Source: Planctomycetota bacterium
GTDB taxonomy: Bacteria > Planctomycetota > UBA8742 > UBA2392
Assembly: GCA_015075515.1 (NCBI GenBank)
Contig: JABTUE010000004.1
Coordinates: 457,119-521,118, forward strand
Length of the DNA stretch: 64,000 bases
Direction: 5' to 3'
Shown here: piece by piece, positions 1-64,000 of the stretch
How positions within the stretch are numbered: position 1 is the first letter of the stretch
Layout: every line of letters starts with the position of its first letter
Translations under genes and position numbers: made by a program
The notes under the pieces: model-generated
Seen by the model: only the letters and a program-made list of their open reading frames with translations
Databases searched by the model: none
Told to the model about the DNA's origin: nothing

Positions 1-384
1 ATGCTGCGCCAGGAAACGGCCGATCTGGCCAACGTGCGCGTGGACAGTTTTTCGGGCATGGCCGTTGAATACGTGCGCCGCATGGGCTCGCGCGTGATTC
101 TGCGCGGACTGCGCACGTTCAGCGATTTTGAAAGCGAAGTGCAGATGGCCTACGCCAACCGCACATTCGCGCCCGACATTGAAACCGTGTTCGTGTGCGC
201 GACACTCGAGGAAAGCTTCATTTCGTCGCGGCTGATCCGCGAGGCCGCGGCGCTGGACGGCGAGATCGCGCGTTTTGTGCCCGCGCGCGTGGCGGCGCGG
301 CTGCGCCAGAAGTTCGGCCGCGCAAAATCGGGCAGCCAGCGCCGGCCACCGGCCCCGCGGCGGGTTCGCCACCAGCGGCGCTGA
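1..384 (+). CDS. coaD: Phosphopantetheine adenylyltransferase (5'-truncated by window edge)
   Basis: [30 protein letters not shown] matches the CoaD C-terminal half. Confidence 0.92.
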
Positions 385-473
385 ATTGCCGCGCGCCGGG
401 CTTCACGCGTCTTGAAACCCCGGCAAGCCGTCCGCACAATGCCGCGCCGTTTGGATCCCAGCTTGGAACCGCA

Positions 474-1634
<1,161 letters not shown>

Positions 1635-1652
1635 GGAGCCGCGGCGGCTTGC

Positions 1653-1680
1653 TTGACTAATCGGTGCCGTGCACTAGTCT
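1653..1680 (+). promoter_or_regulatory. Putative sigma70-type promoter for the downstream aminotransferase
   Basis: TTGACT-16 nt-TAGTCT in the intergenic gap. Confidence 0.45.
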
Positions 1681-1767
1681 GTTCGCTCTCGTGAGGGGGC
1701 AGCCGAAGCCGGCATGCAAGGAATCTCCGGACAACCGCAGGCCCAGCCAGCACGGCAGAGGAATTTC

Positions 1768-2952
1768 GTGGACGTATTTGCCAAGTGCTATGACTTCAAG
1801 CGCGACCTTGAGGTCCAGGCTGTCGGGTTGTACCCGTTCTTCAAGACCATTGAAGGCAACATGGGCTCGCGCGTCGTCATTGACGGCCGCGAAGTCGTCA
1901 TGGCCGGCAGCAACAACTACCTGGGCCTGACGCGCCACCCCAAGGTTGTCGAAGCCGCGCTGGAGGCCACACGCAAGTACGGAACATCATGCAGCGGCAG
2001 CCGTTACGCCAACGGCACCTACGTGATCCACGTGGAACTGGAAGAGCGTCTGGCGGCGTTCATGGGCAAGCCCAAGGCGCTGTGTTTCACCACCGGCTAC
2101 ACCACCAACATGGGCGCGATCAGCGTGCTGGCCGGCCGCCGCGACATCATCTTGAGTGACCGCGAAAACCACAGCTGCATCATGGACGCCACGCAGCTGA
2201 GTTTTGCCGAAACCAAAAAGTACAAGCACGACGACATCGAAGACCTTGAACGCGTGCTGGAAGGTTCGCCCGCCGATGCCGGCAAACTGCTTGTCACTGA
2301 CGGCGTGTTCAGCATGAAGGGCACCCTGGCCCGTCTGCCCGAGATCGTGCGCCTGAAGAAAAAGTACGGCATGCGCATCTTTGTGGATGACGCCCACGGC
2401 GTGGGCGTTGTGGGCAAGCACGGCCGCGGCACCGCCGAGCACTTCGGTCTTGAGGCTGACGTGGACGTGGTGATGGGCACATTCAGCAAGAGTTTTGCCG
2501 GCCTGGGCGGCTTCATCGCCGGCGAAGAGCGCGTGATCAGCTACGTCAAGCACCACGCGCGCCAGTTGATCTTTGCCGCCAGCATGACACCCGCCAGCGT
2601 CGCAGCCGTGACCCAGTCGCTGAAGATGATCCAGTCCGAGCCGGAACACCTGGACAACCTGCGCAAGGTGGTGGCCAAGGTGCGCGCCGAGTTCAAGCGC
2701 ATCGGGTACGCCATCGGCGAAGAAGCCACGCCGATCGTCTACATCAAGGTTGGCGAGGACATCCAGGCCTTCCAGTTCTGGAAGGACCTGCTGGAACTGG
2801 GTGTCTACACCAACCCGGTGATCACGCCCGGCGTTCCCCAGGGCCAAAGCGGCGTGCGTGCCAGTTTCATGGCCATTCACAACGATCGCGACCTTGCCCA
2901 GGTCATCGAGGCGTTCGAGAAACTGGGCAGGAAGTACGGACTGATCAAGTAG
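1768..2952 (+). CDS. PLP-dependent alpha-oxoamine synthase, serine palmitoyltransferase-like
   Basis: GTG start after GAGG; LYPFF..IE, GSNNYLGL, GTSCSGSRYANGT, DDAHG, MGTFSKS (PLP lysine). Confidence 0.8.
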   Translation: MDVFAKCYDFKRDLEVQAVGLYPFFKTIEGNMGSRVVIDGREVVMAGSNNYLGLTRHPKVVEAALEATRKYGTSCSGSRYANGTYVIHVELEERLAAFMGKPKALCFTTGYTTNMGAISVLAGRRDIILSDRENHSCIMDATQLSFAETKKYKHDDIEDLERVLEGSPADAGKLLVTDGVFSMKGTLARLPEIVRLKKKYGMRIFVDDAHGVGVVGKHGRGTAEHFGLEADVDVVMGTFSKSFAGLGGFIAGEERVISYVKHHARQLIFAASMTPASVAAVTQSLKMIQSEPEHLDNLRKVVAKVRAEFKRIGYAIGEEATPIVYIKVGEDIQAFQFWKDLLELGVYTNPVITPGVPQGQSGVRASFMAIHNDRDLAQVIEAFEKLGRKYGLIK

Positions 2953-2966
2953 ACCGCCCGCCAGCA

Positions 2967-2996
2967 AACACGCCCGTCCGCACGGACGGGCGTGTT
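2967..2996. terminator. Hairpin between convergent genes, probable bidirectional terminator
   Basis: AACACGCCCGTCCG-CA-CGGACGGGCGTGTT perfect inverted repeat. Confidence 0.7.
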
Positions 2997-3010
2997 GCGT
3001 TGCGGCGCGG

Positions 3011-3976
3011 TTACTTGTCGTACCAGATCACGTCCGGCACCAGCCAGTCACACTGGGCGTCGGCCCACGACTCGCGCAGGAAGCGGTCGCTGTCGCCCTT
3101 GAGGTAGCGGCCGAAGAAGGCCGTGGCCAAAGCCGCGATGATGCGGTTGGCGCTGGCCTTGCGGGTGTGTTTGGCGTCGCCGGCGTCGGTGAAGTCAAAG
3201 TGATCCACGTTCTGCAGGGCAACATAGAACTGGTCGCCTTTGGGCGCGTTGTTGTAGCTGCCCTTGCGGCCCAGCCAGTCGTCGTCGGTGCCCACAATGT
3301 GCATGCACGGGATCTTGAGGTCTTCGAAACTGTCGTTGCCGAACCAGGGGCTCCAGCCCTGGGTGTCGGGCGTGCCGCCGCCGGCCAGGGGCAAAATCGC
3401 CTTGACGCGGCTGTCGCGCACGCTGTCGTAGTCGCCGTCCATGTACAGTTGCGCGCCGCCGATCCACTGGGCTGTGCCGCCGCCGAACGAGTGGCCGGTA
3501 ACGCCGATCGCGTCAAGATCAATCCGGCCGGCCAGCTTCGGGTGGTGGTCGTTCCACTGCACGGCTTCATCCATCAGAAAGCTCAGGTCGTCGCGGCGGG
3601 CCACGCATTCGTCCATGTCCAGCACCGCCGCCGCAAGCTGGCCGACATTCAGGCGTGAACTGCTGCCCACGTGCTCGGGCACAACCACGATATAGCCGTG
3701 CCGGGCCAGGTGCCGGGCCAGGTACACGTAATGGCGGCGGTCACCACCCAGGCCGTGCGACAACAAAACCAACGGAAACGGCCCCGCGCCCTCGCGCGGC
3801 AGGTACACGCTGGTGGGCAGGTCGCGGCTGCGTAAGCCGTCGCGCAGGCCGTCAAAATCCAGCCGCTCGACCGAATAGCCGCCCCTGGAGGCCGGGCCCG
3901 TCGGCGGCGGGTCGTTGTCACAGGCGGCCAGCAGCAGTGCGCACAAACCAAACGCGAGCAACGGCGACGTTTTCAT
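3011..3976 (-). CDS. Alpha/beta-hydrolase lipoprotein (dienelactone hydrolase/PAF-AH-like)
   Basis: Lipobox LLAAC; SHGLGG; nucleophile elbow GHSFGG; late His in HFDFTD. Confidence 0.85.
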   Translation of the reverse strand: MKTSPLLAFGLCALLLAACDNDPPPTGPASRGGYSVERLDFDGLRDGLRSRDLPTSVYLPREGAGPFPLVLLSHGLGGDRRHYVYLARHLARHGYIVVVPEHVGSSSRLNVGQLAAAVLDMDECVARRDDLSFLMDEAVQWNDHHPKLAGRIDLDAIGVTGHSFGGGTAQWIGGAQLYMDGDYDSVRDSRVKAILPLAGGGTPDTQGWSPWFGNDSFEDLKIPCMHIVGTDDDWLGRKGSYNNAPKGDQFYVALQNVDHFDFTDAGDAKHTRKASANRIIAALATAFFGRYLKGDSDRFLRESWADAQCDWLVPDVIWYDK

Positions 3977-4046
3977 GGCGATCCCCAGCCGGGGTGGTGA
4001 GCGTGCCCGTGATTATGAATCGGCCGGCAGGCAATTGCAGCAATTG

Positions 4047-4403
4047 TCAGCTTGCCGGTGTCAGGCCGCCCCGGAACATGAAAAACGCCGCCCCGACCAG
4101 ACACAGGCCCGCCCACAGGAAATCCCAGCGCAGTTCCACGCGCATGTAGAAGATGGCAAAGGCCGCGAACACGGCCATGGTGATGACTTCCTGCATCACC
4201 TTGAGCTGGCCCAGGGAATAGACCCGCGCGCCAAGACGGTTGGCCGGCACCTGAAGGCAGTATTCAAAGAATGCCACGCCCCAGGAAATGAGCACGACCA
4301 GCCAGATCGCCTTTTCCTTGTGGTCCTTGAGATGCCCGTACCAGGCGTAGGTCATGAAGATGTTGCTGCCGATCAACAGCAGCGGCGCGTAGAGTTTTTC
4401 CAT
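4047..4403 (-). CDS. DMT-family small membrane protein (DUF486-like)
   Basis: SNIFMTYAWYGHLK, FFEYCLQVPANRLG, QLKVMQEVIT. Confidence 0.88.
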   Translation of the reverse strand: MEKLYAPLLLIGSNIFMTYAWYGHLKDHKEKAIWLVVLISWGVAFFEYCLQVPANRLGARVYSLGQLKVMQEVITMAVFAAFAIFYMRVELRWDFLWAGLCLVGAAFFMFRGGLTPAS

Positions 4404-4443
4404 GACATGCCCCCAACATGCCCTCGGGCTGTGAACCGGCCAT

Positions 4444-5604
4444 CTAGATCACGTTTGCTTCGTCATGCAGGCGCGAGGGGTCGGCAAAACGATCCAGCGC
4501 CAACTGGCTGATGTCCAGCGACCCGGCCCTGCCGTCCAGCACCAGTTCGCTGGTGACCAGTCCGGCGGCCGGGGCGTGCATCAGGCCGTGGCCGGAAAAG
4601 CCGGCGCAGGCGTAGACGTTTTCCATCGGCCCAAGGCGGTCAATGATCGGGTGGTGATCGGGCGTGACTTCGTACAGGCCGGCCCACTTGTGCTTGGGGC
4701 TGGCGTTTGCCAGCACCGGCGCGCGCTCCATGGCCGTCAGAAGCATTTTTTCGCCGTACTCTTCGTTGAAACTGGTGTCAAAGCCGGCGCTTTCGGTCTG
4801 GTCGCTCATGCCGATCAGCACGCCGCCGCTTTCGCGGTGGAAGTACAGCGTCGTGGACAGGTCCACGGTCATGGGAAATGGATCGGCGATTTCGTCGAAC
4901 TTGTCTGTCACGATGATCTGGCGGCGGATCGGGTCAATCGGCACGTCCACGCCCACCATGCCGCCCAGTCTGCGCGTCCAGGCCCCGGTGCACAAAATAA
5001 CCGTGCCGGCCTTGATCTCGCCTTTACTGGTCCTGACACCGGTGGCGCGGCGGCCGCTGGCGTCGCGCTTGATTTCAAGTACCTCGGCGCCGGTCTCGAT
5101 CACAACACCCAGTTCGCGGGCGCGTTTGGCGTAACCCATCGTGATGTCGTTGGGGTCGCCAAAGCCGTCGCGCTGGTGAAACGTCGCGCCCTGTACTCCC
5201 TCAATGTTCACGTAGGGCAGACGTTGTTCCACCTGGGCGGGGGCCAGCCAGTCCACCTTCATGCCCAGTTTCGTCCACATGGCGTGGCTCTTGCGAAAGC
5301 TGGCCACCAGCGCGTCGCTGGTCAGCAGAAAGCAGTAGCCCCACTGGCGGTACTGCAAAGGCTCGCCAATCACGTCGGCCCAGCGCTCGAACACGTCAAT
5401 GCTCAGCAGGCTCAGGCGGGTGTTGATTTCGGTGCTGAACTGGGCGCGGATGCCGCCGGCGCACCTGCCCGTGCTTTCCTGGCCCAGAAACTCGTTGCGC
5501 TCAAGCAGAACAATCCTGCCGGCCTTGCGTTTGGCCAGGTGCCAGGCCACGGAAACACCGATACAGCCGCCGCCAATAACCACGAAATCAGCACTGGTTT
5601 GCAC
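4444..5604 (-). CDS. FAD-dependent oxidoreductase (DAO/sarcosine oxidase beta-like)
   Basis: GTG start after GGAG; VIGGGCIG FAD motif; TPDHHPII; GFSGHGLM. Confidence 0.9.
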   Translation of the reverse strand: MQTSADFVVIGGGCIGVSVAWHLAKRKAGRIVLLERNEFLGQESTGRCAGGIRAQFSTEINTRLSLLSIDVFERWADVIGEPLQYRQWGYCFLLTSDALVASFRKSHAMWTKLGMKVDWLAPAQVEQRLPYVNIEGVQGATFHQRDGFGDPNDITMGYAKRARELGVVIETGAEVLEIKRDASGRRATGVRTSKGEIKAGTVILCTGAWTRRLGGMVGVDVPIDPIRRQIIVTDKFDEIADPFPMTVDLSTTLYFHRESGGVLIGMSDQTESAGFDTSFNEEYGEKMLLTAMERAPVLANASPKHKWAGLYEVTPDHHPIIDRLGPMENVYACAGFSGHGLMHAPAAGLVTSELVLDGRAGSLDISQLALDRFADPSRLHDEANVI

Positions 5605-5692
5605 GGGAACTCCTGCGGGAACGCGCGGAAACATAACGTGGTGCCCTGCGCGCTTCCAGCCCGGCGGCGCCGCGACAGGTGACGGGCCGGGT

Positions 5693-6529
5693 TCAGGCCC
5701 TGGCGGCCAGTGCCGCTTCGATGCGGCTGAAATCTTCGACCGGCAGGGTGCGCTTGCCAAAGTTCACACTGCGCGGGTGGTCGGGCCCGTGAAAGTCGGC
5801 CCCGCCGCTGACCAGCAGCCCCAGCTTGTCCGCCAGCGCCCGGTAATGCTCCTGCACGTCGTGCCGGTGGTCGCTGTGCACGCACTCAATGCCGTCCAGC
5901 CCGCTTTGCCGCAGATCAAACACAATCTCGTCGCCGCGCTGGTACAGACCGGGGTGCGCCACAAAGGCCAGCCCGCCCGCGGCGTGGATTGCCTCAATGG
6001 CCTGTACGGCCTTGAGCCGGTTGTGCTCGACATAGCCGGGGCGGCCCTTGCGCAGATAGCGTTCAAAGGCCTCGCTTTGTGTGGCCACAAACCCCTGCTG
6101 GATCATCACGCGCGCCAGCAGCGGCCGTGCCAGGGCGACTTCGTGGGGGATTTCCGGGTCCTTCAGCGGCACGCCCACGGCGCGAAGGCGCGCGATCATT
6201 TCCATGAACCGTGTGCGCCGGCGCGACCGGATCTCGTCGCACAGACTTGTCAGCGCGCGGTTGCGGCAATTCACGCCCAGGCCCAGCACGTGAATCTCAA
6301 TGCCCAGGCAATCCACTGTGAATTCAACCCCGTGCACCAGCCGCAGACCGGCGCGGTCGGCCTCGGCCTGGGCCTCGGCAACGCCGGCGACGGTGTCGTG
6401 GTCGGTCAGGGCCAGCACGTCAAGGCCGCGGGCTCTGGCCTCGCGCACCAGCGCGGTGGGGGACAACGTTCCGTCCGAACAGATGGAATGGGAATGCAGG
6501 TCAACCTTAAGTGTCGCGTTGGCGGTCAT
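5693..6529 (-). CDS. PHP-domain metal-dependent phosphoesterase (TrpH/YciV-like)
   Basis: DLHSHSICSDG, LTDHDT, AHP, GGADFHG. Confidence 0.9.
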   Translation of the reverse strand: MTANATLKVDLHSHSICSDGTLSPTALVREARARGLDVLALTDHDTVAGVAEAQAEADRAGLRLVHGVEFTVDCLGIEIHVLGLGVNCRNRALTSLCDEIRSRRRTRFMEMIARLRAVGVPLKDPEIPHEVALARPLLARVMIQQGFVATQSEAFERYLRKGRPGYVEHNRLKAVQAIEAIHAAGGLAFVAHPGLYQRGDEIVFDLRQSGLDGIECVHSDHRHDVQEHYRALADKLGLLVSGGADFHGPDHPRSVNFGKRTLPVEDFSRIEAALAARA

Positions 6530-6575
6530 GTGCCCCCAAGGTATGGTCAGGGCGGTGATACGCAAAGGGCAGGCA

Positions 6576-6947
6576 ATGAAGTTTGTGCTTCTGGTGTGTC
6601 TGGGGGGCGCCGTGGGTTCAGGGCTGCGTTACGGCACGGACCGCGCGCTGCTGCACTGGCTGCCGGAACCGTCCCGTGCGTTTCCGTGGGCCACCCTGGC
6701 GGTCAATCTGGCCGGGTGTCTGGCCGCAGGTCTGCTGTACGGCTGGCTTTCGCGCGAGGGCGTGCGTTATGCCGACGACCTGAAACTTCTGCTGATCACC
6801 GGCCTGTGCGGCGGGCTGACCACCTTCAGCACGTTTGCGCTGCAAAGCCTTCAGGTCAGCCCCGGCAAGGCCATCGCCAACGTCGCGCTATCCGTGGCGG
6901 GGGGGCTGGCTCTGGCGTGGCTTGGGCTGTGGCTGACGCGGGCGTAG
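6576..6947 (+). CDS. crcB: Fluoride channel FluC/CrcB
   Basis: GGAVGSGLRY, PWATLAVNLAGC, TGLCGGLTTFSTF. Confidence 0.92.
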   Translation: MKFVLLVCLGGAVGSGLRYGTDRALLHWLPEPSRAFPWATLAVNLAGCLAAGLLYGWLSREGVRYADDLKLLLITGLCGGLTTFSTFALQSLQVSPGKAIANVALSVAGGLALAWLGLWLTRA

Positions 6948-7115
6948 GCCCGATCCGGCCCTTTACGGCGCGCCTGCTGCCGCTATCATCCCGGCCCTTC
7001 GTTGCGGCGTGGTGCGGCCCGTGCGGGCCGCCGCTGCAAAGCTTCTGCTCCGGCGGCGCGGGCTCGGGAAGGCCGCGCAACGCCGGTCGAATCACCCCTT
7101 CCCCGGAATTCTTTC

Positions 7116-8762
7116 ATGCCTGCCCAGGTTGTAGCCCACGCTGTAAACCCGCTGGTCCGCAAGTTCGGACCCAAACCCGAAATCGTCGAGGCCGAACTGG
7201 CCTCGCTGTGGAAAGAACCCTCGGCCGAGTCGCTGGTGCCCAGCGCCCGGCACTTCACCGAAGAATCGCTGGTCAAGGGCCGCGTGGTCAGTGTCGGCAA
7301 GGACCAGATCACCGTGGACCTCGGCGCCAAGACCGTCGGCGTCATCAACACCCGCGAGTTTGAAACCGAGGCCGAACGCCCCAAGGCCGGCCAGGAAATC
7401 ACCGTTTTCATTGAAGAGCTTGAGAACCAGGACGGGCTGATCCAGCTTTCCAAGCGCAAGGCCGACCGCAAGATCAACTGGCAGCGCGTGATTGAAAACC
7501 ACAAGGAAGGCGACACCGTTCACGGCAAGGTGACCAAGAAGATCAAGGGCGGGCTGCTGATTGATATCGGCGTGCCGGCGTTTCTGCCGGCCAGCCAGGT
7601 CAGCATCCGGCGTGCGCGCGATGTCAACGAGTTCATCGGCGAAGAGCTGGAGTGCGAGATCATCAAGATTGACACCGCGCGCGAAAACATTGTGGTGTCG
7701 GCCCGCAAGCTGCAGGAACGCAACCGCGAGCGTCTGAAGGACGCGCTGCTTTCGGAAATCGAGGAAGGCCAGGTACGCGAGGGCGTGGTCAAGAACATCG
7801 CTGACTTCGGCGCGTTTGTGGACCTGGGCGGCATTGACGGCCTGCTGCACATCACCGACATGACCTGGGGCCGGATCCAGCACCCCAGCGAAGCCGTGAA
7901 AATCAACGAGTCGGTCAAGGTGAAGGTGCTGAAGGTAGACCGCGAACGCGAGCGCATCGCCCTGGGCATGAAGCAGCTTGCCGACAGCCCGTGGAAGGGC
8001 ATTGCCGACCGTTACCCGGTGGGCACGCGCCACAAGGGCAAGGTGGTCAACATCATGACCTACGGCGCGTTCATCCGGCTGGAGGAAGGCATCGAGGGCC
8101 TGGTGCACGTCAGCGAAATGAGCTGGACCAAGCGCGTGAACGACCCGCGCGAGGTGGTGCAGCTTGGCGACGACGTGGACGTGATCATCCTGGGCGTGAA
8201 CGAGGAAAAGCAGGAAATCAGCCTGGGCATGAAGCAGCTTGAAGACAACCCGTGGGATCGCGTCAGCGAACGTTACCAGCCCGGCGCCAAGGTCAAGGGC
8301 GTGGTGCGCAACCTGACCACCTACGGCGCGTTCATCGAGATCGAGCCCGGCATTGACGGCCTGCTGCACGTTTCCGACATGAGCTGGACGCGCAAGGTCA
8401 GCCACCCCAACGAAATGGTCAAGAAGGGCGACGAAGTCGAGTGCGTGGTGCTGGCCGTGGACACCGAAAAGCACCGCATTGCCCTGGGCATGAAGCAGAT
8501 GCGCAGCGACCCGTGGGAGGACGAAATCCCCACCCGCTTCAACGTAGGCGCGGAACTCAACGGCACGATCACCAAGATCACCAACTTCGGCGTGTTTGTT
8601 CAGTTGAACGACGACCTGGAAGGCCTGCTGCACATCAGCGAGCTGGCCGACGAAAAGGTCGCCAAGCCCGAAGAAGTGGTCAAGGTGGGCCAGGCGATCA
8701 AGGTGCGCGTGATCAAACTGGACCCCAAGGAACGCAAGATCGGCCTGACCGCCGTGAAGTAG
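7116..8762 (+). CDS. rpsA: 30S ribosomal protein S1
   Basis: Tandem S1 domains (FGAFVDLGGIDGLLHITD, YGAFIRLEEGIEGLVHVSE etc.). Confidence 0.96.
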   Translation: MPAQVVAHAVNPLVRKFGPKPEIVEAELASLWKEPSAESLVPSARHFTEESLVKGRVVSVGKDQITVDLGAKTVGVINTREFETEAERPKAGQEITVFIEELENQDGLIQLSKRKADRKINWQRVIENHKEGDTVHGKVTKKIKGGLLIDIGVPAFLPASQVSIRRARDVNEFIGEELECEIIKIDTARENIVVSARKLQERNRERLKDALLSEIEEGQVREGVVKNIADFGAFVDLGGIDGLLHITDMTWGRIQHPSEAVKINESVKVKVLKVDRERERIALGMKQLADSPWKGIADRYPVGTRHKGKVVNIMTYGAFIRLEEGIEGLVHVSEMSWTKRVNDPREVVQLGDDVDVIILGVNEEKQEISLGMKQLEDNPWDRVSERYQPGAKVKGVVRNLTTYGAFIEIEPGIDGLLHVSDMSWTRKVSHPNEMVKKGDEVECVVLAVDTEKHRIALGMKQMRSDPWEDEIPTRFNVGAELNGTITKITNFGVFVQLNDDLEGLLHISELADEKVAKPEEVVKVGQAIKVRVIKLDPKERKIGLTAVK

Positions 8763-8784
8763 GCTTTTGGTCCGAGGTTGAATC

Positions 8785-8816
8785 AAAGGGCGCCCGCAGC
8801 CGCGGGCGCCCTTTTT
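8785..8816 (+). terminator. Rho-independent terminator of rpsA
   Basis: AAAGGGCGCCCGC-AGCC-GCGGGCGCCCTTT ending in a T-run. Confidence 0.85.
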
Positions 8817-9099
8817 ATCACAGCACGCCGGCAATGCTTAAGTAACGCACGTCTTGCTTGGTGAAGAAAACATTTAGTTGCATAAGTATTGACCGTATAT
8901 GCGCCGCTGGCGCAGGTCAGACACGAAACCGGTGTTGCGCGGCACACACGGGCGTTTACACCGCAGACACACTGGATGTCCTAAAAACCGCTTGTAAAAG
9001 GCATTTCAGTCGTATCACCAGATTGATCATATCGGCGTGTGGCGGAACAGCGCCTGTTTCGCCAGCCGGAGCAGCCTGTTCTGCGAAAAAGTTGATTTC

Positions 9100-9972
9100 C
9101 TAAGTATCAAGTATCGCCCGGTAACGGTTGTGATCCTTGGTAACGCGGCCGACCGGGTATTCGGGCTCGTGATAGAAAAACACCCGGGCGTTGCGTTGCA
9201 CCAGTTTCGGATACAGAGCCTCGCGCGCGCGCCAGCTTCCGCCGGCGTTGATGTCATAGGCGCTGATCCACGCCAGCGGCACGTGGCTGGCCGTGGGCAC
9301 CAGGTCGCCCAGGAAGCAGCCCGATTGCCCCTGATCCTCCAGCCAGATCACCGCGTGGTTTTCCGTGTGGCCGTTGGTGAACTCAAACCGCACCCCCGGC
9401 ACGATCTCGGCGTCGCCCTCAACCAGCCGCAGCCGGCCGCGTTCGGCCAGCGGCAGCAATGAATCCGGCGCGTAACTGGCTTTGTGCAGGTTGGTCGGAC
9501 GGGTGGCGATTTCCCATTCGCCCTTCTGGGCCACGTAAGTCGCGTCGGGAAAGGTGGGGCGGTACGCCCCGTTTTCCAGCCGACACAGGCCCCCGGCGTG
9601 ATCCCAGTGCAAATGCGTGCAGGCCACGGTGTCAACCGATGCGGGGTCAACGCCGAGGGCGCGCACCAGTTCGTCCAGTGTCGGGCCGGCCCGGTCAATA
9701 CCGTAGCGGTCGTGCAGCTCGGGGGCGATGGCCTGGCCGATGCCGCTTTCGATCACCAGTGTGTGTCCGGGCGTGCGCACCAGCAGCGGACGCATGGCCA
9801 TGCGCACGCGGTTGCGGGCATCGGCCGGCAATTGCTGTTCCCACAGGGTCTTGGGCACCACGCCGTACATGGCCCCGCCGTCCAGCGACAGCCAGCCGTC
9901 CAGCAGCGTGGTGACCTCGATGCGCCCGATGCGCGCCGTGGCGTTGCCGTTGAAGTAACGCACTTCGCGCAT
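9100..9972 (-). CDS. Metallo-beta-lactamase-fold hydrolase (YtnP/lactonase-like)
   Basis: LDGGAMYGVVPKTLW, THLHWDHAGG, GHT, GDLVP. Confidence 0.9.
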   Translation of the reverse strand: MREVRYFNGNATARIGRIEVTTLLDGWLSLDGGAMYGVVPKTLWEQQLPADARNRVRMAMRPLLVRTPGHTLVIESGIGQAIAPELHDRYGIDRAGPTLDELVRALGVDPASVDTVACTHLHWDHAGGLCRLENGAYRPTFPDATYVAQKGEWEIATRPTNLHKASYAPDSLLPLAERGRLRLVEGDAEIVPGVRFEFTNGHTENHAVIWLEDQGQSGCFLGDLVPTASHVPLAWISAYDINAGGSWRAREALYPKLVQRNARVFFYHEPEYPVGRVTKDHNRYRAILDT

Positions 9973-10042
9973 GGGGCGGCAGCTCCGGGCTGAAACGAAA
10001 GGCGCCTCCGCGCGGCGGAGGCGCCGGCGGGTCAAGCGCAGA

Positions 10043-10912
10043 TTACTTCTCGTGGTAGACGTACCAAGCCTGCAGGGCGCCGCTTTCGTACACGAACTCG
10101 GCAATCACCACGGTTTCGCGGCCGCGCACGTCCTTGTGCAGCATGTAGTACTGGTGGGTCTCAAAGGGCCGGTGGAGAATCACTTTGTCGGGCTGGCGGC
10201 CCTGAAACCACGAAAACAGCTCGGCGCGGTTGCGCGCGTACAGCAGCGACTCGGCCACGATGTAATCCGAAAACGTGGCTTTGCCGGCACCCTTGAAGTC
10301 GCCGCTGCCGAGTTTTTCCCGGTGGGCCAGCTCCACGCGGTTGAGGTCCGCCTGGGCGTTTTCGGCCTGCTTGCGGATGGCCGGCGCGCCCATGCCCACC
10401 TCAAGCACGGTGTTGAACTTGCGCATGAGTTTGGCCTCGAACTCCAGCAGGTGGCGTTCGCGCTGCTGTTCCTCAAGCGTGTAGCTGTTCCAGCTGACAA
10501 GCTGGTCAGCCTCGAACATCAGGTAAAAGTTGGTGCGGCTCTGGGTGTTGTAACGGCTGTAGAACAGCATGGTGGTGCTGCCGTCGCGGGTGATTTCGTC
10601 GGGTACTTCGGCGATGCGGCGGCGGGCGGCCTCGACGCTGATGCCGCGGGCCAGACGGTTGTGCAGGTCGGCGCGCACGTCAATGCCGTTGCGGCGGATC
10701 CACTGTTCGCGGTCAAAACTGTCCTGGATGTCCAGAAACTCCAGGCGTTCCTTGTCGGTCATGACCTGAAGGTAGGTACTCCAGCGCGTCTTGGTGGGCG
10801 TGGAGGCGCTGCCGATGGCCTGGGGCCCGCGGCCCTTGACCTCAGGGCCTGAGGAACACCCGGCCAGAACGGTGGCCAAACCTACAAACAACGCCAAGGT
10901 TGCGTTTCGCAT
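10043..10912 (-). CDS. Hypothetical lipoprotein
   Basis: Signal peptide with lipobox VLAGC; two SmpA/BamE-like alpha/beta segments (tentative). Confidence 0.7.
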   Translation of the reverse strand: MRNATLALFVGLATVLAGCSSGPEVKGRGPQAIGSASTPTKTRWSTYLQVMTDKERLEFLDIQDSFDREQWIRRNGIDVRADLHNRLARGISVEAARRRIAEVPDEITRDGSTTMLFYSRYNTQSRTNFYLMFEADQLVSWNSYTLEEQQRERHLLEFEAKLMRKFNTVLEVGMGAPAIRKQAENAQADLNRVELAHREKLGSGDFKGAGKATFSDYIVAESLLYARNRAELFSWFQGRQPDKVILHRPFETHQYYMLHKDVRGRETVVIAEFVYESGALQAWYVYHEK

Positions 10913-11012
10913 GGCAGACCAGTTGAACCTGCGGGGGAGACCCCAATATATGCCCAAGAGGGGCCGGCGCAACGGACAATCCGACCTTGCCGCCGGCCCC
11001 GTCATGGCAATG

Positions 11013-11918
11013 TCACTTCTTGCCTTCGGCCTTCTTGGTTGCTTTCTCGCGCGTGGCCGCCATGCCGTCTTGGATATCCTTGGGGGGATCCTTGATGCCC
11101 TCAAGAGCTTTCAGCGCGCCCTTGGGGTCGCCCGTATCGAGCATGGCACAGGCACGGCCGTACTCGGCCCGGGCCCGATTTTCGGCACCAGCTTCCTTGA
11201 AATCCTTCAGAAACTCCGTGAATCGCGCCAAGGCACCTGCCGCATCGCCGCAATCCAGCGCGATGTTGGCCGCCCGCAGTGTCCAGGTTTCGATGCGAGA
11301 ATCGGCCTTGTCGGCCTTCTTCAACAATTTGATTGCTTCGTCCATCGAGCCTGTGGCCTTGGCGCCGTCTTTGCCTTTGGCCCAGGCTTCGGCGCGCCTG
11401 GCATGATAGTCGGGGTCTTTTTTGGCGTCCTTGTTCTCCTTGGCCTCTCTTTCCAGCGCCTCAAGCTCCTTGCGCCAGGCATCCCAGGCCTCGCGGGCGT
11501 TCTTGAACACGTCGTCGCGGGTGATGCCCGATTCCTGGCGCCACAGCGGCTTTTTGGCGCCGGGGGCAAATACGGCACAGGTACCCAGCGGCCCGTATTT
11601 CTCGACCAGCTCCGGGTTCTGGGTCCATCCCGAACCGCCCGCCATGCCGTCGGCCATGTCCAGCCGGCCGATGTTGACTGTGGCCTTTACGAAGATGGCG
11701 GCATCTTCATCTTTGGCAGTGCGTTCGCGCAGCTTGTCGAAGTTGACGTCCGGGCCGCCCATGCCGGCCATGATCACAGCCATGAAGATGGGCTGACTGG
11801 TTCGGGCGGCGGTTTTCTGTGCGGCATCCAGATCTTCCCATTTGGTTGAGGCTTGTGCCGAAAGCGAAGCGGCGAGCAAGGCGCCAAGCGCCAGCCCGAA
11901 GGCGTGAACACGAAGCAT
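11013..11918 (-). CDS. Secreted protein: degenerate thioredoxin-like N-terminus without CxxC, plus TPR-like C-terminus
   Basis: Signal peptide; WEDLDAAQKTAARTSQPIF resembles thioredoxin-like starts; helical TPR-type tail. Confidence 0.65.
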   Translation of the reverse strand: MLRVHAFGLALGALLAASLSAQASTKWEDLDAAQKTAARTSQPIFMAVIMAGMGGPDVNFDKLRERTAKDEDAAIFVKATVNIGRLDMADGMAGGSGWTQNPELVEKYGPLGTCAVFAPGAKKPLWRQESGITRDDVFKNAREAWDAWRKELEALEREAKENKDAKKDPDYHARRAEAWAKGKDGAKATGSMDEAIKLLKKADKADSRIETWTLRAANIALDCGDAAGALARFTEFLKDFKEAGAENRARAEYGRACAMLDTGDPKGALKALEGIKDPPKDIQDGMAATREKATKKAEGKK

Positions 11919-11989
11919 AGAAAGCTCCGGAGGGGGAGCAGGGGAATCGCGGTGATTATAGCCACAGCTAACGACGACGGCAAAAAGAA

Positions 11990-13477
11990 TCACCGGCCGC
12001 CTTCGCGGCGGAAGTCGCGCCCGTCAAAGCTGAACAGCACATCCTTGCCGTCTTCGCGGCTGGCCAGATGCACCGGGCGGTTCCAGATGCGGTTGAGGTT
12101 GATCAGCGTTTCGCGCATGTACTTGCTGTCCAGATCAAAGCCGTCGTGGCGGTGCACCAGCAGCAGTTCGCCGCGGTTGTGAAAGTTGCCGTCATGAACC
12201 TGGATGAAGGGTTCACCCATGTTCGTAAGCTGGGTCAGCAGCTTCTGCTTGATGGCCTCAAAATCGCGGGTGCTGATTTCATAGCGCGCGCTGGTGGGGT
12301 TGTAGTCATAGGTGAACAGCTTGGCGCGCACGCAGAACTCGGGCGTCAGAAACTCGTCAATGAACGTCAGGTCGTTGTAGACACGGCGCACTTCAAAGAT
12401 CTTGCGCCGGCCGGCCCCGCGTTCTTTGGTATCCCAGGCGGCGCGGGCGGCCATGTCTTCGCACTGGTCGTAGTCGCGGCCGTGCATGCCGCGATCCCAC
12501 CGGTATTCAATATCGCGCAGCAGTTCCAGCCCCAGCTTGTAGGGGTTGATCACGCCCGGCTGCATGCCCATGGTCATGCTGTGGTGGTCGGCAAAATCCA
12601 CGATCTCGGCGGCCGTGGCGGCCTTCTGGGTCATGATCATGCTGTGCCAGTAGCTGGCCCAGCCCTCGTTCATGATCTTGGTCTGGCGCTGGGGTGCAAA
12701 GTAATAGGCCTCGTCGCGCACAATGCCCAGCACGTCGCGCTGCCAGTTGCGCAGCGGGGCATAGTTGATCAAGAACCACAGCACGTCCTTGATCGGCTGT
12801 TCGGGAAACTTGGGGGGCTGCTGTTTCTTTTTCAGCAGTTCGGACCGGCGCTGCTCGAGAATCTCGGGCGGGTTGATGTAGCGGTCCATGTAATCTTTGG
12901 ATTTGAGCTTGGTGACCTCCACCCGTGCGGTTTCGTCCTGCAATTCGGTCTGTTCGCGCCGCACCGGCGGCTTGGTGAAGGGCAGGGCCGGGTCAATCAG
13001 GTTTTCCAGACTCAGACAGGCGTCAATGAAGGTTTCGACCTTTTCGCGCCCGTAATGGTCCATGTAGCGGCGGATGCGCGCCGCGTGGTTGGCCATCTGG
13101 TCCACCATCTTGCGGTTGGTCTTGCTGAACCAGGCGTTGTTCTTGAAGAAGTCGGCATGGCCGTACACGTGGGCCATGACCAGTTTCTGGGACACAAAGT
13201 CATTGCTGTCCATCAGGTAGGCAATCACCGGGTCGTTGTTGATCACCAGTTCGTAGATCTTGCTGATGCCGTAGGTGTAGCCCTTGAGCAGCTCTTCGTA
13301 CTGCATGCCGAAGCGCCAGTGCGGGTAACGGGTGGGAAACCCGCCGTAGGCCGCGATTTCGTTCAGCGATTCGTAATCCAGCATCTCAAAGTGCACGTCA
13401 TAGAAATCCAGACCGTAGTCACGGGCGTGCTTGAGGATGCTTTCCTCGGCTTTGCGCAATTCAACGCTAAGCTGCAT
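11990..13477 (-). CDS. SpoVR family protein
   Basis: PTRYPHWRFG, IYELVINNDP, AHVYGHADFFKNN, TKIMNEGWASYWH; GGAG RBS. Confidence 0.93.
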   Translation of the reverse strand: MQLSVELRKAEESILKHARDYGLDFYDVHFEMLDYESLNEIAAYGGFPTRYPHWRFGMQYEELLKGYTYGISKIYELVINNDPVIAYLMDSNDFVSQKLVMAHVYGHADFFKNNAWFSKTNRKMVDQMANHAARIRRYMDHYGREKVETFIDACLSLENLIDPALPFTKPPVRREQTELQDETARVEVTKLKSKDYMDRYINPPEILEQRRSELLKKKQQPPKFPEQPIKDVLWFLINYAPLRNWQRDVLGIVRDEAYYFAPQRQTKIMNEGWASYWHSMIMTQKAATAAEIVDFADHHSMTMGMQPGVINPYKLGLELLRDIEYRWDRGMHGRDYDQCEDMAARAAWDTKERGAGRRKIFEVRRVYNDLTFIDEFLTPEFCVRAKLFTYDYNPTSARYEISTRDFEAIKQKLLTQLTNMGEPFIQVHDGNFHNRGELLLVHRHDGFDLDSKYMRETLINLNRIWNRPVHLASREDGKDVLFSFDGRDFRREGGR

Positions 13478-13651
13478 GGCTGCTCCTGCCCAGAGTGTAC
13501 GCCCCGGCGGCATAACGTCGAGCCGTGGGGAAACTTGCGGAGAATTCCCTGAACCTTGCGGGTGCCTGTCCGTTGACAAGGGCTCACAGGGACTGGGCTG
13601 ATTGCGTGGCCTTGCCGGCGCGGTGCGGGCCACGGCTGTCAGGAGCACCCC

Positions 13652-16600
13652 ATGCGGAGCCTCTCCGCGTGCGCGGTACTGTCACTTGGCCTGCTGTGCG
13701 CCGCGCTGAACCACGGCGTTGCGGGCGGCCAGGACAGCCCCGACGCGCCCTTGTCCGCCCTTTCGACGCTCGAGTTGGCCCCGGCCTTTGACGGCCACGC
13801 CCAGGCGCGCTTTGAGGAACTTTGGGGCGACCACGACGCGCTGGTGCGGCTCAAGTCGCGCTACGCCCTGGCCGACGCTTCCTGTCCGCTGCCGGATTCG
13901 CCGCGACAGGTGTTCTACCTGCGGCTGCGCGCCGCCCCGGGGCCTGAACTGCTGCGCGCGCTGGACGATTGCGGGGCGCGGCTGCTGGCCTATTACAACG
14001 AAAACACCTGGGCGGTGCGGGCGCGCGACCACGCGGCGCTGGCGGAATGGCTGGCGGGCCGGCCCGAAGTGGCGGGCACGCTGCTGCGGCTGCCGGTGGA
14101 CGCCTGCGACAGCGCGCTGTGGCACGAAATCGCCAACACCGGCGCGGGCGTGTACCGCGTCGGATTCTGGCTGGATGTTTCCTCAACGGCTGTGCGGAAC
14201 ACCATCGGCCAGGCCGGCGGCGTTCTGACCTGGGCGACACTGGAAGAATTCGACCAGCCTGAACTGGCGTCTCGGTTTGTCGAGGCCTGGCTGCCCGCGG
14301 GCGCGGCGGGGCAACTGGCCGCGCACCCGGACGTGGAGTTCATCTGCCGCGCGCCCGAAGTGGCGCTGCATAACCAGAACTCGGTGACGCTGTCCCAGGC
14401 CAACGCCTCGCTGGTGGGGCCGGGCACGGCTTACGGTCTGGACGGCAGCGGTCTGGTGGTGGGGGTGTGGGATGCCGGCGACGCGCTGGAAACCCATGCG
14501 GATTTCCAGGGCGCGCCAAGCCCCAGCCCGATCGGCAACGGGGCGCGGCGCGTGCGTGACATGGCGGGCATGAGCACGCACTATCACGCCACGCACGTCA
14601 CCGGCACGATCATCGGCGACGGCACCGGCGCCGCTGCGGCCCGCGGTTTCGCGCCCAAGGCCTGTGTCGTGAACTATTACTACGGCACGGCCACCACCGG
14701 CGCCCAGCGCGCGGCGCGCTATCAGTTCCGCACGGTGGCGGAAAACCACAGCTACGGCGCCACCTATGGCAGCAGCAACATGGGCGGCTATGACTCGATC
14801 TCGCAGAGCCAGGACATTCTGGCGCGCGACCTGCTGCACCTGATCTGCCGTTCGGCGGGCAACTCGGGCTCGGGCAGCCAGACCGTGGGCGACGACAAGC
14901 ACGCCAAGTGCGCGTTTCAGGTCGGCGCCACCGACGACGCCGGCAACGTGATTGGCATGTCCAGCCGCGGCCCCAGCGACGACGGGCGGTTGCAGCCAAC
15001 AGTTGCCGCCAACGGCAACGCCGTCTATTCCACCTACAGCAACGGCGGCTATGCCCAGTTGTCGGGAAGTTCCATGGCCAGCCCCGGCGCCTGCGGCGCG
15101 CTGACACTGATCACCCAGCACTGGCGGGCCAAATACGCGCGCAAGGCCTTTCCGGCCGACGCCGCGCTGGCACTGGTGGCCGTTACGGCGCTGGACAAGG
15201 GCAACCCCGGCCCGGATTACGTGTATGGGCTTGGTATTCCGCGCGTGAAGGACGCCTGCGACCTGATCAACAGCGACCTTGCCGCCGGCGGCAAGCAGAT
15301 TGTGCGGGGCCAGGCCCGGCACAACGCCACGGTCGAGTACGACCTGGTTGTTTCCTCGTCGGCCACGCCCTTGCGTGTGGCGCTGGCGTGGCTGGACCTT
15401 GACGCCGCCGCCGGGGCGGCGGTGACGCTGGTGAATGACCTGGACCTGACGCTGGTTTCGCCCACGGGCACGACGCACCACCCCTACAGCGGCCTGACCA
15501 ACGGCGTGGGGCAAAGCCAGAACCACGTGTGGACGACAAGCGGCCCCAACCGGCGCGACAACGTGGAACTGGCGGTGATCACCAGCCCTGAAACCGGCAC
15601 CTGGAAGGTGCGCGTCAAGGGCCACAACATTCCGGCCAACGCGCGCGGCGTGCCCAACGCCGTGCAGGGCTATGTGTTGTGCAGCAACCGCGCCCTGACC
15701 CACAACTTTGCGTGGGCCGCCGACAGCCTGAACACCGGCACGCCGGTCAGCATCCCCGACAACAACCCCACGGGGCTGGTGCGCACGCTGAACGTGAGCA
15801 ACACCGGCACAATCAAGGGCGTGCGTCTGTACGTGGACATCCGCCACAGTGCGCGCGGAAATCTCGAGATCGTGCTGGAGCACCCGGACACCACCACGGT
15901 GCTGTTGCAAGGCACGACCAGTTCCACCACCGACGACCTGATCGCGATTTTCCCCGACACGCGCCAGCACAACAGCGACGTGACGGCGCTGCTGAACAAG
16001 CCCGCCAACGGCGCCTGGAAGGTTCACGTGCGCGACAAAACCGCAGGCGACACCGGCACGCTGGAGTTTCTGGCCCTGGAACTGGAAACCACGGCCCCGG
16101 CCGCCCCCAACACGCCGCCGGTGGCCAACGCCGGCGCGGATTTCTCGATCACCGAGGGCAACACCGCCCAGCTTAACGGCAGCGGCAGTGACGCCGACGG
16201 CGACACGTTGACTTACGCCTGGACGCAGATTGCCGGGCCGGGCGTCAGCCTGACCAATGCCAGCCAGCCCCAGGCCAGTTTTGTGGCACCCCAGGTCAGC
16301 GCCGCCACGCCGCTGACCTTCCGGCTGACGGTCAACGACGGCCGTGGCGGCAGCCATTCCGACGATGTGGTGGTCACGGTGCTGGATTCCGCCACAAACA
16401 ACCCGCCCAACGCCAACGCCGGGCCTGACCAGGGGGCCGTGTTCGGCGCAACTGTGACACTCAACGGCACGGCCAGCAGCGACCCCGACGGCGACACGTT
16501 GACCTGGGCCTGGGTTCAGACCGGCGGCACCACGGTCACCTTGAACGGGGCCAACACCGCCACGCCGTCGTTCACGGCGCCGTCTGTGGCTGACACGCTG

Positions 16601-16822
16601 ACTTTCCAACTGACTGTCAGTGACGGCCGCGGCGGCACCGCCACGGACACCGTAGTGGTGTCTGTCAACGCCACGGGCACGCCGCCGGCGCCGCCGCCAA
16701 CCGGTGGGGGAGGCGGCAGGGGCGGCGGTGGGGGAGGCGGGGGATGCATGGCCGGCGCGGGCGCAATCTGGCCGCTGCTGCTGGTTTTGCCCCCGGCGCT
16801 GGCCCGCCGCCGGCGCCGTTAG
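13652..16822 (+). CDS. Secreted S8 subtilisin-family protease with P-domain, two PKD-like repeats and a C-terminal sorting tail
   Basis: Triad VGVWDAG / HATHVTGT / SGSSMASP; PPxANAG repeats; Gly-rich-C-TM-RRRRR end. Confidence 0.9.
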   Translation: MRSLSACAVLSLGLLCAALNHGVAGGQDSPDAPLSALSTLELAPAFDGHAQARFEELWGDHDALVRLKSRYALADASCPLPDSPRQVFYLRLRAAPGPELLRALDDCGARLLAYYNENTWAVRARDHAALAEWLAGRPEVAGTLLRLPVDACDSALWHEIANTGAGVYRVGFWLDVSSTAVRNTIGQAGGVLTWATLEEFDQPELASRFVEAWLPAGAAGQLAAHPDVEFICRAPEVALHNQNSVTLSQANASLVGPGTAYGLDGSGLVVGVWDAGDALETHADFQGAPSPSPIGNGARRVRDMAGMSTHYHATHVTGTIIGDGTGAAAARGFAPKACVVNYYYGTATTGAQRAARYQFRTVAENHSYGATYGSSNMGGYDSISQSQDILARDLLHLICRSAGNSGSGSQTVGDDKHAKCAFQVGATDDAGNVIGMSSRGPSDDGRLQPTVAANGNAVYSTYSNGGYAQLSGSSMASPGACGALTLITQHWRAKYARKAFPADAALALVAVTALDKGNPGPDYVYGLGIPRVKDACDLINSDLAAGGKQIVRGQARHNATVEYDLVVSSSATPLRVALAWLDLDAAAGAAVTLVNDLDLTLVSPTGTTHHPYSGLTNGVGQSQNHVWTTSGPNRRDNVELAVITSPETGTWKVRVKGHNIPANARGVPNAVQGYVLCSNRALTHNFAWAADSLNTGTPVSIPDNNPTGLVRTLNVSNTGTIKGVRLYVDIRHSARGNLEIVLEHPDTTTVLLQGTTSSTTDDLIAIFPDTRQHNSDVTALLNKPANGAWKVHVRDKTAGDTGTLEFLALELETTAPAAPNTPPVANAGADFSITEGNTAQLNGSGSDADGDTLTYAWTQIAGPGVSLTNASQPQASFVAPQVSAATPLTFRLTVNDGRGGSHSDDVVVTVLDSATNNPPNANAGPDQGAVFGATVTLNGTASSDPDGDTLTWAWVQTGGTTVTLNGANTATPSFTAPSVADTLTFQLTVSDGRGGTATDTVVVSVNATGTPPAPPPTGGGGGRGGGGGGGGCMAGAGAIWPLLLVLPPALARRRRR

Positions 16823-16922
16823 GCCGAAACGCCCGCAAAACCGCGCCAGCCCGGCCTTTGGTCGGGCTGGTGTGGTTTGGGGCGACTCCGTGGCAACCCA
16901 TGACACGGCAGTGACATAAGAC

Positions 16923-17088
16923 TAGAGCTTTTTCATGGTTTGTATGCAGAGGTTCCGCGCCGCGCCGGGCAAGCAGACCAAGGAGCGCGAGCGCAGGTGT
17001 GGCTGGAGGCCACATGGAGCGAGCGCGACGCAGGGATGCGACGCCCGCCGCAAGCGGAAGCCTGAAGACGAACCATGAAAATGCTCTA
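16923..17088. mobile_element. Putative MITE (166 bp)
   Basis: Terminal IRs TAGAGCTTTTTCATGGTT / AACCATGAAAATGCTCTA (17/18 match), TA at both ends, no plausible gene inside, internal hairpin TGTGGC-TGGAG-GCCACA. Confidence 0.65.
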
Positions 17089-17318
17089 AGTGAATAAGTT
17101 ATTTGTAAGTTCTTGAACCCTGAACAAACTCCTATGGTACGACTGCCGTTTGCAATGCAGTTTCGTGGGGAGTCTGGGTAACTCCGCCTGTGCGATCTTT
17201 GGCATCTCGGACTTGGTGTGTCGCCGACCGGTGTGGATGTCGGCCCTGACTGCGTTTGGGAGAGCGCAGCCATCGGCCCCAGCCTGTCCCGCCGGCGCCA
17301 TGCCGAAGGGAGGCATCC

Positions 17319-20300
17319 ATGCGGCCCAAACCCGCATTGTATGGCCTGGCTTTGTTGTTGATTGCCGGTGGTTTCGCCTTCGTGGGGCAGGACCACCCAA
17401 GCGGCCAGGAAACGCCGGCGCAAGCGCCGGCAGGCCTGCGCCAGTCCAGGGCACACGACGCCCTTGACCGGCAGGTCATGGAAGCAGCGCTATCCCTTGA
17501 AGAGCGGGCGGCTCTAGTGACGCTTGTGTCCCGATCCGTGCTGGTTGACCCTGATTGCCCGCTGCCGACGTCCGAACCGACAGCCCCGTTTTACCTGAAG
17601 CTCCGTGGTCCGATGACCGCGGAGTTCGCGGCCGAATTGCAGGCCGCCGGCGCCTCGTTTGTGGGCTACGCGGCCGAACACACCCATTTTGTGCGCGCCG
17701 TGGCGGCACAGGCCCGGCCGGGCATTCGCGCGTTGATTGCATCCCACGGCGGCGTGGTCGGCACGGCCTTGCAGCAACCCGAAGACGTGTGCGACGCCCG
17801 CGCCTGGGTCATGCACCAGAACCCTGCCTTTGAGGGCGCCGAATTCCGCGTGCTGTTCTGGCGCGACGTGACGGCGCCGCAGGCGGCGGCGCTGCTGGCG
17901 CGTTACCGGGCGCCGGTGCTGGAGGCATCCACCGACGCCGAAGGCCGGCTGGACCTTGAAACCCCGTTCGTTGACACCTGGCTGGACCGCGCGGCGCTGC
18001 TGGCCTTTGCCGCCAGCCCGCTGGTGGAATGGATCGAGCCGCGTCCGGTGTGGCAGGTGGGCAACGTGGCCAGTTGCGCGCTGTCGCACGCCACGGCCGC
18101 CGAAGTCGGCCCCGGCACCAGCTACAACCTGGACGGCACCGGTCTGGTCGTGGGCGTGTGGGACGGCGGCACCTGCCGCGACAGCCACGTGGGCGTGCAG
18201 GGCGCGCCCAGCCCCAGCCCGATCAACAACGGCACCAAGCGCGTGGCCAAGGGCACGGCGCTTGGTCTTGACGGCGGCAGCACGGCCTCGCACCCCACGC
18301 ACGTGACGGGCACGATCATCAGCGACGGCACCAGCAGCAGCGGCGGCAACGGCCGCGGCTACGCGCCCAAGGCCTGCGCCCTGAGCTATGACTGGAACAG
18401 CATGAGCAGCGAACGCCGCATGGCCCGCCACACCTGGCGCCACGTGGCCGACAACCACAGTTACGGCAATGCCGGCGGCGGCACCGGCGGCTATGACAGC
18501 TCGGCCCAGTCCAGTGACCAGGACATCCGCGACATCCTGCTGCTGATGTGCAAGGCCGCGGGCAACGACGGCAGCGCCGACAACACCGTCACCGACGACG
18601 GCTGCATGAAAAACAGCTTCACGATCGCTTCCACCAGCGACAGCGGCACGGTTTCCGGCTTCAGTTCGCGCGGGCCGACCGATGACGGGCGGCTGATTCC
18701 GCACTTTTCGGCCAACGGCGAAAACCTGCTGAGCCTGGGCAGCGGCAGCGACACCAGCTATGTGCAGAACGGCTGGTCCGGCACCAGCATGGCCAGCCCC
18801 AGCGCCTGCGGCTCGCTGGTGCTGCTGGCCCAGTTGTGGCGGCGCGAGTTCAGCAACCGTAACTTTTCGCCCGACGTGGCGCGCGCGGTGCTGGCGCTTA
18901 CGGCCGAAGACCGCGGCAACACCGGCCCGGATTACCGCTACGGCTTTGGCATCGTGGACTGCAAACGCGCGGCCGACCTGATTCTGGCCCACAAGAGCAG
19001 CGGCGGCCGCCACATCGTCAACGGCACCATCCGCCAGGGCGCCACGGTGGACATCCCGGTGGCGGTCACGGGCACGGCGCCGCTGCGCGTGACCCTTTCG
19101 TGGCTGGACATTTACGCCAGCACCGGCGCGGGTACCAAGCTGATCAACGACCTTGACCTGGAACTGATCGCGCCCAACGGCACCACGGTGCATTATCCCT
19201 GGAGCGGCCTGACGACCTCGGGCGTGCAGACGCACCAGTGGACGCGCACCGGCCCCAACCGGCGCGATAACATTGAACTGGCCACGGTGGATTCGCCGGC
19301 CACCGGCACATGGACGATCCGCGTCAAGGGCTTCAACATCCCTTCCACGCCGCAAACAGGCATTCCCAACGCGGCCACGGGGTTTGTGGTGGCCTGCGAA
19401 CGCCCGATGAACATCAACAAGGTAATCCGTGAAGACGCCGTGAACACCGGCAGTCCGGTCAGCATCCCCGACAACAGCGCCGCCGGCATCAGCCGCACCT
19501 TCAGCGTCAGCGGCGTGACCGGCACCGTGGCCGCCGTGCGCGTGCACGTGGACATCAAGCACACCAACCGCTCGCACCTGGTGATTCACCTGCGCCACCC
19601 CGACAACACCCAGGTGACAATCGAAACCAACAGCAGCACACGCCGCGACCTGATCGCCACCATCCCGGACACGCGCCAGAACATGAACGATCTGTCAGGC
19701 ATGACCGGCAAGGGCGTCAACGGCACCTGGACAATCATTGTCGCCGACACCGTAAGCGGCAACACGGGCACGCTTCAGTACCTGACGCTGGAAATTGACG
19801 TCAACGCCGCGGGCTCGGCCAACAATCCGCCCAACGCCAACGCCGGCAACGACCAGACCGTCAATGAGGGCACGCTGGTGACTTTGAACGGCACCGGCAG
19901 CAGCGATCCCGACGGCGACGTGCTGGCCTTCAGTTGGCAGCAGCTTTCCGGCCCGGCGGTCACGCTGAACAACCCGACCACAGCCACGCCGACATTTACG
20001 GCGCCGCTGGTTTCGGCCACCACAAACCTGAGCTTTCGCCTGACGGTCAACGACGGACGCGGCGGCACCGACACCGACGACGTGGTGATCACCGTGCAGG
20101 ACGTAACGGCACCCAACAACCCGCCCAATGCCAACGCCGGGCTTGATTTCAGCGTGGTAGAAGGCAACCCGACCGGGCTTGACGCAACCGGCAGCAGCGA
20201 CCCCGACGGCGACGCGCTGACCTTCAGTTGGGCCCAGATCGGCGGCCCGGCGGTCACGCTGGCCGGTGCCAACACGGCCACACCGACGTTCACGGCACCG

Positions 20301-20840
20301 ATGGTCACCGTCAGCACGCCGCTTACATTCCGTGTTACGGCCAATGACGGGCGCGGCGGCACCGACACCGACGACGTGGTGGTGACGGTTCTGGACTCCA
20401 TGGCCAACCAGCCGCCGGTGGCCAACGCTGGCGCCGACAAAAACGCGCCGGTCAACTCGGTGGTGAACTTGGACGGTTCGGCCAGCAGCGATCCAGACGG
20501 CGACCCGCTGACCTACAGTTGGGTTCAGGTGGGGGGCACCAACGCCGTTGCGTTGTCCAACCCCACGGGCGCAGCCACGGCGTTTACCGCGCCTTCGGTG
20601 GCTGACACGCTGGTGTTCCAGCTTGAGGTCAGCGACGGCCAGGGCCACTTCTCGCTGGACACGGTCACGGTGTTTGTCGGCTCGGGCGCCGGCGGTTCCG
20701 GCGGCAGTGGGGGAGGCGGCAAGGGCGGCGGCGGGGGCTGCGCCCAGAACGCGCGGGACACGGGCGTTCCGGTGCTGCTGGTGATGCTTGCCGCGGGTCT
20801 GCTGGTTTCGATCCGGGCGGCCCGGCGCCGGGCTACTTGA
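17319..20840 (+). CDS. Secreted S8 protease paralog with P-domain, three PKD-like repeats and a C-terminal sorting tail
   Basis: GGAGG RBS; triad VGVWDGG / HPTHVTGT / SGTSMASP; collinear with 13652-16822. Confidence 0.9.
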   Translation: MRPKPALYGLALLLIAGGFAFVGQDHPSGQETPAQAPAGLRQSRAHDALDRQVMEAALSLEERAALVTLVSRSVLVDPDCPLPTSEPTAPFYLKLRGPMTAEFAAELQAAGASFVGYAAEHTHFVRAVAAQARPGIRALIASHGGVVGTALQQPEDVCDARAWVMHQNPAFEGAEFRVLFWRDVTAPQAAALLARYRAPVLEASTDAEGRLDLETPFVDTWLDRAALLAFAASPLVEWIEPRPVWQVGNVASCALSHATAAEVGPGTSYNLDGTGLVVGVWDGGTCRDSHVGVQGAPSPSPINNGTKRVAKGTALGLDGGSTASHPTHVTGTIISDGTSSSGGNGRGYAPKACALSYDWNSMSSERRMARHTWRHVADNHSYGNAGGGTGGYDSSAQSSDQDIRDILLLMCKAAGNDGSADNTVTDDGCMKNSFTIASTSDSGTVSGFSSRGPTDDGRLIPHFSANGENLLSLGSGSDTSYVQNGWSGTSMASPSACGSLVLLAQLWRREFSNRNFSPDVARAVLALTAEDRGNTGPDYRYGFGIVDCKRAADLILAHKSSGGRHIVNGTIRQGATVDIPVAVTGTAPLRVTLSWLDIYASTGAGTKLINDLDLELIAPNGTTVHYPWSGLTTSGVQTHQWTRTGPNRRDNIELATVDSPATGTWTIRVKGFNIPSTPQTGIPNAATGFVVACERPMNINKVIREDAVNTGSPVSIPDNSAAGISRTFSVSGVTGTVAAVRVHVDIKHTNRSHLVIHLRHPDNTQVTIETNSSTRRDLIATIPDTRQNMNDLSGMTGKGVNGTWTIIVADTVSGNTGTLQYLTLEIDVNAAGSANNPPNANAGNDQTVNEGTLVTLNGTGSSDPDGDVLAFSWQQLSGPAVTLNNPTTATPTFTAPLVSATTNLSFRLTVNDGRGGTDTDDVVITVQDVTAPNNPPNANAGLDFSVVEGNPTGLDATGSSDPDGDALTFSWAQIGGPAVTLAGANTATPTFTAPMVTVSTPLTFRVTANDGRGGTDTDDVVVTVLDSMANQPPVANAGADKNAPVNSVVNLDGSASSDPDGDPLTYSWVQVGGTNAVALSNPTGAATAFTAPSVADTLVFQLEVSDGQGHFSLDTVTVFVGSGAGGSGGSGGGGKGGGGGCAQNARDTGVPVLLVMLAAGLLVSIRAARRRAT

Positions 20841-21714
20841 GCAGCCCGAACGCCGCCAGCGCCGCGCGCATCGTTTCGCGGTTCCTGGCTGCGACCGGCG
20901 CCAGTGGGGGACGCACGTGCTCCTGGCACAGGCCCAGCAGCGCGCAGCCGGCCTTGACGGGCACCGGGTTGGTTTCGGTGAAACAGGCGTCAATCAGCGG
21001 CAGCAGCCGCCGGTGCAGCTTTCTGGCCGCGCCAAACTCGCCGGCGTTGATGTGCCGGGCCAAGGCGGCCATTTCCGCGGGCACCAGGTTGCTGACCACA
21101 CTGACAATGCCCACGGCCCCCAGCGCGCCCAGCGGCAACGTCGCCGCGTCGTCGCCGCTCAGAAAGGCCATGCCCGGGCACTGGGCCAGCACCTCGTCGG
21201 CCTGTTTCAGGTTGTTGGTGGCGTCCTTATAGCTGGTAAATGACCCCGGAAAGTCCCTTACCAGCCGCGCGATTGTCTCCGTGGCGATGTGCACCGCCGT
21301 GCGCCCCGGAATGTTGTACAGCATGACCGGAAACCCCGGCACGGCCCGGGCCACGGCGGCAAAGTGCCCGTACAGGCCCTCCTGCTGCGGCCGGTTGTAG
21401 GCCGGCGCCGCGATCAGCGCGCCGTTGGCGCCCAGATCGCGGGCCTTGACCGTGGCGGCGACGGTTTCGGCCGTGCTGCTGGCGCTGGTGCCGGCATAGA
21501 CCGGCTTGCGGCCCCTGACGCGCCTGACGGCATGGGCAATCACCTGTTCGCGCTCGGGCTGGGTCAGGGTGATTGCCTCGCCGGTGCTGCCGCAGACCAC
21601 AAGACCGTCAATGCCCTGTTCAAGCTGGCGGTCAATCACGCGATCCAGTGCCGCAAGGTCAACCGAAAGGTCGGCGGCAAACGGCGTGATGATGGCGGTG
21701 ATGGCACCCTGCAT
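20833..21714 (-). CDS. dapA: 4-hydroxy-tetrahydrodipicolinate synthase
   Basis: TAIITPF, GSTGEA, LYNIPGRT, catalytic K in YKDAT, SGDD, NPVPVK. Confidence 0.93.
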   Translation of the reverse strand: MQGAITAIITPFAADLSVDLAALDRVIDRQLEQGIDGLVVCGSTGEAITLTQPEREQVIAHAVRRVRGRKPVYAGTSASSTAETVAATVKARDLGANGALIAAPAYNRPQQEGLYGHFAAVARAVPGFPVMLYNIPGRTAVHIATETIARLVRDFPGSFTSYKDATNNLKQADEVLAQCPGMAFLSGDDAATLPLGALGAVGIVSVVSNLVPAEMAALARHINAGEFGAARKLHRRLLPLIDACFTETNPVPVKAGCALLGLCQEHVRPPLAPVAARNRETMRAALAAFGLLK

Positions 21715-22055
21715 GGCGGCCTCGCGTCCGGGCGTGACCGTAGCCACCGGCAGAGGTGATGTCAACGCGGGCCGGGGGTTTCAGGGCAGCGAACCGAACG
21801 TGGCGGCCGCCTGACCGGACAGCGTCAGACTGCCTGGCCCGCGGATTGGCTGTAAATCCCCTACGTCCGATAATCGCTCTTATGTTCGGTTAAGGGTCGG
21901 GGGAGGTTTTGGCTTCAAACAGGCTCTGCTGGCGGCTCTGTGGCGCCTTGGCCGTCCAGGCGCGAACCTTGCCGCCCAGTTTGGCCCGGCGTTATCCGTC
22001 CCGGCGCGTTATCATGGCCCGGCCCCATGTTGACCCCGTCCGGAGTCTGCCCGTA

Positions 22056-23264
22056 ATGATTGTGCGCCTGTGTCTGGCCCTGGCTGCCCTCGCCGGCGGC
22101 CTTTCCGCCGCCAACGTGGCGGTCAACCTGTCCGGCACCACCAACCCGGCCTTTGCCAACAAACTGAGCGACAGCGACGTTCAGGTCGTGCGCTTTGTGA
22201 TGCAGGCCTCCGGCGGCGACGTCAACGTCAGCAGCGTCACCCTGACAGTCAGCAACGCGACCCAGGCCGCCGTGGCGTTCACCGGCATCAAGCTGTTCTT
22301 TGATTCCGAACCCAACGGCACGTTTGATCCCGGCGAACAGGTCGGCACCACCCAGACGATTGCCGGCGCTACCGTGACCTTCAACGGCACGTTCACGGTC
22401 AAAAACGGCCTGATTCACGAGTTGCAGGTGCGCGTGGATATCGGGGCGAGCACGGCCGTTTATGGCGAAGCCTTTCAGTTCAGCATTGCCGCCGGCACCG
22501 ACATCGGGTTGCCGGGGGCGCCGACGGACACCGTCAGCGGGGCCTTTCCGTTTACGGGCAACGCCCTGACCATCCGCAACAGCGTCAACCAGCTTGTGCC
22601 CGGCACGGGCAACCCGGCATCGCCGCGCAGCGTCCAGCACGGCAGCCAGAACGTGGCGGCTTTGCAGTTTGCCCTGGACAGCCTTGTGCCGGTGGCGCCG
22701 GGCGAACTGGTGGGTCTTGACCTTCAGTCGCTGGCCATCAGCATTACCACCCAGACCGCCTCGCAGACGGCAGCCGTCAGCGCCCTGGCACTGTGGCAGG
22801 ACGACGGCGACGCGCTGTTTGAACCCGGCAGCGGCGAGGCGCTGATTCTGGCGCGGACTCCGGCCGATCTGGGCAAGTGGACAGCCGCCGGCAACGTGAT
22901 CACCGTGACGTTTGACGGCGCGGCAATCAACGTGCTGCCGACGATTCTGACCGGCCAGGCGCGCACCTTCTGGGTCGGCATCAGTTTTGCCGGCGGGGCC
23001 GATTGCGTGTGCGAGGTCAGTGTCAACCGCAGCAACGTTCAGGGTTCACTGGGCACGGCGGCGGATTTTTTTGTCACCAGCCCGACGGCCATCACCGGCA
23101 ACGTCATTACCGTGGCCAACCTGCCCAAACCGCCCGCCGCCCCCGAGGCCGAAGGCGAGGGCGGCTGCAGCACGGATACCCGTCAGGTGCCGGTATTTGC
23201 GCTGTTAATTGCGGCCGTGGCAGGATTTGCTTCGTTGCGCCGGGCCTTGAAACGTAAGCTTTAA
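22056..23264 (+). CDS. Secreted beta-rich surface protein with a C-terminal sorting tail
   Basis: Signal peptide; two related beta domains (LFFDSEPNGTFDPGE / LWQDDGDALFEPGSGE); ends EGEGGC-TM-RRALKRKL. Confidence 0.75.
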   Translation: MIVRLCLALAALAGGLSAANVAVNLSGTTNPAFANKLSDSDVQVVRFVMQASGGDVNVSSVTLTVSNATQAAVAFTGIKLFFDSEPNGTFDPGEQVGTTQTIAGATVTFNGTFTVKNGLIHELQVRVDIGASTAVYGEAFQFSIAAGTDIGLPGAPTDTVSGAFPFTGNALTIRNSVNQLVPGTGNPASPRSVQHGSQNVAALQFALDSLVPVAPGELVGLDLQSLAISITTQTASQTAAVSALALWQDDGDALFEPGSGEALILARTPADLGKWTAAGNVITVTFDGAAINVLPTILTGQARTFWVGISFAGGADCVCEVSVNRSNVQGSLGTAADFFVTSPTAITGNVITVANLPKPPAAPEAEGEGGCSTDTRQVPVFALLIAAVAGFASLRRALKRKL

Positions 23265-23337
23265 GGCTACAGTGCCACTCATTTGTGTGCCTCTGATACC
23301 TGGTGCGAGCAGGTATGGACACTCTGGAGATGTCCCC

Positions 23338-24309
23338 ATGAAAGCTGTTCTGGCATGGACGGTCCTGGCGGCCGTTCTGGGTGTTTCGTCGGCCCACGCG
23401 CTGGGCGTCGGCGAACAGGCACCCAACTTCAAGTTCGAAAAGGTCTGGAATGCCACCGACAACCAGACCCAGCTTGACGACTACCGCGGCAAACTTGTGC
23501 TCGTGGAGGCCTGGGCTACGTGGTGAGGGCCCTGCATGAGGGGGGTCCCCCATCTCAAGGAACTTTTCACCAAGTACAACGCCCGCGGCTTTGAACTGGT
23601 GGCCGTCAGCAACGAAACCGAAGACAAGATTGCCGGTTTCGTCAACGGCGACAAAAAGCCCAACTACACCGTCGTCCGCTATTCCAAGATTGCCGAGCAA
23701 TACGGCGTCAAGGGCTGGCCCTCCGCCTGGGTGCTGGATGCCAACGGCAAGGTGCTGTGGGCGGATCACTTCATTGACAAGGTCAGCGACGAACAGTGGG
23801 AGAAGTGGCTGGAAAATCTGGCCCCCACCAGGGTGGACAAGACGCTGGCCAAGGAGCTCGGCGGGGCCGTCAAGGCCTTTGACAAGGGCGAAGTCGGCAA
23901 GGCACTGGAAGAATCCCGCAAGGTGGCCGAAACCGCCACGGACGGTGCCGTCAAGGCCGACTGTGAGTACCTGCAGGGTCTTTGCGACAAGCACGTGAAA
24001 CTGCACACGCGCAAGATCGAATCGGCCGGCAGCGACACCGTGGCCAGGGTCAAGGCACTGGAGGACGGCGCGGCCAAACTCAAGGGCAGTGAAATCGGCA
24101 ACAAATGGGACACCGAGGCCAAGGAACTGAAGAAGAGCAAGGAATACAAGGATTGCTCGGCCGCGGCCGAAGAACTGGCCAAACTCAAGCCGCAACTCAA
24201 GGACATGAAGGAATCCAACGCCAAAAAGAAACTGGAAGCCATCGCCAAAAAGTACCCGGACACGCCGGCGGGCAAGGAAGCCGCCGAGCTTGCCAAGGGC
24301 TACAACTAG
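23338..24309 (+). CDS. Exported TlpA/redoxin-family protein, probable selenoprotein (UxxC; in-frame TGA at 23524-23526, codon 63)
   Basis: GGAG RBS; signal peptide; APNF..LDDYRGKLVLVEAWATW-TGA-GPCMRGVPHL continues in the same frame; cis-Pro motif GVKGWPS. Confidence 0.85.
23537..23557 (+). promoter_or_regulatory. Candidate bacterial SECIS hairpin of redoxin 1
   Basis: TGAG-GGG[GGTCC]CCC-AT-CTCA stem-loop starting +11 from the TGA, GT in the apical loop. Confidence 0.5.
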
Positions 24310-24330
24310 CCCGGCACCAGGTGACGTTTC

Positions 24331-24360
24331 ACCGGCCCGGGGTGCGGACCCCGGGCCGGT
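24331..24360 (+). terminator. Hairpin/terminator between the two redoxin genes
   Basis: ACCGGCCCGGGGT-GCGG-ACCCCGGGCCGGT perfect 13-bp stem followed by TCATTTC. Confidence 0.6.
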
Positions 24361-24403
24361 TCATTTCAGGTTTCAACGATCGGTGCGGATCGAAAGGGCA
24401 ACG

Positions 24404-25387
24404 ATGAAAACGCTGGGCATGCTGGTGTTGCTGGCGCTGGCGGCTGTGCCGCTGGCGGCCATGGAAAAGGGCGACGAGGCGCCGAACTTCAGGTTTGAGG
24501 CGCAATGGAACACACTGCCGGGGGCAAAACAGCTTACCGATTACCGCGGCAAAATCGTGTTTCTGGAGATCTGGAAGATCCACTGAGAGCCCTGCATGCG
24601 GTTTCTCCCGCACCTGGTTCAGGTAAACGAGAAATATCGCGACAAGGGTGTTGAAATCATCATGGCCACCGACGTGGACAAGGCCGACGCCCTGGCCAAG
24701 TTCGTGGCCGAAAAGGGCCTGAAGCTTGGCGTGGCGCGCGTGCCTGATGTGTACAAGCTGGTCAAGGCCAGCGGCTACCCCACTTCCTACGGCATTGATG
24801 TGGACGGCCGGTGCATCTGGCGCGGCCACCCGCAGGGCCTGAACGACACGCTGGTGGACGGCTGGCTGAAGGACATGCGCGCGCCGAAACTGCCGCGCGA
24901 GCTGGCGGCACAACTGGCCGGCGCGGCCCAGCACTACAACGCCGGCAAGTATGGCTCGGCGCTGGAGGCCGCAGGCAAGCTGCTCAAGCACAAGGACGAA
25001 AAGGTCAAGGCCGACGCGCAGTATCTGGCCGACATCCTGCAGGGCCGCGCCGACATGTACAAAGCCGCCGCGGAGCAGTTCAAAAAAGACGGCTACCACG
25101 ACAAGCTGGCCGATGTGCTGGAACTGGCCGCGTCGGAGTTTGACGACGACTTCGGCAAGGACAGCGGCAAGGAAGCCAAAAAGGTCAAGGGCACCAAGGC
25201 CTACAAGGCCTGCGTGGAAGCCCGCGAGGAACTGGCAACGTTGAAGGAAACGCTCAAGGGCAAGAAGGGCGACGACCGCGCCAAGGCCGTGGACAAGTTC
25301 AAAAAGGACCACGGCGAAACGCCCTACGGCAAGGAGGCCGAGGAACTTCGCGCCGAGCCCAAGGAACCGGGCAAAGACGGCCATTGA
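24404..25387 (+). CDS. Second exported TlpA/redoxin paralog, probable selenoprotein (UxxC; in-frame TGA at 24584-24586, codon 61)
   Basis: Signal peptide; APNF..LTDYRGKIVFLEIWKIH-TGA-EPCMRFLPHL in frame; GYPTSY cis-Pro motif; collinear with redoxin 1. Confidence 0.83.
24597..24624 (+). promoter_or_regulatory. Candidate SECIS region of redoxin 2
   Basis: TGCGG-TTTCTC-CCGCA stem starting +11 from the TGA, then ACCTG-GTT-CAGGT. Confidence 0.4.
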
Positions 25388-25400
25388 AGCGGCCGGCAGT

Positions 25401-25436
25401 CAAAGGGCACGGCCGGCGCCGTGCCCTTTGTGTTTT
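25401..25436 (+). terminator. Rho-independent terminator after redoxin 2
   Basis: CAAAGGGCACGGC-CGGC-GCCGTGCCCTTTG followed by TGTTTT. Confidence 0.8.
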
Positions 25437-25467
25437 CGCGCATCCCCCACTGTGGTAAGTTCGGGCC

Positions 25468-26109
25468 ATGCTGAAATTGAACGCGATTGAGCGCCGCGTG
25501 CTGGGCACGCTGCTGGAAAAGTGGCTGACCACGCCGCAGAACTACCCGCTTTCACTGAACGCCCTGACCAACGGCTGCAACCAGAAATCCGCCCGCGACC
25601 CGGAAACCAGCTACACCGAGCAGCAAGTGCTGGAGACCTGCCAGGCGCTGAAGCGCCGCAGCCTGGTCACCGAGTTTTTCGGTTCCTCGGCCCGCGTCAG
25701 CAAGTTCGAGGAAGCCCTGAGCGTGCACCTGGAACTGGGCAAGGAACAGGCCGCCGTGATCGCTGAACTTCTGCTGCGCGGCCCGCAAAGCGAGGGTGAA
25801 CTGCGCCAGCGCGCCGGACGCATGGCGCCGATTGCCGATCTGGCAACCCTGCACAGCCTGCTGGAACAACTGGGCACGCGCCCCGAACCGCTGGTACGGC
25901 GGCTGTCTGACCCCACGCGCTCGCGCGGCGTGCGCTGGAGCCACACCCTGTACGCCGACGGCGAAGAACCGGCTGACCTGCCTGAGTCCCCCGCCGCGTC
26001 CCAGGGCTACTCCCCCACCACCCCGGCGCTGGAAGAGCGCCTGGCGCAACTGGAGGCCCGCGTGGCCGAACTGGAACGCCAGCTCGGCGTGCGGCCCCCA
26101 GCCCACTGA
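25468..26109 (+). CDS. DUF480/YceH family protein
   Basis: RVLGTLLEK..TTP..YPLSLNALTNGCNQKSARDP; LLLRGPQSEGELR. Confidence 0.9.
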   Translation: MLKLNAIERRVLGTLLEKWLTTPQNYPLSLNALTNGCNQKSARDPETSYTEQQVLETCQALKRRSLVTEFFGSSARVSKFEEALSVHLELGKEQAAVIAELLLRGPQSEGELRQRAGRMAPIADLATLHSLLEQLGTRPEPLVRRLSDPTRSRGVRWSHTLYADGEEPADLPESPAASQGYSPTTPALEERLAQLEARVAELERQLGVRPPAH

Positions 26110-26183
26110 CCGGCGATTCCAAACACCTGGCGCGGGCGTAATCGCATCCGGCGCGGCGCTGGGTACACTTCACGCGGGAGACC

Positions 26184-26858
26184 GTGATGAGATTCCGAAT
26201 CGGGCGCCGCCGTACCTCGTCGCCGTTGGGTGTTCTGGTGTTCGGCATCGTCGCCGGCATTGTCTGCGTCGTGATGTGGGTCCAGTCCTTTGCAGGCGAC
26301 GACGACTGGGCCGCGCGCGGGCGCAACGTGCCGGCCAGCGTGATCGGCGCGCGTTCTGACCCGCGCGGGGCAGGCACCCGGATGCTGACCGTTCAGTACG
26401 AAACCGCGCCCGGTTCCACCGTGCGGCTGGAAACGGCTGTTTCGGCTTCAACCTACAACCGTTACGCGCGGGCCAGCGGCGACGCGCCCCTGCCCGCGAC
26501 TGTGGTGCTGGAAGACAACGGCAGCGGACGCTGGAAGCTGGCCGACGAAGTGTCGTCGCGATCCAAAACACCGGCGGGCTTGCCGCCAATTGCCGTGCTG
26601 TTGCTCGGTCTGGTGTTCTTTGGCATGGCCGCGGCCTCGGGCGTGTTCATCTACCGCAACCGTCACGCCGGGGTGCTGGCGATGCTGTCGCCGGGCTTTG
26701 AACCGCGCCTTGGCCCCGGCCCGGCGCCGGGCGGGCCGGGCCCGCGCGTGGTCATGCCGCCCCGGCCCATGCCGCCGGGTCCGGGCCAGGACTACTCGCC
26801 GCCGCCGGGGCCCAACCAGGGGTTCCCGCCGCCTCCACCGGGGTTCCCGCGCATATAG
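26184..26858 (+). CDS. Hypothetical two-TM membrane protein with a Pro-rich C-terminus
   Basis: Two hydrophobic segments flanking a soluble domain; poly-Pro tail; GGGAG upstream. Confidence 0.65.
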   Translation: MMRFRIGRRRTSSPLGVLVFGIVAGIVCVVMWVQSFAGDDDWAARGRNVPASVIGARSDPRGAGTRMLTVQYETAPGSTVRLETAVSASTYNRYARASGDAPLPATVVLEDNGSGRWKLADEVSSRSKTPAGLPPIAVLLLGLVFFGMAAASGVFIYRNRHAGVLAMLSPGFEPRLGPGPAPGGPGPRVVMPPRPMPPGPGQDYSPPPGPNQGFPPPPPGFPRI

Positions 26859-26864
26859 CCCGCG

Positions 26865-28682
26865 TTATGCCCGCACCCAGCGAAAGCCCTGGGGTGTGTC
26901 TTCAAGGTTCACGCCGCGGCGCTTCAAATCATCGCGCACGGCGTCGGCCAGCTTGAAGTCTCTGGCCTTGCGGGCGTTCTGGCGGATTGCCACGAACAGC
27001 TCGATCATCGCCGCGTCCAGTGATTCCACGGGTGCCAGTTCCTCAAACGCGGGCAACTGGCCGGCCTCGATGCGCTCCCACAGTGCCTCGCGGTCGGGCG
27101 CTTCGGCCCAGTGCTTCAACAGATCGGCCTTGGCGCGCAGCGTCTGCGGGTCAAGCCACGCCTGGGCCTGTTCGCGCGTGACAACCCCGCTGCGCTCGGT
27201 GCGGTCCAGCACGTCCAGCACTTCGTCAAACGCCTCCATCAGCCGCAGGGCTTCGCGCGCCTCGGCGGGGCCGAGTTCCATGCTGTTGAGTTCACCCACG
27301 GCCTTGAACACGGCGGCCAGGGCGTTGGGCGTGTTCAGGTTGTCGTTCAGGGCGTCGTCGAACTCGGTTTCGGCGCGGTTGACCAGTTCCAGCACGCGGT
27401 CAGAGGCCACGCCGCTGGTGTCGGCGCTGTCCCCCACCGCCTCGCGCAGACGGTCATAGCGCGTCTGGATGCGCTCCACGCCCGCGCGCGCGGCGGCCAG
27501 AGACTCCAGGCTGAAGTTCATGGGCTGGGTGTACTGGTTGGCAATCAGCGCAAAGCGCAGCACGCTGGCCGGCACGCGGCCGCCGGCAAAACCGAGTTTC
27601 TCCAGCTCTGCCGCCAGTTCCGCCCGGCCTTCCCGGCGCGGGTCCAGCAGGTCCTTGACGGTAAAAAACGTGCCGTCGCGCTTGGACATCTTGCGGTTGT
27701 TGACCAGCAGAAAGCGCCCGTGCACCCAGTAGCGCGCAAAGGTCTTGCGCTGGCTGCCTTCGTCGGGTGCGCCGTGCGGCCCGTGCACGCAGGTCCTGTA
27801 GGCGCCATAGCTCTGGGCGATTTCACACTCGTGGTGCGGAAAGATGTTGTCTTCGCCCCCGGTGTGAATGTCTATCGTGTGGCCCAGGTGCGCGCGCGAC
27901 ATGGCGCTGCATTCGATGTGCCAGCCGGGAAACCCGGCCCTGATGCGTTTGTCGGCGCCCTCGGGCAGAAGTTCGCGGTAGCGTTTCCAGTCCTGCGGGT
28001 CCCAGCCCTTTTCGCTGTGCGGGTCCCACTGCATCAGGTGTTTGGCGTCCACCTTCCACAGGGCAAAGTCGCGCGGGTCGCGCTTTTCGTCGCGCACCCC
28101 GACGCGCGCCCCGGCCTCCAGTTCGTCAATCACCTTGCCCGACAACCGGCCGTATTCGGGAAACTTGCCGACCTCAAAGTAGACCTCGCCGCTGTCCACC
28201 ACATAGGCAAAGCCCTGTTCCAGCAGCTTCTGGATCGCGTGCAGCATCTCGGGGATGTGCCGGGTGGCGCGCGGGTGCAGCGCCGGGTCGCCGGCCTCGC
28301 CGCCCTGGTAAACCTTCAGCCGCAGGGCGCGGGCGTCCTGGGCAAAGGCCTGTTCGAAGTGCAGCGCCACCTTGAACGGGTCACTGCCCAGTTTGCGCGC
28401 GGCCACGGCCAGCTTGTCTTCGCCGCCGGCGTCAGCCAGGTGATCTTCGGTCATGTGGCCGACATCGGTGATATTCATGACCTGGCGCACCTCGTAGCCG
28501 TTGCGTTCAAGGGTGCGGCGCAGAATGTCGGCAAACAGAAAGCTGCGGAAATTGCCGATGTGCACGTAGTTGTAGACCGTCGGGCCGCAGGTGTACATCG
28601 TCACGCGCTGGCCGTGCGGATCCAGCGGCTGGAAGACCTCCAGGCGCTTGCTGTACGTGTTTTTCAGCTTCAGCACGGACAT
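26865..28682 (-). CDS. cysS: Cysteine--tRNA ligase (with insertions)
   Basis: [49 protein letters not shown]. Confidence 0.96.
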
Positions 28683-28693
28683 GGTGGTTCCGG

Positions 28694-29194
28694 TCAGGCC
28701 TCGCGCTCGGCGCGGGAGGCGCGCGCCCGTTTCAGCAGCACCACCGCCTGGGTGGCAATGGCGTCTTTCCTGCCCACGGCGTCAAAGCCTTCGTTGGTTT
28801 TGGCTTTCACGTTCACGCGGTCGGTGTCCAGTTCCAGCAGCGTCGCGATGCGCGATTCCATCTGGTGCTTGTAGGGCTTGAGTCTGGGCGCCTGGGCGAT
28901 CACGTTGCAGTCCACGTTTTCGACTTCCCAGCCGCGCCGGCGCACCAGCCCCACGGCGTGCTTGAGCAGCACGGCACTGTCGGCGTCCTTGTACTTCCTG
29001 TCGGTGTCAGGAAAGTGCTCGCCGATGTCGCCCAGTCCCGCCGCACCCAGCAGCGCGTCAATGATCGCGTGCAGCAGCGGGTCGCCATCAGAATGTCCGA
29101 CACAGCCGCGCTCGTGCGGCACGTGCACACCGCCAAGCATCAGCTTGCGGCCTTCCGCCAGGGCATGAATGTCGTATCCGATGCCGACGCGCAT
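28694..29194 (-). CDS. ispF: 2-C-methyl-D-erythritol 2,4-cyclodiphosphate synthase
   Basis: MRVGIGYDIH, GHSDGD, GDIGEHFPD, VNVKAKT. Confidence 0.96.
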   Translation of the reverse strand: MRVGIGYDIHALAEGRKLMLGGVHVPHERGCVGHSDGDPLLHAIIDALLGAAGLGDIGEHFPDTDRKYKDADSAVLLKHAVGLVRRRGWEVENVDCNVIAQAPRLKPYKHQMESRIATLLELDTDRVNVKAKTNEGFDAVGRKDAIATQAVVLLKRARASRAEREA

Positions 29195-29290
29195 GACCGG
29201 ACTTTGCCTTTCGCCGGCGCGTTCGTCGAGCCGGGTCTGTACCCGGTGTACCGGCCACAAAGGCTGGGTATGCTGCGGGCCGAGGATACC

Positions 29291-30007
29291 ATGCCCTTTC
29301 AACACACCTTTGGCGACGGTGCCAGCGACTACGAGAAATACATCCGCACCCAGGAACTCTACAAGCTTCAGAAACCTCCCGAACAATGGGCCAACGAAGA
29401 AGAGTTGCTGTTTCAGGTTGTCCACCAGGCCATGGAACTGTGGCTCAAGGTCGTGATCCAGCACCTGGAACAGTCCGTGCTGTGGATCGGCGCGGGCAAC
29501 CTGCACGAGGCCGCGCGCTTTCTGAACCGCAACGCCGCGATCCTGCACTGGCTGGCCGACAGCCTGGAGTTCCCGCGCAGCATGGCGCCCTGGGATTACC
29601 ACAAGATCCGCATGGGTCTGGGCAAAGGCAGCGGTCAGGAAAGCCCGACCTACAAGGCCCTGCACAAGGCCGTGCCGCCGGTTCTGGCGGCATTTGAATC
29701 ACTGCTGAAGCAGCGCAAGGTGACACTGGACCAGATTCACCAGGACCGCGCGCGCCACCAGGAGCTGTACGATTTGATGTGGGCCATGCACCAGTTTGAT
29801 CAGGAACTGCAACACTGGAAGTACCGCCACTTCCACGTGGTCAAGCGCATCATCGGTGACGCCGTCATGAGCCTAAAGGGCGTGCCCGCCAGCAGCCTGG
29901 AAAAGACCACCCACGAGGCCCAGTTTCCCGAACTGTGGGCTGTCATCAACCGCACCACCAACGCCTACAACGAAAAATACCGGCCCCAGGGCGGCGCCTA
30001 CCAGTAA
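29291..30007 (+). CDS. Tryptophan 2,3-dioxygenase family protein
   Basis: DYEKYI..L..LQ, ELLFQVVHQAMELWLK, GSGQES, WKYRH..VKRIIG, FPELW. Confidence 0.85.
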   Translation: MPFQHTFGDGASDYEKYIRTQELYKLQKPPEQWANEEELLFQVVHQAMELWLKVVIQHLEQSVLWIGAGNLHEAARFLNRNAAILHWLADSLEFPRSMAPWDYHKIRMGLGKGSGQESPTYKALHKAVPPVLAAFESLLKQRKVTLDQIHQDRARHQELYDLMWAMHQFDQELQHWKYRHFHVVKRIIGDAVMSLKGVPASSLEKTTHEAQFPELWAVINRTTNAYNEKYRPQGGAYQ

Positions 30008-30633
30008 TGCTGCACGTCGCCGCCTACATCGAGGCCGCCGCGGGCTCGGGCCAGGACCGCATCCTGTGGCTGGAAGGCGACGACCTGATCGGCGTGGCGC
30101 TGGCCGACGGCATGGGCGGCATGGGCGGCGGCACACTCGCCGCCGAATCGGCCGTGCAGTACGCGCTGGAGGCCATGAACGAAGCCCCGGGACTGATTGT
30201 GGCCTCGCAATGGCCGGAGCTGTTCTGGCGTCTGGACCGCCGCGTGAACACCACGCGCGAGGCCGGCGAAACCACGCTGGTGGCTCTGGAAACCGACGGG
30301 CGACTGGTGTGCGGCGCCAGTTGCGGCGATTCCGGGGCCTGGCTGGTGGCCGGCGACAGGGTGGTGAACCTGACCGAACACCAGATGCGCAAGCCGCTGG
30401 TGGGCAGCGGCCAGGCCGACCCGGTGTCGTTCACGGCGGAACTGGGGGACGGGCTGCTGCTGGTGGCCAGTGACGGACTGTTCCGGTACACCGGCGCGCG
30501 GAATATCTGTGAAACAGTCAGGCGGGTTCCCTTGCCCGATTTGCCCAGGGCGCTGGTAGACTTGGTGCGCCTGAAATCAGGCAGACTGCAGGACGACGTG
30601 GCCGTGTTTGTGGCGGGCCGGCCGCCACAGTAA
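30007..30633 (+). CDS. PP2C-family protein phosphatase
   Basis: GQD, ALADGMGG, GETT, CGDSGA, ASDGL, QDD; TAATG overlap with the upstream stop. Confidence 0.85.
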   Translation: MLHVAAYIEAAAGSGQDRILWLEGDDLIGVALADGMGGMGGGTLAAESAVQYALEAMNEAPGLIVASQWPELFWRLDRRVNTTREAGETTLVALETDGRLVCGASCGDSGAWLVAGDRVVNLTEHQMRKPLVGSGQADPVSFTAELGDGLLLVASDGLFRYTGARNICETVRRVPLPDLPRALVDLVRLKSGRLQDDVAVFVAGRPPQ

Positions 30634-30646
30634 ACGGGGGAAAGCC

Positions 30647-30856
30647 ATGAACAAGATGGGCGGGGTCGTCATCATGCTGGTCGGGGTTGTGGTGATCGCG
30701 CTGGCGATCTTTGATGTCATGGGTGGCGGCGGCGCCACGCCGGACATGAAAATCGGCGGCTGGCCGCCGGTACGGCAGGCGGTGCTGTCACTGGGCGGGG
30801 TAATCACGCTGGCCGGCTGCTACATGGTGATCAAGAAGCCGGCCAAAAAGAAATGA
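30647..30856 (+). CDS. Small two-TM membrane protein
   Basis: Two hydrophobic helices, basic C-terminus. Confidence 0.6.
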   Translation: MNKMGGVVIMLVGVVVIALAIFDVMGGGGATPDMKIGGWPPVRQAVLSLGGVITLAGCYMVIKKPAKKK

Positions 30857-30870
30857 CCTGAAGTGACATC

Positions 30871-31089
30871 ATGACAAAGAAAACCGGCCTGATCGTCCTG
30901 TTGCTGGGCGTTGCCCTCGTTGTGGCGGCGTTGCTGGATCTGTTTGGCATGAGCAGCGGCTTCAATCTTGACCTTGGCGACCTGGGCGGATTCCGCAAAT
31001 GGCCCACGGAGCGCTATGCCCTGCTGGGCGTGGGCGTGCTGCTGGCCTGTCTGGGTGGCTACAACATCCGCAGGAAGGGCAGGAAGTAG
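30871..31089 (+). CDS. Small two-TM membrane protein, likely paralog of 30647-30856
   Basis: Same architecture with shared D..G and WPxxR before TM2. Confidence 0.6.
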   Translation: MTKKTGLIVLLLGVALVVAALLDLFGMSSGFNLDLGDLGGFRKWPTERYALLGVGVLLACLGGYNIRRKGRK

Positions 31090-31194
31090 GCCCTCTGTAC
31101 AGAGAGGCGACCGCATGCGCGCGCTGGCCCGAACATCCTTGATCCATCCCGCGTGGCGCATCTCTTTCCGCCGCTCGCGCTACGCCTGATTGCC

Positions 31195-31527
31195 TCACGC
31201 GAGAATTTCAAAGTCACGGAACTCGCGGCATTGCGCCCGAAGCAGCATGGCCAGCAGGAAGCCGACCTGTTGCGCAGGCGGCGAGTTCTTGCGCAGGTGA
31301 AAACACAGCCCCAACGTTCGGCCCGTGTCGTCATCAAGCGCAATCAGCAGCTCGCCGAACTTGGAACCGTCGGGGTTTTCGCCGTCCTTGATGCGGATGG
31401 TGCGGTGCTGGCCGCGCTTGTATTCGGGGTTCGTGACGTGGATGAAGTAGCGATCGAGGAAATCGCGGCCGATCTTTTCGAACTGCGCGGCCACTGCGCT
31501 GGCGTGGCCGTGCGTCGGGAAGTTCAC
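31195..31527 (-). CDS. Hypothetical protein
   Basis: 110-codon ORF with plausible composition; no recognised family. Confidence 0.45.
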   Translation of the reverse strand: MNFPTHGHASAVAAQFEKIGRDFLDRYFIHVTNPEYKRGQHRTIRIKDGENPDGSKFGELLIALDDDTGRTLGLCFHLRKNSPPAQQVGFLLAMLLRAQCREFRDFEILA

Positions 31528-31673
31528 ATTGGCCGGCCGCTTAATTTGATCCAGCGATTGAGCATCTCCTCCAGCATGCGCAGCGTGTGCTGCTGTTCCT
31601 CGCGCATGACGACAGGCCCGGCGCGGATGTCCTCTGTCTCTTTCTGCACGTCGCCAGCGACGGTGACGCGCGC

Positions 31674-31862
31674 CTAGCGTCGCCTAAACCAGACCTCAGA
31701 AAACAGCCAACTGAAATAACCGCAAATCACGACGCCGGTCGCGCCAATTCCGATCAGCATTCCATCCTCTCTCACAAGCCCGACGATCAATAGCACCACA
31801 CTGGCCAGCAGCAACAGCATGGCGAGGCAGGAGCGAAACGGTTTTCGCAGTTCGTCGTACAT
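31674..31862 (-). CDS. Small hydrophobic ORF, possibly the 5' part of an interrupted gene
   Basis: Two TM-like segments; frame stays open 49 codons past its TAG. Confidence 0.35.
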   Translation of the reverse strand: MYDELRKPFRSCLAMLLLLASVVLLIVGLVREDGMLIGIGATGVVICGYFSWLFSEVWFRRR

Positions 31863-31939
31863 GTGCGTTGGCCGACCTGGTGCAGCGTCAGGTAAGTCTT
31901 CCGGCAGCTAGGTTGTGAGCGGCTGACCGGTGCAGGTCC

Positions 31940-32500
31940 ACTGTATGGTTGGGCATTTTCGTTGCGCCAGTCCATCCACGCAAGCCGCTTTTCCTGCCAG
32001 TCCGGGATACTCTCGAAGTTCCCGCGCCGGATCACGTTGCGGCTGATCTCGGCAAAGAACAACTCCACTATATTCAGCCAACTCGCGTGTGTCGGCGTGG
32101 GATACACCTGCACACGGCCCCGGTACCGGGCAATCTCCTGCTTCACGGCATCCGTGTTATGCGCGCTGAGGTTGGCCCTGGCGCATGGGTTGGTCGGGGC
32201 GCTTGCACTGAAGCGCTTGGATGCAGGTCTTCTCGTCGAAGCACAGCACCACGGAGTGCTTTGGCGGATGCAGGTACAGGTTCACGACGTCCTGCATCTT
32301 TGTGTCAAAGTCCGGGTCCTGGCTGTGCAGCCAGTAGCGCGAACGATGGGGCTTGATCTCGGCCGCGTTGAGCCAGACGCGCACTGTTTCGTGGCCGCCA
32401 TCGGGCAGCGGCGCCAGTGAGAACGCCATGCATGCCAGCAGGCGCAGCGTCCAGTGGGTGTGCAACAGGCCGTGGTGAGACGACGGCTTGCAGGCGAGCG
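31940..32500 (-). mobile_element. IS630-family transposase remnant (fragmented, internally deleted); boundaries approximate
   Basis: HWTLRLLA..IKPHR..DPDF..VLCFDEKTCIQAL and TPTHASWLNIVELFF..IRRGNF in separate ORF fragments. Confidence 0.85.
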
Positions 32501-32512
32501 CGTTCAGCCGAT

Positions 32513-33346
32513 GTTTGTGCAATTGAAGCGCTGCAACCGGGCATGCTGGTGCTGTCGCGGTCAGAGGATGGCTTCGATCACCCGCTTGTCTTGCGTGCCG
32601 TCACATTCACCACCTCGCGCCTGGTGGATGAACTGGTCGAGGTCACGGTCGTAGATGACCGCACATCGAGCGTCAGCAAGATCACGACCACCGCCGGGCA
32701 CCCGATCTGGACCTGGGCGCGCGAAGGCGAGCTTGTGGACGTGGCCTGCACCATCGCCGACGAAGAAGTCGGCCTGAAGTACGTCACCGGCACAGACGGA
32801 GGCCGCAAACAGGCCGACCAGGGCTGGACGTTTGCCACGGACATTAAGCCCAGGCAGTGGGTCGCCGGCCCCACGCGGCCGCTGGGGACCGTGGCCGGCG
32901 TCAGGCACATTGAAGCCCCCGGCACCCGCGTCTACAATTTCGGCGTTGACGGCACCCGGACGTACTTCGTAAGCGGTACAACGGTCTGCGGCCAGCCGAT
33001 GCCTGTGTGGGTGCACAACACCCACCGCAGGACGAGCAAGGCACCGGAGGGCACCTCTGTTCGGGTTGGAAAGAACGGCGGAGAAATGCCCGCCGAGCAC
33101 GCGAAGATAGTCGCTGAGCGTGAAAAGCGCCGTGCTGAGCAACGAAACAAGAAAGCACGAGAATGTAATGGACAAAATGCCCAAGGTTCCAAGAAGGAAA
33201 AGGGGCAAAAAGGGCCCAGCGGAGTAATGCCTGAAGAAGCGCGAAAGAAAAAACAAGAGGCGCAACAGCGCGAGCGAAACGTAGGCATAGATGAGGAGCA
33301 TAGCCGACGCACGAAGAACAACCCGGGAGCGGGGGCTAAACGATGA
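32513..33346 (+). pseudogene. N-terminally truncated polymorphic toxin: pretoxin Hint domain plus unknown C-terminal toxin domain
   Basis: IEALQPGMLVLS, TTAGHPIW, W..A..IKP, VYNFGVDGTRTYFV, VWVHN; lower-GC tail; 5' end abuts the IS630 remnant. Confidence 0.8.
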
Positions 33347-33789
33347 TTAGTCATGATCTCAATACGCCCGTTCAGCGTGAATTTGCCGATGCATTCCTTG
33401 CGCGTAAGCGTGCGATGAACGGTCGTGGCGGAAAACTTGAGGTCAAGCGCCATCCTGAGCCAATGGGGGAATTGGAGGTGTGGTACCTGTATTGTGTCGG
33501 CGGTACCGAGTGGGAACTGATTGCCTGGGTTTGCGTCGATTCAAGTCTTATCGTCGAGGCCAGATCGCGCAGGAGAAAAACGTTCGGAAAGAAGCTCTTT
33601 TCGACTAGACTCAAGACGCTAGGCGCGGCATCGAAGAGTGAGGCGTCCTTGGTTCAGGTGCGAAGGGATGTGGAAGACGTTGTTGCTGCCTTTGAAGAGT
33701 CAATTGGTTGCCTCAACGCGGCTGGTTCGGAGCAGCGTGTCTCCAAGGCGTTGACAAAGATATGGGGGTTCTTGGCCCATCGTGATTGA
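33343..33789 (+). CDS. Putative cognate immunity protein
   Basis: ATGA overlap with the toxin stop; lower GC; 148 aa. Confidence 0.6.
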   Translation: MISHDLNTPVQREFADAFLARKRAMNGRGGKLEVKRHPEPMGELEVWYLYCVGGTEWELIAWVCVDSSLIVEARSRRRKTFGKKLFSTRLKTLGAASKSEASLVQVRRDVEDVVAAFEESIGCLNAAGSEQRVSKALTKIWGFLAHRD

Positions 33790-33859
33790 CAAGCCGACCC
33801 GCAGCCATACGGTTCGGAGATAAACGGGGTCTGACTACTTTGTTTCTTGAACCCGGCGC

Positions 33860-34187
33860 AAGGTGGGCACGCGGGCCAAGGTGAACTGGTACCGGGACAA
33901 CAACGCCCGCACGGACAATTCGCCCCCGGCCACTCCTGACAGCACGACTTCACCCAGCCAGACCACCAGCTATGACACCCGTGACGGTGCCCGCAGGGCA
34001 CGCACCGCAGGCAAAGCACTGCTTTGCCGAGGAACAGCGCCGACCCGGACAACCCGGCCGGCGACGGCAACGGTTCACGCCACAACTACACCACCATCGG
34101 CCAGGGTGCCTGAAGGGCGCCCCGGCCATCACCCTGTTTGAGAATTTAACATACACCCGCAGCTTCAGCAGCGGCGCCCACGCCTGA
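33860..34187 (+). pseudogene. Possible degraded Rhs/YD-repeat fragment
   Basis: Short frames with TTSYDT, HNYTT, LTYT after the toxin-immunity pair. Confidence 0.25.
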
Positions 34188-34266
34188 CCATCGGGTTCAA
34201 GCGCCCGGATTATGCCCCATCAGCCACCCGTGACAGTCCGCCCGGCGCTGCTAATCTTGGCCGCGC

Positions 34267-37200
34267 ATGGCCCGTCACGACAGCGTTTCCGCCGAACTTG
34301 CCCGCGCCCGCAGCGTGCAGGAGTTCATGCTGCCGGCGGCGCCGACGGTGCCCGGCCTTGAAATCGCCACCAGCTACCGCGCCTGCAAGGGTCTGGGGGG
34401 AGACTTTTACGATTTTCTGGTGGTGGATCCGTGGCACCTGGGGATCGTGATTGCCGACGTGTCCGGCCACGGCACGGCCGCGGCGCTGGTCATGAGCGCG
34501 GCCAAAAAAACCCTCCAGATTGTCGGGCGCAACTGCCACTCCCCGCGCGATGTGCTGCTGCTGGCCAACGACGCGATCCGCGCCGACCTTCCGCGCGGCA
34601 TGTTCGTCAGCGCCTGGTACGGCATTCTGGACATCCGCGACCTTTCGCTGGTGTTTGCCCGCGCCGGCCATCCGCCCTGTCTTCTGGTTTCTGACGGCGC
34701 CGTGCGCGGCCAGTGGCCCGAAGGCCCGGGCCCGGTTCTGGGCATCATGCCCTCCAGCCAGCTTGGCCCGCGGCTGGCTGAAAGCCGTCTGCAACTGCGG
34801 CCCGGCGACGCGATGCTGCTGCACACCGACGGTCTGAGCGAAGCCTTTGCCCCCGAAGGCGAAATGTACGGCAAGACGCGCCTGCACCAGAAACTGCTGC
34901 GCGCGCCCGACGTGGGCGCCGAACAGTTCATCACCGAGCTGCGCGCCGACGTGGACAGGTTCCGCGCCGACGAACCCCCCACCGACGACGAGGCCATGGT
35001 GCTGGTGCGCGTGCTGGGCCGCATGGGCAAGCCCCAGCCCCTGGGCAGCGGCGAAGACGCCGAAGCCCCCGAGTTCCTGGACGACCTGCCGCCGCTGCTG
35101 GGCCGTGACCGCGACATTGCCGAACTGTGCGACCTGATCGGCGGCGACGCCGCGCTGGTCACCATTACCGGCCCCGGCGGCGTGGGCAAGACGCGCGCGG
35201 CACAGGCCGTGGCGGCACGCATGAAGAACCACTTTCCGTCCGGCGTCTGGTTTGTGGACCTGACCTCGGCGCGCGAAACCTGGGCGATCTGCCGTGCCGT
35301 GGCGGGCGCGCTGGGCGTGCAGGAGGGCGACAGCGCCCTGAACGTGCGTGTGGGCAATGCCCTGCGCGGCCGCGCGGCCTCGCGCGGCGGGCCGGCCCTG
35401 CTGGTGCTGGACAACTGCGAGCAGGCCGCCGAGCCCGTGGGCCGCCTGGTCAACGAATGGCGCGCCCGCGCGCCCGGCACGCGCTTTCTGCTGACTTCGC
35501 GCGTGCCGGTGAACACCCGGGGCGAACACATTTACAACCTGCGCCCGCTGCGCACGCCGTCCCGCCGCACAGGCCGCATCACCGTCAACGAAGCTGTGCT
35601 GAAGGCTCTGGCCGAAATCCCCAGCGTGGACCTGTTCGTGCGTCGCGCGCGCGAACGTTCACCGCGCTTTGCCCTGACCGCGCAGAACGCCGAAACCGTC
35701 TGCCGTATCTGCGAGGCGCTGGACGGGCTGCCGCTGGCGATTGAGCTGGCGGCCGCGCGCGTGGGCGTGATGACACCTGAAAAAATCCTGGAGCGCCTGG
35801 GCGAACGTTTTGAATGGCTGCGCGGCCGCGAAGACACCGGCCACCACGCCACGCTGGAGGATCTGATCGGCTGGTCCTGGGACCTGCTGGAACCCGCCGA
35901 GCGCGACCTGCTGGCCGAACTGTCCGTGTTTCACGGCGGCTTTGTGCTGGAAACCGCCCAACAGGTGGTCCAGGTGCGCGACGGCGCCGGCGCGCTGGCC
36001 GACATGCTGGAGGGCCTGTGCGCCAAAAGCCTGATGTACCGCGAGCCCCAGCCCGAACTGGACGACGAACCGCGCTTTTACCTGTACGAATCCGTGCGCC
36101 TGTACGCCGAACAGCGGCTCAACGCCCTGGGCCGCGGCGACGAAACCCGCGCGCGCTGGCGCTCGGCCCTGGTGGAATACGCCCGGCGCTGGTGGCAGCG
36201 CCGCCTTTCCACCCGCGCGCTGGAGGCCCGCGCGCGCTACGAGGCCGAGCTTGACGGCCTGCTGCGCATCGCGCGCGAAGGCACTCCGGTGGAACTCGCG
36301 GGCTGGGCCGCGGTGATCATTTCTTCAACCCAGGCCCGCACCGGCGCCGACCCGCAGATCGAGGAACTGGTCGCGCGCAGCCGCAACCTGCTTCCGCCTT
36401 CGCTTGAAGTCGGCCAGTGGCTGGTGCTGGCCGAGGCCGAATCACTGACCCGCCGCGCCCCCGCCGAGGCCGAGCGCATGGTCAAGGCCGTCGAGTTTGC
36501 CGGGCCGATCCGCTACTTCTCGCGCATTCTGCTGGCCAAGTGCGCCATGGCCCGCGGCGACATGGCGGAAACCGAGGCCCTGACCCGCCTGGCGCTGGAG
36601 GTTCCCGGTCTTACGCCGCTGCAGAAGGCCGCGGCCAACGATCGCATCGGTCTGTGCCACTACCGCGCCGGGCGGCTGGACGACGCGATTGACAGCTTTG
36701 ACGCCGCCCTGCGCGTGGCGCTGGACCAGAAGGACGTGCTGCTGGAATCCACTGTTCTGGCGCACGTGGGCAGTACGCACAAACTGAAGGGCGACTTCGA
36801 AAAGAGCGAATTTTTCATCCGCGAGGCGATCCGCCTGGCCCAGTCCGTTGGCGCCGCGGTCAGTGAATCAAGCTGGCTGGGCAACCTGGGCGTGACTCTG
36901 GCGGCCGCCGGCAAGCTGCAATCGGCCGAGGCCTGCATCCTGCGCGCGCTGCGCCTGACGCGCGAAACCGGCAACCCTTCCACCGAGGCCAGCCACCTGA
37001 TCAACCTGGCCTACGTGTACCACCGGCAGCAGCGCGCCGAGGAAGCCCTGCCGCTGCTGCGCGAGGCGCTGCGCATTCACACCGAAATCGGCAACCGCCA
37101 CGGCACGGCGCTGGCGCTGGCCAATATCGCGGCGCTGGAACGCCAGGAAGGCAGGCTGGACGAGGCGCTGGCGCGCTTTGAACAGTCGCGCGAGGCGTTT

Positions 37201-37557
37201 CTGCGCCTGAGCGACGCCTATGCCGCCGCCGGCCAGTTGGCGCATATCGGTACCACGCTGGCGCTGATGTACGCGCGCCGGCCTGACCCGGCGCTGCTGG
37301 ACCGCGCGATTGAGACCCTGCGCCGCTGCATGGCCGAACTGCAACAGCACAAGTTTCTGCGCGACATGGCCTGCGAGGCGCAACTGGCGCATTGCCTGCG
37401 CCTCAAGGGCGAAACCGCCGAAGCCCGGCGCCTGGCCCAGGGCGTGCTGGAGGCCGAAAAGCGCGCGCCCAACAGCCTGCCGCGCGAGGCCCTGGACACG
37501 GCGCGCGCAACCCTGGATGCCATCCGCGCCGCCGAACCCGACCCGTTCGGAGCCTGA
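34267..37557 (+). CDS. SpoIIE-type PP2C phosphatase fused to a STAND NTPase and TPR repeats
   Basis: GGDFYD, ADVSGHG, HTDGL, DD (SpoIIE); GPGGVGKT, LVLDNCE, LDGLPLAIELAAAR (STAND); C-terminal TPRs. Confidence 0.9.
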   Translation: MARHDSVSAELARARSVQEFMLPAAPTVPGLEIATSYRACKGLGGDFYDFLVVDPWHLGIVIADVSGHGTAAALVMSAAKKTLQIVGRNCHSPRDVLLLANDAIRADLPRGMFVSAWYGILDIRDLSLVFARAGHPPCLLVSDGAVRGQWPEGPGPVLGIMPSSQLGPRLAESRLQLRPGDAMLLHTDGLSEAFAPEGEMYGKTRLHQKLLRAPDVGAEQFITELRADVDRFRADEPPTDDEAMVLVRVLGRMGKPQPLGSGEDAEAPEFLDDLPPLLGRDRDIAELCDLIGGDAALVTITGPGGVGKTRAAQAVAARMKNHFPSGVWFVDLTSARETWAICRAVAGALGVQEGDSALNVRVGNALRGRAASRGGPALLVLDNCEQAAEPVGRLVNEWRARAPGTRFLLTSRVPVNTRGEHIYNLRPLRTPSRRTGRITVNEAVLKALAEIPSVDLFVRRARERSPRFALTAQNAETVCRICEALDGLPLAIELAAARVGVMTPEKILERLGERFEWLRGREDTGHHATLEDLIGWSWDLLEPAERDLLAELSVFHGGFVLETAQQVVQVRDGAGALADMLEGLCAKSLMYREPQPELDDEPRFYLYESVRLYAEQRLNALGRGDETRARWRSALVEYARRWWQRRLSTRALEARARYEAELDGLLRIAREGTPVELAGWAAVIISSTQARTGADPQIEELVARSRNLLPPSLEVGQWLVLAEAESLTRRAPAEAERMVKAVEFAGPIRYFSRILLAKCAMARGDMAETEALTRLALEVPGLTPLQKAAANDRIGLCHYRAGRLDDAIDSFDAALRVALDQKDVLLESTVLAHVGSTHKLKGDFEKSEFFIREAIRLAQSVGAAVSESSWLGNLGVTLAAAGKLQSAEACILRALRLTRETGNPSTEASHLINLAYVYHRQQRAEEALPLLREALRIHTEIGNRHGTALALANIAALERQEGRLDEALARFEQSREAFLRLSDAYAAAGQLAHIGTTLALMYARRPDPALLDRAIETLRRCMAELQQHKFLRDMACEAQLAHCLRLKGETAEARRLAQGVLEAEKRAPNSLPREALDTARATLDAIRAAEPDPFGA

Positions 37558-37606
37558 GCGCGCGCCTGACTGGCAAACCCGCCGATGCAGAGTAAGTTGC
37601 CCCGCC

Positions 37607-38944
37607 ATGGCCCGGATTGAACCGCGCATTCTCAAGGGTTTTCGCGATTACCTGCCCGAGGTGATGGTGCCGCGCGTGCGCCTGCTGCGCGCGATTACCG
37701 CCGTGTTTGAACGTTTCGGCTTTGAGCCGCTGGACACACCGTGCATTGAGTACGCCGAAATCCTGCTGGGCAAGCTGGGCCCCGAGGCCGAAAAACTGTT
37801 TTACCGCTTCCGCGACAACGGCGACCGCGACGTTGCCCTGCGCTATGAACTGACCATCAGCCTGGCGCGCGTCGTTGCCCAATACCGTGACCTGCCCCGC
37901 CCCTTCAAGCGGTACCAGCTTGGGCCTGTGTGGCGCGCCGAAAGCCCCGCCCGCGGGCGCTTTCGGGAGTTCTGGCAGTGCGACGTGGACATCGTGGGCA
38001 CGCCAAGCCTGCACGCCGACGCCGAATGCATCGCCATTGACCACGCCGTGATGACGGCCGTGGGCGCCCCCGATTACCGCATCCGTTTCAACAACCGCAA
38101 GCTGTTCCGCGGCCTGCAGGCCCGCGCCGGCATCACCGATGCGCGGCAGATGGAGGCCGTGATGCGCGCCGTGGACAAGTTCGACAAGATCGGCGCCGAT
38201 GCCGTGCGCAAAGAACTGGCCGACGGCGGCCTGGGCCAAGCGCCGCTGGCCACGGTGATGGATTTTCTGGCGCTTGCCGCCGCGCCCATGAGCAACACCG
38301 ACCGGATTGCCGCCGCGCGCGAGTTTGCCGGCGGCGACCAGGTTGGCGCCCGGGGCTGCGACGAACTGCGCCAGGTTCACGAAACCGCGCTGGCGCTGGG
38401 CGTGCCTGACAGCGTGATGCGCGTGGACACCACCATCGTGCGCGGGCTGGATTACTACACCGGCACGGTGTTCGAGACATTCCTTGGTGACCTGCCGGGT
38501 TTTGGCAGTGTCATGTCCGGCGGCCGCTACGACGGCCTGATCGGCCTGTTCACCGACGAAGACATTCCCGCCGTGGGCATCAGCGTGGGCATTGACCGCC
38601 TGATCGCCGCCCTGGAAGAACTGAACAGGCTGCCGCCCGGTCGTGCCAGCGCCGGCGTGCTGGTCACGGTGTTTGACCAGGCCGGCGCGGCCTATGCCGC
38701 GCGCGTGGCGACGCTGCTGCGCGGTGCCGGCATCAACGCCGAACTGTGGCTGGAACCGGGCGCCAAATTGCAGAAACAGCTCAAGTACGCCGAACGCAAG
38801 GGCATTCAGCGCGTGATTGTGGCCGGCCCCGCCGAAGCCGAAGCCGGCACGGTAAACCTGAAAACCCTGGCCACGCGCGAACAGGTGACGGTCAGGCTGG
38901 ACGACCTGGCCCGGGTTCTTGCCGGCCAAGCCCCCACGACCTGA
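37607..38944 (+). CDS. hisS: Histidine--tRNA ligase
   Basis: KGFRDY, LRYELT, WRAESPARGRFREFWQCD, VRGLDYYTG, GGRYDGL. Confidence 0.97.
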   Translation: MARIEPRILKGFRDYLPEVMVPRVRLLRAITAVFERFGFEPLDTPCIEYAEILLGKLGPEAEKLFYRFRDNGDRDVALRYELTISLARVVAQYRDLPRPFKRYQLGPVWRAESPARGRFREFWQCDVDIVGTPSLHADAECIAIDHAVMTAVGAPDYRIRFNNRKLFRGLQARAGITDARQMEAVMRAVDKFDKIGADAVRKELADGGLGQAPLATVMDFLALAAAPMSNTDRIAAAREFAGGDQVGARGCDELRQVHETALALGVPDSVMRVDTTIVRGLDYYTGTVFETFLGDLPGFGSVMSGGRYDGLIGLFTDEDIPAVGISVGIDRLIAALEELNRLPPGRASAGVLVTVFDQAGAAYAARVATLLRGAGINAELWLEPGAKLQKQLKYAERKGIQRVIVAGPAEAEAGTVNLKTLATREQVTVRLDDLARVLAGQAPTT

Positions 38945-39518
38945 GCCGGGCTGCGACTTCGGGCTCGTCGCGCGGGCCAAGGTATTCTGCAAAGCTGTCC
39001 CACGGCACAAACAGCAGGTGTTCGGGCGACAGCCCCCCGGCAAACTCGCTCGCGCGCCGCGCCTCAAAGGCCAGACAGCGCAGGTCCGGCCCGGTTTCGC
39101 CCGGCGGCGGCTGCAGCCGCAGGTGGCCCTGCGGCGACCGGCTGGCGCTGACCACAACCGGGTGCGCGGCCAGCAGGTCCAGCGCCTCCATGATTCCCCG
39201 CGCGTCGCGCAGCGGCACGCACTGGCGCAGCAGCACCACCGGCGCGCCTTCCGCGGCGCGCTCGCGCATGGCGGCCACAAAATCCAGCGGCGACATCTCG
39301 CGCAGTTCGTGGCGGCCCGCGATTTCCAGCAGCGTTTCGTCGGTCTGCGGCGCCAGCAGCACAACGCGCGCCGCCGGCGCAACCCGGCGCGCGACGGCAA
39401 TCTGGTGTTCCAGCAGGTTGACGCCCGCGACGGACAGCGCGCCGGGGTCAGCCAGCGTGCCGCCCTCCAGCCGCATCCGGCGCGTGATTTCAATTGCAAC
39501 CCAGGGGTCCGGCCGCAT
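38892..39518 (-). CDS. Hypothetical protein
   Basis: Fills the gap between hisS and rimO; no recognised motif. Confidence 0.45.
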   Translation of the reverse strand: MRPDPWVAIEITRRMRLEGGTLADPGALSVAGVNLLEHQIAVARRVAPAARVVLLAPQTDETLLEIAGRHELREMSPLDFVAAMRERAAEGAPVVLLRQCVPLRDARGIMEALDLLAAHPVVVSASRSPQGHLRLQPPPGETGPDLRCLAFEARRASEFAGGLSPEHLLFVPWDSFAEYLGPRDEPEVAARLRSWGLGRQEPGPGRPA

Positions 39519-39593
39519 CGCCCCGGTTTAGCATGGGCGCGGCCGGCTTTCCGCCGCCTTTCACAAATGCGCGCGGCGGTTAGCATCCGCCCC

Positions 39594-40943
39594 ATGAAGA
39601 CGGCGCTGGGCAGCGTGGCCTTTGTTTCGCTGGGCTGCCCCAAAAACCTGATTGACAGCGAAACCATGCTGGGCGGCATCGCCGCCGAGGGCTACATTGT
39701 GACGCCGGACTACAGCGACGCCGACGTTGTGGTCGTCAACACCTGCGGCTTTCTTGACGCCTCGCGCCGCGAATCACTGGACTACATCCAGCGCATGCTG
39801 GCGCTCAAGGACAAGGGCAGCGTCAAGCGCGTCGTTGTGGCCGGGTGCATGGTCGGCAACTACCGCGACGTGCTGGACCGCGAAGCGCCCGGCGTGGACG
39901 CGCTGGTCAGTGTCAACGACCGCACGCGCCTGAGTGACGTGCTGCGCGAGCTTTCCGCCAGCGGCGAACTGGCCCGCCGCGTGGCGATTTCGGACCCCGA
40001 CGAAAAAGGCACCGTTTACGACGACCGCGCGCGTTTGCGCATGACGCCGCGCCACTACGCGTACCTGCGCATCAGCGAGGGCTGCGACCACAAGTGCAGC
40101 TTCTGCACCATTCCTTCCATCCGCGGGCGCTTCCGCAGCAAGCCGCGCGACCGGATCCTTGCCGAGGCCCGCGAACTGGCCGCCGACGGCGCCAAAGAAC
40201 TCATCGTCGTGGCCCAGGACAGCACCTATTACGGCCTGGACACCGACGGCCGCAAAACCGTGCACGAAGTGCTGGCCGATCTTTGCCGCGTGGACGGCGT
40301 GCACTGGGTGCGCCTGATGTACGCCTACCCCACACAGGTCACCGACGACCTGATTGACCTGCTGGCGCGCGAACCAAAGCTCAACGCCTACATTGACATG
40401 CCGCTTCAGCACATCAGCACCCCCGTGCTGCAACGCATGCGGCGCGGCAGCACGCGCGACACGACCCTGCGCCTGATTGAAAAACTGCGCGCCCGCGTTC
40501 CCGGCCTGACATTGCGCAGCACGTTCATTGTCGGCTTTCCCGGCGAAACCGATACCCAGTTCGAGGAACTGATCGAGTTTATCCGGCAGGGCCATGTGGA
40601 CCGCGCCGGGGCCTTTCCCTACAGCGACGAAGACAAGGCCGCCAGCTTCGCGCTGGACGGCAAGCTGCCCGCCGATGTGATCGAGGCCCGCCACCGGCGC
40701 TTCATGGAGGTAAACCGCGAGGTGCTGTTTGCCGCCAACGAAAGGCTGGTGGGCAAAACCGTCCAGGTGCTGGTGGATGGCCCCAGCCAGGACCCCAAGT
40801 ACCCAAGCCAGGGTCGCTCGCGCGCCGACGCCCCCGAGATTGACTGCTCGGTGCTGCTCAAGGGCAAACATGAACCCGGCACGCTGCTGTCGGCCAAGGT
40901 CGTGCGCAGCCTGGGGTTTGACCTGCTGTGCCGGACTGATTGA
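39594..40943 (+). CDS. rimO: Ribosomal protein S12 methylthiotransferase
   Basis: SLGCPKNLIDSE, NTCGF, EGCDHKCSFC radical SAM motif, TRAM end with DAPEID. Confidence 0.95.
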   Translation: MKTALGSVAFVSLGCPKNLIDSETMLGGIAAEGYIVTPDYSDADVVVVNTCGFLDASRRESLDYIQRMLALKDKGSVKRVVVAGCMVGNYRDVLDREAPGVDALVSVNDRTRLSDVLRELSASGELARRVAISDPDEKGTVYDDRARLRMTPRHYAYLRISEGCDHKCSFCTIPSIRGRFRSKPRDRILAEARELAADGAKELIVVAQDSTYYGLDTDGRKTVHEVLADLCRVDGVHWVRLMYAYPTQVTDDLIDLLAREPKLNAYIDMPLQHISTPVLQRMRRGSTRDTTLRLIEKLRARVPGLTLRSTFIVGFPGETDTQFEELIEFIRQGHVDRAGAFPYSDEDKAASFALDGKLPADVIEARHRRFMEVNREVLFAANERLVGKTVQVLVDGPSQDPKYPSQGRSRADAPEIDCSVLLKGKHEPGTLLSAKVVRSLGFDLLCRTD

Positions 40944-40950
40944 TCCGATT

Positions 40951-41047
40951 CCTCCGCCCCTTCGGGGCGGGGGTTACAGGGAGACCGTCTTCCACGGGTT
41001 CCGCTTCGCTCCACCCGTGGCTACAGCCCGCGGCCCCTTCGGGGCCG
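40951..41047. repeat. REP-like composite palindromic element
   Basis: Two GCCCC-TTC-GGGGC hairpins flanking CCACGGGT-13 nt-ACCCGTGG followed by CTACA. Confidence 0.65.
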
Positions 41048-41599
41048 AATGAGGCCGGGGCGGGGACGGAATTTGGCGCGGGCGAAAGACGCATTGGCGC
41101 GGGCGGGACGGGCTGGCGGCTTGCATCCGGTTCTCAACCCTCCCGCCCCTGGAACCCGCCCCCAGCCCCTAAACCTCTCCCCAGGACGCCCTCCTCCAAC
41201 CTTCCGCCGCCAATCTTCTCTCCCCACCCTCCGTTCCACCCGGGTCACTTGCAAATAATTCTTGTCCGCGCGGTGTCACGCTCGTGCCATCCAGTGATGA
41301 CGCGCGACGCCGACGAGCCTCTGATTCTCAACTCGAACAGGAGTGGATCTACGACGGCGTTGCCGCGACGGCGGCGAACTCAACATCATCCGCGCCACCT
41401 GATCCCGCCCCGCAACGAACTCGAGGTCAACCGCCCATCGGCCCCCAGCCAACGCGCCCAAACTGCGGCCTGCCGCGCCCAACAGCCGCTTTCACTCAGG
41501 GCCGACGCCCGCATCCTGACGCCGAGGCGCCCTACTGAGCGCGTGCGCAAGTGCGATGAAGGTTTGAGGGGCACGGTCAGCTGGGCGAGATCGCCGCGC

Positions 41600-42408
41600 G
41601 ATCCTGGCCACATGCCCGAACTTGAACCGAACCTGCAGCCGCCCGTGCCCGTCTGGCCCGGCTCATGGCGCCGCGCCAAGATGTGCGACCGAGCTGGTCG
41701 AAGGCGACCTGAGCGAGCGCGCGGCTTTGGCGGCACCGGCCATCTTCAACGCCCGGCCTGAACAAGATTTTGGCGCGGCCCAGAAGGCCCTGACGCGGAC
41801 GAAGAACGCCCCTGACGCGCGGACGACCTGGCACCACGCGCCACCGGCCGGCGGCCGCCGGCGTCCCCGAACACCCTGCGCCACGGGAACCAGGAACCAC
41901 GGGAGCCCAGCCTGGCGCCACGCGCGCCACGGTTCTCGGCGGCCTTGCTGATCACGCTGGCGTTGCGCGCGGCCATGACCTGCGCCGCGCTGTCGGCCGA
42001 GCTGCGCGATCTGAATTCCAGACTGCGCCTGGCGGCGCTCGAGCCTGGCCTGCAAGCAGGAGTTCTATCTCGACAAGGCCGTGGCGGTGATCACCGACAC
42101 GTTGAGCTGCATGGACGAAAGTTCTGCAAGCTGGGCTTTGGCAACTGGATGCCGTTCCGGTTTCTGGACCAGTGGCTGATGTTCTGCGGCGTGCTGAACT
42201 GGGTGCTGGCGGCGCACAGGTACGGTGCCCGCGGCCAAGCGGCGCTGTACCGCGCTGCTGGAAACCGCCCAGCATCCTCACCCGCACCGCCGACGCCGGG
42301 CCGCCGAAATCCTGGGGGCTGGGCTATCGCGTGCGCGAACACCGGCACTTTCAGACCATGATTGACCGGATTCTGGAAAACCGCGCCGGCCGCGGCCCCC
42401 CGCTGTAG
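41600..42408 (+). pseudogene. Heavily degraded coding remnant, possibly a DDE transposase
   Basis: Coding-like fragments in shifting frames (QEFYLD, FLDQWLMFCGVLNW, IDRILENRAGRGPP). Confidence 0.25.
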
Positions 42409-42436
42409 CGGGCGTGCGCGACCAACAGGGGCGGCA

Positions 42437-42470
42437 AAATAAAGCCGCCCGGCGCGAGGCCGGGCGGCTT
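42437..42470 (-). terminator. Rho-independent terminator of the OmpA/MotB-domain gene
   Basis: AAGCCGCCCGGC/GCCGGGCGGCTT stem with a T-rich tail on the minus strand. Confidence 0.75.
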
Positions 42471-42484
42471 GGGAACCACTTGAC

Positions 42485-43240
42485 TTACTTGCTGACCTGC
42501 GTGCCGGCGGGCAGCTTGCCGATGCTCAGGCCGTCGGCGGTGCCCATGTAGATTTCGACGCGGCGGTTGCGCTGCTTGGATTTGGGGTCCTTGCCCATTT
42601 CCACGGGCCAGAACTCGCCAAAGCCGGCCACAAAGATGCGGTCGGCAGGCAGGCCGCATTCCTTGCCGGACAGGTATTCGCGGACCGCCATTGCCCGCAT
42701 GATGCTGAGGTGCACGTTGTCCTTGATGCCGGACTTGGCCAGGTTCTTGATCGGGTCGGTGTCGGTGTGGCCGTCAATGCGCACCACGTTGCCGCTGGAA
42801 TCCAGCTTGCTCTTCATGCTGGCGGCCAGCTTCTTGAGGGTGGCTTTGGTGCCGTCGGTGAGTTCCCACGAACCGCTCTTGAACAGCACGCCGCTGTCGT
42901 CCAGCCGCACGCCGACTGCGCCGCCGCTCTGTACCCATTCCCAGTCGCCGTTCTTTTCCATGCCCCACTGCTTGCGGATTTCCGCCAGCAGCTTGTCGGT
43001 GTCCATTTCAGGGGCCTTGGTGTTGCGCATTTCGTCAATCTTGGCCTTCAGTGTCGCGTTTTCGTTGCGCGCCTTGTTCAGTTCGCCGTGCATGCGCTCG
43101 TTCTCGGCGGCAAGGGCCACGCTGTTCTGCTGCTCGGTCTCGAGGTGCCGCGTCACGCGGTCGAACTCCTCAAGCGATACGCAGCCGCCCAGCAGGGCAA
43201 CCGAAACCAGGGACAGAAGGGTCAGAGAGATCTTCTTCAT
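42485..43240 (-). CDS. OmpA/MotB-domain lipoprotein with coiled coil
   Basis: Lipobox LLGGC; LFKSGS, IDGHTDTDP, LS..RA..V, NRRVEI. Confidence 0.88.
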   Translation of the reverse strand: MKKISLTLLSLVSVALLGGCVSLEEFDRVTRHLETEQQNSVALAAENERMHGELNKARNENATLKAKIDEMRNTKAPEMDTDKLLAEIRKQWGMEKNGDWEWVQSGGAVGVRLDDSGVLFKSGSWELTDGTKATLKKLAASMKSKLDSSGNVVRIDGHTDTDPIKNLAKSGIKDNVHLSIMRAMAVREYLSGKECGLPADRIFVAGFGEFWPVEMGKDPKSKQRNRRVEIYMGTADGLSIGKLPAGTQVSK

Positions 43241-43357
43241 GACGGCCGCTCCGGGCAGGGTTGAAAGTCGTTTGAGGGCGGGCAAACGCCCGCCATGAAC
43301 TACTGTTCGGCACCGGGGGCGGCCGGCCTTGATAAAAACCGGAATTCGCAGAACAAC

Positions 43358-44293
43358 CTACCGCGTGGCGCGCTCAAGCTTGCGGCGGGTTTCGTCGGCC
43401 TTGCGCTGCTGTTCGGCCTGGTACAACGCGTCTGAGGTGCGCACGGCGCGGGCCAGATCTTCCAGCTTGCGGGCCACGCCGGGGTCTTTTTCAGTCTTGG
43501 CCAGCGCGTCGCAAAGCTCGGCGTCGGGCAGCCCGAAGGCGCGGGGGTAACGCTCATGCAGCGTCAGCAATTCACTGGCGGCGGCCAGGCGGTCGGCGGC
43601 CTTGTCCTCGCGGCGGACCTTGCGGAACTTCAGGCCCTTGATTCGCCCTTCCACCATGCCCTGCAGCGCCAGCACAAGGTCTTCCCTGGTTTGTTTGGTC
43701 AGCACGCGGGACGCGTCCGCCACGGCCCTGGCGGTGGCCTCAAACAGTTCTTCGGTGACGATGCCGCAGCGGTCGCGGGCGACAAACAGCAGCTCAACGG
43801 CGGCGTTCTGGGCCGGATAACCGCCGTCGCGCACATGGCCCTGCAACAGCGCCCAGAAAGCGGCCGTGCGTTCGGGGCCTTCGGGTTCGGCCTCGAGTTG
43901 CAGAAACGCGCGCAGCACGCGCAGCTTGTCGCGTTCCTCGGAATCGCCGTCGGGCGTCAGAACCGGCCTGCCCACCAGGGTAAAGCCGCCGGAACTCAGG
44001 GCCTTGAGGGCAAACAACGCGCGCACCGCTTCGTCTTTCTTCAGCAGGGCGGGGTCGGCAAAGAACACCTGGATATCCTTACCCGGCTCTTTGCCGTGCA
44101 GGGTCTGTTCCACGCTGCATTCAACGCGGGTCAGGTCCCCCACCCGCGTGCGCTTGGCCGAGGCCACGGCCTGCACGATCACGTCGCAGTTGGCCAGAAT
44201 CACGCGCCCGAAGTTGGATTCGCGGGCCGCGGCGGGCGTGACAGGCAATGCCAGCAGAAGCAGACAGAGTGCGCGCAGGGCAACGTCGGACAT
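43358..44293 (-). CDS. Hypothetical secreted protein
   Basis: Signal peptide ending PAAA; helical C-terminus. Confidence 0.65.
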   Translation of the reverse strand: MSDVALRALCLLLLALPVTPAAARESNFGRVILANCDVIVQAVASAKRTRVGDLTRVECSVEQTLHGKEPGKDIQVFFADPALLKKDEAVRALFALKALSSGGFTLVGRPVLTPDGDSEERDKLRVLRAFLQLEAEPEGPERTAAFWALLQGHVRDGGYPAQNAAVELLFVARDRCGIVTEELFEATARAVADASRVLTKQTREDLVLALQGMVEGRIKGLKFRKVRREDKAADRLAAASELLTLHERYPRAFGLPDAELCDALAKTEKDPGVARKLEDLARAVRTSDALYQAEQQRKADETRRKLERATR

Positions 44294-44338
44294 GCCGCCA
44301 TTGTAGCTTCCGGCCGGCGCAACGGGGTGTGCGCGCGC

Positions 44339-45094
44339 CTAACGCAGGCTGGTCATGAACCGGCCGCCGTCTACCTTCATGCATTCGCCGGTGATCCAGC
44401 CCGCATCGCCGCAAGCCAGAAACGCAATCGCCGCGGCCACGTCGGCGGGCTCGCCGTGGCGGCCCAGCGGGTGGGTTTCTTTGGCGCGGGCCAGAAAGGC
44501 GTCGTAATCCGGCACGGCGTTGGTCACGCGGTGCAGTTCGCTGCGCACCACGCCGGGCTCCACGGCGTTCACGCGCACGCCCAGCGGCGCCAGCTCCAGC
44601 GCCATGGTCTGGGTCATCATGCTGACGGCGGCCTTGCTGCCGCAGTAAGCCAGCAGGTTGGCGTAGGGCCGGGTGCCGGTGACGCTGCTGACGTTGACGA
44701 TGTTGCCGCGCTGTTTGACCAGTTCGGGCACGGCGGCGCGGGTGAGTTCGTACACGCCGTAGACGTTGGTGCGGAAGATGCGGTCAAACTCGGCCGGCGG
44801 GGTGTTCTGGACGCCGCCGTTGCCGATCACGCCGGCGCTGTTGACCAGCACATCCAGCCGCCTGTGCCGGTCCAGACAGGCCTTGACGGCCGTGGCGCAG
44901 TCGGCGGCGGCGGTCACGTCGCCGGCAACAAAACTGGCATTGGGGCCAAGCTGCGCGCAGGCCTGGCGCAGGCGCGTTTCGCGCCGCCCCATCAGCACAA
45001 CCCGGGCGCCCTCGGCCACAAAACGCTGGGCCGCGCCCAGGCCGATGCCGGTGGCGCCGCCCGAAACCAGCACGACTTTGCCCTCAAAGCGCAT
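44339..45094 (-). CDS. Short-chain dehydrogenase/reductase
   Basis: SGGATGIG, VNSAG, YCGSK. Confidence 0.92.
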   Translation of the reverse strand: MRFEGKVVLVSGGATGIGLGAAQRFVAEGARVVLMGRRETRLRQACAQLGPNASFVAGDVTAAADCATAVKACLDRHRRLDVLVNSAGVIGNGGVQNTPPAEFDRIFRTNVYGVYELTRAAVPELVKQRGNIVNVSSVTGTRPYANLLAYCGSKAAVSMMTQTMALELAPLGVRVNAVEPGVVRSELHRVTNAVPDYDAFLARAKETHPLGRHGEPADVAAAIAFLACGDAGWITGECMKVDGGRFMTSLR

Positions 45095-45096
45095 GG

Positions 45097-45615
45097 CTAC
45101 TCCCGGCGGATCAGATGAAACCCGAAGGCCGATTCCGTGATGCGCGCGTGTTTGCTTCTGGTACTTTTGCCCGTGGCGCTGAACTTGGGGTCCAGGCCGT
45201 CGTTGGCCTTGCAGGTGTATTTATTGAAGGCACTTTGGGGGCCGCCCTCGTTGTCTTCGTTGTATTGCTCCTGCAGCGACTTCCAGTTTTCGGGCGTCGG
45301 CGTGTGCCGGTACATGGCCCAGATCTGGTCAATCAGCTTGCGGGCTTCTTCTTTGGTGCGGGGCTGCTTGGGTTTGGCGCGCGGGTTGGCGCCGGTCCAA
45401 CTGACCAGAATGTGCGTGACCACGGCCTCGGCGTCGGGCGAAGTCAACCGGCCCCAGGCATCGTCATAGGGCATGTTCAGGTCAATTTTGGGCGGCGGCG
45501 GGGGCGGCGGCTCAAACGGGTTGTACACCAGCAGGCCCACGGCCCCGCCCAGCAGCACCGCGGCAATGACGCCGCCAATTCCGATCAGCTTGTTTTTCTG
45601 TCCGCGTGAGGGCAC
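45097..45615 (-). CDS. Membrane-anchored parvulin/PpiC-like peptidyl-prolyl isomerase
   Basis: N-terminal TM; THILVSW and ESAFGFHLIRR parvulin histidine motifs; start uncertain. Confidence 0.7.
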   Translation of the reverse strand: MPSRGQKNKLIGIGGVIAAVLLGGAVGLLVYNPFEPPPPPPPKIDLNMPYDDAWGRLTSPDAEAVVTHILVSWTGANPRAKPKQPRTKEEARKLIDQIWAMYRHTPTPENWKSLQEQYNEDNEGGPQSAFNKYTCKANDGLDPKFSATGKSTRSKHARITESAFGFHLIRRE

Positions 45616-45656
45616 GACAACCTCCCGGCGACGCCGCCGGCGGCTACATTATCGCC

Positions 45657-45986
45657 ATGAACGAACCAATCCAGATGGTCACGCCCGACAAGCCGTGGCG
45701 CGAGTTTTCCGACGCGCCGGGCGTGGAATACAAGACGCTGCGGCGGCACGAAGGCGGCGGAGTGACGCTGCTGCTGCGGTTTGCGCCGGGGGCGCGCTAT
45801 CACACCCACCGCCACCCCGGCGGCGAGGAATACTATGTGCTGGAGGGGGCGCTGGAGGATCTGGGTAAATCCTGGCCCGCGGGCAGCTATCTGTGGCACC
45901 CGCCGGGCAGCGTGCACCGGCCCTCCAGCCGCCAGGGCGCGACGGTGCTGGTGATCCTGCCGGCGGCGGTGGAGGTGCTGAGTTAG
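45657..45986 (+). CDS. ChrR-like cupin protein
   Basis: HRHPGGEEYYVLEG, PPGSVH. Confidence 0.85.
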   Translation: MNEPIQMVTPDKPWREFSDAPGVEYKTLRRHEGGGVTLLLRFAPGARYHTHRHPGGEEYYVLEGALEDLGKSWPAGSYLWHPPGSVHRPSSRQGATVLVILPAAVEVLS

Positions 45987-46270
45987 CCCTGCGTCTTGGT
46001 GTCGGCGCGGGCCGGCGGCGCCGGAGGCCGCACCACCGTGGTGGTTCTGTCGCTGTTGCGGATATCGCTCCAGGCCGCGACCTTGAGCTGCGCCGCGGGG
46101 ATGTTGGCGACCTCGCCGTTGTCGGTAAAGCGCACCGTGCAGACCTGGTTGGGGTGCGTCACACCCAGCAACTGGCCGGCGCGGCCGTGCTTGACGGAAA
46201 AGACGGTCTGGCCCACGACCAGTTTGACCCCCTGGGCGTCGCGGGCAAAAAAGTTGGTGTGGCTGCGCAT
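45983..46270 (-). CDS. Small hypothetical protein (SH3/KOW-like beta barrel, tentative)
   Basis: VVGQTV..GRAGQL..CTVRF..NIPAAQL pattern. Confidence 0.45.
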   Translation of the reverse strand: MRSHTNFFARDAQGVKLVVGQTVFSVKHGRAGQLLGVTHPNQVCTVRFTDNGEVANIPAAQLKVAAWSDIRNSDRTTTVVRPPAPPARADTKTQG

Positions 46271-46359
46271 GGATTCGTCCACGGGAAGCTCCGGGAGTTT
46301 TGCTCCCCCGGCCCTGAAACGAACGGGCCGGGCGCAAACTTCCCGCAACGCCGGTATCG

Positions 46360-47820
46360 TCACACCTGGCCACCGGACTGAATGCCGGCCGGCGCGCCGG
46401 GGGGCACAAGAACCTCGATTTCGGCGCTCATTGCCCCGCGGTTGCCGGCCAGGTCATAGGCCTGGACGCCATAGCGATAGCGCATGCCCCCCACCACGCC
46501 GCCGTCGTGGTAGGCGCAGACCCCGGCGGGCACGGCATCCATGCGTTCCGGTGGGCCGTTTTCCACCGCGCGCCAGATGTCGTAGCCGTAGACGGCCTCG
46601 TTGTCCGTCGCGGCCTGCCACTTCAGGCTGACGCGCCCGGCCTCGGCCCGGACCGTCAGCGCGGCATCGCCGCCGGGCCATTGCGGAGGTGTCTGGTCGT
46701 CGCTGTGCGGGGCGTTGATCGCGCCGCGCGGCCACAGAAAGCAGGTTACGGTCTGGAAGTGCTCGTCTTTGGCCTTGCAGACGTTGGCGTAGCAGCAGCG
46801 TATGACGCGGTCAAAACGGCCGGACTGGACCTTTCGCGGCCAGTCCGGGTCAGCCAGCAGGGGCCGGGCCATGCCGATCAGGTCGGCCTTGCCGTCGCCA
46901 AGGATGGATTCGGCCAGTTCGGGCGTGTGGATCTTGCCGGTGGCAACCACGGGTGTGCCAAGGCCGTGCTGCACCAGAAAGGCCTTGATGCCGGCGGCGA
47001 TATAAAGGTTGGCCGCCGGGGGGTAATTGCGGCCGGGCATGCAGCGTTCGCCGCTGTAACCGGTGTAGGGGTACAGGGGCTGGCCGGCCCGGGGCAGGGC
47101 GTCTTCGAACTTTCCGCCGGCGCTGATGCTGAGCCAGTCCGCGCCGGCGCGGGCCAGGGCCAGGGCGATCCAGCGGGCCTCGTCCACGGTGTAGCCGCCC
47201 TTGACGCACTCTTCGCCGTCAAAGCGCACGCCGACGGGAAAGTCCTGCCCCGCAGCGGCGCGCACGGCAGCCAGGGTTTCCAGCGGCAGGCGCAGGCGAC
47301 GCTCCAGGCTGCCGCCGTAGTCATCACGCCGCGCGTTCAGCCGCGAAAGAAAGCTGGACAGCGTGTAGGCATGCGCCATGTGAAGTTCAACGGCGTCATA
47401 ACCGGCCGACCGCGCGCGGACGGCGGCGGCGGCGTACAGGCCGGGAATGACCCTGACTTCGTCTATGGTTAGATCATTAACTCTCTGCCGCCATCCGGTG
47501 CGGCTGATCTTGAGAAAGTGAATGATCTGCGGGGCGCAGCGGCCGGGCCCGGCGTCGTGCATGCGCGCGGCCAGATCGCGCAGACCGGGCAGAAACTCGT
47601 CGCCGGAAATGCGCAGCAGCGGGCCGGACTTGCTGCCGTGCACGGCCATTGCCTCAAGCACAACCAGACCCGCGCCGCCGCGGGCAAAACGGGTGTAGCG
47701 TTCCGTGATCGGGCCGTTCACAAAGCCGTCTTCGCCGGACAGGCGCGTGACCATCGCGGGCACGACCAGCCGGTTGGGCAGGGTCATGCCGTTGGCGCGC
47801 AGCGGCGAAAAAAGCTTCAT
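46360..47820 (-). CDS. NADH:flavin oxidoreductase (Old Yellow Enzyme family) with a C-terminal FN3-like domain
   Basis: NRLVVPAM, ELHMAHAYTLSSFLS, RDDYGGS, MARPLLADPDW, Cys cluster; tail W..ATDN..GYDIWR..YRYGVQAYDLAGN. Confidence 0.88.
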   Translation of the reverse strand: MKLFSPLRANGMTLPNRLVVPAMVTRLSGEDGFVNGPITERYTRFARGGAGLVVLEAMAVHGSKSGPLLRISGDEFLPGLRDLAARMHDAGPGRCAPQIIHFLKISRTGWRQRVNDLTIDEVRVIPGLYAAAAVRARSAGYDAVELHMAHAYTLSSFLSRLNARRDDYGGSLERRLRLPLETLAAVRAAAGQDFPVGVRFDGEECVKGGYTVDEARWIALALARAGADWLSISAGGKFEDALPRAGQPLYPYTGYSGERCMPGRNYPPAANLYIAAGIKAFLVQHGLGTPVVATGKIHTPELAESILGDGKADLIGMARPLLADPDWPRKVQSGRFDRVIRCCYANVCKAKDEHFQTVTCFLWPRGAINAPHSDDQTPPQWPGGDAALTVRAEAGRVSLKWQAATDNEAVYGYDIWRAVENGPPERMDAVPAGVCAYHDGGVVGGMRYRYGVQAYDLAGNRGAMSAEIEVLVPPGAPAGIQSGGQV

Positions 47821-48500
47821 GGGGTGACCTTCTTCTGGCGCCCCGAGCGCGAAGGTTTCGGCGCCGGGCGTGCCTGCACCTCGGTGGCCACACGCACGGC
47901 ACGCGAGCTGCCCCAGTCGGCCTGGGCCAGCTCTCCTTTGTCATCGAAGTAAAAGGCCTGAACGCGGGTTCCTTCGGCGTTTAACCAGATGACCTCCCAC
48001 AACGGCGCCGCCGTCGGAAACGGCGTGGTGCCGGTGCGGCCACAGCACAGCAGCTTGGCCCCCGTACCCAGATGGCCGCTGCCTTCGGTCAAGGGCGTGA
48101 ACGTCAGGCTGGCCTCGGGCTGGTTGTAGATCGCCGACGCCAGCGCGAACACGGCGTACGTGGGCATCACATCATCGGGCACAGCATCGTTGTTTTCGGA
48201 TGCCGCCGAGCCCTGGGCCTGCATGCGCCCGCCGGCAAAGCGGATCTGGGACGACTGCTGTCCGTCGTTGTAGGCAACTTCCAGCGGCACCAGCCGCCCC
48301 TGCTTGCGCGTCAGAACCACGCGGCAGGTGGCCTCGTGGTCTATGGCGCGGCGATCCAGCCGGCCGTGGATGGACACCTGCTGGTCAATGATGCGGCGGC
48401 TGTTGGTGTCGCGTGACCGGTACACCCGCAAAAAACCTGCATGAGACGCCGATGCGGCTCGTCCCAGATGCACGGCAAACCAGATTTCACTGCTGTCCAT
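47817..48500 (-). CDS. Hypothetical protein
   Basis: Stop overlaps the OYE start (ATGA); no recognised family. Confidence 0.6.
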   Translation of the reverse strand: MDSSEIWFAVHLGRAASASHAGFLRVYRSRDTNSRRIIDQQVSIHGRLDRRAIDHEATCRVVLTRKQGRLVPLEVAYNDGQQSSQIRFAGGRMQAQGSAASENNDAVPDDVMPTYAVFALASAIYNQPEASLTFTPLTEGSGHLGTGAKLLCCGRTGTTPFPTAAPLWEVIWLNAEGTRVQAFYFDDKGELAQADWGSSRAVRVATEVQARPAPKPSRSGRQKKVTP

Positions 48501-48512
48501 GGTGCGGTTCTC

Positions 48513-48860
48513 TCATTGCCTGGGCGCCGGGTGCTGGCGCAGGCGTTCAACGGGAATGCCGGCAATCAGGTGGCTGTGCACGATTTCGTCCACGTCGGCC
48601 ACCGTCACATTGCGGTACCACACGGCCTCGGGGTAGACGACAACGCTGACGCCGAACTCGCAGGTGTCCAGACAGCCGCATTTCTGGGCACGCATGCGGG
48701 GCTTGAGCTTCAGTTCATCCACCAGCGCCTTGAAGCGTTCCAGCACCTGGGGGGCGCCCTTGCGCACGCAGTCGCCGCGCGGGTTGTCGGCCGGGCGCTC
48801 GTTCATGCAGATGAACACGTGGCGTTCATAGGGCGGAAAGCGACGGGCGGGATCGGTCAT
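48513..48860 (-). CDS. Thioredoxin-like [2Fe-2S] ferredoxin
   Basis: HVFIC..R..C, GCLDTC, VVYPEAVWY. Confidence 0.9.
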   Translation of the reverse strand: MTDPARRFPPYERHVFICMNERPADNPRGDCVRKGAPQVLERFKALVDELKLKPRMRAQKCGCLDTCEFGVSVVVYPEAVWYRNVTVADVDEIVHSHLIAGIPVERLRQHPAPRQ

Positions 48861-49984
48861 GGCGACTCCAGAATGGCGCGGGCAACCACAAGTTGCTGCA
48901 CTTCGCTGGCACCCTCGTAGATGCGCAAGGGGCGGATCTCGCGGTACAGGCGCTCAAACACGCTGCCGTGCAGCACACCCAGCCCGCCGGCCAGTTGCAG
49001 CGCCTTGTCTATGATCCACTGCGCGTTTTCCGTGGCCTGCCATTTGGCCAGCGCCACCTCGCGCGCCTGGCGGTGCTCGCCCTGGTCAAACAGCCAGGCC
49101 GTGCGGTACGTCAGCAGCCGCGACGCATCCAACCGCGCGCTCATTTCGGCCAGGATGCCCTGGGCCACGGGCTGGTCGCCCAGTGTGCCGCCGAACATGC
49201 GGCGCTGGCGCAGGTGTTTGACACATTCATCATAGGCCCGGCGCGCAAAACCGTTGGCCGCCGCAGCCACCGTGGGCCGGCAACGTTCCAGTGTCATTAA
49301 CGCAAGTTTCAGGCCTTCGCCTTCCTGGCCAAGCCGGTTGCCCGCCGGCACGCGGGCCTTTTCAAGAATCACGCGGCCCAAAGGGTGCGGCGAGGTCGGC
49401 CGCTGTTTTTCCACGCTCAGGCCCGGTGTACCGGCCGGCACCAGAAACGCGCTGATGCCTTTGCGGCCTTCGCCCGTGCGCGCAAACAGTGTGTAGTGAG
49501 TGGCCACACCGGCGTTGCTGATCAGGTGTTTGATGCCCGTAATCTCGTATTCGTCCCCCACCCTTTCCGCGCGGGTGGTCTGGGCGGCCAGGTCGCTGCC
49601 GGCTTCGGGCTCGGTGATCGCAAAGGCCATGCAGGCTTCGCCGCTGGCCACCGCCGGCAGCATTTCGGTCTTGAGTGTGTCACTGCCCATCAGGCCAATC
49701 GCGATACTGCCCAACGCCTGCATGACATAGGCCAGGTCGGCAATGCCGCTGTGGTAGGCCAGCACTTCGCGCGCCAGCACGTTGGGCATCTGGCGCCAGG
49801 GCTCGGACACGGTGTGTTTAAGGGCGCCCCACTCGGCCAGTGTGGCCAGGGCAGCGCGCAGGGCTTCGGCGTCGTCGCCCTTCTCCGGATCGGGCCAGAT
49901 GTGGGCCCAGGCCGCGGTGTCAAGCTCGCGAACCAGAGCGCGGTGCTCGTCGGTGAAGAACGGAAGTTTCAGCAGGTCTTGCAT
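48857..49984 (-). CDS. Acyl-CoA dehydrogenase (AbmD-like)
   Basis: FAITEPEAGSD, GGLGV, RLYREIRPLRIYEGASEVQ. Confidence 0.92.
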   Translation of the reverse strand: MQDLLKLPFFTDEHRALVRELDTAAWAHIWPDPEKGDDAEALRAALATLAEWGALKHTVSEPWRQMPNVLAREVLAYHSGIADLAYVMQALGSIAIGLMGSDTLKTEMLPAVASGEACMAFAITEPEAGSDLAAQTTRAERVGDEYEITGIKHLISNAGVATHYTLFARTGEGRKGISAFLVPAGTPGLSVEKQRPTSPHPLGRVILEKARVPAGNRLGQEGEGLKLALMTLERCRPTVAAAANGFARRAYDECVKHLRQRRMFGGTLGDQPVAQGILAEMSARLDASRLLTYRTAWLFDQGEHRQAREVALAKWQATENAQWIIDKALQLAGGLGVLHGSVFERLYREIRPLRIYEGASEVQQLVVARAILESP

Positions 49985-50013
49985 GTTGTTGCGGCCCGGG
50001 TGACGGATTCTGT

Positions 50014-50802
50014 CTAGCCGAACTTTGGTTCGCGCTTTTCCTTCCACGCGGTGTAGCTTTCCCGGAAGTCCGGGTGCTGCATGCAGATGGCCTGGGCCTG
50101 CGCTTCGGCCTCCAGGGCGGTTTCCAGGTCAAAGTCCAGCGCTTTGTTAAGCAGCTCCTTGGTCATCATCAGGCCGAACTGCGGGCCTTTGCAAAGCCTG
50201 GCGGCCAGTTCAGCCACGCGGGGCATGAGCTGTTGGGCCGGCAGAACCTCGTTGTAAAGGCCGATCTTGTGGGCCTCCAGCGCGGTGATGAAGTCACCGG
50301 TCATCAGCAATTCCGTGGCTTTGGTCCAGCCCACCACGCGCGGCAAAAGAAAACACGCGCCCATGTCGGCACCCGAAAGCCCCACCTTGGTGAACAGAAA
50401 GGCGCACCTGGCGGTGTCGCTGGCAACGCGGAAGTCACAGGCCAGGGCAATCGCCGCGCCGGCGCCACAGGTGGTGCCATTGAGCGCCCCGATCACAGGC
50501 TTGCGCAGGTTGCGGATCGCGCGCACCACATCCACGGTCATGCGCGTGAAATCCAGCAGGCCTTTCATGTCGCGCGCAAACAGATTGCCGATGATGTCTT
50601 CGACATCGCCGCCGCTGCAGAAGGCCTTGCCCGCGCCGGTGATTACCAGCACGCGGCAGGACGGCCGGGTGTCCAGCCAGCGCAGAAACACCGGCAACTC
50701 GGCGTACACGTCGAAGGTCAGGGCGTTGAGCCGTTCGGGCCGGTTCAGAGTCAGCGTGCCGACGCCATCGCTTTCGGCGTACAGAAAGTGTTTTGGCGTC
50801 AT
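50014..50802 (-). CDS. Enoyl-CoA hydratase family protein (AbmC-like)
   Basis: LNRPERLNAL, FCSGGDV, KVGLSGADMGACFLLPR. Confidence 0.92.
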   Translation of the reverse strand: MTPKHFLYAESDGVGTLTLNRPERLNALTFDVYAELPVFLRWLDTRPSCRVLVITGAGKAFCSGGDVEDIIGNLFARDMKGLLDFTRMTVDVVRAIRNLRKPVIGALNGTTCGAGAAIALACDFRVASDTARCAFLFTKVGLSGADMGACFLLPRVVGWTKATELLMTGDFITALEAHKIGLYNEVLPAQQLMPRVAELAARLCKGPQFGLMMTKELLNKALDFDLETALEAEAQAQAICMQHPDFRESYTAWKEKREPKFG

Positions 50803-51269
50803 GGGCGCCCCGCCTTGGGTTCAAACAGCGACGCGACCTTGTCCAGATCGGCGCGCAGATTCTGCACGTCGTTCTCGCTCAGGCCGGCAAACAGCTTCAC
50901 GATCTGGCGCTCGTGCTCGGGGATCAACTGGGCACAGTAGTCCTTGCCGCGCGGCGTAAGGCGGATGAAGATCTGGCGCCGGTCGCGCGGGTTGGTCTCG
51001 CGCCGCACCAGCTCGAGTTTTTCCAGGCGGTCCACAATGCCGGTCAGGTTGCCGGCCGTGACCAGCAGCTTTTCCGACAACGCCGAAAAGGTCAGACCGT
51101 CTTCGGCGCGCGCCAACTGTGCCAGCACGTCGAACTGCGGCATGGTGCACTCGGCGCGCAGGCCGCCGCGCAACTCGCGCATGGCAAGGTTGTAACACCG
51201 CGCCAGGCGGATCCACATGCCCACCCGCGCGCGTTCGGCGGCACTCAATGGCCCTCGCGTATCAGGCAT
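50799..51269 (-). CDS. MarR-family transcriptional regulator
   Basis: QFDVLAQL, GNLTGIVDRLE, DRR..IRLT. Confidence 0.92.
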   Translation of the reverse strand: MPDTRGPLSAAERARVGMWIRLARCYNLAMRELRGGLRAECTMPQFDVLAQLARAEDGLTFSALSEKLLVTAGNLTGIVDRLEKLELVRRETNPRDRRQIFIRLTPRGKDYCAQLIPEHERQIVKLFAGLSENDVQNLRADLDKVASLFEPKAGRP

Positions 51270-51669
51270 CGGCGATCACTCCGGTTGCTTCAATCTCCAC
51301 GCGCGCGCCGGGCTCCAGCAACCCCCGAACCTCCAGCAGCGCCATGGCCGGGTAGTGCCGGCCCATGATCTCGCGCCAGGCCTCGCCCACGGCCTTGAGG
51401 TTCGCGGCGTATTCGCGCTTGTCGGTCACGTACAGATTGACACGGCCCAGGTGTTCGACACGGCCGCCGGCGGCCTCGACGCAGGCGCGCACGTTGGCCA
51501 GCGCCTGCCGGAACTGGGCCACAAAATCGTCGCTCACCATGCGCTCTTGCGCGTCCCAGCCCACCTGTCCGGCAACGAAAAGCGCACGACCCGGCGGCAG
51601 GACCACGACGTTGTTGTAACCGCGCGGGCGCCGCCAGCCGGGAGGATTGATGAAGTCGGGCTGTCGCAT
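51262..51669 (-). CDS. RidA/YjgF family protein (AbmF-like)
   Basis: PRGYNN, VAGQVGW, HYPAM, VEIEA. Confidence 0.9.
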   Translation of the reverse strand: MRQPDFINPPGWRRPRGYNNVVVLPPGRALFVAGQVGWDAQERMVSDDFVAQFRQALANVRACVEAAGGRVEHLGRVNLYVTDKREYAANLKAVGEAWREIMGRHYPAMALLEVRGLLEPGARVEIEATGVIADA

Positions 51670-52436
51670 CAGTGTTCGATCTCCCCGCCGTCCACGCTGA
51701 GCGCCTGGCCGTTGATGCCGTGCGCGCCGTCGCCCAGCAGAAAGGCCACGGCGTTGGCGATCTCGGCCGGGTCAAACACCCGGTTCTGCGGGCTCAGGCG
51801 CATGAGTTTGTCCTCGGCCTGCACTTCGTCCAGCCCGGTGCGTTCGGCAATGTTGCGTATGGTCTGGTCAAACATTTCGGTGCGTACATAGCCGGGGCAA
51901 ACGGCGTTGAACGTCACGCCCTTGCCCGCGTATTCGCGCGCCAGACTGCGCGTGGCACCCAGCAGCGCGTGCTTGCTGGCGGCATAGGCCGTCACATACG
52001 GATAGCCCGCCAGTGCCGCCGTGCTGGCAATGTTGATGACCCGCCCGCCCTTGTTTTCAACCATGCGCGGCACCACGGCGCGCATGATGCGGATCGGCGC
52101 GTAGACGTTCAGCTCAAAGTGCCGGCGCAGCAGCAGTTCGTCGGTCTTGGCCAGCGCCGCGCTTTCGGCCATTCCCGCGTTGTTTACCAGGCCCCACGGC
52201 GGCCCCAGCGCGTCCAAGGCCGCGTCGCGCACCCGCGCCCCGGCCGTTTCCTCGGTAATGTCACAGGCAAACGTGGCCACCTTTGCACCCTGCGAGGCCA
52301 GTTCCAGCGCCAGTTCATCCAGGGCATCGGCCGTGCGCGCCACCAGAAGCAGGGCGTAGCCATCGGCAGCCAGACGCGTGGCAATCGCTTTGCCGATACC
52401 GCGGGACGCGCCAGTGATGATGACGGACTGGGCCAT
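51669..52436 (-). CDS. Short-chain dehydrogenase/reductase (AbmB-like)
   Basis: TGASRGIG, NNAG, YAASKHA. Confidence 0.9.
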   Translation of the reverse strand: MAQSVIITGASRGIGKAIATRLAADGYALLLVARTADALDELALELASQGAKVATFACDITEETAGARVRDAALDALGPPWGLVNNAGMAESAALAKTDELLLRRHFELNVYAPIRIMRAVVPRMVENKGGRVINIASTAALAGYPYVTAYAASKHALLGATRSLAREYAGKGVTFNAVCPGYVRTEMFDQTIRNIAERTGLDEVQAEDKLMRLSPQNRVFDPAEIANAVAFLLGDGAHGINGQALSVDGGEIEH

Positions 52437-52442
52437 CCCGTT

Positions 52443-52474
52443 ACTTTAGGTTTCGATGGTTGTGAAATGCAACC
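52443..52474 (-). promoter_or_regulatory. Putative promoter with an overlapping palindrome (candidate MarR operator)
   Basis: Minus strand TTGCAT-18 nt-TAAAGT, 6 nt before the ATG; GGTTG-N7-CAACC inverted repeat at 52458-52474. Confidence 0.45.
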
Positions 52475-52504
52475 GATATAAATGCGACTTTTCTGGCGCC
52501 GGGC

Positions 52505-53260
52505 CTATTGCCCCAGTTCAGCCCTCACAGCCGCCACCAGCGCCGCAGCCAACGCTTCGTAGGTCTGTACGCCCTCTTCGGCGCTGGCCTGCTGCGGAAA
52601 GCCGAAGTAAGCCTGCGGACCGCCGGCTTGCTCGAAGGTTTTGGCACCCTTGGCAAAGGCTTCGGTAAGGCTGGCGGGGTTGTCGCCGGCGCTGCGGCGG
52701 GCGTCTTCATCTACAAGCTCAGGCCGCGCGGCCATCACCAGACTGGTTTCGAACTGCCCGGCGTGGCAGGCACCGGATTGAAACTCGGCAGTCAATGTTT
52801 GTGCCAGCTTGCGGCGTGTGAAATCCGGAAACGCGACTTTCAAGCCCAGCGCGGCAATCTCCGCCGCGGCCTCGCGCAGCATGGTCACGTTGGCCGGGTC
52901 AAAGTGGCTGTTGGCCAGCGCCAGACAGGCAAAACCCTGGGCCTTCAGCGACCGGGCAATGTCCAGCAATACGGCCTTGGCGGCGTTGGCGCCGATGCTG
53001 ATTGTGCCGGGAAAGGCGGCGGCATATTCGGCGGGCGCATAAGCCAGCGCGGGCAAAATGAACGCGGCAATGCCCGCGTCTTCCAGTTCCGGCACGGCGT
53101 ACTGGGCCATGCCTTCGCTGATGATGACGTCGGTGTTCAGCGGCAGATGCGGGCCGTGGGCCTCGGTGGCGCCCAGGGGCAGAATCGCCACCACAGGTCG
53201 CCCGCCTGCAAGAGCGGCCCTGATCTGAGGCCATGTGGCATGGGCAAAAGTTGGGTTCAT
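52505..53260 (-). CDS. Creatininase-family amidohydrolase
   Basis: PLGATEAHGPHLPLNTD, NSH, HAGQFETS. Confidence 0.9.
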   Translation of the reverse strand: MNPTFAHATWPQIRAALAGGRPVVAILPLGATEAHGPHLPLNTDVIISEGMAQYAVPELEDAGIAAFILPALAYAPAEYAAAFPGTISIGANAAKAVLLDIARSLKAQGFACLALANSHFDPANVTMLREAAAEIAALGLKVAFPDFTRRKLAQTLTAEFQSGACHAGQFETSLVMAARPELVDEDARRSAGDNPASLTEAFAKGAKTFEQAGGPQAYFGFPQQASAEEGVQTYEALAAALVAAVRAELGQ

Positions 53261-53682
53261 GGGCGGCGGGCCGGAGAATGGAGTTGAAGGGGTACAACCT
53301 TGCGAAAACGCTCGAAATCCCTGTCGGCGCTGAAGACAGCCAGCTTGCGCGCCAGAGCCACAGCGCAGATCAGAAGGTCCGTCGGGGCGCCTGAAATACC
53401 GTGTTTCCGAAGCGGCAGTTCCAGCTCGACCGCCTGTTCATAATCGGCGGTCTCAGGCACAAGATCCGGAAACCGCCGAAACGCTGACTTCAGGCGTTCA
53501 AAGTTGCCCGATGTGCGCGCCCCGCGCAGCAGCTCCTGTCGGATGGCGCCGATGATACATACCCGGCCTTCCTCCACGAGATTGGTCAGCTCCTGCACAA
53601 GCGCGGCCTCGTCGCGGCTGACCGCGCCGCCCTTGCGCCTGAGCGCGAGCGACCAGATCGAAGTGTCCACAAGGACGTTCAT
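53257..53682 (-). CDS. vapC: VapC-family PIN-domain toxin
   Basis: VLVDTSIW, QELL, DLLICA, SADRDF. Confidence 0.9.
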   Translation of the reverse strand: MNVLVDTSIWSLALRRKGGAVSRDEAALVQELTNLVEEGRVCIIGAIRQELLRGARTSGNFERLKSAFRRFPDLVPETADYEQAVELELPLRKHGISGAPTDLLICAVALARKLAVFSADRDFERFRKVVPLQLHSPARRP

Positions 53683-53885
53683 GCGCGTTTGCGCTTTCGT
53701 TCGGCTTTGTAGTTCCAGTTCTGGTCAAACTCGACTGTGCCGAACAGCTTGATGATTTCGCGCTGTTTATGCCGGCGGATGTACTCAATCAGGGCGGCCA
53801 TGACGGCCTCGCGCTTGGTCTTGTGGCCACCGACCTTTACGGCCTCGGCAATGACCTTGTCGTCCAGAGCCAGATTGGTCGGCAT
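53679..53885 (-). CDS. vapB: VapB-family antitoxin
   Basis: MPTNLALDD..GGHKTKREAV..AL; GGAGG RBS; overlaps the vapC start. Confidence 0.9.
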   Translation of the reverse strand: MPTNLALDDKVIAEAVKVGGHKTKREAVMAALIEYIRRHKQREIIKLFGTVEFDQNWNYKAERKRKRA

Positions 53886-53974
53886 TACACATACCTCCAC
53901 ACATCAGCTTACACACCAATGGCAGCGGCATCAACACTCGTGGCGGGCGCGCGAGGCCTTCGCGCGTCCTGAAT

Positions 53975-55633
53975 CTACCCGCCGTACTCCTTGCGCAGTT
54001 TTTTGCGGTCGATTTTGTCGCGGTCGTTGCGGGGCAGCGGCTGATCCACGAACTTGACCCAGCGCGGAGCCTTGTAATGAACCATCTTGGACTTGCAGTG
54101 CCGGATCAGTTCATCCGCCAACCCGTCGCTTGCGCTCGGGGCTGAAACAACGATGGCAAGGGGCTTTGTTAAACCGGCTTCGTCGCTTTTGCCAATCACG
54201 CAGCACTCCTTGACTGCCGGGTGCTGCAGCAGGCAGTTCTCAACCTCAAGCGGGCTGACGAAAATGCCGCCCACCTTCAGCAGGTCGTCGCCGCGGCCTT
54301 CGTAGTACCAGTAGCCGTCGGCATCCTGCCGGAACTTGTCGCCGCTTACGACCCAGCCGCCGCGCAAATGTTCGCGGCTCTTGTCGTAGGCCGCGTGATA
54401 GTGCGTGGCCACGCTGTCGCCCTTGACCCACAAGGTGCCGACGTCGCCTTGCGCCACGGGCTGGTCGTTGTCGTCGAGCAATTTCGCCGTGTAGCCGGGT
54501 ACCAAGCGGCCAAGGCTTCCGGGCCTGATGTCGGCCTTGCCCCAGGGCCCGGCAGGCCGGTTTGAAATGTAGATGTGAAAGCTTTCGGCGCTGCCGATGC
54601 CGTCAATGATCGGCACGCCATAGATTTCGTCCCAGTGGCGATGCAGGTCGGGGGGCAGTGCCTCGCCGGCGCTCCACATGAAGCGCAGACTGGCCAGGTT
54701 CGCGCGGGTCAACGAAGGCGCCATGATGAACTTGTTGATCAGCGTCGGCACACTGGTGAACACCGTGCACTTGTGCCGCGCGATCAGCTCCGCCAGCAGT
54801 TCCGGTGTCGGATGCTGCTTGAACAAAACCGTCGTCGCGCCCACCGCAAACGGGAACATCAGGTTGGTGCCCGTCGCGTAGCCGAAAAACAGGCGCGGGC
54901 CGGAAATCGTGATGTCGTCCTGCCGCATGCCGATGAAGGCCTTGGCGTACACTTCCGTGTTGAACGCAAAGTGGTGGTGCATGTGCACCGCGCCCTTGCT
55001 TTGGCCGGTGCTGCCGCTGGTGAACAACCAGACGGCGGGGTCATCTTTGCGCGTGGGCCACGGCTGGCTGGCTTTGTCGCAGGGCAGGTTGATCCAGAAG
55101 TCAAAACTCTGGTGGCTGTCGGGCTCGTAACTGTCAGCCGGTGGCGCGTTGTCGTGCTCGAAATAGACCTTGCGGGGCGTCTCCAGGCGCGCGCGGCCGG
55201 CAACAATCACGTTGTCGCAGTAGTCGTTGACGTTGCAGTAGCGCGTCTTGCGCAATGCCGCGTCAAAGTTGGTGACGCTTGCTTCATCCACAAAGGCAAA
55301 CTGCGGCTTTACGTAATTCAGGTAGTACTCGTAGTCTTCGGCGGGCAGCAGCGGGTTGACCTGCGTGACGGTGGCGCCGGCCTTGATCGCGCCGAACCAC
55401 GCATAGACAAACTCAGGCCGGTCCTGCATGCAGACCAGCACGCGCTGTTCGGGCAACAGGCCTTCATCCACCAGCCGCCGCGCGACCTTCATGACGTTGT
55501 CGGCGACTTCGCGGTACGTAATGTGCTGGCCTTCGAAGATGATGGCAACTTTGTCGCCGCGCCCTGCTTCGATGTTGGCGAACACGAAGTAGTCGGCCAT
55601 GTTGAAGGCGTCAGGAAACTCGGGCGTGGACAT
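53975..55633 (-). CDS. Benzoate/2-aminobenzoate-CoA ligase family protein
   Basis: FTSGSTGQSKG, LFFGYATG, SAGEAL, DGIGSAE, GRGDDLLKVGG. Confidence 0.9.
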   Translation of the reverse strand: MSTPEFPDAFNMADYFVFANIEAGRGDKVAIIFEGQHITYREVADNVMKVARRLVDEGLLPEQRVLVCMQDRPEFVYAWFGAIKAGATVTQVNPLLPAEDYEYYLNYVKPQFAFVDEASVTNFDAALRKTRYCNVNDYCDNVIVAGRARLETPRKVYFEHDNAPPADSYEPDSHQSFDFWINLPCDKASQPWPTRKDDPAVWLFTSGSTGQSKGAVHMHHHFAFNTEVYAKAFIGMRQDDITISGPRLFFGYATGTNLMFPFAVGATTVLFKQHPTPELLAELIARHKCTVFTSVPTLINKFIMAPSLTRANLASLRFMWSAGEALPPDLHRHWDEIYGVPIIDGIGSAESFHIYISNRPAGPWGKADIRPGSLGRLVPGYTAKLLDDNDQPVAQGDVGTLWVKGDSVATHYHAAYDKSREHLRGGWVVSGDKFRQDADGYWYYEGRGDDLLKVGGIFVSPLEVENCLLQHPAVKECCVIGKSDEAGLTKPLAIVVSAPSASDGLADELIRHCKSKMVHYKAPRWVKFVDQPLPRNDRDKIDRKKLRKEYGG

Positions 55634-55731
55634 GTCAGCCTCGCGTGGGTTGCAACGCGGTTTTGCGTTTTCGGTTACGGGTTTTTGGACGGCAAAGCAG
55701 GGCCCCTCAACCCGAACCCCTGAACCGCAGT

Positions 55732-56202
55732 TCATGCTTCCGGTTTTACCGCCTTGTACAGGCCGGTGCGGTGGCTGTCGGGCACGAGCCATTTCTGAAA
55801 GGCCTCGTGGTACTTGTGAGGCAACTGGATGCCCTCAAAGCTGTCCATGTTGATGCAGACTGTTACCAGCTCGGCTTCCACGCAGCGGACTTTTTTGTTT
55901 TCTCGGCTGGTGTCGCCGGTGTAGAGCCAACTGACGCTCTTCTTACCGATCTTCTGGATGCCAAGGCTGATCTCGACGTGGTCGCCAAAGCGCAGGGGTT
56001 TCAGGTAGTCCACCTCCATGTGCACGGTGGGAAAGCCGATGCGTTCAACGTCCAGCAGGTGGTTGTAAGGCACGCCCAGGCCGCGTTCAAAGAAGTCCTC
56101 AAAGCAGCAGTGAAAGTAGTGCAGAAAGCGGGGGTAATACAGAATGCCCGCGTGGTCCACGTCGCTGAACCGGATCTTGTAGGTCGCTGAAAACAGGGCC
56201 AT
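55732..56202 (-). CDS. 4HBT-family acyl-CoA thioesterase (AbmE-like)
   Basis: IRFSDVDHAGILYYPRF, PLRFGD. Confidence 0.9.
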   Translation of the reverse strand: MALFSATYKIRFSDVDHAGILYYPRFLHYFHCCFEDFFERGLGVPYNHLLDVERIGFPTVHMEVDYLKPLRFGDHVEISLGIQKIGKKSVSWLYTGDTSRENKKVRCVEAELVTVCINMDSFEGIQLPHKYHEAFQKWLVPDSHRTGLYKAVKPEA

Positions 56203-56251
56203 GGTTGTCTCCGGCCCTGTTATGAAGCCCCGGCACGGGGTTTGCAACCGG

Positions 56252-57475
56252 CTATAGATGCTCCAGGCGCGCGGCGGCAAAGCGGCCGTAGCGCCCGCGC
56301 TCGCCTTCGGGATCAAGTTCGATCACGCGCTTGTAGAGCTTCTTTGCTTCTTCAAAGTTCTGGGCGTGGTGCACGCATTTGGCGTAATCCAGCAGGATGC
56401 CCGCGTTGGCCGGAAACTCGCGCGCCAGTTTTTCCAGCAACGGCTGGGCCTCCTTGAGCGACCCCTCGTTGGTGGCCTGCAACAGGCGCCGGCTTTTGAC
56501 TTCGAGTTTGGCGTGTTCCATCAGCAGGTTGGCGGCCTTTGACCGGTACAGCGCGTTGCAGGGGTCTTCGGCGCTGGCATCCAGCCAGCAGCGGGCCTGG
56601 GCGCGCAGGTCGCCGCCGTGGGTCTGGGCCAGCTTGAGATGGCTTTCAATGTTGGTGGCGGCATCCTTGAGTTGCTGGGTCAGGCGCGCGCGGTCCTTTT
56701 CCAGTGCTTTGAACTTTTCAGTGTCGGCAAAATCGCGTTCGAACATGCGCAGGTCAAAGGCAACGCGCGCCAGCAGGTCGGTGCGGCCGGCAAGGGCGGC
56801 CTTGACGCGGGCGAACTCGTCAGCAGCGGCCTTTTCACGCTCCTTGCGGATGCGTTCGGCGTCAGCCTCGGGGCGCAGTTCCTTGCGCACAAGACGAAAC
56901 TCAGGGTCGTAAATACCGGTCACCACAAGCGCCGCATCGGTCCGAAAACCGCAGGTTTTGGCCACCCAGGCCTCGGCCAGCACGCGCACTTCGGGCGTGG
57001 CGCGGGCGTGCAGCACCGTGACCACGCGGTTGGCAAGTTCAGGCCGTTTGTTCTGGGCCAGCCACACGGCAAAACGCACAAGCTGGGCGTCGTCGTTGTT
57101 GCTTTCGACCGGAAAGGTTCCCGCCACATACTTGTGAGGCCAGCGCGCCAGGTCGGTGCCGGCGTCGGTCGCGCCGGGCACGCGCACCGGTTTACCGTCG
57201 TCGTCAACCTCGCCGGTATCCAGCAGTTCGCGGTAGGTAAGCGTGCGGGCTGTGGCAGCACGGATCTCAACCGGCATGGCGCCGCGGTCGGTGCTCAGCC
57301 AGGTGCGCGGGTATTTGCGCTCGGCGCACAACACCTGAAGCCAGTTGACCAGTTCGGCGTCAAAGGCTTTTTTGACCGTGGCTTCGTCTTTGGCGTCCGG
57401 GCAGAAGTGTTCGACCAGGCCGGCGCGCGCGACGGGCAGGGCCGCGAGCAGAAACAGTGACAGGAGCATCCGCAT
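56252..57475 (-). CDS. Secreted unknown-family protein with C-terminal TPR (paralog 1)
   Basis: Signal peptide; LVRFAVWL..LANRV..EAWV motif shared with the next two genes. Confidence 0.7.
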   Translation of the reverse strand: MRMLLSLFLLAALPVARAGLVEHFCPDAKDEATVKKAFDAELVNWLQVLCAERKYPRTWLSTDRGAMPVEIRAATARTLTYRELLDTGEVDDDGKPVRVPGATDAGTDLARWPHKYVAGTFPVESNNDDAQLVRFAVWLAQNKRPELANRVVTVLHARATPEVRVLAEAWVAKTCGFRTDAALVVTGIYDPEFRLVRKELRPEADAERIRKEREKAAADEFARVKAALAGRTDLLARVAFDLRMFERDFADTEKFKALEKDRARLTQQLKDAATNIESHLKLAQTHGGDLRAQARCWLDASAEDPCNALYRSKAANLLMEHAKLEVKSRRLLQATNEGSLKEAQPLLEKLAREFPANAGILLDYAKCVHHAQNFEEAKKLYKRVIELDPEGERGRYGRFAAARLEHL

Positions 57476-57519
57476 GGTGTGCTCCGGCGGGGTTAGCAAG
57501 GGGCGCAAACAGGGGTTGG

Positions 57520-57552
57520 AAAAACCGGGGCCCACCTGTTGGTGGGCCCCGG
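57520..57552 (-). terminator. Rho-independent terminator
   Basis: CCGGGGCCCACC-4 nt-GGTGGGCCCCGG followed by TTTTT on the minus strand. Confidence 0.8.
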
Positions 57553-57562
57553 CGGTATGCGC

Positions 57563-58912
57563 TTACTTGCCTTCCTGTTTCATGCGGGCCTCGTCTTTGG
57601 CGTCCATGTTGCGAATCAGGGCGCGGGCGGTGCCGCCAATGCCCTTGTCACCCTCAATGGCAATCACCTTGTTGTAGCAGGGCCGGGCATTTTTGCTGTC
57701 TTCAAGAGCCTGGTAACAGCGTCCCAAGGCCAGCCAGAAGGCGCTGTTTTCGGGATAAACCTTGAGAATTTCCTGGTAGTGCGGAATGGCCTTCTTCACG
57801 CCGTCGCTGCGTTCACAACCGTTGCCGTGGTCGGCCGGCGCACCGTACAGGAACCAGGCATTGGCGGTTTCGGCCCGCAGCGCCGTGTCCATGGGGTCAA
57901 TCTGGAGGATAACCTCCATCATTTCGGCCTTCTTTTTCAACAGGTTCGGGTCCTTGGACGCGTTGGGGTTCTTGGGATCCTGCAGAATTTTGCGGGCGTC
58001 TTCGGTGTTGCGCTTGATCAGTTCCTTGTCGTCGGTAATCGAGTCCATGATCGCGTTGAGAACATCGGCGTTCTTGGCGTCCTTCAGAAAATCGCTGCTG
58101 GCATAGGCGATCTTGAACTGTTTGATCTCCCACTCGATCAAAATCAACTGGCGCGTGGGTGCAGGCTTGCGCGGGGCTTTGCCCTTGTAGGCGCCGCGGG
58201 CGCGTACAATGTCGTCAAAAGCGGCTTTGGCGGCCTTTTCGCGCGCGACGGTACGGGCGGTCTTGTCCGCGGCGGTGACCAGAATGTTGCGTTCTTTCTG
58301 GAACTCGCCGTCCCAGATGTTGAAGGTCTGCAACTCGCCGGGATCCTTCCATCCGTACTTTTCGACGATGTAGGCCTCAATCAGCGGGGCAAGTTCCTTG
58401 TTGCGGCTGTGGACCACGGTCAGCACGCGGTTGGCCAGGTCGTTTTCCTTTTCGCCGAACAGCCAGGCACCAAAGGCCACCAGATCCGCGTCATCAGTGT
58501 TGGTTTCAACCGGGTAGGTCGAAATCAGGTACTTGGCGGGCCAGCTTTTCCACCCCAGCCACTTGGAGTTGGTTGTGGTTTTGTAGACAGGCAGTCCGTT
58601 GCCGTCCACGCCGTCGCGCACCATCAGATAGGCGCTGAACTGATTCTTGTTCGCGTCGCGGATTTCGAACTTGTTGGCCTTGTCCGAAAACCTGAAGTTT
58701 TCGTCCAGCGGCAACCAGGTCTGCGGAAACTTGTTCTTGCTTGTCAGTGAATTCGCCCAGACCGGCAGCTTGTCATACCAGTCGGTGGATACCTTGGATT
58801 CCTTGGCGCCCTTGTGGGTCTTGTCAAACAAGGGCTGGCCGGCCTGGGCATACAGCGCCCCGGACAGCACCAGCGCGGCTATAAGTGCCGCGGTACTAAG
58901 AGTTGTGCGCAT
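57563..58912 (-). CDS. Secreted unknown-family protein with C-terminal TPR (paralog 2)
   Basis: GGAGG RBS; signal peptide; LVAFGAWL..LANRV..IEAYIVEKYGW. Confidence 0.75.
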   Translation of the reverse strand: MRTTLSTAALIAALVLSGALYAQAGQPLFDKTHKGAKESKVSTDWYDKLPVWANSLTSKNKFPQTWLPLDENFRFSDKANKFEIRDANKNQFSAYLMVRDGVDGNGLPVYKTTTNSKWLGWKSWPAKYLISTYPVETNTDDADLVAFGAWLFGEKENDLANRVLTVVHSRNKELAPLIEAYIVEKYGWKDPGELQTFNIWDGEFQKERNILVTAADKTARTVAREKAAKAAFDDIVRARGAYKGKAPRKPAPTRQLILIEWEIKQFKIAYASSDFLKDAKNADVLNAIMDSITDDKELIKRNTEDARKILQDPKNPNASKDPNLLKKKAEMMEVILQIDPMDTALRAETANAWFLYGAPADHGNGCERSDGVKKAIPHYQEILKVYPENSAFWLALGRCYQALEDSKNARPCYNKVIAIEGDKGIGGTARALIRNMDAKDEARMKQEGK

Positions 58913-59026
58913 GGGTGCCTCCTGTGCTTCGTGCCTCGGGGTAAACGGGCTCCTCAGGCCCGGGTCAAAGTTAGCAAACGCCCGCTTTGGCCACTACCTT
59001 TAATGCCAGCGCGGGTGCCACCGGGG

Positions 59027-60304
59027 TCAGCGCAGATCCTTCAGCCGCGCTTCGGCGTAGTCACGGTGGGCCTTTTCGCCCTCCGGCAGCTCCTTCTTTG
59101 TGGTACGCCGGATGACTTCCTCGAAACAGGCTTTGGCCTTGGCCTTTTCGCCGGCGGCCATGTAGTTCAGGCCGGCATTGTTATAGGGCGCCAGGTACAG
59201 CGGCTGCAGGCGGCTGTATTCCTCCCACAACTGTGCGGCCCGGAGCGCGCGGTCCTTGCGGTCGCACTTGCGGCCGTTGTCCACAAGCCCCGCGGCCTTG
59301 GTGCAGGCGTCGGCGGCCTTCTGGATTACCTGAAACGTGTGCGGGTCGGCCTTGAGAATCACCAGCCACATGTCCGCGCAGGCCTGAATGTCGCCGTCAA
59401 TGGCCAGCCGGTCGGCCTTGTAACCCTGGGTTTCAACCCAATCGAGGTCGGCCTTGACGGCAGCCAGGAGGTCTTCGAGCATTTTTTTGGTGGCCTTGTT
59501 TTCGGCCGTAAGCGTGCCGCCGTAGGCCTTGCCGTAGCGTTCCAGCCGCGACTTGAGGTGATCCAGGCGCATGGTCGGCGGGTTCTTGCGCGCGCCGGGT
59601 TTGCCCTTGAGGTCGCCGCCCTGGGCGGTCTGAAGAGCCTTGAGCACGTCTTTGGCTTCCTTGTCGAGGTCTTTCAGACGCTGGGCGTTGGCCTCTTTGG
59701 TCAGCAGCAGCGTGCCGTCAATGTTGTCTTCAAGGTCGTGCACCTCCACGGCATCAAGCGCCGAGCCCGCAGGCCAGCCGTACTTGCCGATCAGCCAGGC
59801 CTCAATGTCGGGCTTGACCAGTGAGTTCTTCAGGGCCAGCGGCGCGATCTCGTAGTTGGCGGCGGCCAGGTCGCCGCGCGAGGCCAGCCAGAACGCCAGC
59901 GCCACGGTTTCCTCGATGGTGCGGAAGCGGTAATCCATGCAGCGGGCGCGGGCCAGAACGGCCGGCGGGATGTCGGCCAGCTTCAGGCGCACTTCGGTTT
60001 CGCTTACGGCATAGCCGAAGGTGCCCAGATCAGGGTACAGGCCGTGGCGTTCCATCTGGAGAAACAGCAGGTCGTTTGGCGTGACATCCTGAAGTTCCAG
60101 CCAGACTTCACGCTTGTTGACAGTGTGCTGGATGCGCGGCTTTTCGGGATCCTTCAGGCGTTCCTTGAGAAAAGTCGGCAGGTTGGTCTCAAAGTCCTTG
60201 GCCACGTCGGCCTCGGTTTTGCCGGGGAAATAGCGGGTCAACAGATCGGCGCACAGGGCGGCGGGTGCCGCCAGCAGCAGCGCAAGGGCAATGGGTCGCA
60301 GCAT
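59027..60304 (-). CDS. Secreted unknown-family protein with C-terminal TPR (paralog 3)
   Basis: GGAGG RBS; signal peptide; VALAFWL..AAN..IEAWLIGKYGW. Confidence 0.72.
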   Translation of the reverse strand: MLRPIALALLLAAPAALCADLLTRYFPGKTEADVAKDFETNLPTFLKERLKDPEKPRIQHTVNKREVWLELQDVTPNDLLFLQMERHGLYPDLGTFGYAVSETEVRLKLADIPPAVLARARCMDYRFRTIEETVALAFWLASRGDLAAANYEIAPLALKNSLVKPDIEAWLIGKYGWPAGSALDAVEVHDLEDNIDGTLLLTKEANAQRLKDLDKEAKDVLKALQTAQGGDLKGKPGARKNPPTMRLDHLKSRLERYGKAYGGTLTAENKATKKMLEDLLAAVKADLDWVETQGYKADRLAIDGDIQACADMWLVILKADPHTFQVIQKAADACTKAAGLVDNGRKCDRKDRALRAAQLWEEYSRLQPLYLAPYNNAGLNYMAAGEKAKAKACFEEVIRRTTKKELPEGEKAHRDYAEARLKDLR

Positions 60305-60400
60305 GGGTCCTCCGGGGCTCCTCAACCCCCGCATACTCAATGCCGGAATCTTACCCGGCGGGCGGGCGATTTGCGCCGCAAAACATCTGGCAGGGGGCCA

Positions 60401-60589
60401 GATCAGCCTGTAGCGCCCCCGGCCCAGAAAGCGCACCAGCCCCGGATCGGGCAGAACCTGTAACTGCCGGCGTATCCTGGGCTGCACATGGCGGTTGCGC
60501 GGGTGCAGCGCCGTCAGTTCGTCTTCAAAGCCATACGCGTCTGCCAGGGTGAAACCGGGTGACTGGAACCCCGCAATTGGTGCCTGCTG
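60401..60589 (-). pseudogene. Remnant of a DpnI-type C-terminal winged-helix (methyl-GATC-binding) domain
   Basis: Translates FTLADAYGFEDELTALHPRNRHVQPRIRRQLQVLPDPGLVRFLGRGRYRL; no ATG or RBS of its own. Confidence 0.7.
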
Positions 60590-61771
60590 CTATTCACCCA
60601 GGAATACCTCGATGGTGTGTTCACGCCCGTCGCGGCGGTACGTGAGCAGTACCTTGTCGCCGGGCTGCAACTGGCGCAACTGGCGGCTCAGGTCTTCAAA
60701 GCTCGTGACCGGTGTGTCCCCCACCCGCGTGATCAGGTCGCCCGCGCGCAGCCCCGCGCGGTCGGCGGCCGTGCCGTAGATGACATTACGGATCAGCGCG
60801 CCCGGCTGCATTTCGGGGCGAAACCCGGTTTCAATGTTCACGCCCAGAAACGCGCTTTGCAGGCTGCGCGGGCGACTGCTGATCTTGCTGTCACGGGCCG
60901 GGTCGTCGCCCTTGATGATCGTGTCGGCCACGCGCCGCGCCAGGTTGATCGGAATGGCAAAACCGATGCCGTCGGCGCCCTCGCCGCCTTCGCCGGCCAG
61001 CTTGAGCGTATTGATGCCGATCACGCGCCCGGTCAGGTCAATCAGCGGCCCGCCCGAGTTGCCGGGGTTGATGGCCGCCGAAGTCTGGATGAAGTTGCGT
61101 ACCAGCGTCGAGCCGTCGGCGTTACGCCGCCCCACATAACTGACAATACCCTCGGTGGCCGTGTGAAACAGACCGTGCGGGCTGCCAATCGCCACCACCA
61201 CGTCGCCCTGTTCGGCCTTGTCGCTGTCGCCCAGGCTGGCGGCCACCAGGTTGTCGGCCACGATCTTGATCACAGCCAGGTCGTATTCAGGCCGGTGGCC
61301 GACAAAGCGCGCCTCATAGAGGCTGTCGCCCAGCACCACGCTGAGTTCGTTGGTGTTGCCCGGAATCACGTGGCTGTTGGTCAGGATGTAGCCCTGTTCG
61401 TTCAGCACAATGCCGCTGCCCACGTGGCTCTGGCCCGGAATGCGCGAAGCCCGCGAGGGACTGACGCGAGCGGACGTCTTGGCCACAATGCCCACGGTAA
61501 AACGGCGCGCCCAGTTGATGGCGTTCACATACTGCCGTGGTTTTTCCTGGGTCAACGCGGGATCTTCCACCACTTTTTCGGCGGCGGCGCGATCCATCAG
61601 ACCGTAGTTCAGCGCCAGAAAGAACAGCCCGGCACCCATAAACCCGCCCAGCAACAGATACACCAGAGAACGCCGGGCCAGCATGCGGGCCGTGTCCAGA
61701 TGGCCGCGCTGGTAGCCCTCATAGTAGGCCACCTCGGCCGGTTCCTTATCCTCAAGTTTGCGCAGTTCCAT
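60590..61771 (-). CDS. HtrA/DegP-family trypsin-like serine protease with one PDZ domain
   Basis: TM anchor; GSG, TNSHV, DLAVIK, INPGNSGGPL, GIGFAIP; PDZ. Confidence 0.93.
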   Translation of the reverse strand: MELRKLEDKEPAEVAYYEGYQRGHLDTARMLARRSLVYLLLGGFMGAGLFFLALNYGLMDRAAAEKVVEDPALTQEKPRQYVNAINWARRFTVGIVAKTSARVSPSRASRIPGQSHVGSGIVLNEQGYILTNSHVIPGNTNELSVVLGDSLYEARFVGHRPEYDLAVIKIVADNLVAASLGDSDKAEQGDVVVAIGSPHGLFHTATEGIVSYVGRRNADGSTLVRNFIQTSAAINPGNSGGPLIDLTGRVIGINTLKLAGEGGEGADGIGFAIPINLARRVADTIIKGDDPARDSKISSRPRSLQSAFLGVNIETGFRPEMQPGALIRNVIYGTAADRAGLRAGDLITRVGDTPVTSFEDLSRQLRQLQPGDKVLLTYRRDGREHTIEVFLGE

Positions 61772-61829
61772 GACGTGCCTCCGCCTCTGATGCTACGAAC
61801 GCCGGGCCGGCGCGCGGAAGTCCAAACGC

Positions 61830-61857
61830 GCGCGGGCCGGGTTGCCCCGGCCCGCGC
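61830..61857. terminator. Intergenic GC-rich hairpin
   Basis: GCGCGGGCCGGG-TTGC-CCCGGCCCGCGC. Confidence 0.5.
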
Positions 61858-61872
61858 CGTGCCGGGGCCTCT

Positions 61873-63447
61873 CTAGCGCTTGCCGGTCAGCGTCTGGCGC
61901 TTGCCGTCGCGCAGAATCACCACGCTGAACTCGGCGCCCTTCTTGACGCCGTTCATGGCCTCGCGCAGGCCGTTGCGGGTGTCCACCTTGACACCGTTGG
62001 CTTCAAGGATGATGTCGTAGACCTCAAGGCCCAGCCGCGCCAGGGCGGCATCGGCGTCGGCAATTTCCTTGACCTCAAGCCCGTTTTCCAGGCCAAGCTG
62101 CTTGCGCACAAGCGGGCCGACACGCGCCACGCGCACGCCGTCCACGATGTCCATGTGGCCGCCATCAGGCAGCGGCAGGTCCTTTTCGGGGTACTCGCCC
62201 TTGCCCACCGAAGGTACGGGCTCGGGGGTGTTGGGGCGCTCAATCGGGCGGTCGCCGGCGGTGATTTTCAGGCGCCACAGTTCGATCTGTTCGCTGAACT
62301 CGCGGTGGAACCTGGCCGCGTCTTCCAGCGTGCGGGGCCACTGCTCGCGCGACTGGTTCAGCACCTTCTCTTTCAGGTCGGCAAAGGTGTCGCGCACCTT
62401 GTCTTCCAGAGAATCCAGCGCGTCCTCGTGGCGATCTCCACCCTGCTTGCGCAGGGCGCTGATACGATCCAGCAGGTCGCGCGACAGGCGGGCAAGCTGT
62501 TCGCTGGGCGAGGGCAGGGCCTCATCGGCGCCCATCTGGCGGGCCCATTTGTCCAGGTCGGCGCTGAACTGCTTGTGCAGCTTTTCGCCGGCGGCCAGGA
62601 TTTCGGCCCAGCCCTTGGGCGGCGTCTTTTCCAGTTTTTCGCGCAGGTCGGCAAACTGGTCTTTGATCTTGTCTATTGTGGCGTCGAGTTCGTCCTCGTA
62701 CTTCTTGCCGCCGATCTGGCGCAGGCGCTTGGCCCGCAGCACCAGCTCTTCGGTCATTTCCCGCAGGCGCTGGTCGGCGTTGGGCACAGCGGCGTCCACG
62801 CCGATTTCCTTGCTCCACTTATCCACCTGGGCCAGATAGGTGTCGTAGTACTTGCGCGCGACCTCCAGCGTGTTGGACCACGTGGCCGCGGGTTCGTCGT
62901 CCAGCTTGTCCTGCAGGTCGGCGTAGGTGTCCTTGATCTTGTCCGTCAGGTCATCCAGATTGCGTTCGAACTGGCGCCCGCCGGGTTTGCGCAGCGCGCT
63001 GATGCGATACAGCAGGTCGCGTTCCAGCGCGCGCACGCTGGCACGGTAGCGGTCCTTTTTGATGTCGTGGGCTTCTTCGGCCTTGTCTTTGGGGTTCTTT
63101 TCGACCGCGTTGTCGCGTTCGCGTTTTTCCAGCTTGGCCAGGTCGCGGTCCAGGCGTTCGCGCGCCTCTTTGACCAGCCGGCCGCGTTCGGCGTCGCTCA
63201 GGTCGCCGTCGGCCATCAACATGCCTTCCAGCCGGGCCTGGTCCTCAATCATGCGGCGGGCGCGATCGAGAGCTTCGCTGGAGCCGCCCCAGTCGGGTTT
63301 GGGAGCCTCAATCTCCTGCGGCGCCGGTGCCACGGCCGGCGCGACTTCAACCTTGCCCTCGCCCTGAACGCGAACCTTGATCTCTTGTCCGTACAAAGCC
63401 GGCACAAAGCCGGCCAGTAACCCCATCATCACCGCCATGCGGATCAT
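61873..63447 (-). CDS. Secreted protein with three helical repeats and a C-terminal PDZ domain
   Basis: AGGAG RBS; signal peptide; repeated RISALRKxGG..DK..D..ADL..W units; PDZ ending VVILRDGK. Confidence 0.8.
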   Translation of the reverse strand: MIRMAVMMGLLAGFVPALYGQEIKVRVQGEGKVEVAPAVAPAPQEIEAPKPDWGGSSEALDRARRMIEDQARLEGMLMADGDLSDAERGRLVKEARERLDRDLAKLEKRERDNAVEKNPKDKAEEAHDIKKDRYRASVRALERDLLYRISALRKPGGRQFERNLDDLTDKIKDTYADLQDKLDDEPAATWSNTLEVARKYYDTYLAQVDKWSKEIGVDAAVPNADQRLREMTEELVLRAKRLRQIGGKKYEDELDATIDKIKDQFADLREKLEKTPPKGWAEILAAGEKLHKQFSADLDKWARQMGADEALPSPSEQLARLSRDLLDRISALRKQGGDRHEDALDSLEDKVRDTFADLKEKVLNQSREQWPRTLEDAARFHREFSEQIELWRLKITAGDRPIERPNTPEPVPSVGKGEYPEKDLPLPDGGHMDIVDGVRVARVGPLVRKQLGLENGLEVKEIADADAALARLGLEVYDIILEANGVKVDTRNGLREAMNGVKKGAEFSVVILRDGKRQTLTGKR

Positions 63448-63595
63448 GTCTTCTCCTTTGGGAGCCCCGAAAGCGACACCCTATTGTACGCAAAACGGAG
63501 GTCCAAAGCTTCATGCAAGGCGCCCACTGGTTGCACCCCGGCGCGCCCAACCCATACTGGTGCGGTATAAGGCCTTGACCCGGCCGGAGTTGTGC

Positions 63596-64000
63596 ATGCG
63601 CATCGGAACACTTGTTCTGGCCAACAACCTGGTGGCTGCGCCGCTGGCGGGCATCAGCAACCGCGCCTATCGCGTGCTGTGCAAGCGCTACGGCGCGGGG
63701 TTGGTGTATGTGGAGATGCTGAAGGTTGAAAGTTTTCTGCACCACAACCGCAAGATGATGACCCTGAAGTACTACCGTGATGATGAGCGCCCCGTGGGCA
63801 TCCAGTTTGCCGGCAACAACCCGCAATGGCTGGCCGAGGCCTGCAAGATGGCCGAGGGCGAGGGCTACGACGTAATTGATTTTAACATGGGCTGCCCGGT
63901 GCCCAAGATCGGCCGCTGCGGTGCTGGCAGCGCGTTGATGGCCTATCCCGACCGCGCGGCCAAGTGTTTTGAGGCCATGGTCGGCGCCGTGAAGATTCCG
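63596..64000 (+). CDS. dusB: tRNA-dihydrouridine synthase (3'-truncated by window edge; absent from the ORF track)
   Basis: AAPLAGISN, YVEM, IQFAG, IDFNMGCPVPKI..GAGSALM. Confidence 0.9.
   Translation, partial: MRIGTLVLANNLVAAPLAGISNRAYRVLCKRYGAGLVYVEMLKVESFLHHNRKMMTLKYYRDDERPVGIQFAGNNPQWLAEACKMAEGEGYDVIDFNMGCPVPKIGRCGAGSALMAYPDRAAKCFEAMVGAVKIP

What the first reader, a model, noticed from the sequence alone, without database searches (positions are those of the whole stretch)
23338..25387. Tandem pair of exported UxxC redoxins hidden by in-frame TGA codons (probable selenoproteins)
Seen: two adjacent paralogous genes, each split by the ORF caller at a TGA (23524 and 24584). Read through, they give WATW-*-GPCMRGVPHL and WKIH-*-EPCMRFLPHL. 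The stop sits exactly on the attacking Cys of the TlpA/thioredoxin WCxxC motif, and the frames continue intact to 323 and 327 aa. Both have signal peptides and an added Lys/Glu-rich helical domain ending in a similar motif (KKYPDTPAGKEA / KDHGETPYGKEA). Established: UGA at a catalytic Cys position is the hallmark of selenocysteine. Inference: two independent nonsense mutations at the same codon of diverged, otherwise intact paralogs are unlikely, so this looks like a duplicated extracytoplasmic selenoprotein redox module that standard annotation would miss or call pseudogenes.
Basis: partly seen in the sequence, partly recalled or inferred. Interest (0 to 1): 0.88.

Follow-up and report, generated by a model that had tools for sequence, protein, structure and literature searches.

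The report
Two exported selenocysteine TlpA-like redoxins
Two neighbouring genes of an uncultured planctomycete encode exported thiol-disulfide oxidoreductases that use selenocysteine (read from UGA) in place of the attacking cysteine; this is a real but already familiar kind of selenoprotein that gene callers routinely cut short.

Summary
In-frame TGA sits at 23524-23526 and 24584-24586. Read through, the genes give 323 and 327 aa proteins with WATW-U-GPC and WKIH-U-EPC.

The genome (Planctomycetota MAG, 3.87 Mb) has tRNA-Sec, selA, selB and selD; selD itself carries TGA. Of 28 homologs from 20 genomes, 25 have TGA and 3 have TGT/TGC at that exact column. dN/dS is about 0.11-0.17 on both sides of the codon in the closest orthologs. 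TGA is the commonest ordinary stop, so it is not reassigned.

A G+C-rich hairpin with GU at the loop lies 11-14 nt after the TGA in 24 of 32 Sec forms and 0 of 9 Cys forms. This criterion was set post hoc.

The N-domain has the ResA/DsbE/TlpA fold. The C-domain is an eight-helix, weakly TPR-like module, homologous to the C-terminus of NCBIfam's VPGUxxT (seleno)protein family.

In public protein sets, 48 of the 54 best clusters are truncated at the N-terminus.

UxxC TlpA-like selenoproteins are already listed as predicted families, so this is a new, uncurated member of a known kind. No selenium incorporation was measured. Interest is moderate.

The parts
23338..24309 (+). Gene 1: exported UGPC redoxin, 323 aa, stop TAG
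   Evidence: Read-through translation. Orthologs with TGA at the same column in 18 of 21 gene-1-like homologs. dN/dS 0.17 upstream and 0.17 downstream against the closest ortholog.
23338..23400 (+). Gene 1 probable signal peptide (residues 1-21, ...SSAHA|LG)
   Evidence: Read from the sequence. Low-confidence N-terminal helix in the AF2 model. No predictor was run, so this is inference.
23407..23760 (+). Gene 1 thioredoxin-fold (TlpA/ResA/DsbE-like) domain
   Evidence: Pfam AhpC-TSA 2.6e-19, Redoxin and Thioredoxin_8 over residues 24-141. Foldseek best hits are ResA and DsbE, TM(target) 0.76-0.83.
23524..23526 (+). Gene 1 Sec codon (TGA, residue 63), first position of U-G-P-C
23531..23560 (+). 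Gene 1 candidate bacterial SECIS hairpin (GGGG / GUC loop / CCCC core at 23541-23551)
   Evidence: The hand-set structure is paired in 80.6% of cells against 42-53% when slid. Pair 16-30 is AU:6, GC:6. The hairpin is present in Sec forms and absent in Cys forms.
23851..24297 (+). Gene 1 C-terminal eight-helix, weakly TPR-like domain
   Evidence: AF2 helices 172-320. Domain alone: pLDDT 94. NF041382 C-terminal part, 49.5 bits. Weak TPR_6 hit in 16 of 26 members.
24331..24360 (+). Intergenic 13-bp G+C-rich hairpin followed by TTCATTTC; possible terminator or attenuator between the two genes
   Evidence: RNAfold of 24310-24403. The terminator scan did not call it.
24404..25387 (+). Gene 2: exported UEPC redoxin, 327 aa, stop TGA at 25385-25387
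   Evidence: Read-through translation. All 7 of 7 orthologs carry TGA at the column. dN/dS 0.145 upstream and 0.114 downstream against the closest ortholog.
24404..24460 (+). Gene 2 probable signal peptide (residues 1-19, ...PLAA|ME)
   Evidence: Read from the sequence; inference.
24458..24817 (+). Gene 2 thioredoxin-fold domain
   Evidence: NCBIfam ResA subfamily over residues 19-138, 71 bits, below the cut-off. Pfam AhpC-TSA 6.5e-11. phmmer to solved ResA 4nmu, 7.7e-17, with U aligned to the first Cys of its CKPC.
24584..24586 (+). Gene 2 Sec codon (TGA, residue 61), first position of U-E-P-C
24597..24624 (+). Gene 2 candidate SECIS region: hairpin UGCGG/UUUCUC/CCGCA (24597-24612) and hairpin ACCUG/GUU/CAGGU (24612-24624)
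   Evidence: The second hairpin is paired in 7 of 7 orthologs, with one compensatory CG<->GC pair. The first hairpin is kept in 4 of 7 by the criterion.
24869..25345 (+). Gene 2 C-terminal helical domain
   Evidence: NF041382 C-terminal part over residues 156-314, 37 bits. Aligned with gene 1.
25401..25440 (+). Intrinsic-terminator-like site after gene 2 (13-bp stem, then a T run)

Best explanation
Both genes are intact selenoprotein genes.

Architecture. Each encodes a protein of about 320 aa with three parts: a signal peptide; a TlpA/ResA/DsbE-type thioredoxin-fold domain whose active site is U-x-P-C, with selenocysteine in the place of the N-terminal, attacking Cys of CxxC; and a C-terminal eight-helix, weakly TPR-like domain.

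Decoding. The UGA is read as Sec by SelB and Sec-tRNA(Sec), probably directed by a short G+C-rich hairpin. The hairpin starts 11-14 nt after the UGA and has GU at its apical loop.

Likely chemistry (inferred). After export, the selenolate attacks a disulfide, or another oxidised sulfur, in a periplasmic client. The resolving Cys then forms a selenenylsulfide. The enzyme is re-reduced through a CcdA/DsbD-type membrane electron conduit, one of which the genome encodes elsewhere. The helical domain most likely binds the client or a partner. The two paralogs (UGPC and UEPC) would then serve different clients.

Shown here: the UGA/Cys column, the Sec machinery, conservation of the frame on both sides, the fold, and the homology of the C-domain.

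Inferred: export, direction of electron flow, clients, and that the hairpin is the SECIS.
For: Sec machinery in the same genome:
- tRNA-Sec at 73 bits, called SeC (tca) by ARAGORN.
- selA 545 bits, about 0.8 kb from the tRNA-Sec gene; selB 316 bits.
- selD 392 bits, with its own TGA in SHGAGUGCK.

Sec/Cys column:
- 25 TGA and 3 TGT/TGC among 28 homologs from 20 genomes.
- 32 TGA and 9 Cys among 41 distinct family members found in all loci plus the genome.
- 32 of the 35 best rows of the relatives search carry exactly one TGA (my count of the listed rows).
- A solved ResA aligns its first active-site Cys to the U.

Selection and strain variation:
- Against the same-genus ortholog, dN/dS is 0.173 upstream and 0.168 downstream for gene 1, and 0.145 and 0.114 for gene 2.
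- A strain in an independent DNA run differs at 6 of 2151 bases. None is in a TGA, and 5 of the 6 are synonymous.

TGA is not reassigned: it ends 1243 of 2389 long open frames, and it ends gene 2 itself.

Hairpin:
- Present in 24 of 32 Sec forms, 0 of 9 Cys forms, and 8.8% of shuffles.
- Mean MFE is -14.8 for Sec forms against -11.3 kcal/mol for Cys forms.

Fold: full model pLDDT 89; Foldseek finds ResA/DsbE/CcmG/TlpA-like chains.

Other support:
- The tandem pair is kept in 6 genomes: G000, G001, G004, G008, G011, G014.
- DsbD_TM at 116 bits elsewhere in the genome.
- Contigs from two RNA libraries of one study bridge both TGAs with 0 differences.
Against: No measurement of selenium incorporation or of the protein products exists.

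The SECIS evidence is only moderate:
- No curated RNA model matched; the Rfam scan gave no SECIS family at E <= 10.
- Single-sequence fold z-scores are unremarkable, -0.64 to +0.92.
- RNAalifold found almost nothing for gene 1 (-0.74 kcal/mol).
- The hairpin criterion was set after I had seen the sequences.
- The sequences are related, so they are not independent samples.
- 8 of 32 Sec forms fail that criterion, among them 3 of 7 gene-2 orthologs.

The RNA-library contigs are at depth 2-6 and may derive from DNA; the tool itself says transcription is not shown.

No CcdA/DsbD, cytochrome-maturation or Sco gene lies next to the pair. The Pfam-scanned neighbours are subtilases, DapA, DUF480 and IspF, and the 605-aa ORF opposite reads as cysteinyl-tRNA synthetase by eye, unscanned. 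The client is therefore unknown.

The C-domain has no confident structural relative.
Confidence: 0.88

Rival explanations
1. Functional rival, with the same genes still selenoproteins: they act as periplasmic selenol peroxidases (Prx/GPx-like), removing peroxides, rather than as protein disulfide reductases.
For: The best Pfam family is AhpC-TSA (2.6e-19 and 6.5e-11), with a weak GSHPx hit. Sec is typically used where peroxide or sulfenic chemistry matters; this is general knowledge, and the review PMC13188914 makes the point in passages I saw.
Against: The active site is W-x-x-x-U-x-P-C at the start of helix 1, as in thioredoxin, ResA and TlpA. The peroxiredoxin motif PxxxTxxC is not present (sequence). 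The closest solved folds and sequences are ResA, DsbE, CcmG and TlpA; peroxiredoxins score lower and with poor rmsd.
Confidence: 0.15
2. The TGAs are true stops. Each locus gives a ~60-aa exported peptide and/or a separate 257/263-aa protein started at the Met after the motif, as gene callers annotate it.
For: An ATG follows each UxxC (23536 and 24596), and gene callers take it: 38 of 48 truncated public clusters start there.
Against: The cut would fall inside a single thioredoxin-fold domain, between strand 1 and the active-site helix. Six full-length Cys homologs exist. The upstream part is under purifying selection as strong as the downstream part. No ribosome-binding motif was looked for before the internal ATG. 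That Met is simply the conserved residue after CxxC: C-M/V/I in Cys forms too.
Confidence: 0.03
3. The genes are pseudogenes, or the TGAs are assembly or sequencing errors.
For: None beyond the in-frame stop itself.
Against: TGA sits at the same column in 25 of 28 homologs from 20 independently assembled genomes. It is also kept in an independent DNA contig. No other internal stops or frameshifts occur, and dN/dS is well below 1.
Confidence: 0.01
4. UGA is read through by some route other than Sec: a suppressor tRNA, or a Trp or Gly reassignment.
For: Read-through of UGA exists in some uncultured lineages (general knowledge).
Against: TGA is the commonest stop of long frames in this genome, 1243 of 2389. 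The aligned residue in homologs is always Cys. A complete Sec system is present, and SelD uses it.
Confidence: 0.02

Closest known systems
ResA / TlpA / DsbE(CcmG) extracytoplasmic thiol-disulfide oxidoreductases (Cys enzymes)
   Same: Same fold and the same active-site position (Foldseek TM(target) 0.76-0.83; phmmer to ResA 4nmu 7.7e-17). The active-site motif has a W four residues before the first redox residue (W-x-x-x-C/U-x-x-C), as in the solved ResA WGTWCKPC. A Pro is invariant in the family at P128, the place where thioredoxin folds have the cis-Pro (recalled). Exported.
   Different: Sec replaces the attacking Cys. An extra ~165-aa helical C-domain is present. Scores fall below NCBIfam's cut-offs for ResA (90 and 71 bits against 170), TlpA and DsbE. 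No cytochrome-c-maturation or Sco context.
[quoted passage not shown]
   Same: TlpA-like / AhpC-TSA-type thioredoxin fold with a UxxC active site. This is the same kind of selenoprotein.
   Different: I could not fetch the example accessions, so it is untested whether those families include the helical C-domain or planctomycete members. 'Planctomycet' occurs 0 times in the main text of that review.
NCBIfam NF041382, VPGUxxT family thioredoxin-like (seleno)protein, type 1
   Same: The C-terminal helical domain is homologous. Model positions 171-348 of 349 match residues 149-320 of gene 1 (49.5 bits) and 156-314 of gene 2 (37 bits). A paralog on contig 3 reaches 79.8 bits. The architecture is the same: a Trx-like Sec domain followed by this helical domain.
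   Different: The whole-protein score is far below the 350-bit cut-off. The N-domain and motif differ: WxxxUxPC here, not VPGUxxT.
[quoted passage not shown]
   Same: A ResA-like domain with Sec after a WAxx lead-in; gene 1 reads WATWUG.
   Different: 42 bits against a cut-off of 300. The motif here is U-G-P-C (UxxC), not U-G-C.

Membership tests
Bacterial selenoprotein gene (SelB/SECIS-dependent UGA decoding) | In-frame UGA aligned with Cys in homologs | tested here: met
   25 TGA and 3 Cys of 28; 32 TGA and 9 Cys of 41.
Bacterial selenoprotein gene (SelB/SECIS-dependent UGA decoding) | tRNA-Sec, SelA, SelB and SelD in the genome | tested here: met
   All four exceed the family cut-offs. SelD reads GAGUGCK.
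Bacterial selenoprotein gene (SelB/SECIS-dependent UGA decoding) | SECIS stem-loop just downstream of the UGA | tested here: inconclusive
   Candidate hairpins are present in both genes. They occur in 24 of 32 Sec forms, 0 of 9 Cys forms and 8.8% of shuffles, by a post-hoc criterion. Pair counts are moderate. No curated model matched.
Bacterial selenoprotein gene (SelB/SECIS-dependent UGA decoding) | Selenium in the protein | not testable with these tools
   Needs 75Se labelling or mass spectrometry.
TlpA/ResA/DsbE-like thioredoxin-fold oxidoreductase (Pfam AhpC-TSA / Redoxin / Thioredoxin_8) | Pfam domain above the gathering score | tested here: met
   AhpC-TSA 69.8 and 42.7 bits (cut-off 26); Redoxin 57.5 and 36.3; Thioredoxin_8 55.9 and 28.4.
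TlpA/ResA/DsbE-like thioredoxin-fold oxidoreductase (Pfam AhpC-TSA / Redoxin / Thioredoxin_8) | Thioredoxin fold with the C/UxxC at the start of helix 1, and a conserved Pro at the cis-Pro position | tested here: met
   AF2 model and Foldseek. C63, P65, C66 and P128 are invariant in 33 sequences. The cis conformation itself was not tested.
NCBIfam ResA subfamily NF002854 | Score at or above 170 bits | tested here: not met
   90.3 and 71.3 bits.
NCBIfam NF041382 VPGUxxT (seleno)protein type 1 | Score at or above 350 bits and a VPGUxxT motif | tested here: not met
   49.5 and 37 bits, C-terminal part only. The motif is absent.
NCBIfam NF041054 WAxxUGC_long | Score at or above 300 bits and a WAxxUGC motif | tested here: not met
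   42.3 bits for gene 1 and no hit for gene 2. The motif is UGPC / UEPC.
Peroxiredoxin | PxxxTxxC/U peroxidatic motif | tested here: not met
   The sequence before U is LVLVEAWATW / IVFLEIWKIH, with no P...T.
TPR / YbgF-BamD-like helical repeat (C-domain) | Significant sequence or fold match | tested here: inconclusive
   TPR_6 in 16 of 26 members at E <= 1, best 0.014. Foldseek best E 0.21, to BamD and YbgF. VIA Z <= 6.7.

The most novel reading that the evidence does not exclude
This planctomycete family runs a multi-member periplasmic selenoprotein redox network. It is built from one lineage-specific, uncurated family: a Sec-TlpA-like domain plus a TPR-like adaptor domain. The family has duplicated repeatedly (six full-length members in this genome, four with Sec). 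It has switched between Sec and Cys at least twice. It is fixed as a tandem UGPC/UEPC pair whose members serve different clients. The Sec forms far outnumber the Cys forms in nature.
Probability: 0.4. Interest if true: 0.55.

Novelty: new member of a known kind. Interest (0 to 1): 0.42.

Why it matters
The case shows how standard gene calling loses the active site of a whole family. In the public protein collection searched, 48 of the 54 closest clusters are fragments truncated at the N-terminus and named 'hypothetical protein' or 'TlpA family protein', against 6 full-length Cys forms.

It also adds an exported, duplicated Sec-redoxin family in Planctomycetota. The selenoproteome papers I could search do not mention that phylum in their main text: 0 occurrences in PMC13188914, PMC12013277, PMC5029168 and PMC13326102.

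A curated model for this family would repair many annotations. The natural Sec/Cys paralog pairs, some adjacent in one genome, offer a ready comparison of what Sec buys an extracytoplasmic reductase.

Tried and rejected
Rfam scan of 23000-25800 at E <= 10. It gave only five chance-level matches and no SECIS family. This is not informative about a bacterial SECIS.

Single-sequence folding of the 60 nt at or after each TGA. The z-scores were -0.64 to +0.92, no better than shuffles.

RNAalifold on 18 gene-1 orthologs. It gave a near-zero consensus of -0.74 kcal/mol, so I set a structure by hand.

An extended outer stem for the gene-2 element. It was paired in only 67.3% of cells and was no better than the version slid by -1 (68.4%). 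I dropped it and kept only the inner hairpin.

Fold searches of the C-domain alone. Foldseek found no match at E <= 0.001. VIA-align's best was Z 6.7, which its own note places within noise for helical repeats. I call the domain 'weakly TPR-like' and nothing more.

Promoter scan. No sigma-70-like site in 23100-25600.

Neighbourhood. No redox partner was found among the Pfam-scanned neighbours.

Sequencing runs. The stretch is held by wastewater, sludge and bioreactor runs of 12 studies. The RNA-library contigs do not prove transcription.

Complex prediction, the search of protein representatives and the protein-atlas search were not used. No claim of binding is made.

Literature. Searches found no paper on planctomycete selenoproteins in the held library. 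Supplementary tables that could list them were closed, and I did not see them (for example Table S2 of PMC5029168 and the BSepDB tables).
Full report
**What is in the sequence.** The window is contig 4, bases 457119-521118, of a 3.87-Mb, five-contig genome (91.7% complete, 65% G+C). Under table 11, each of two adjacent + strand genes is cut by a TGA. The cuts are at 23524-23526 and 24584-24586. Read through, 23338-24309 gives 323 aa and 24404-25387 gives 327 aa. The motifs are WATW-U-GPCMRGVPHL and WKIH-U-EPCMRFLPHL. The two proteins are 34% identical over 299 aa (E 1e-45). Both start with what reads as a Sec-type signal peptide; no predictor was available, so this is inference. Gene 1 is followed by a 13-bp G+C-rich hairpin (24331-24360). 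Gene 2 is followed by a terminator-like site (25401-25430).

**Is the UGA selenocysteine?** The genome has the whole decoding system.
- tRNA-Sec scores 73 bits and ARAGORN calls it SeC with anticodon tca.
- selA, about 0.8 kb from the tRNA-Sec gene on the same strand, scores 545 bits.
- selB scores 316 bits.
- selD scores 392 bits and is itself interrupted by one TGA in the motif SHGAGUGCK.

TGA is not reassigned. It ends 1243 of 2389 long open frames, it ends gene 2, and it ends two of the seven Pfam-identified neighbours checked.

A search of 41 related genomes found matches in 40. Of the 35 best rows, 32 carry exactly one in-frame TGA and 3 carry none (my count of the listed rows). I cut out 28 homologs from 20 genomes. 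At the exact column of the U, 25 have TGA and 3 have TGT or TGC, and no frame has another internal stop. Over all loci plus the genome, 41 distinct members give 32 TGA and 9 Cys. A solved ResA (4nmu) aligns the first Cys of its CKPC to the U.

**Selection and independent DNA.** Against the same-genus ortholog, dN/dS is 0.173 upstream and 0.168 downstream of the TGA for gene 1. For gene 2 the values are 0.145 and 0.114. More distant pairs stay below 1 wherever dS could be estimated.

A DNA contig from a microbial-mat run of another study covers the whole stretch with 6 substitutions in 2151 bases. None is in a TGA. Five of the six are synonymous and one is Ala to Val.

Short contigs from two RNA libraries of one study bridge both TGAs without a difference. 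Their depth is 2-6, and the tool warns that this does not show transcription.

**SECIS.** The evidence here is moderate.

In gene-1-type Sec genes, the codons after the motif (M-x-G-V-P-H) spell a GGGG / GUY / CCCC hairpin that starts 11-14 nt after the UGA. The Cys paralogs read M-A-Q/N-I-P-H there and have no such hairpin.

A hand-set structure is paired in 80.6% of cells, against 42-53% when slid. One pair splits AU:6 and GC:6, linking a synonymous His position to the first base of another codon.

For gene 2, an ACCUS / GUW / SAGGU hairpin is paired in 7 of 7 orthologs, with one compensatory CG<->GC change. A UGCGG / UUUCUC / CCGCA hairpin sits at the same spacing as in gene 1.

By a criterion I fixed after seeing the data, a hairpin is found in 24 of 32 Sec forms, 0 of 9 Cys forms and 8.8% of shuffles. 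The criterion was a contiguous stem of at least 4 bp with at least 3 G-C pairs, a loop of 3-7 nt with GU at the loop, and a loop start 17-30 nt after the U. Mean MFE is -14.8 for Sec forms against -11.3 kcal/mol for Cys forms (Mann-Whitney p 0.05 on MFE and 0.03 on z).

Several caveats apply. The sequences are related. The criterion is post hoc. Eight Sec forms fail it. Rfam, single-sequence folding and RNAalifold gave nothing.

**What the proteins are.** The N-domain matches Pfam AhpC-TSA, Redoxin and Thioredoxin_8 above their cut-offs. In an AF2 model of pLDDT 89 it superposes on ResA, DsbE, CcmG, Etrx and the DipZ C-domain.

NCBIfam's ResA, TlpA and DsbE models all score below their cut-offs. 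So this is a TlpA-like oxidoreductase, but not an equivalog of any of them. It lacks the peroxiredoxin PxxxTxxC motif.

The C-domain (residues ~172-320) folds as eight helices (pLDDT 94 alone). It gives only weak TPR-like signals. It is homologous to the C-terminal half of NCBIfam NF041382, the 'VPGUxxT family thioredoxin-like (seleno)protein, type 1'. A Trx-like Sec domain fused to this helical module is therefore an architecture already seen in another selenoprotein family.

**The family around it.** The relatives are Planctomycetota MAGs. The genome holds six full-length members:
- genes 1 and 2, both with Sec;
- a run of three on contig 3, one each with Sec, Cys and a lost motif;
- one more Sec member on contig 4.

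There is also a shorter USIC redoxin. The gene-1/gene-2 tandem is kept in six genomes of three genera. In the other same-genus genome, G002, a Cys paralog of gene 1 sits downstream instead.

On a tree of 33 members the Sec/Cys label needs three changes, and well-supported branches force at least two. Gene 2 forms a long-branched, Sec-only clade with 100/100 support.

In the public protein collection, 48 of the 54 closest clusters are 214-267-aa fragments. Of these, 38 start at the Met right after UxxC. The named ones are called 'hypothetical protein', or in one case 'TlpA family protein disulfide reductase'. Six clusters are full-length WATWCGPC forms.

**Mechanism proposed.** This paragraph is inference. 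The exported enzyme uses the selenolate of U-x-P-C to attack a client disulfide or another oxidised sulfur. The resolving Cys forms a selenenylsulfide. Electrons come from a CcdA/DsbD-type membrane protein; the genome has one DsbD_TM match at 116 bits elsewhere on contig 4. The helical domain selects the client. No partner gene lies beside the pair, so the client is open. A peroxidase role is the main functional rival.

**Known or new.** The 2026 review PMC13188914, Table 1 (passages seen), lists these as predicted selenoprotein families:
- 'Prx-like thiol:disulfide oxidoreductase (PF00578, UxxC)';
[quoted passage not shown] - 'VPGUxxT family thioredoxin-like protein'.

The kind is therefore known. 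What I did not find described is this subfamily, its planctomycete expansion and its tandem pair. No NCBIfam model reaches its cut-off. The word 'Planctomycet' is absent from the main text of the four selenoproteome papers searched. Searches found no paper on the subject. Supplements and the BSepDB content could not be seen and may already hold these genes.

**Verdict.** The genes are real selenoproteins with high probability. They are a new, uncurated member of a known kind, of moderate interest.

Noticed in passing
G000 contig 1, 1077128-1078054 (-), outside the window (locus L016): selD is itself a selenoprotein gene: one in-frame TGA in SHGAGUGCKL, at the position where Cys forms of SelD have their catalytic Cys (recalled).
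   Followed up: partly
G000 contig 3, 277516-280689 (-), outside the window (loci L083, L084, L088): Three tandem full-length paralogs of the same family sit in a row. One has Sec (YWGTR-U-GPC), one has Cys (LWGVK-C-GPC), and one has lost the redox motif altogether (WNLGDLD).
   Followed up: partly
G000 contig 4, 13276-14262 (-), and contig 3, 6385-6888 (-), outside the window: Two further Sec redoxins: SWGIN-U-GPC (full length) and LWAPG-U-SIC (N-domain type). Each has a hairpin with GU at the loop at the same spacing after the TGA.
   Followed up: partly
L020 (G002, same genus), 2645-3610 (+): In the other same-genus genome, G002, the gene after the gene-1 ortholog is not a gene-2 ortholog. 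It is a Cys paralog of gene 1 (RWATW-C-GPCMAQIPH, 60% identical to gene 1). This gives a natural adjacent Sec/Cys pair.
   Followed up: partly
window 21909-23264 (+): A 451-aa ORF just upstream has no Pfam match. It has an N-terminal hydrophobic segment and a C-terminal hydrophobic stretch followed by a basic tail (...VFALLIAAVAGFASLRRALKRKL). That resembles a C-terminal sorting or anchor signal, by recollection only.
   Followed up: no
window 13652-16822 (+) and 17256-20840 (+): Two large paralogous secreted subtilases: Peptidase_S8, a P-domain, and several K319L-like PKD domains.
   Followed up: no
window 23300-25450: Near-identical DNA is held by wastewater, sludge and bioreactor metagenome runs from 12 studies, and by one microbial-mat run. 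The organism is therefore widespread in engineered water systems.
   Followed up: partly
window 32417-33346 (+): An ORF with a sub-threshold Pretoxin HINT (PT-HINT) match: 26.7 bits against a cut-off of 27.7.
   Followed up: no
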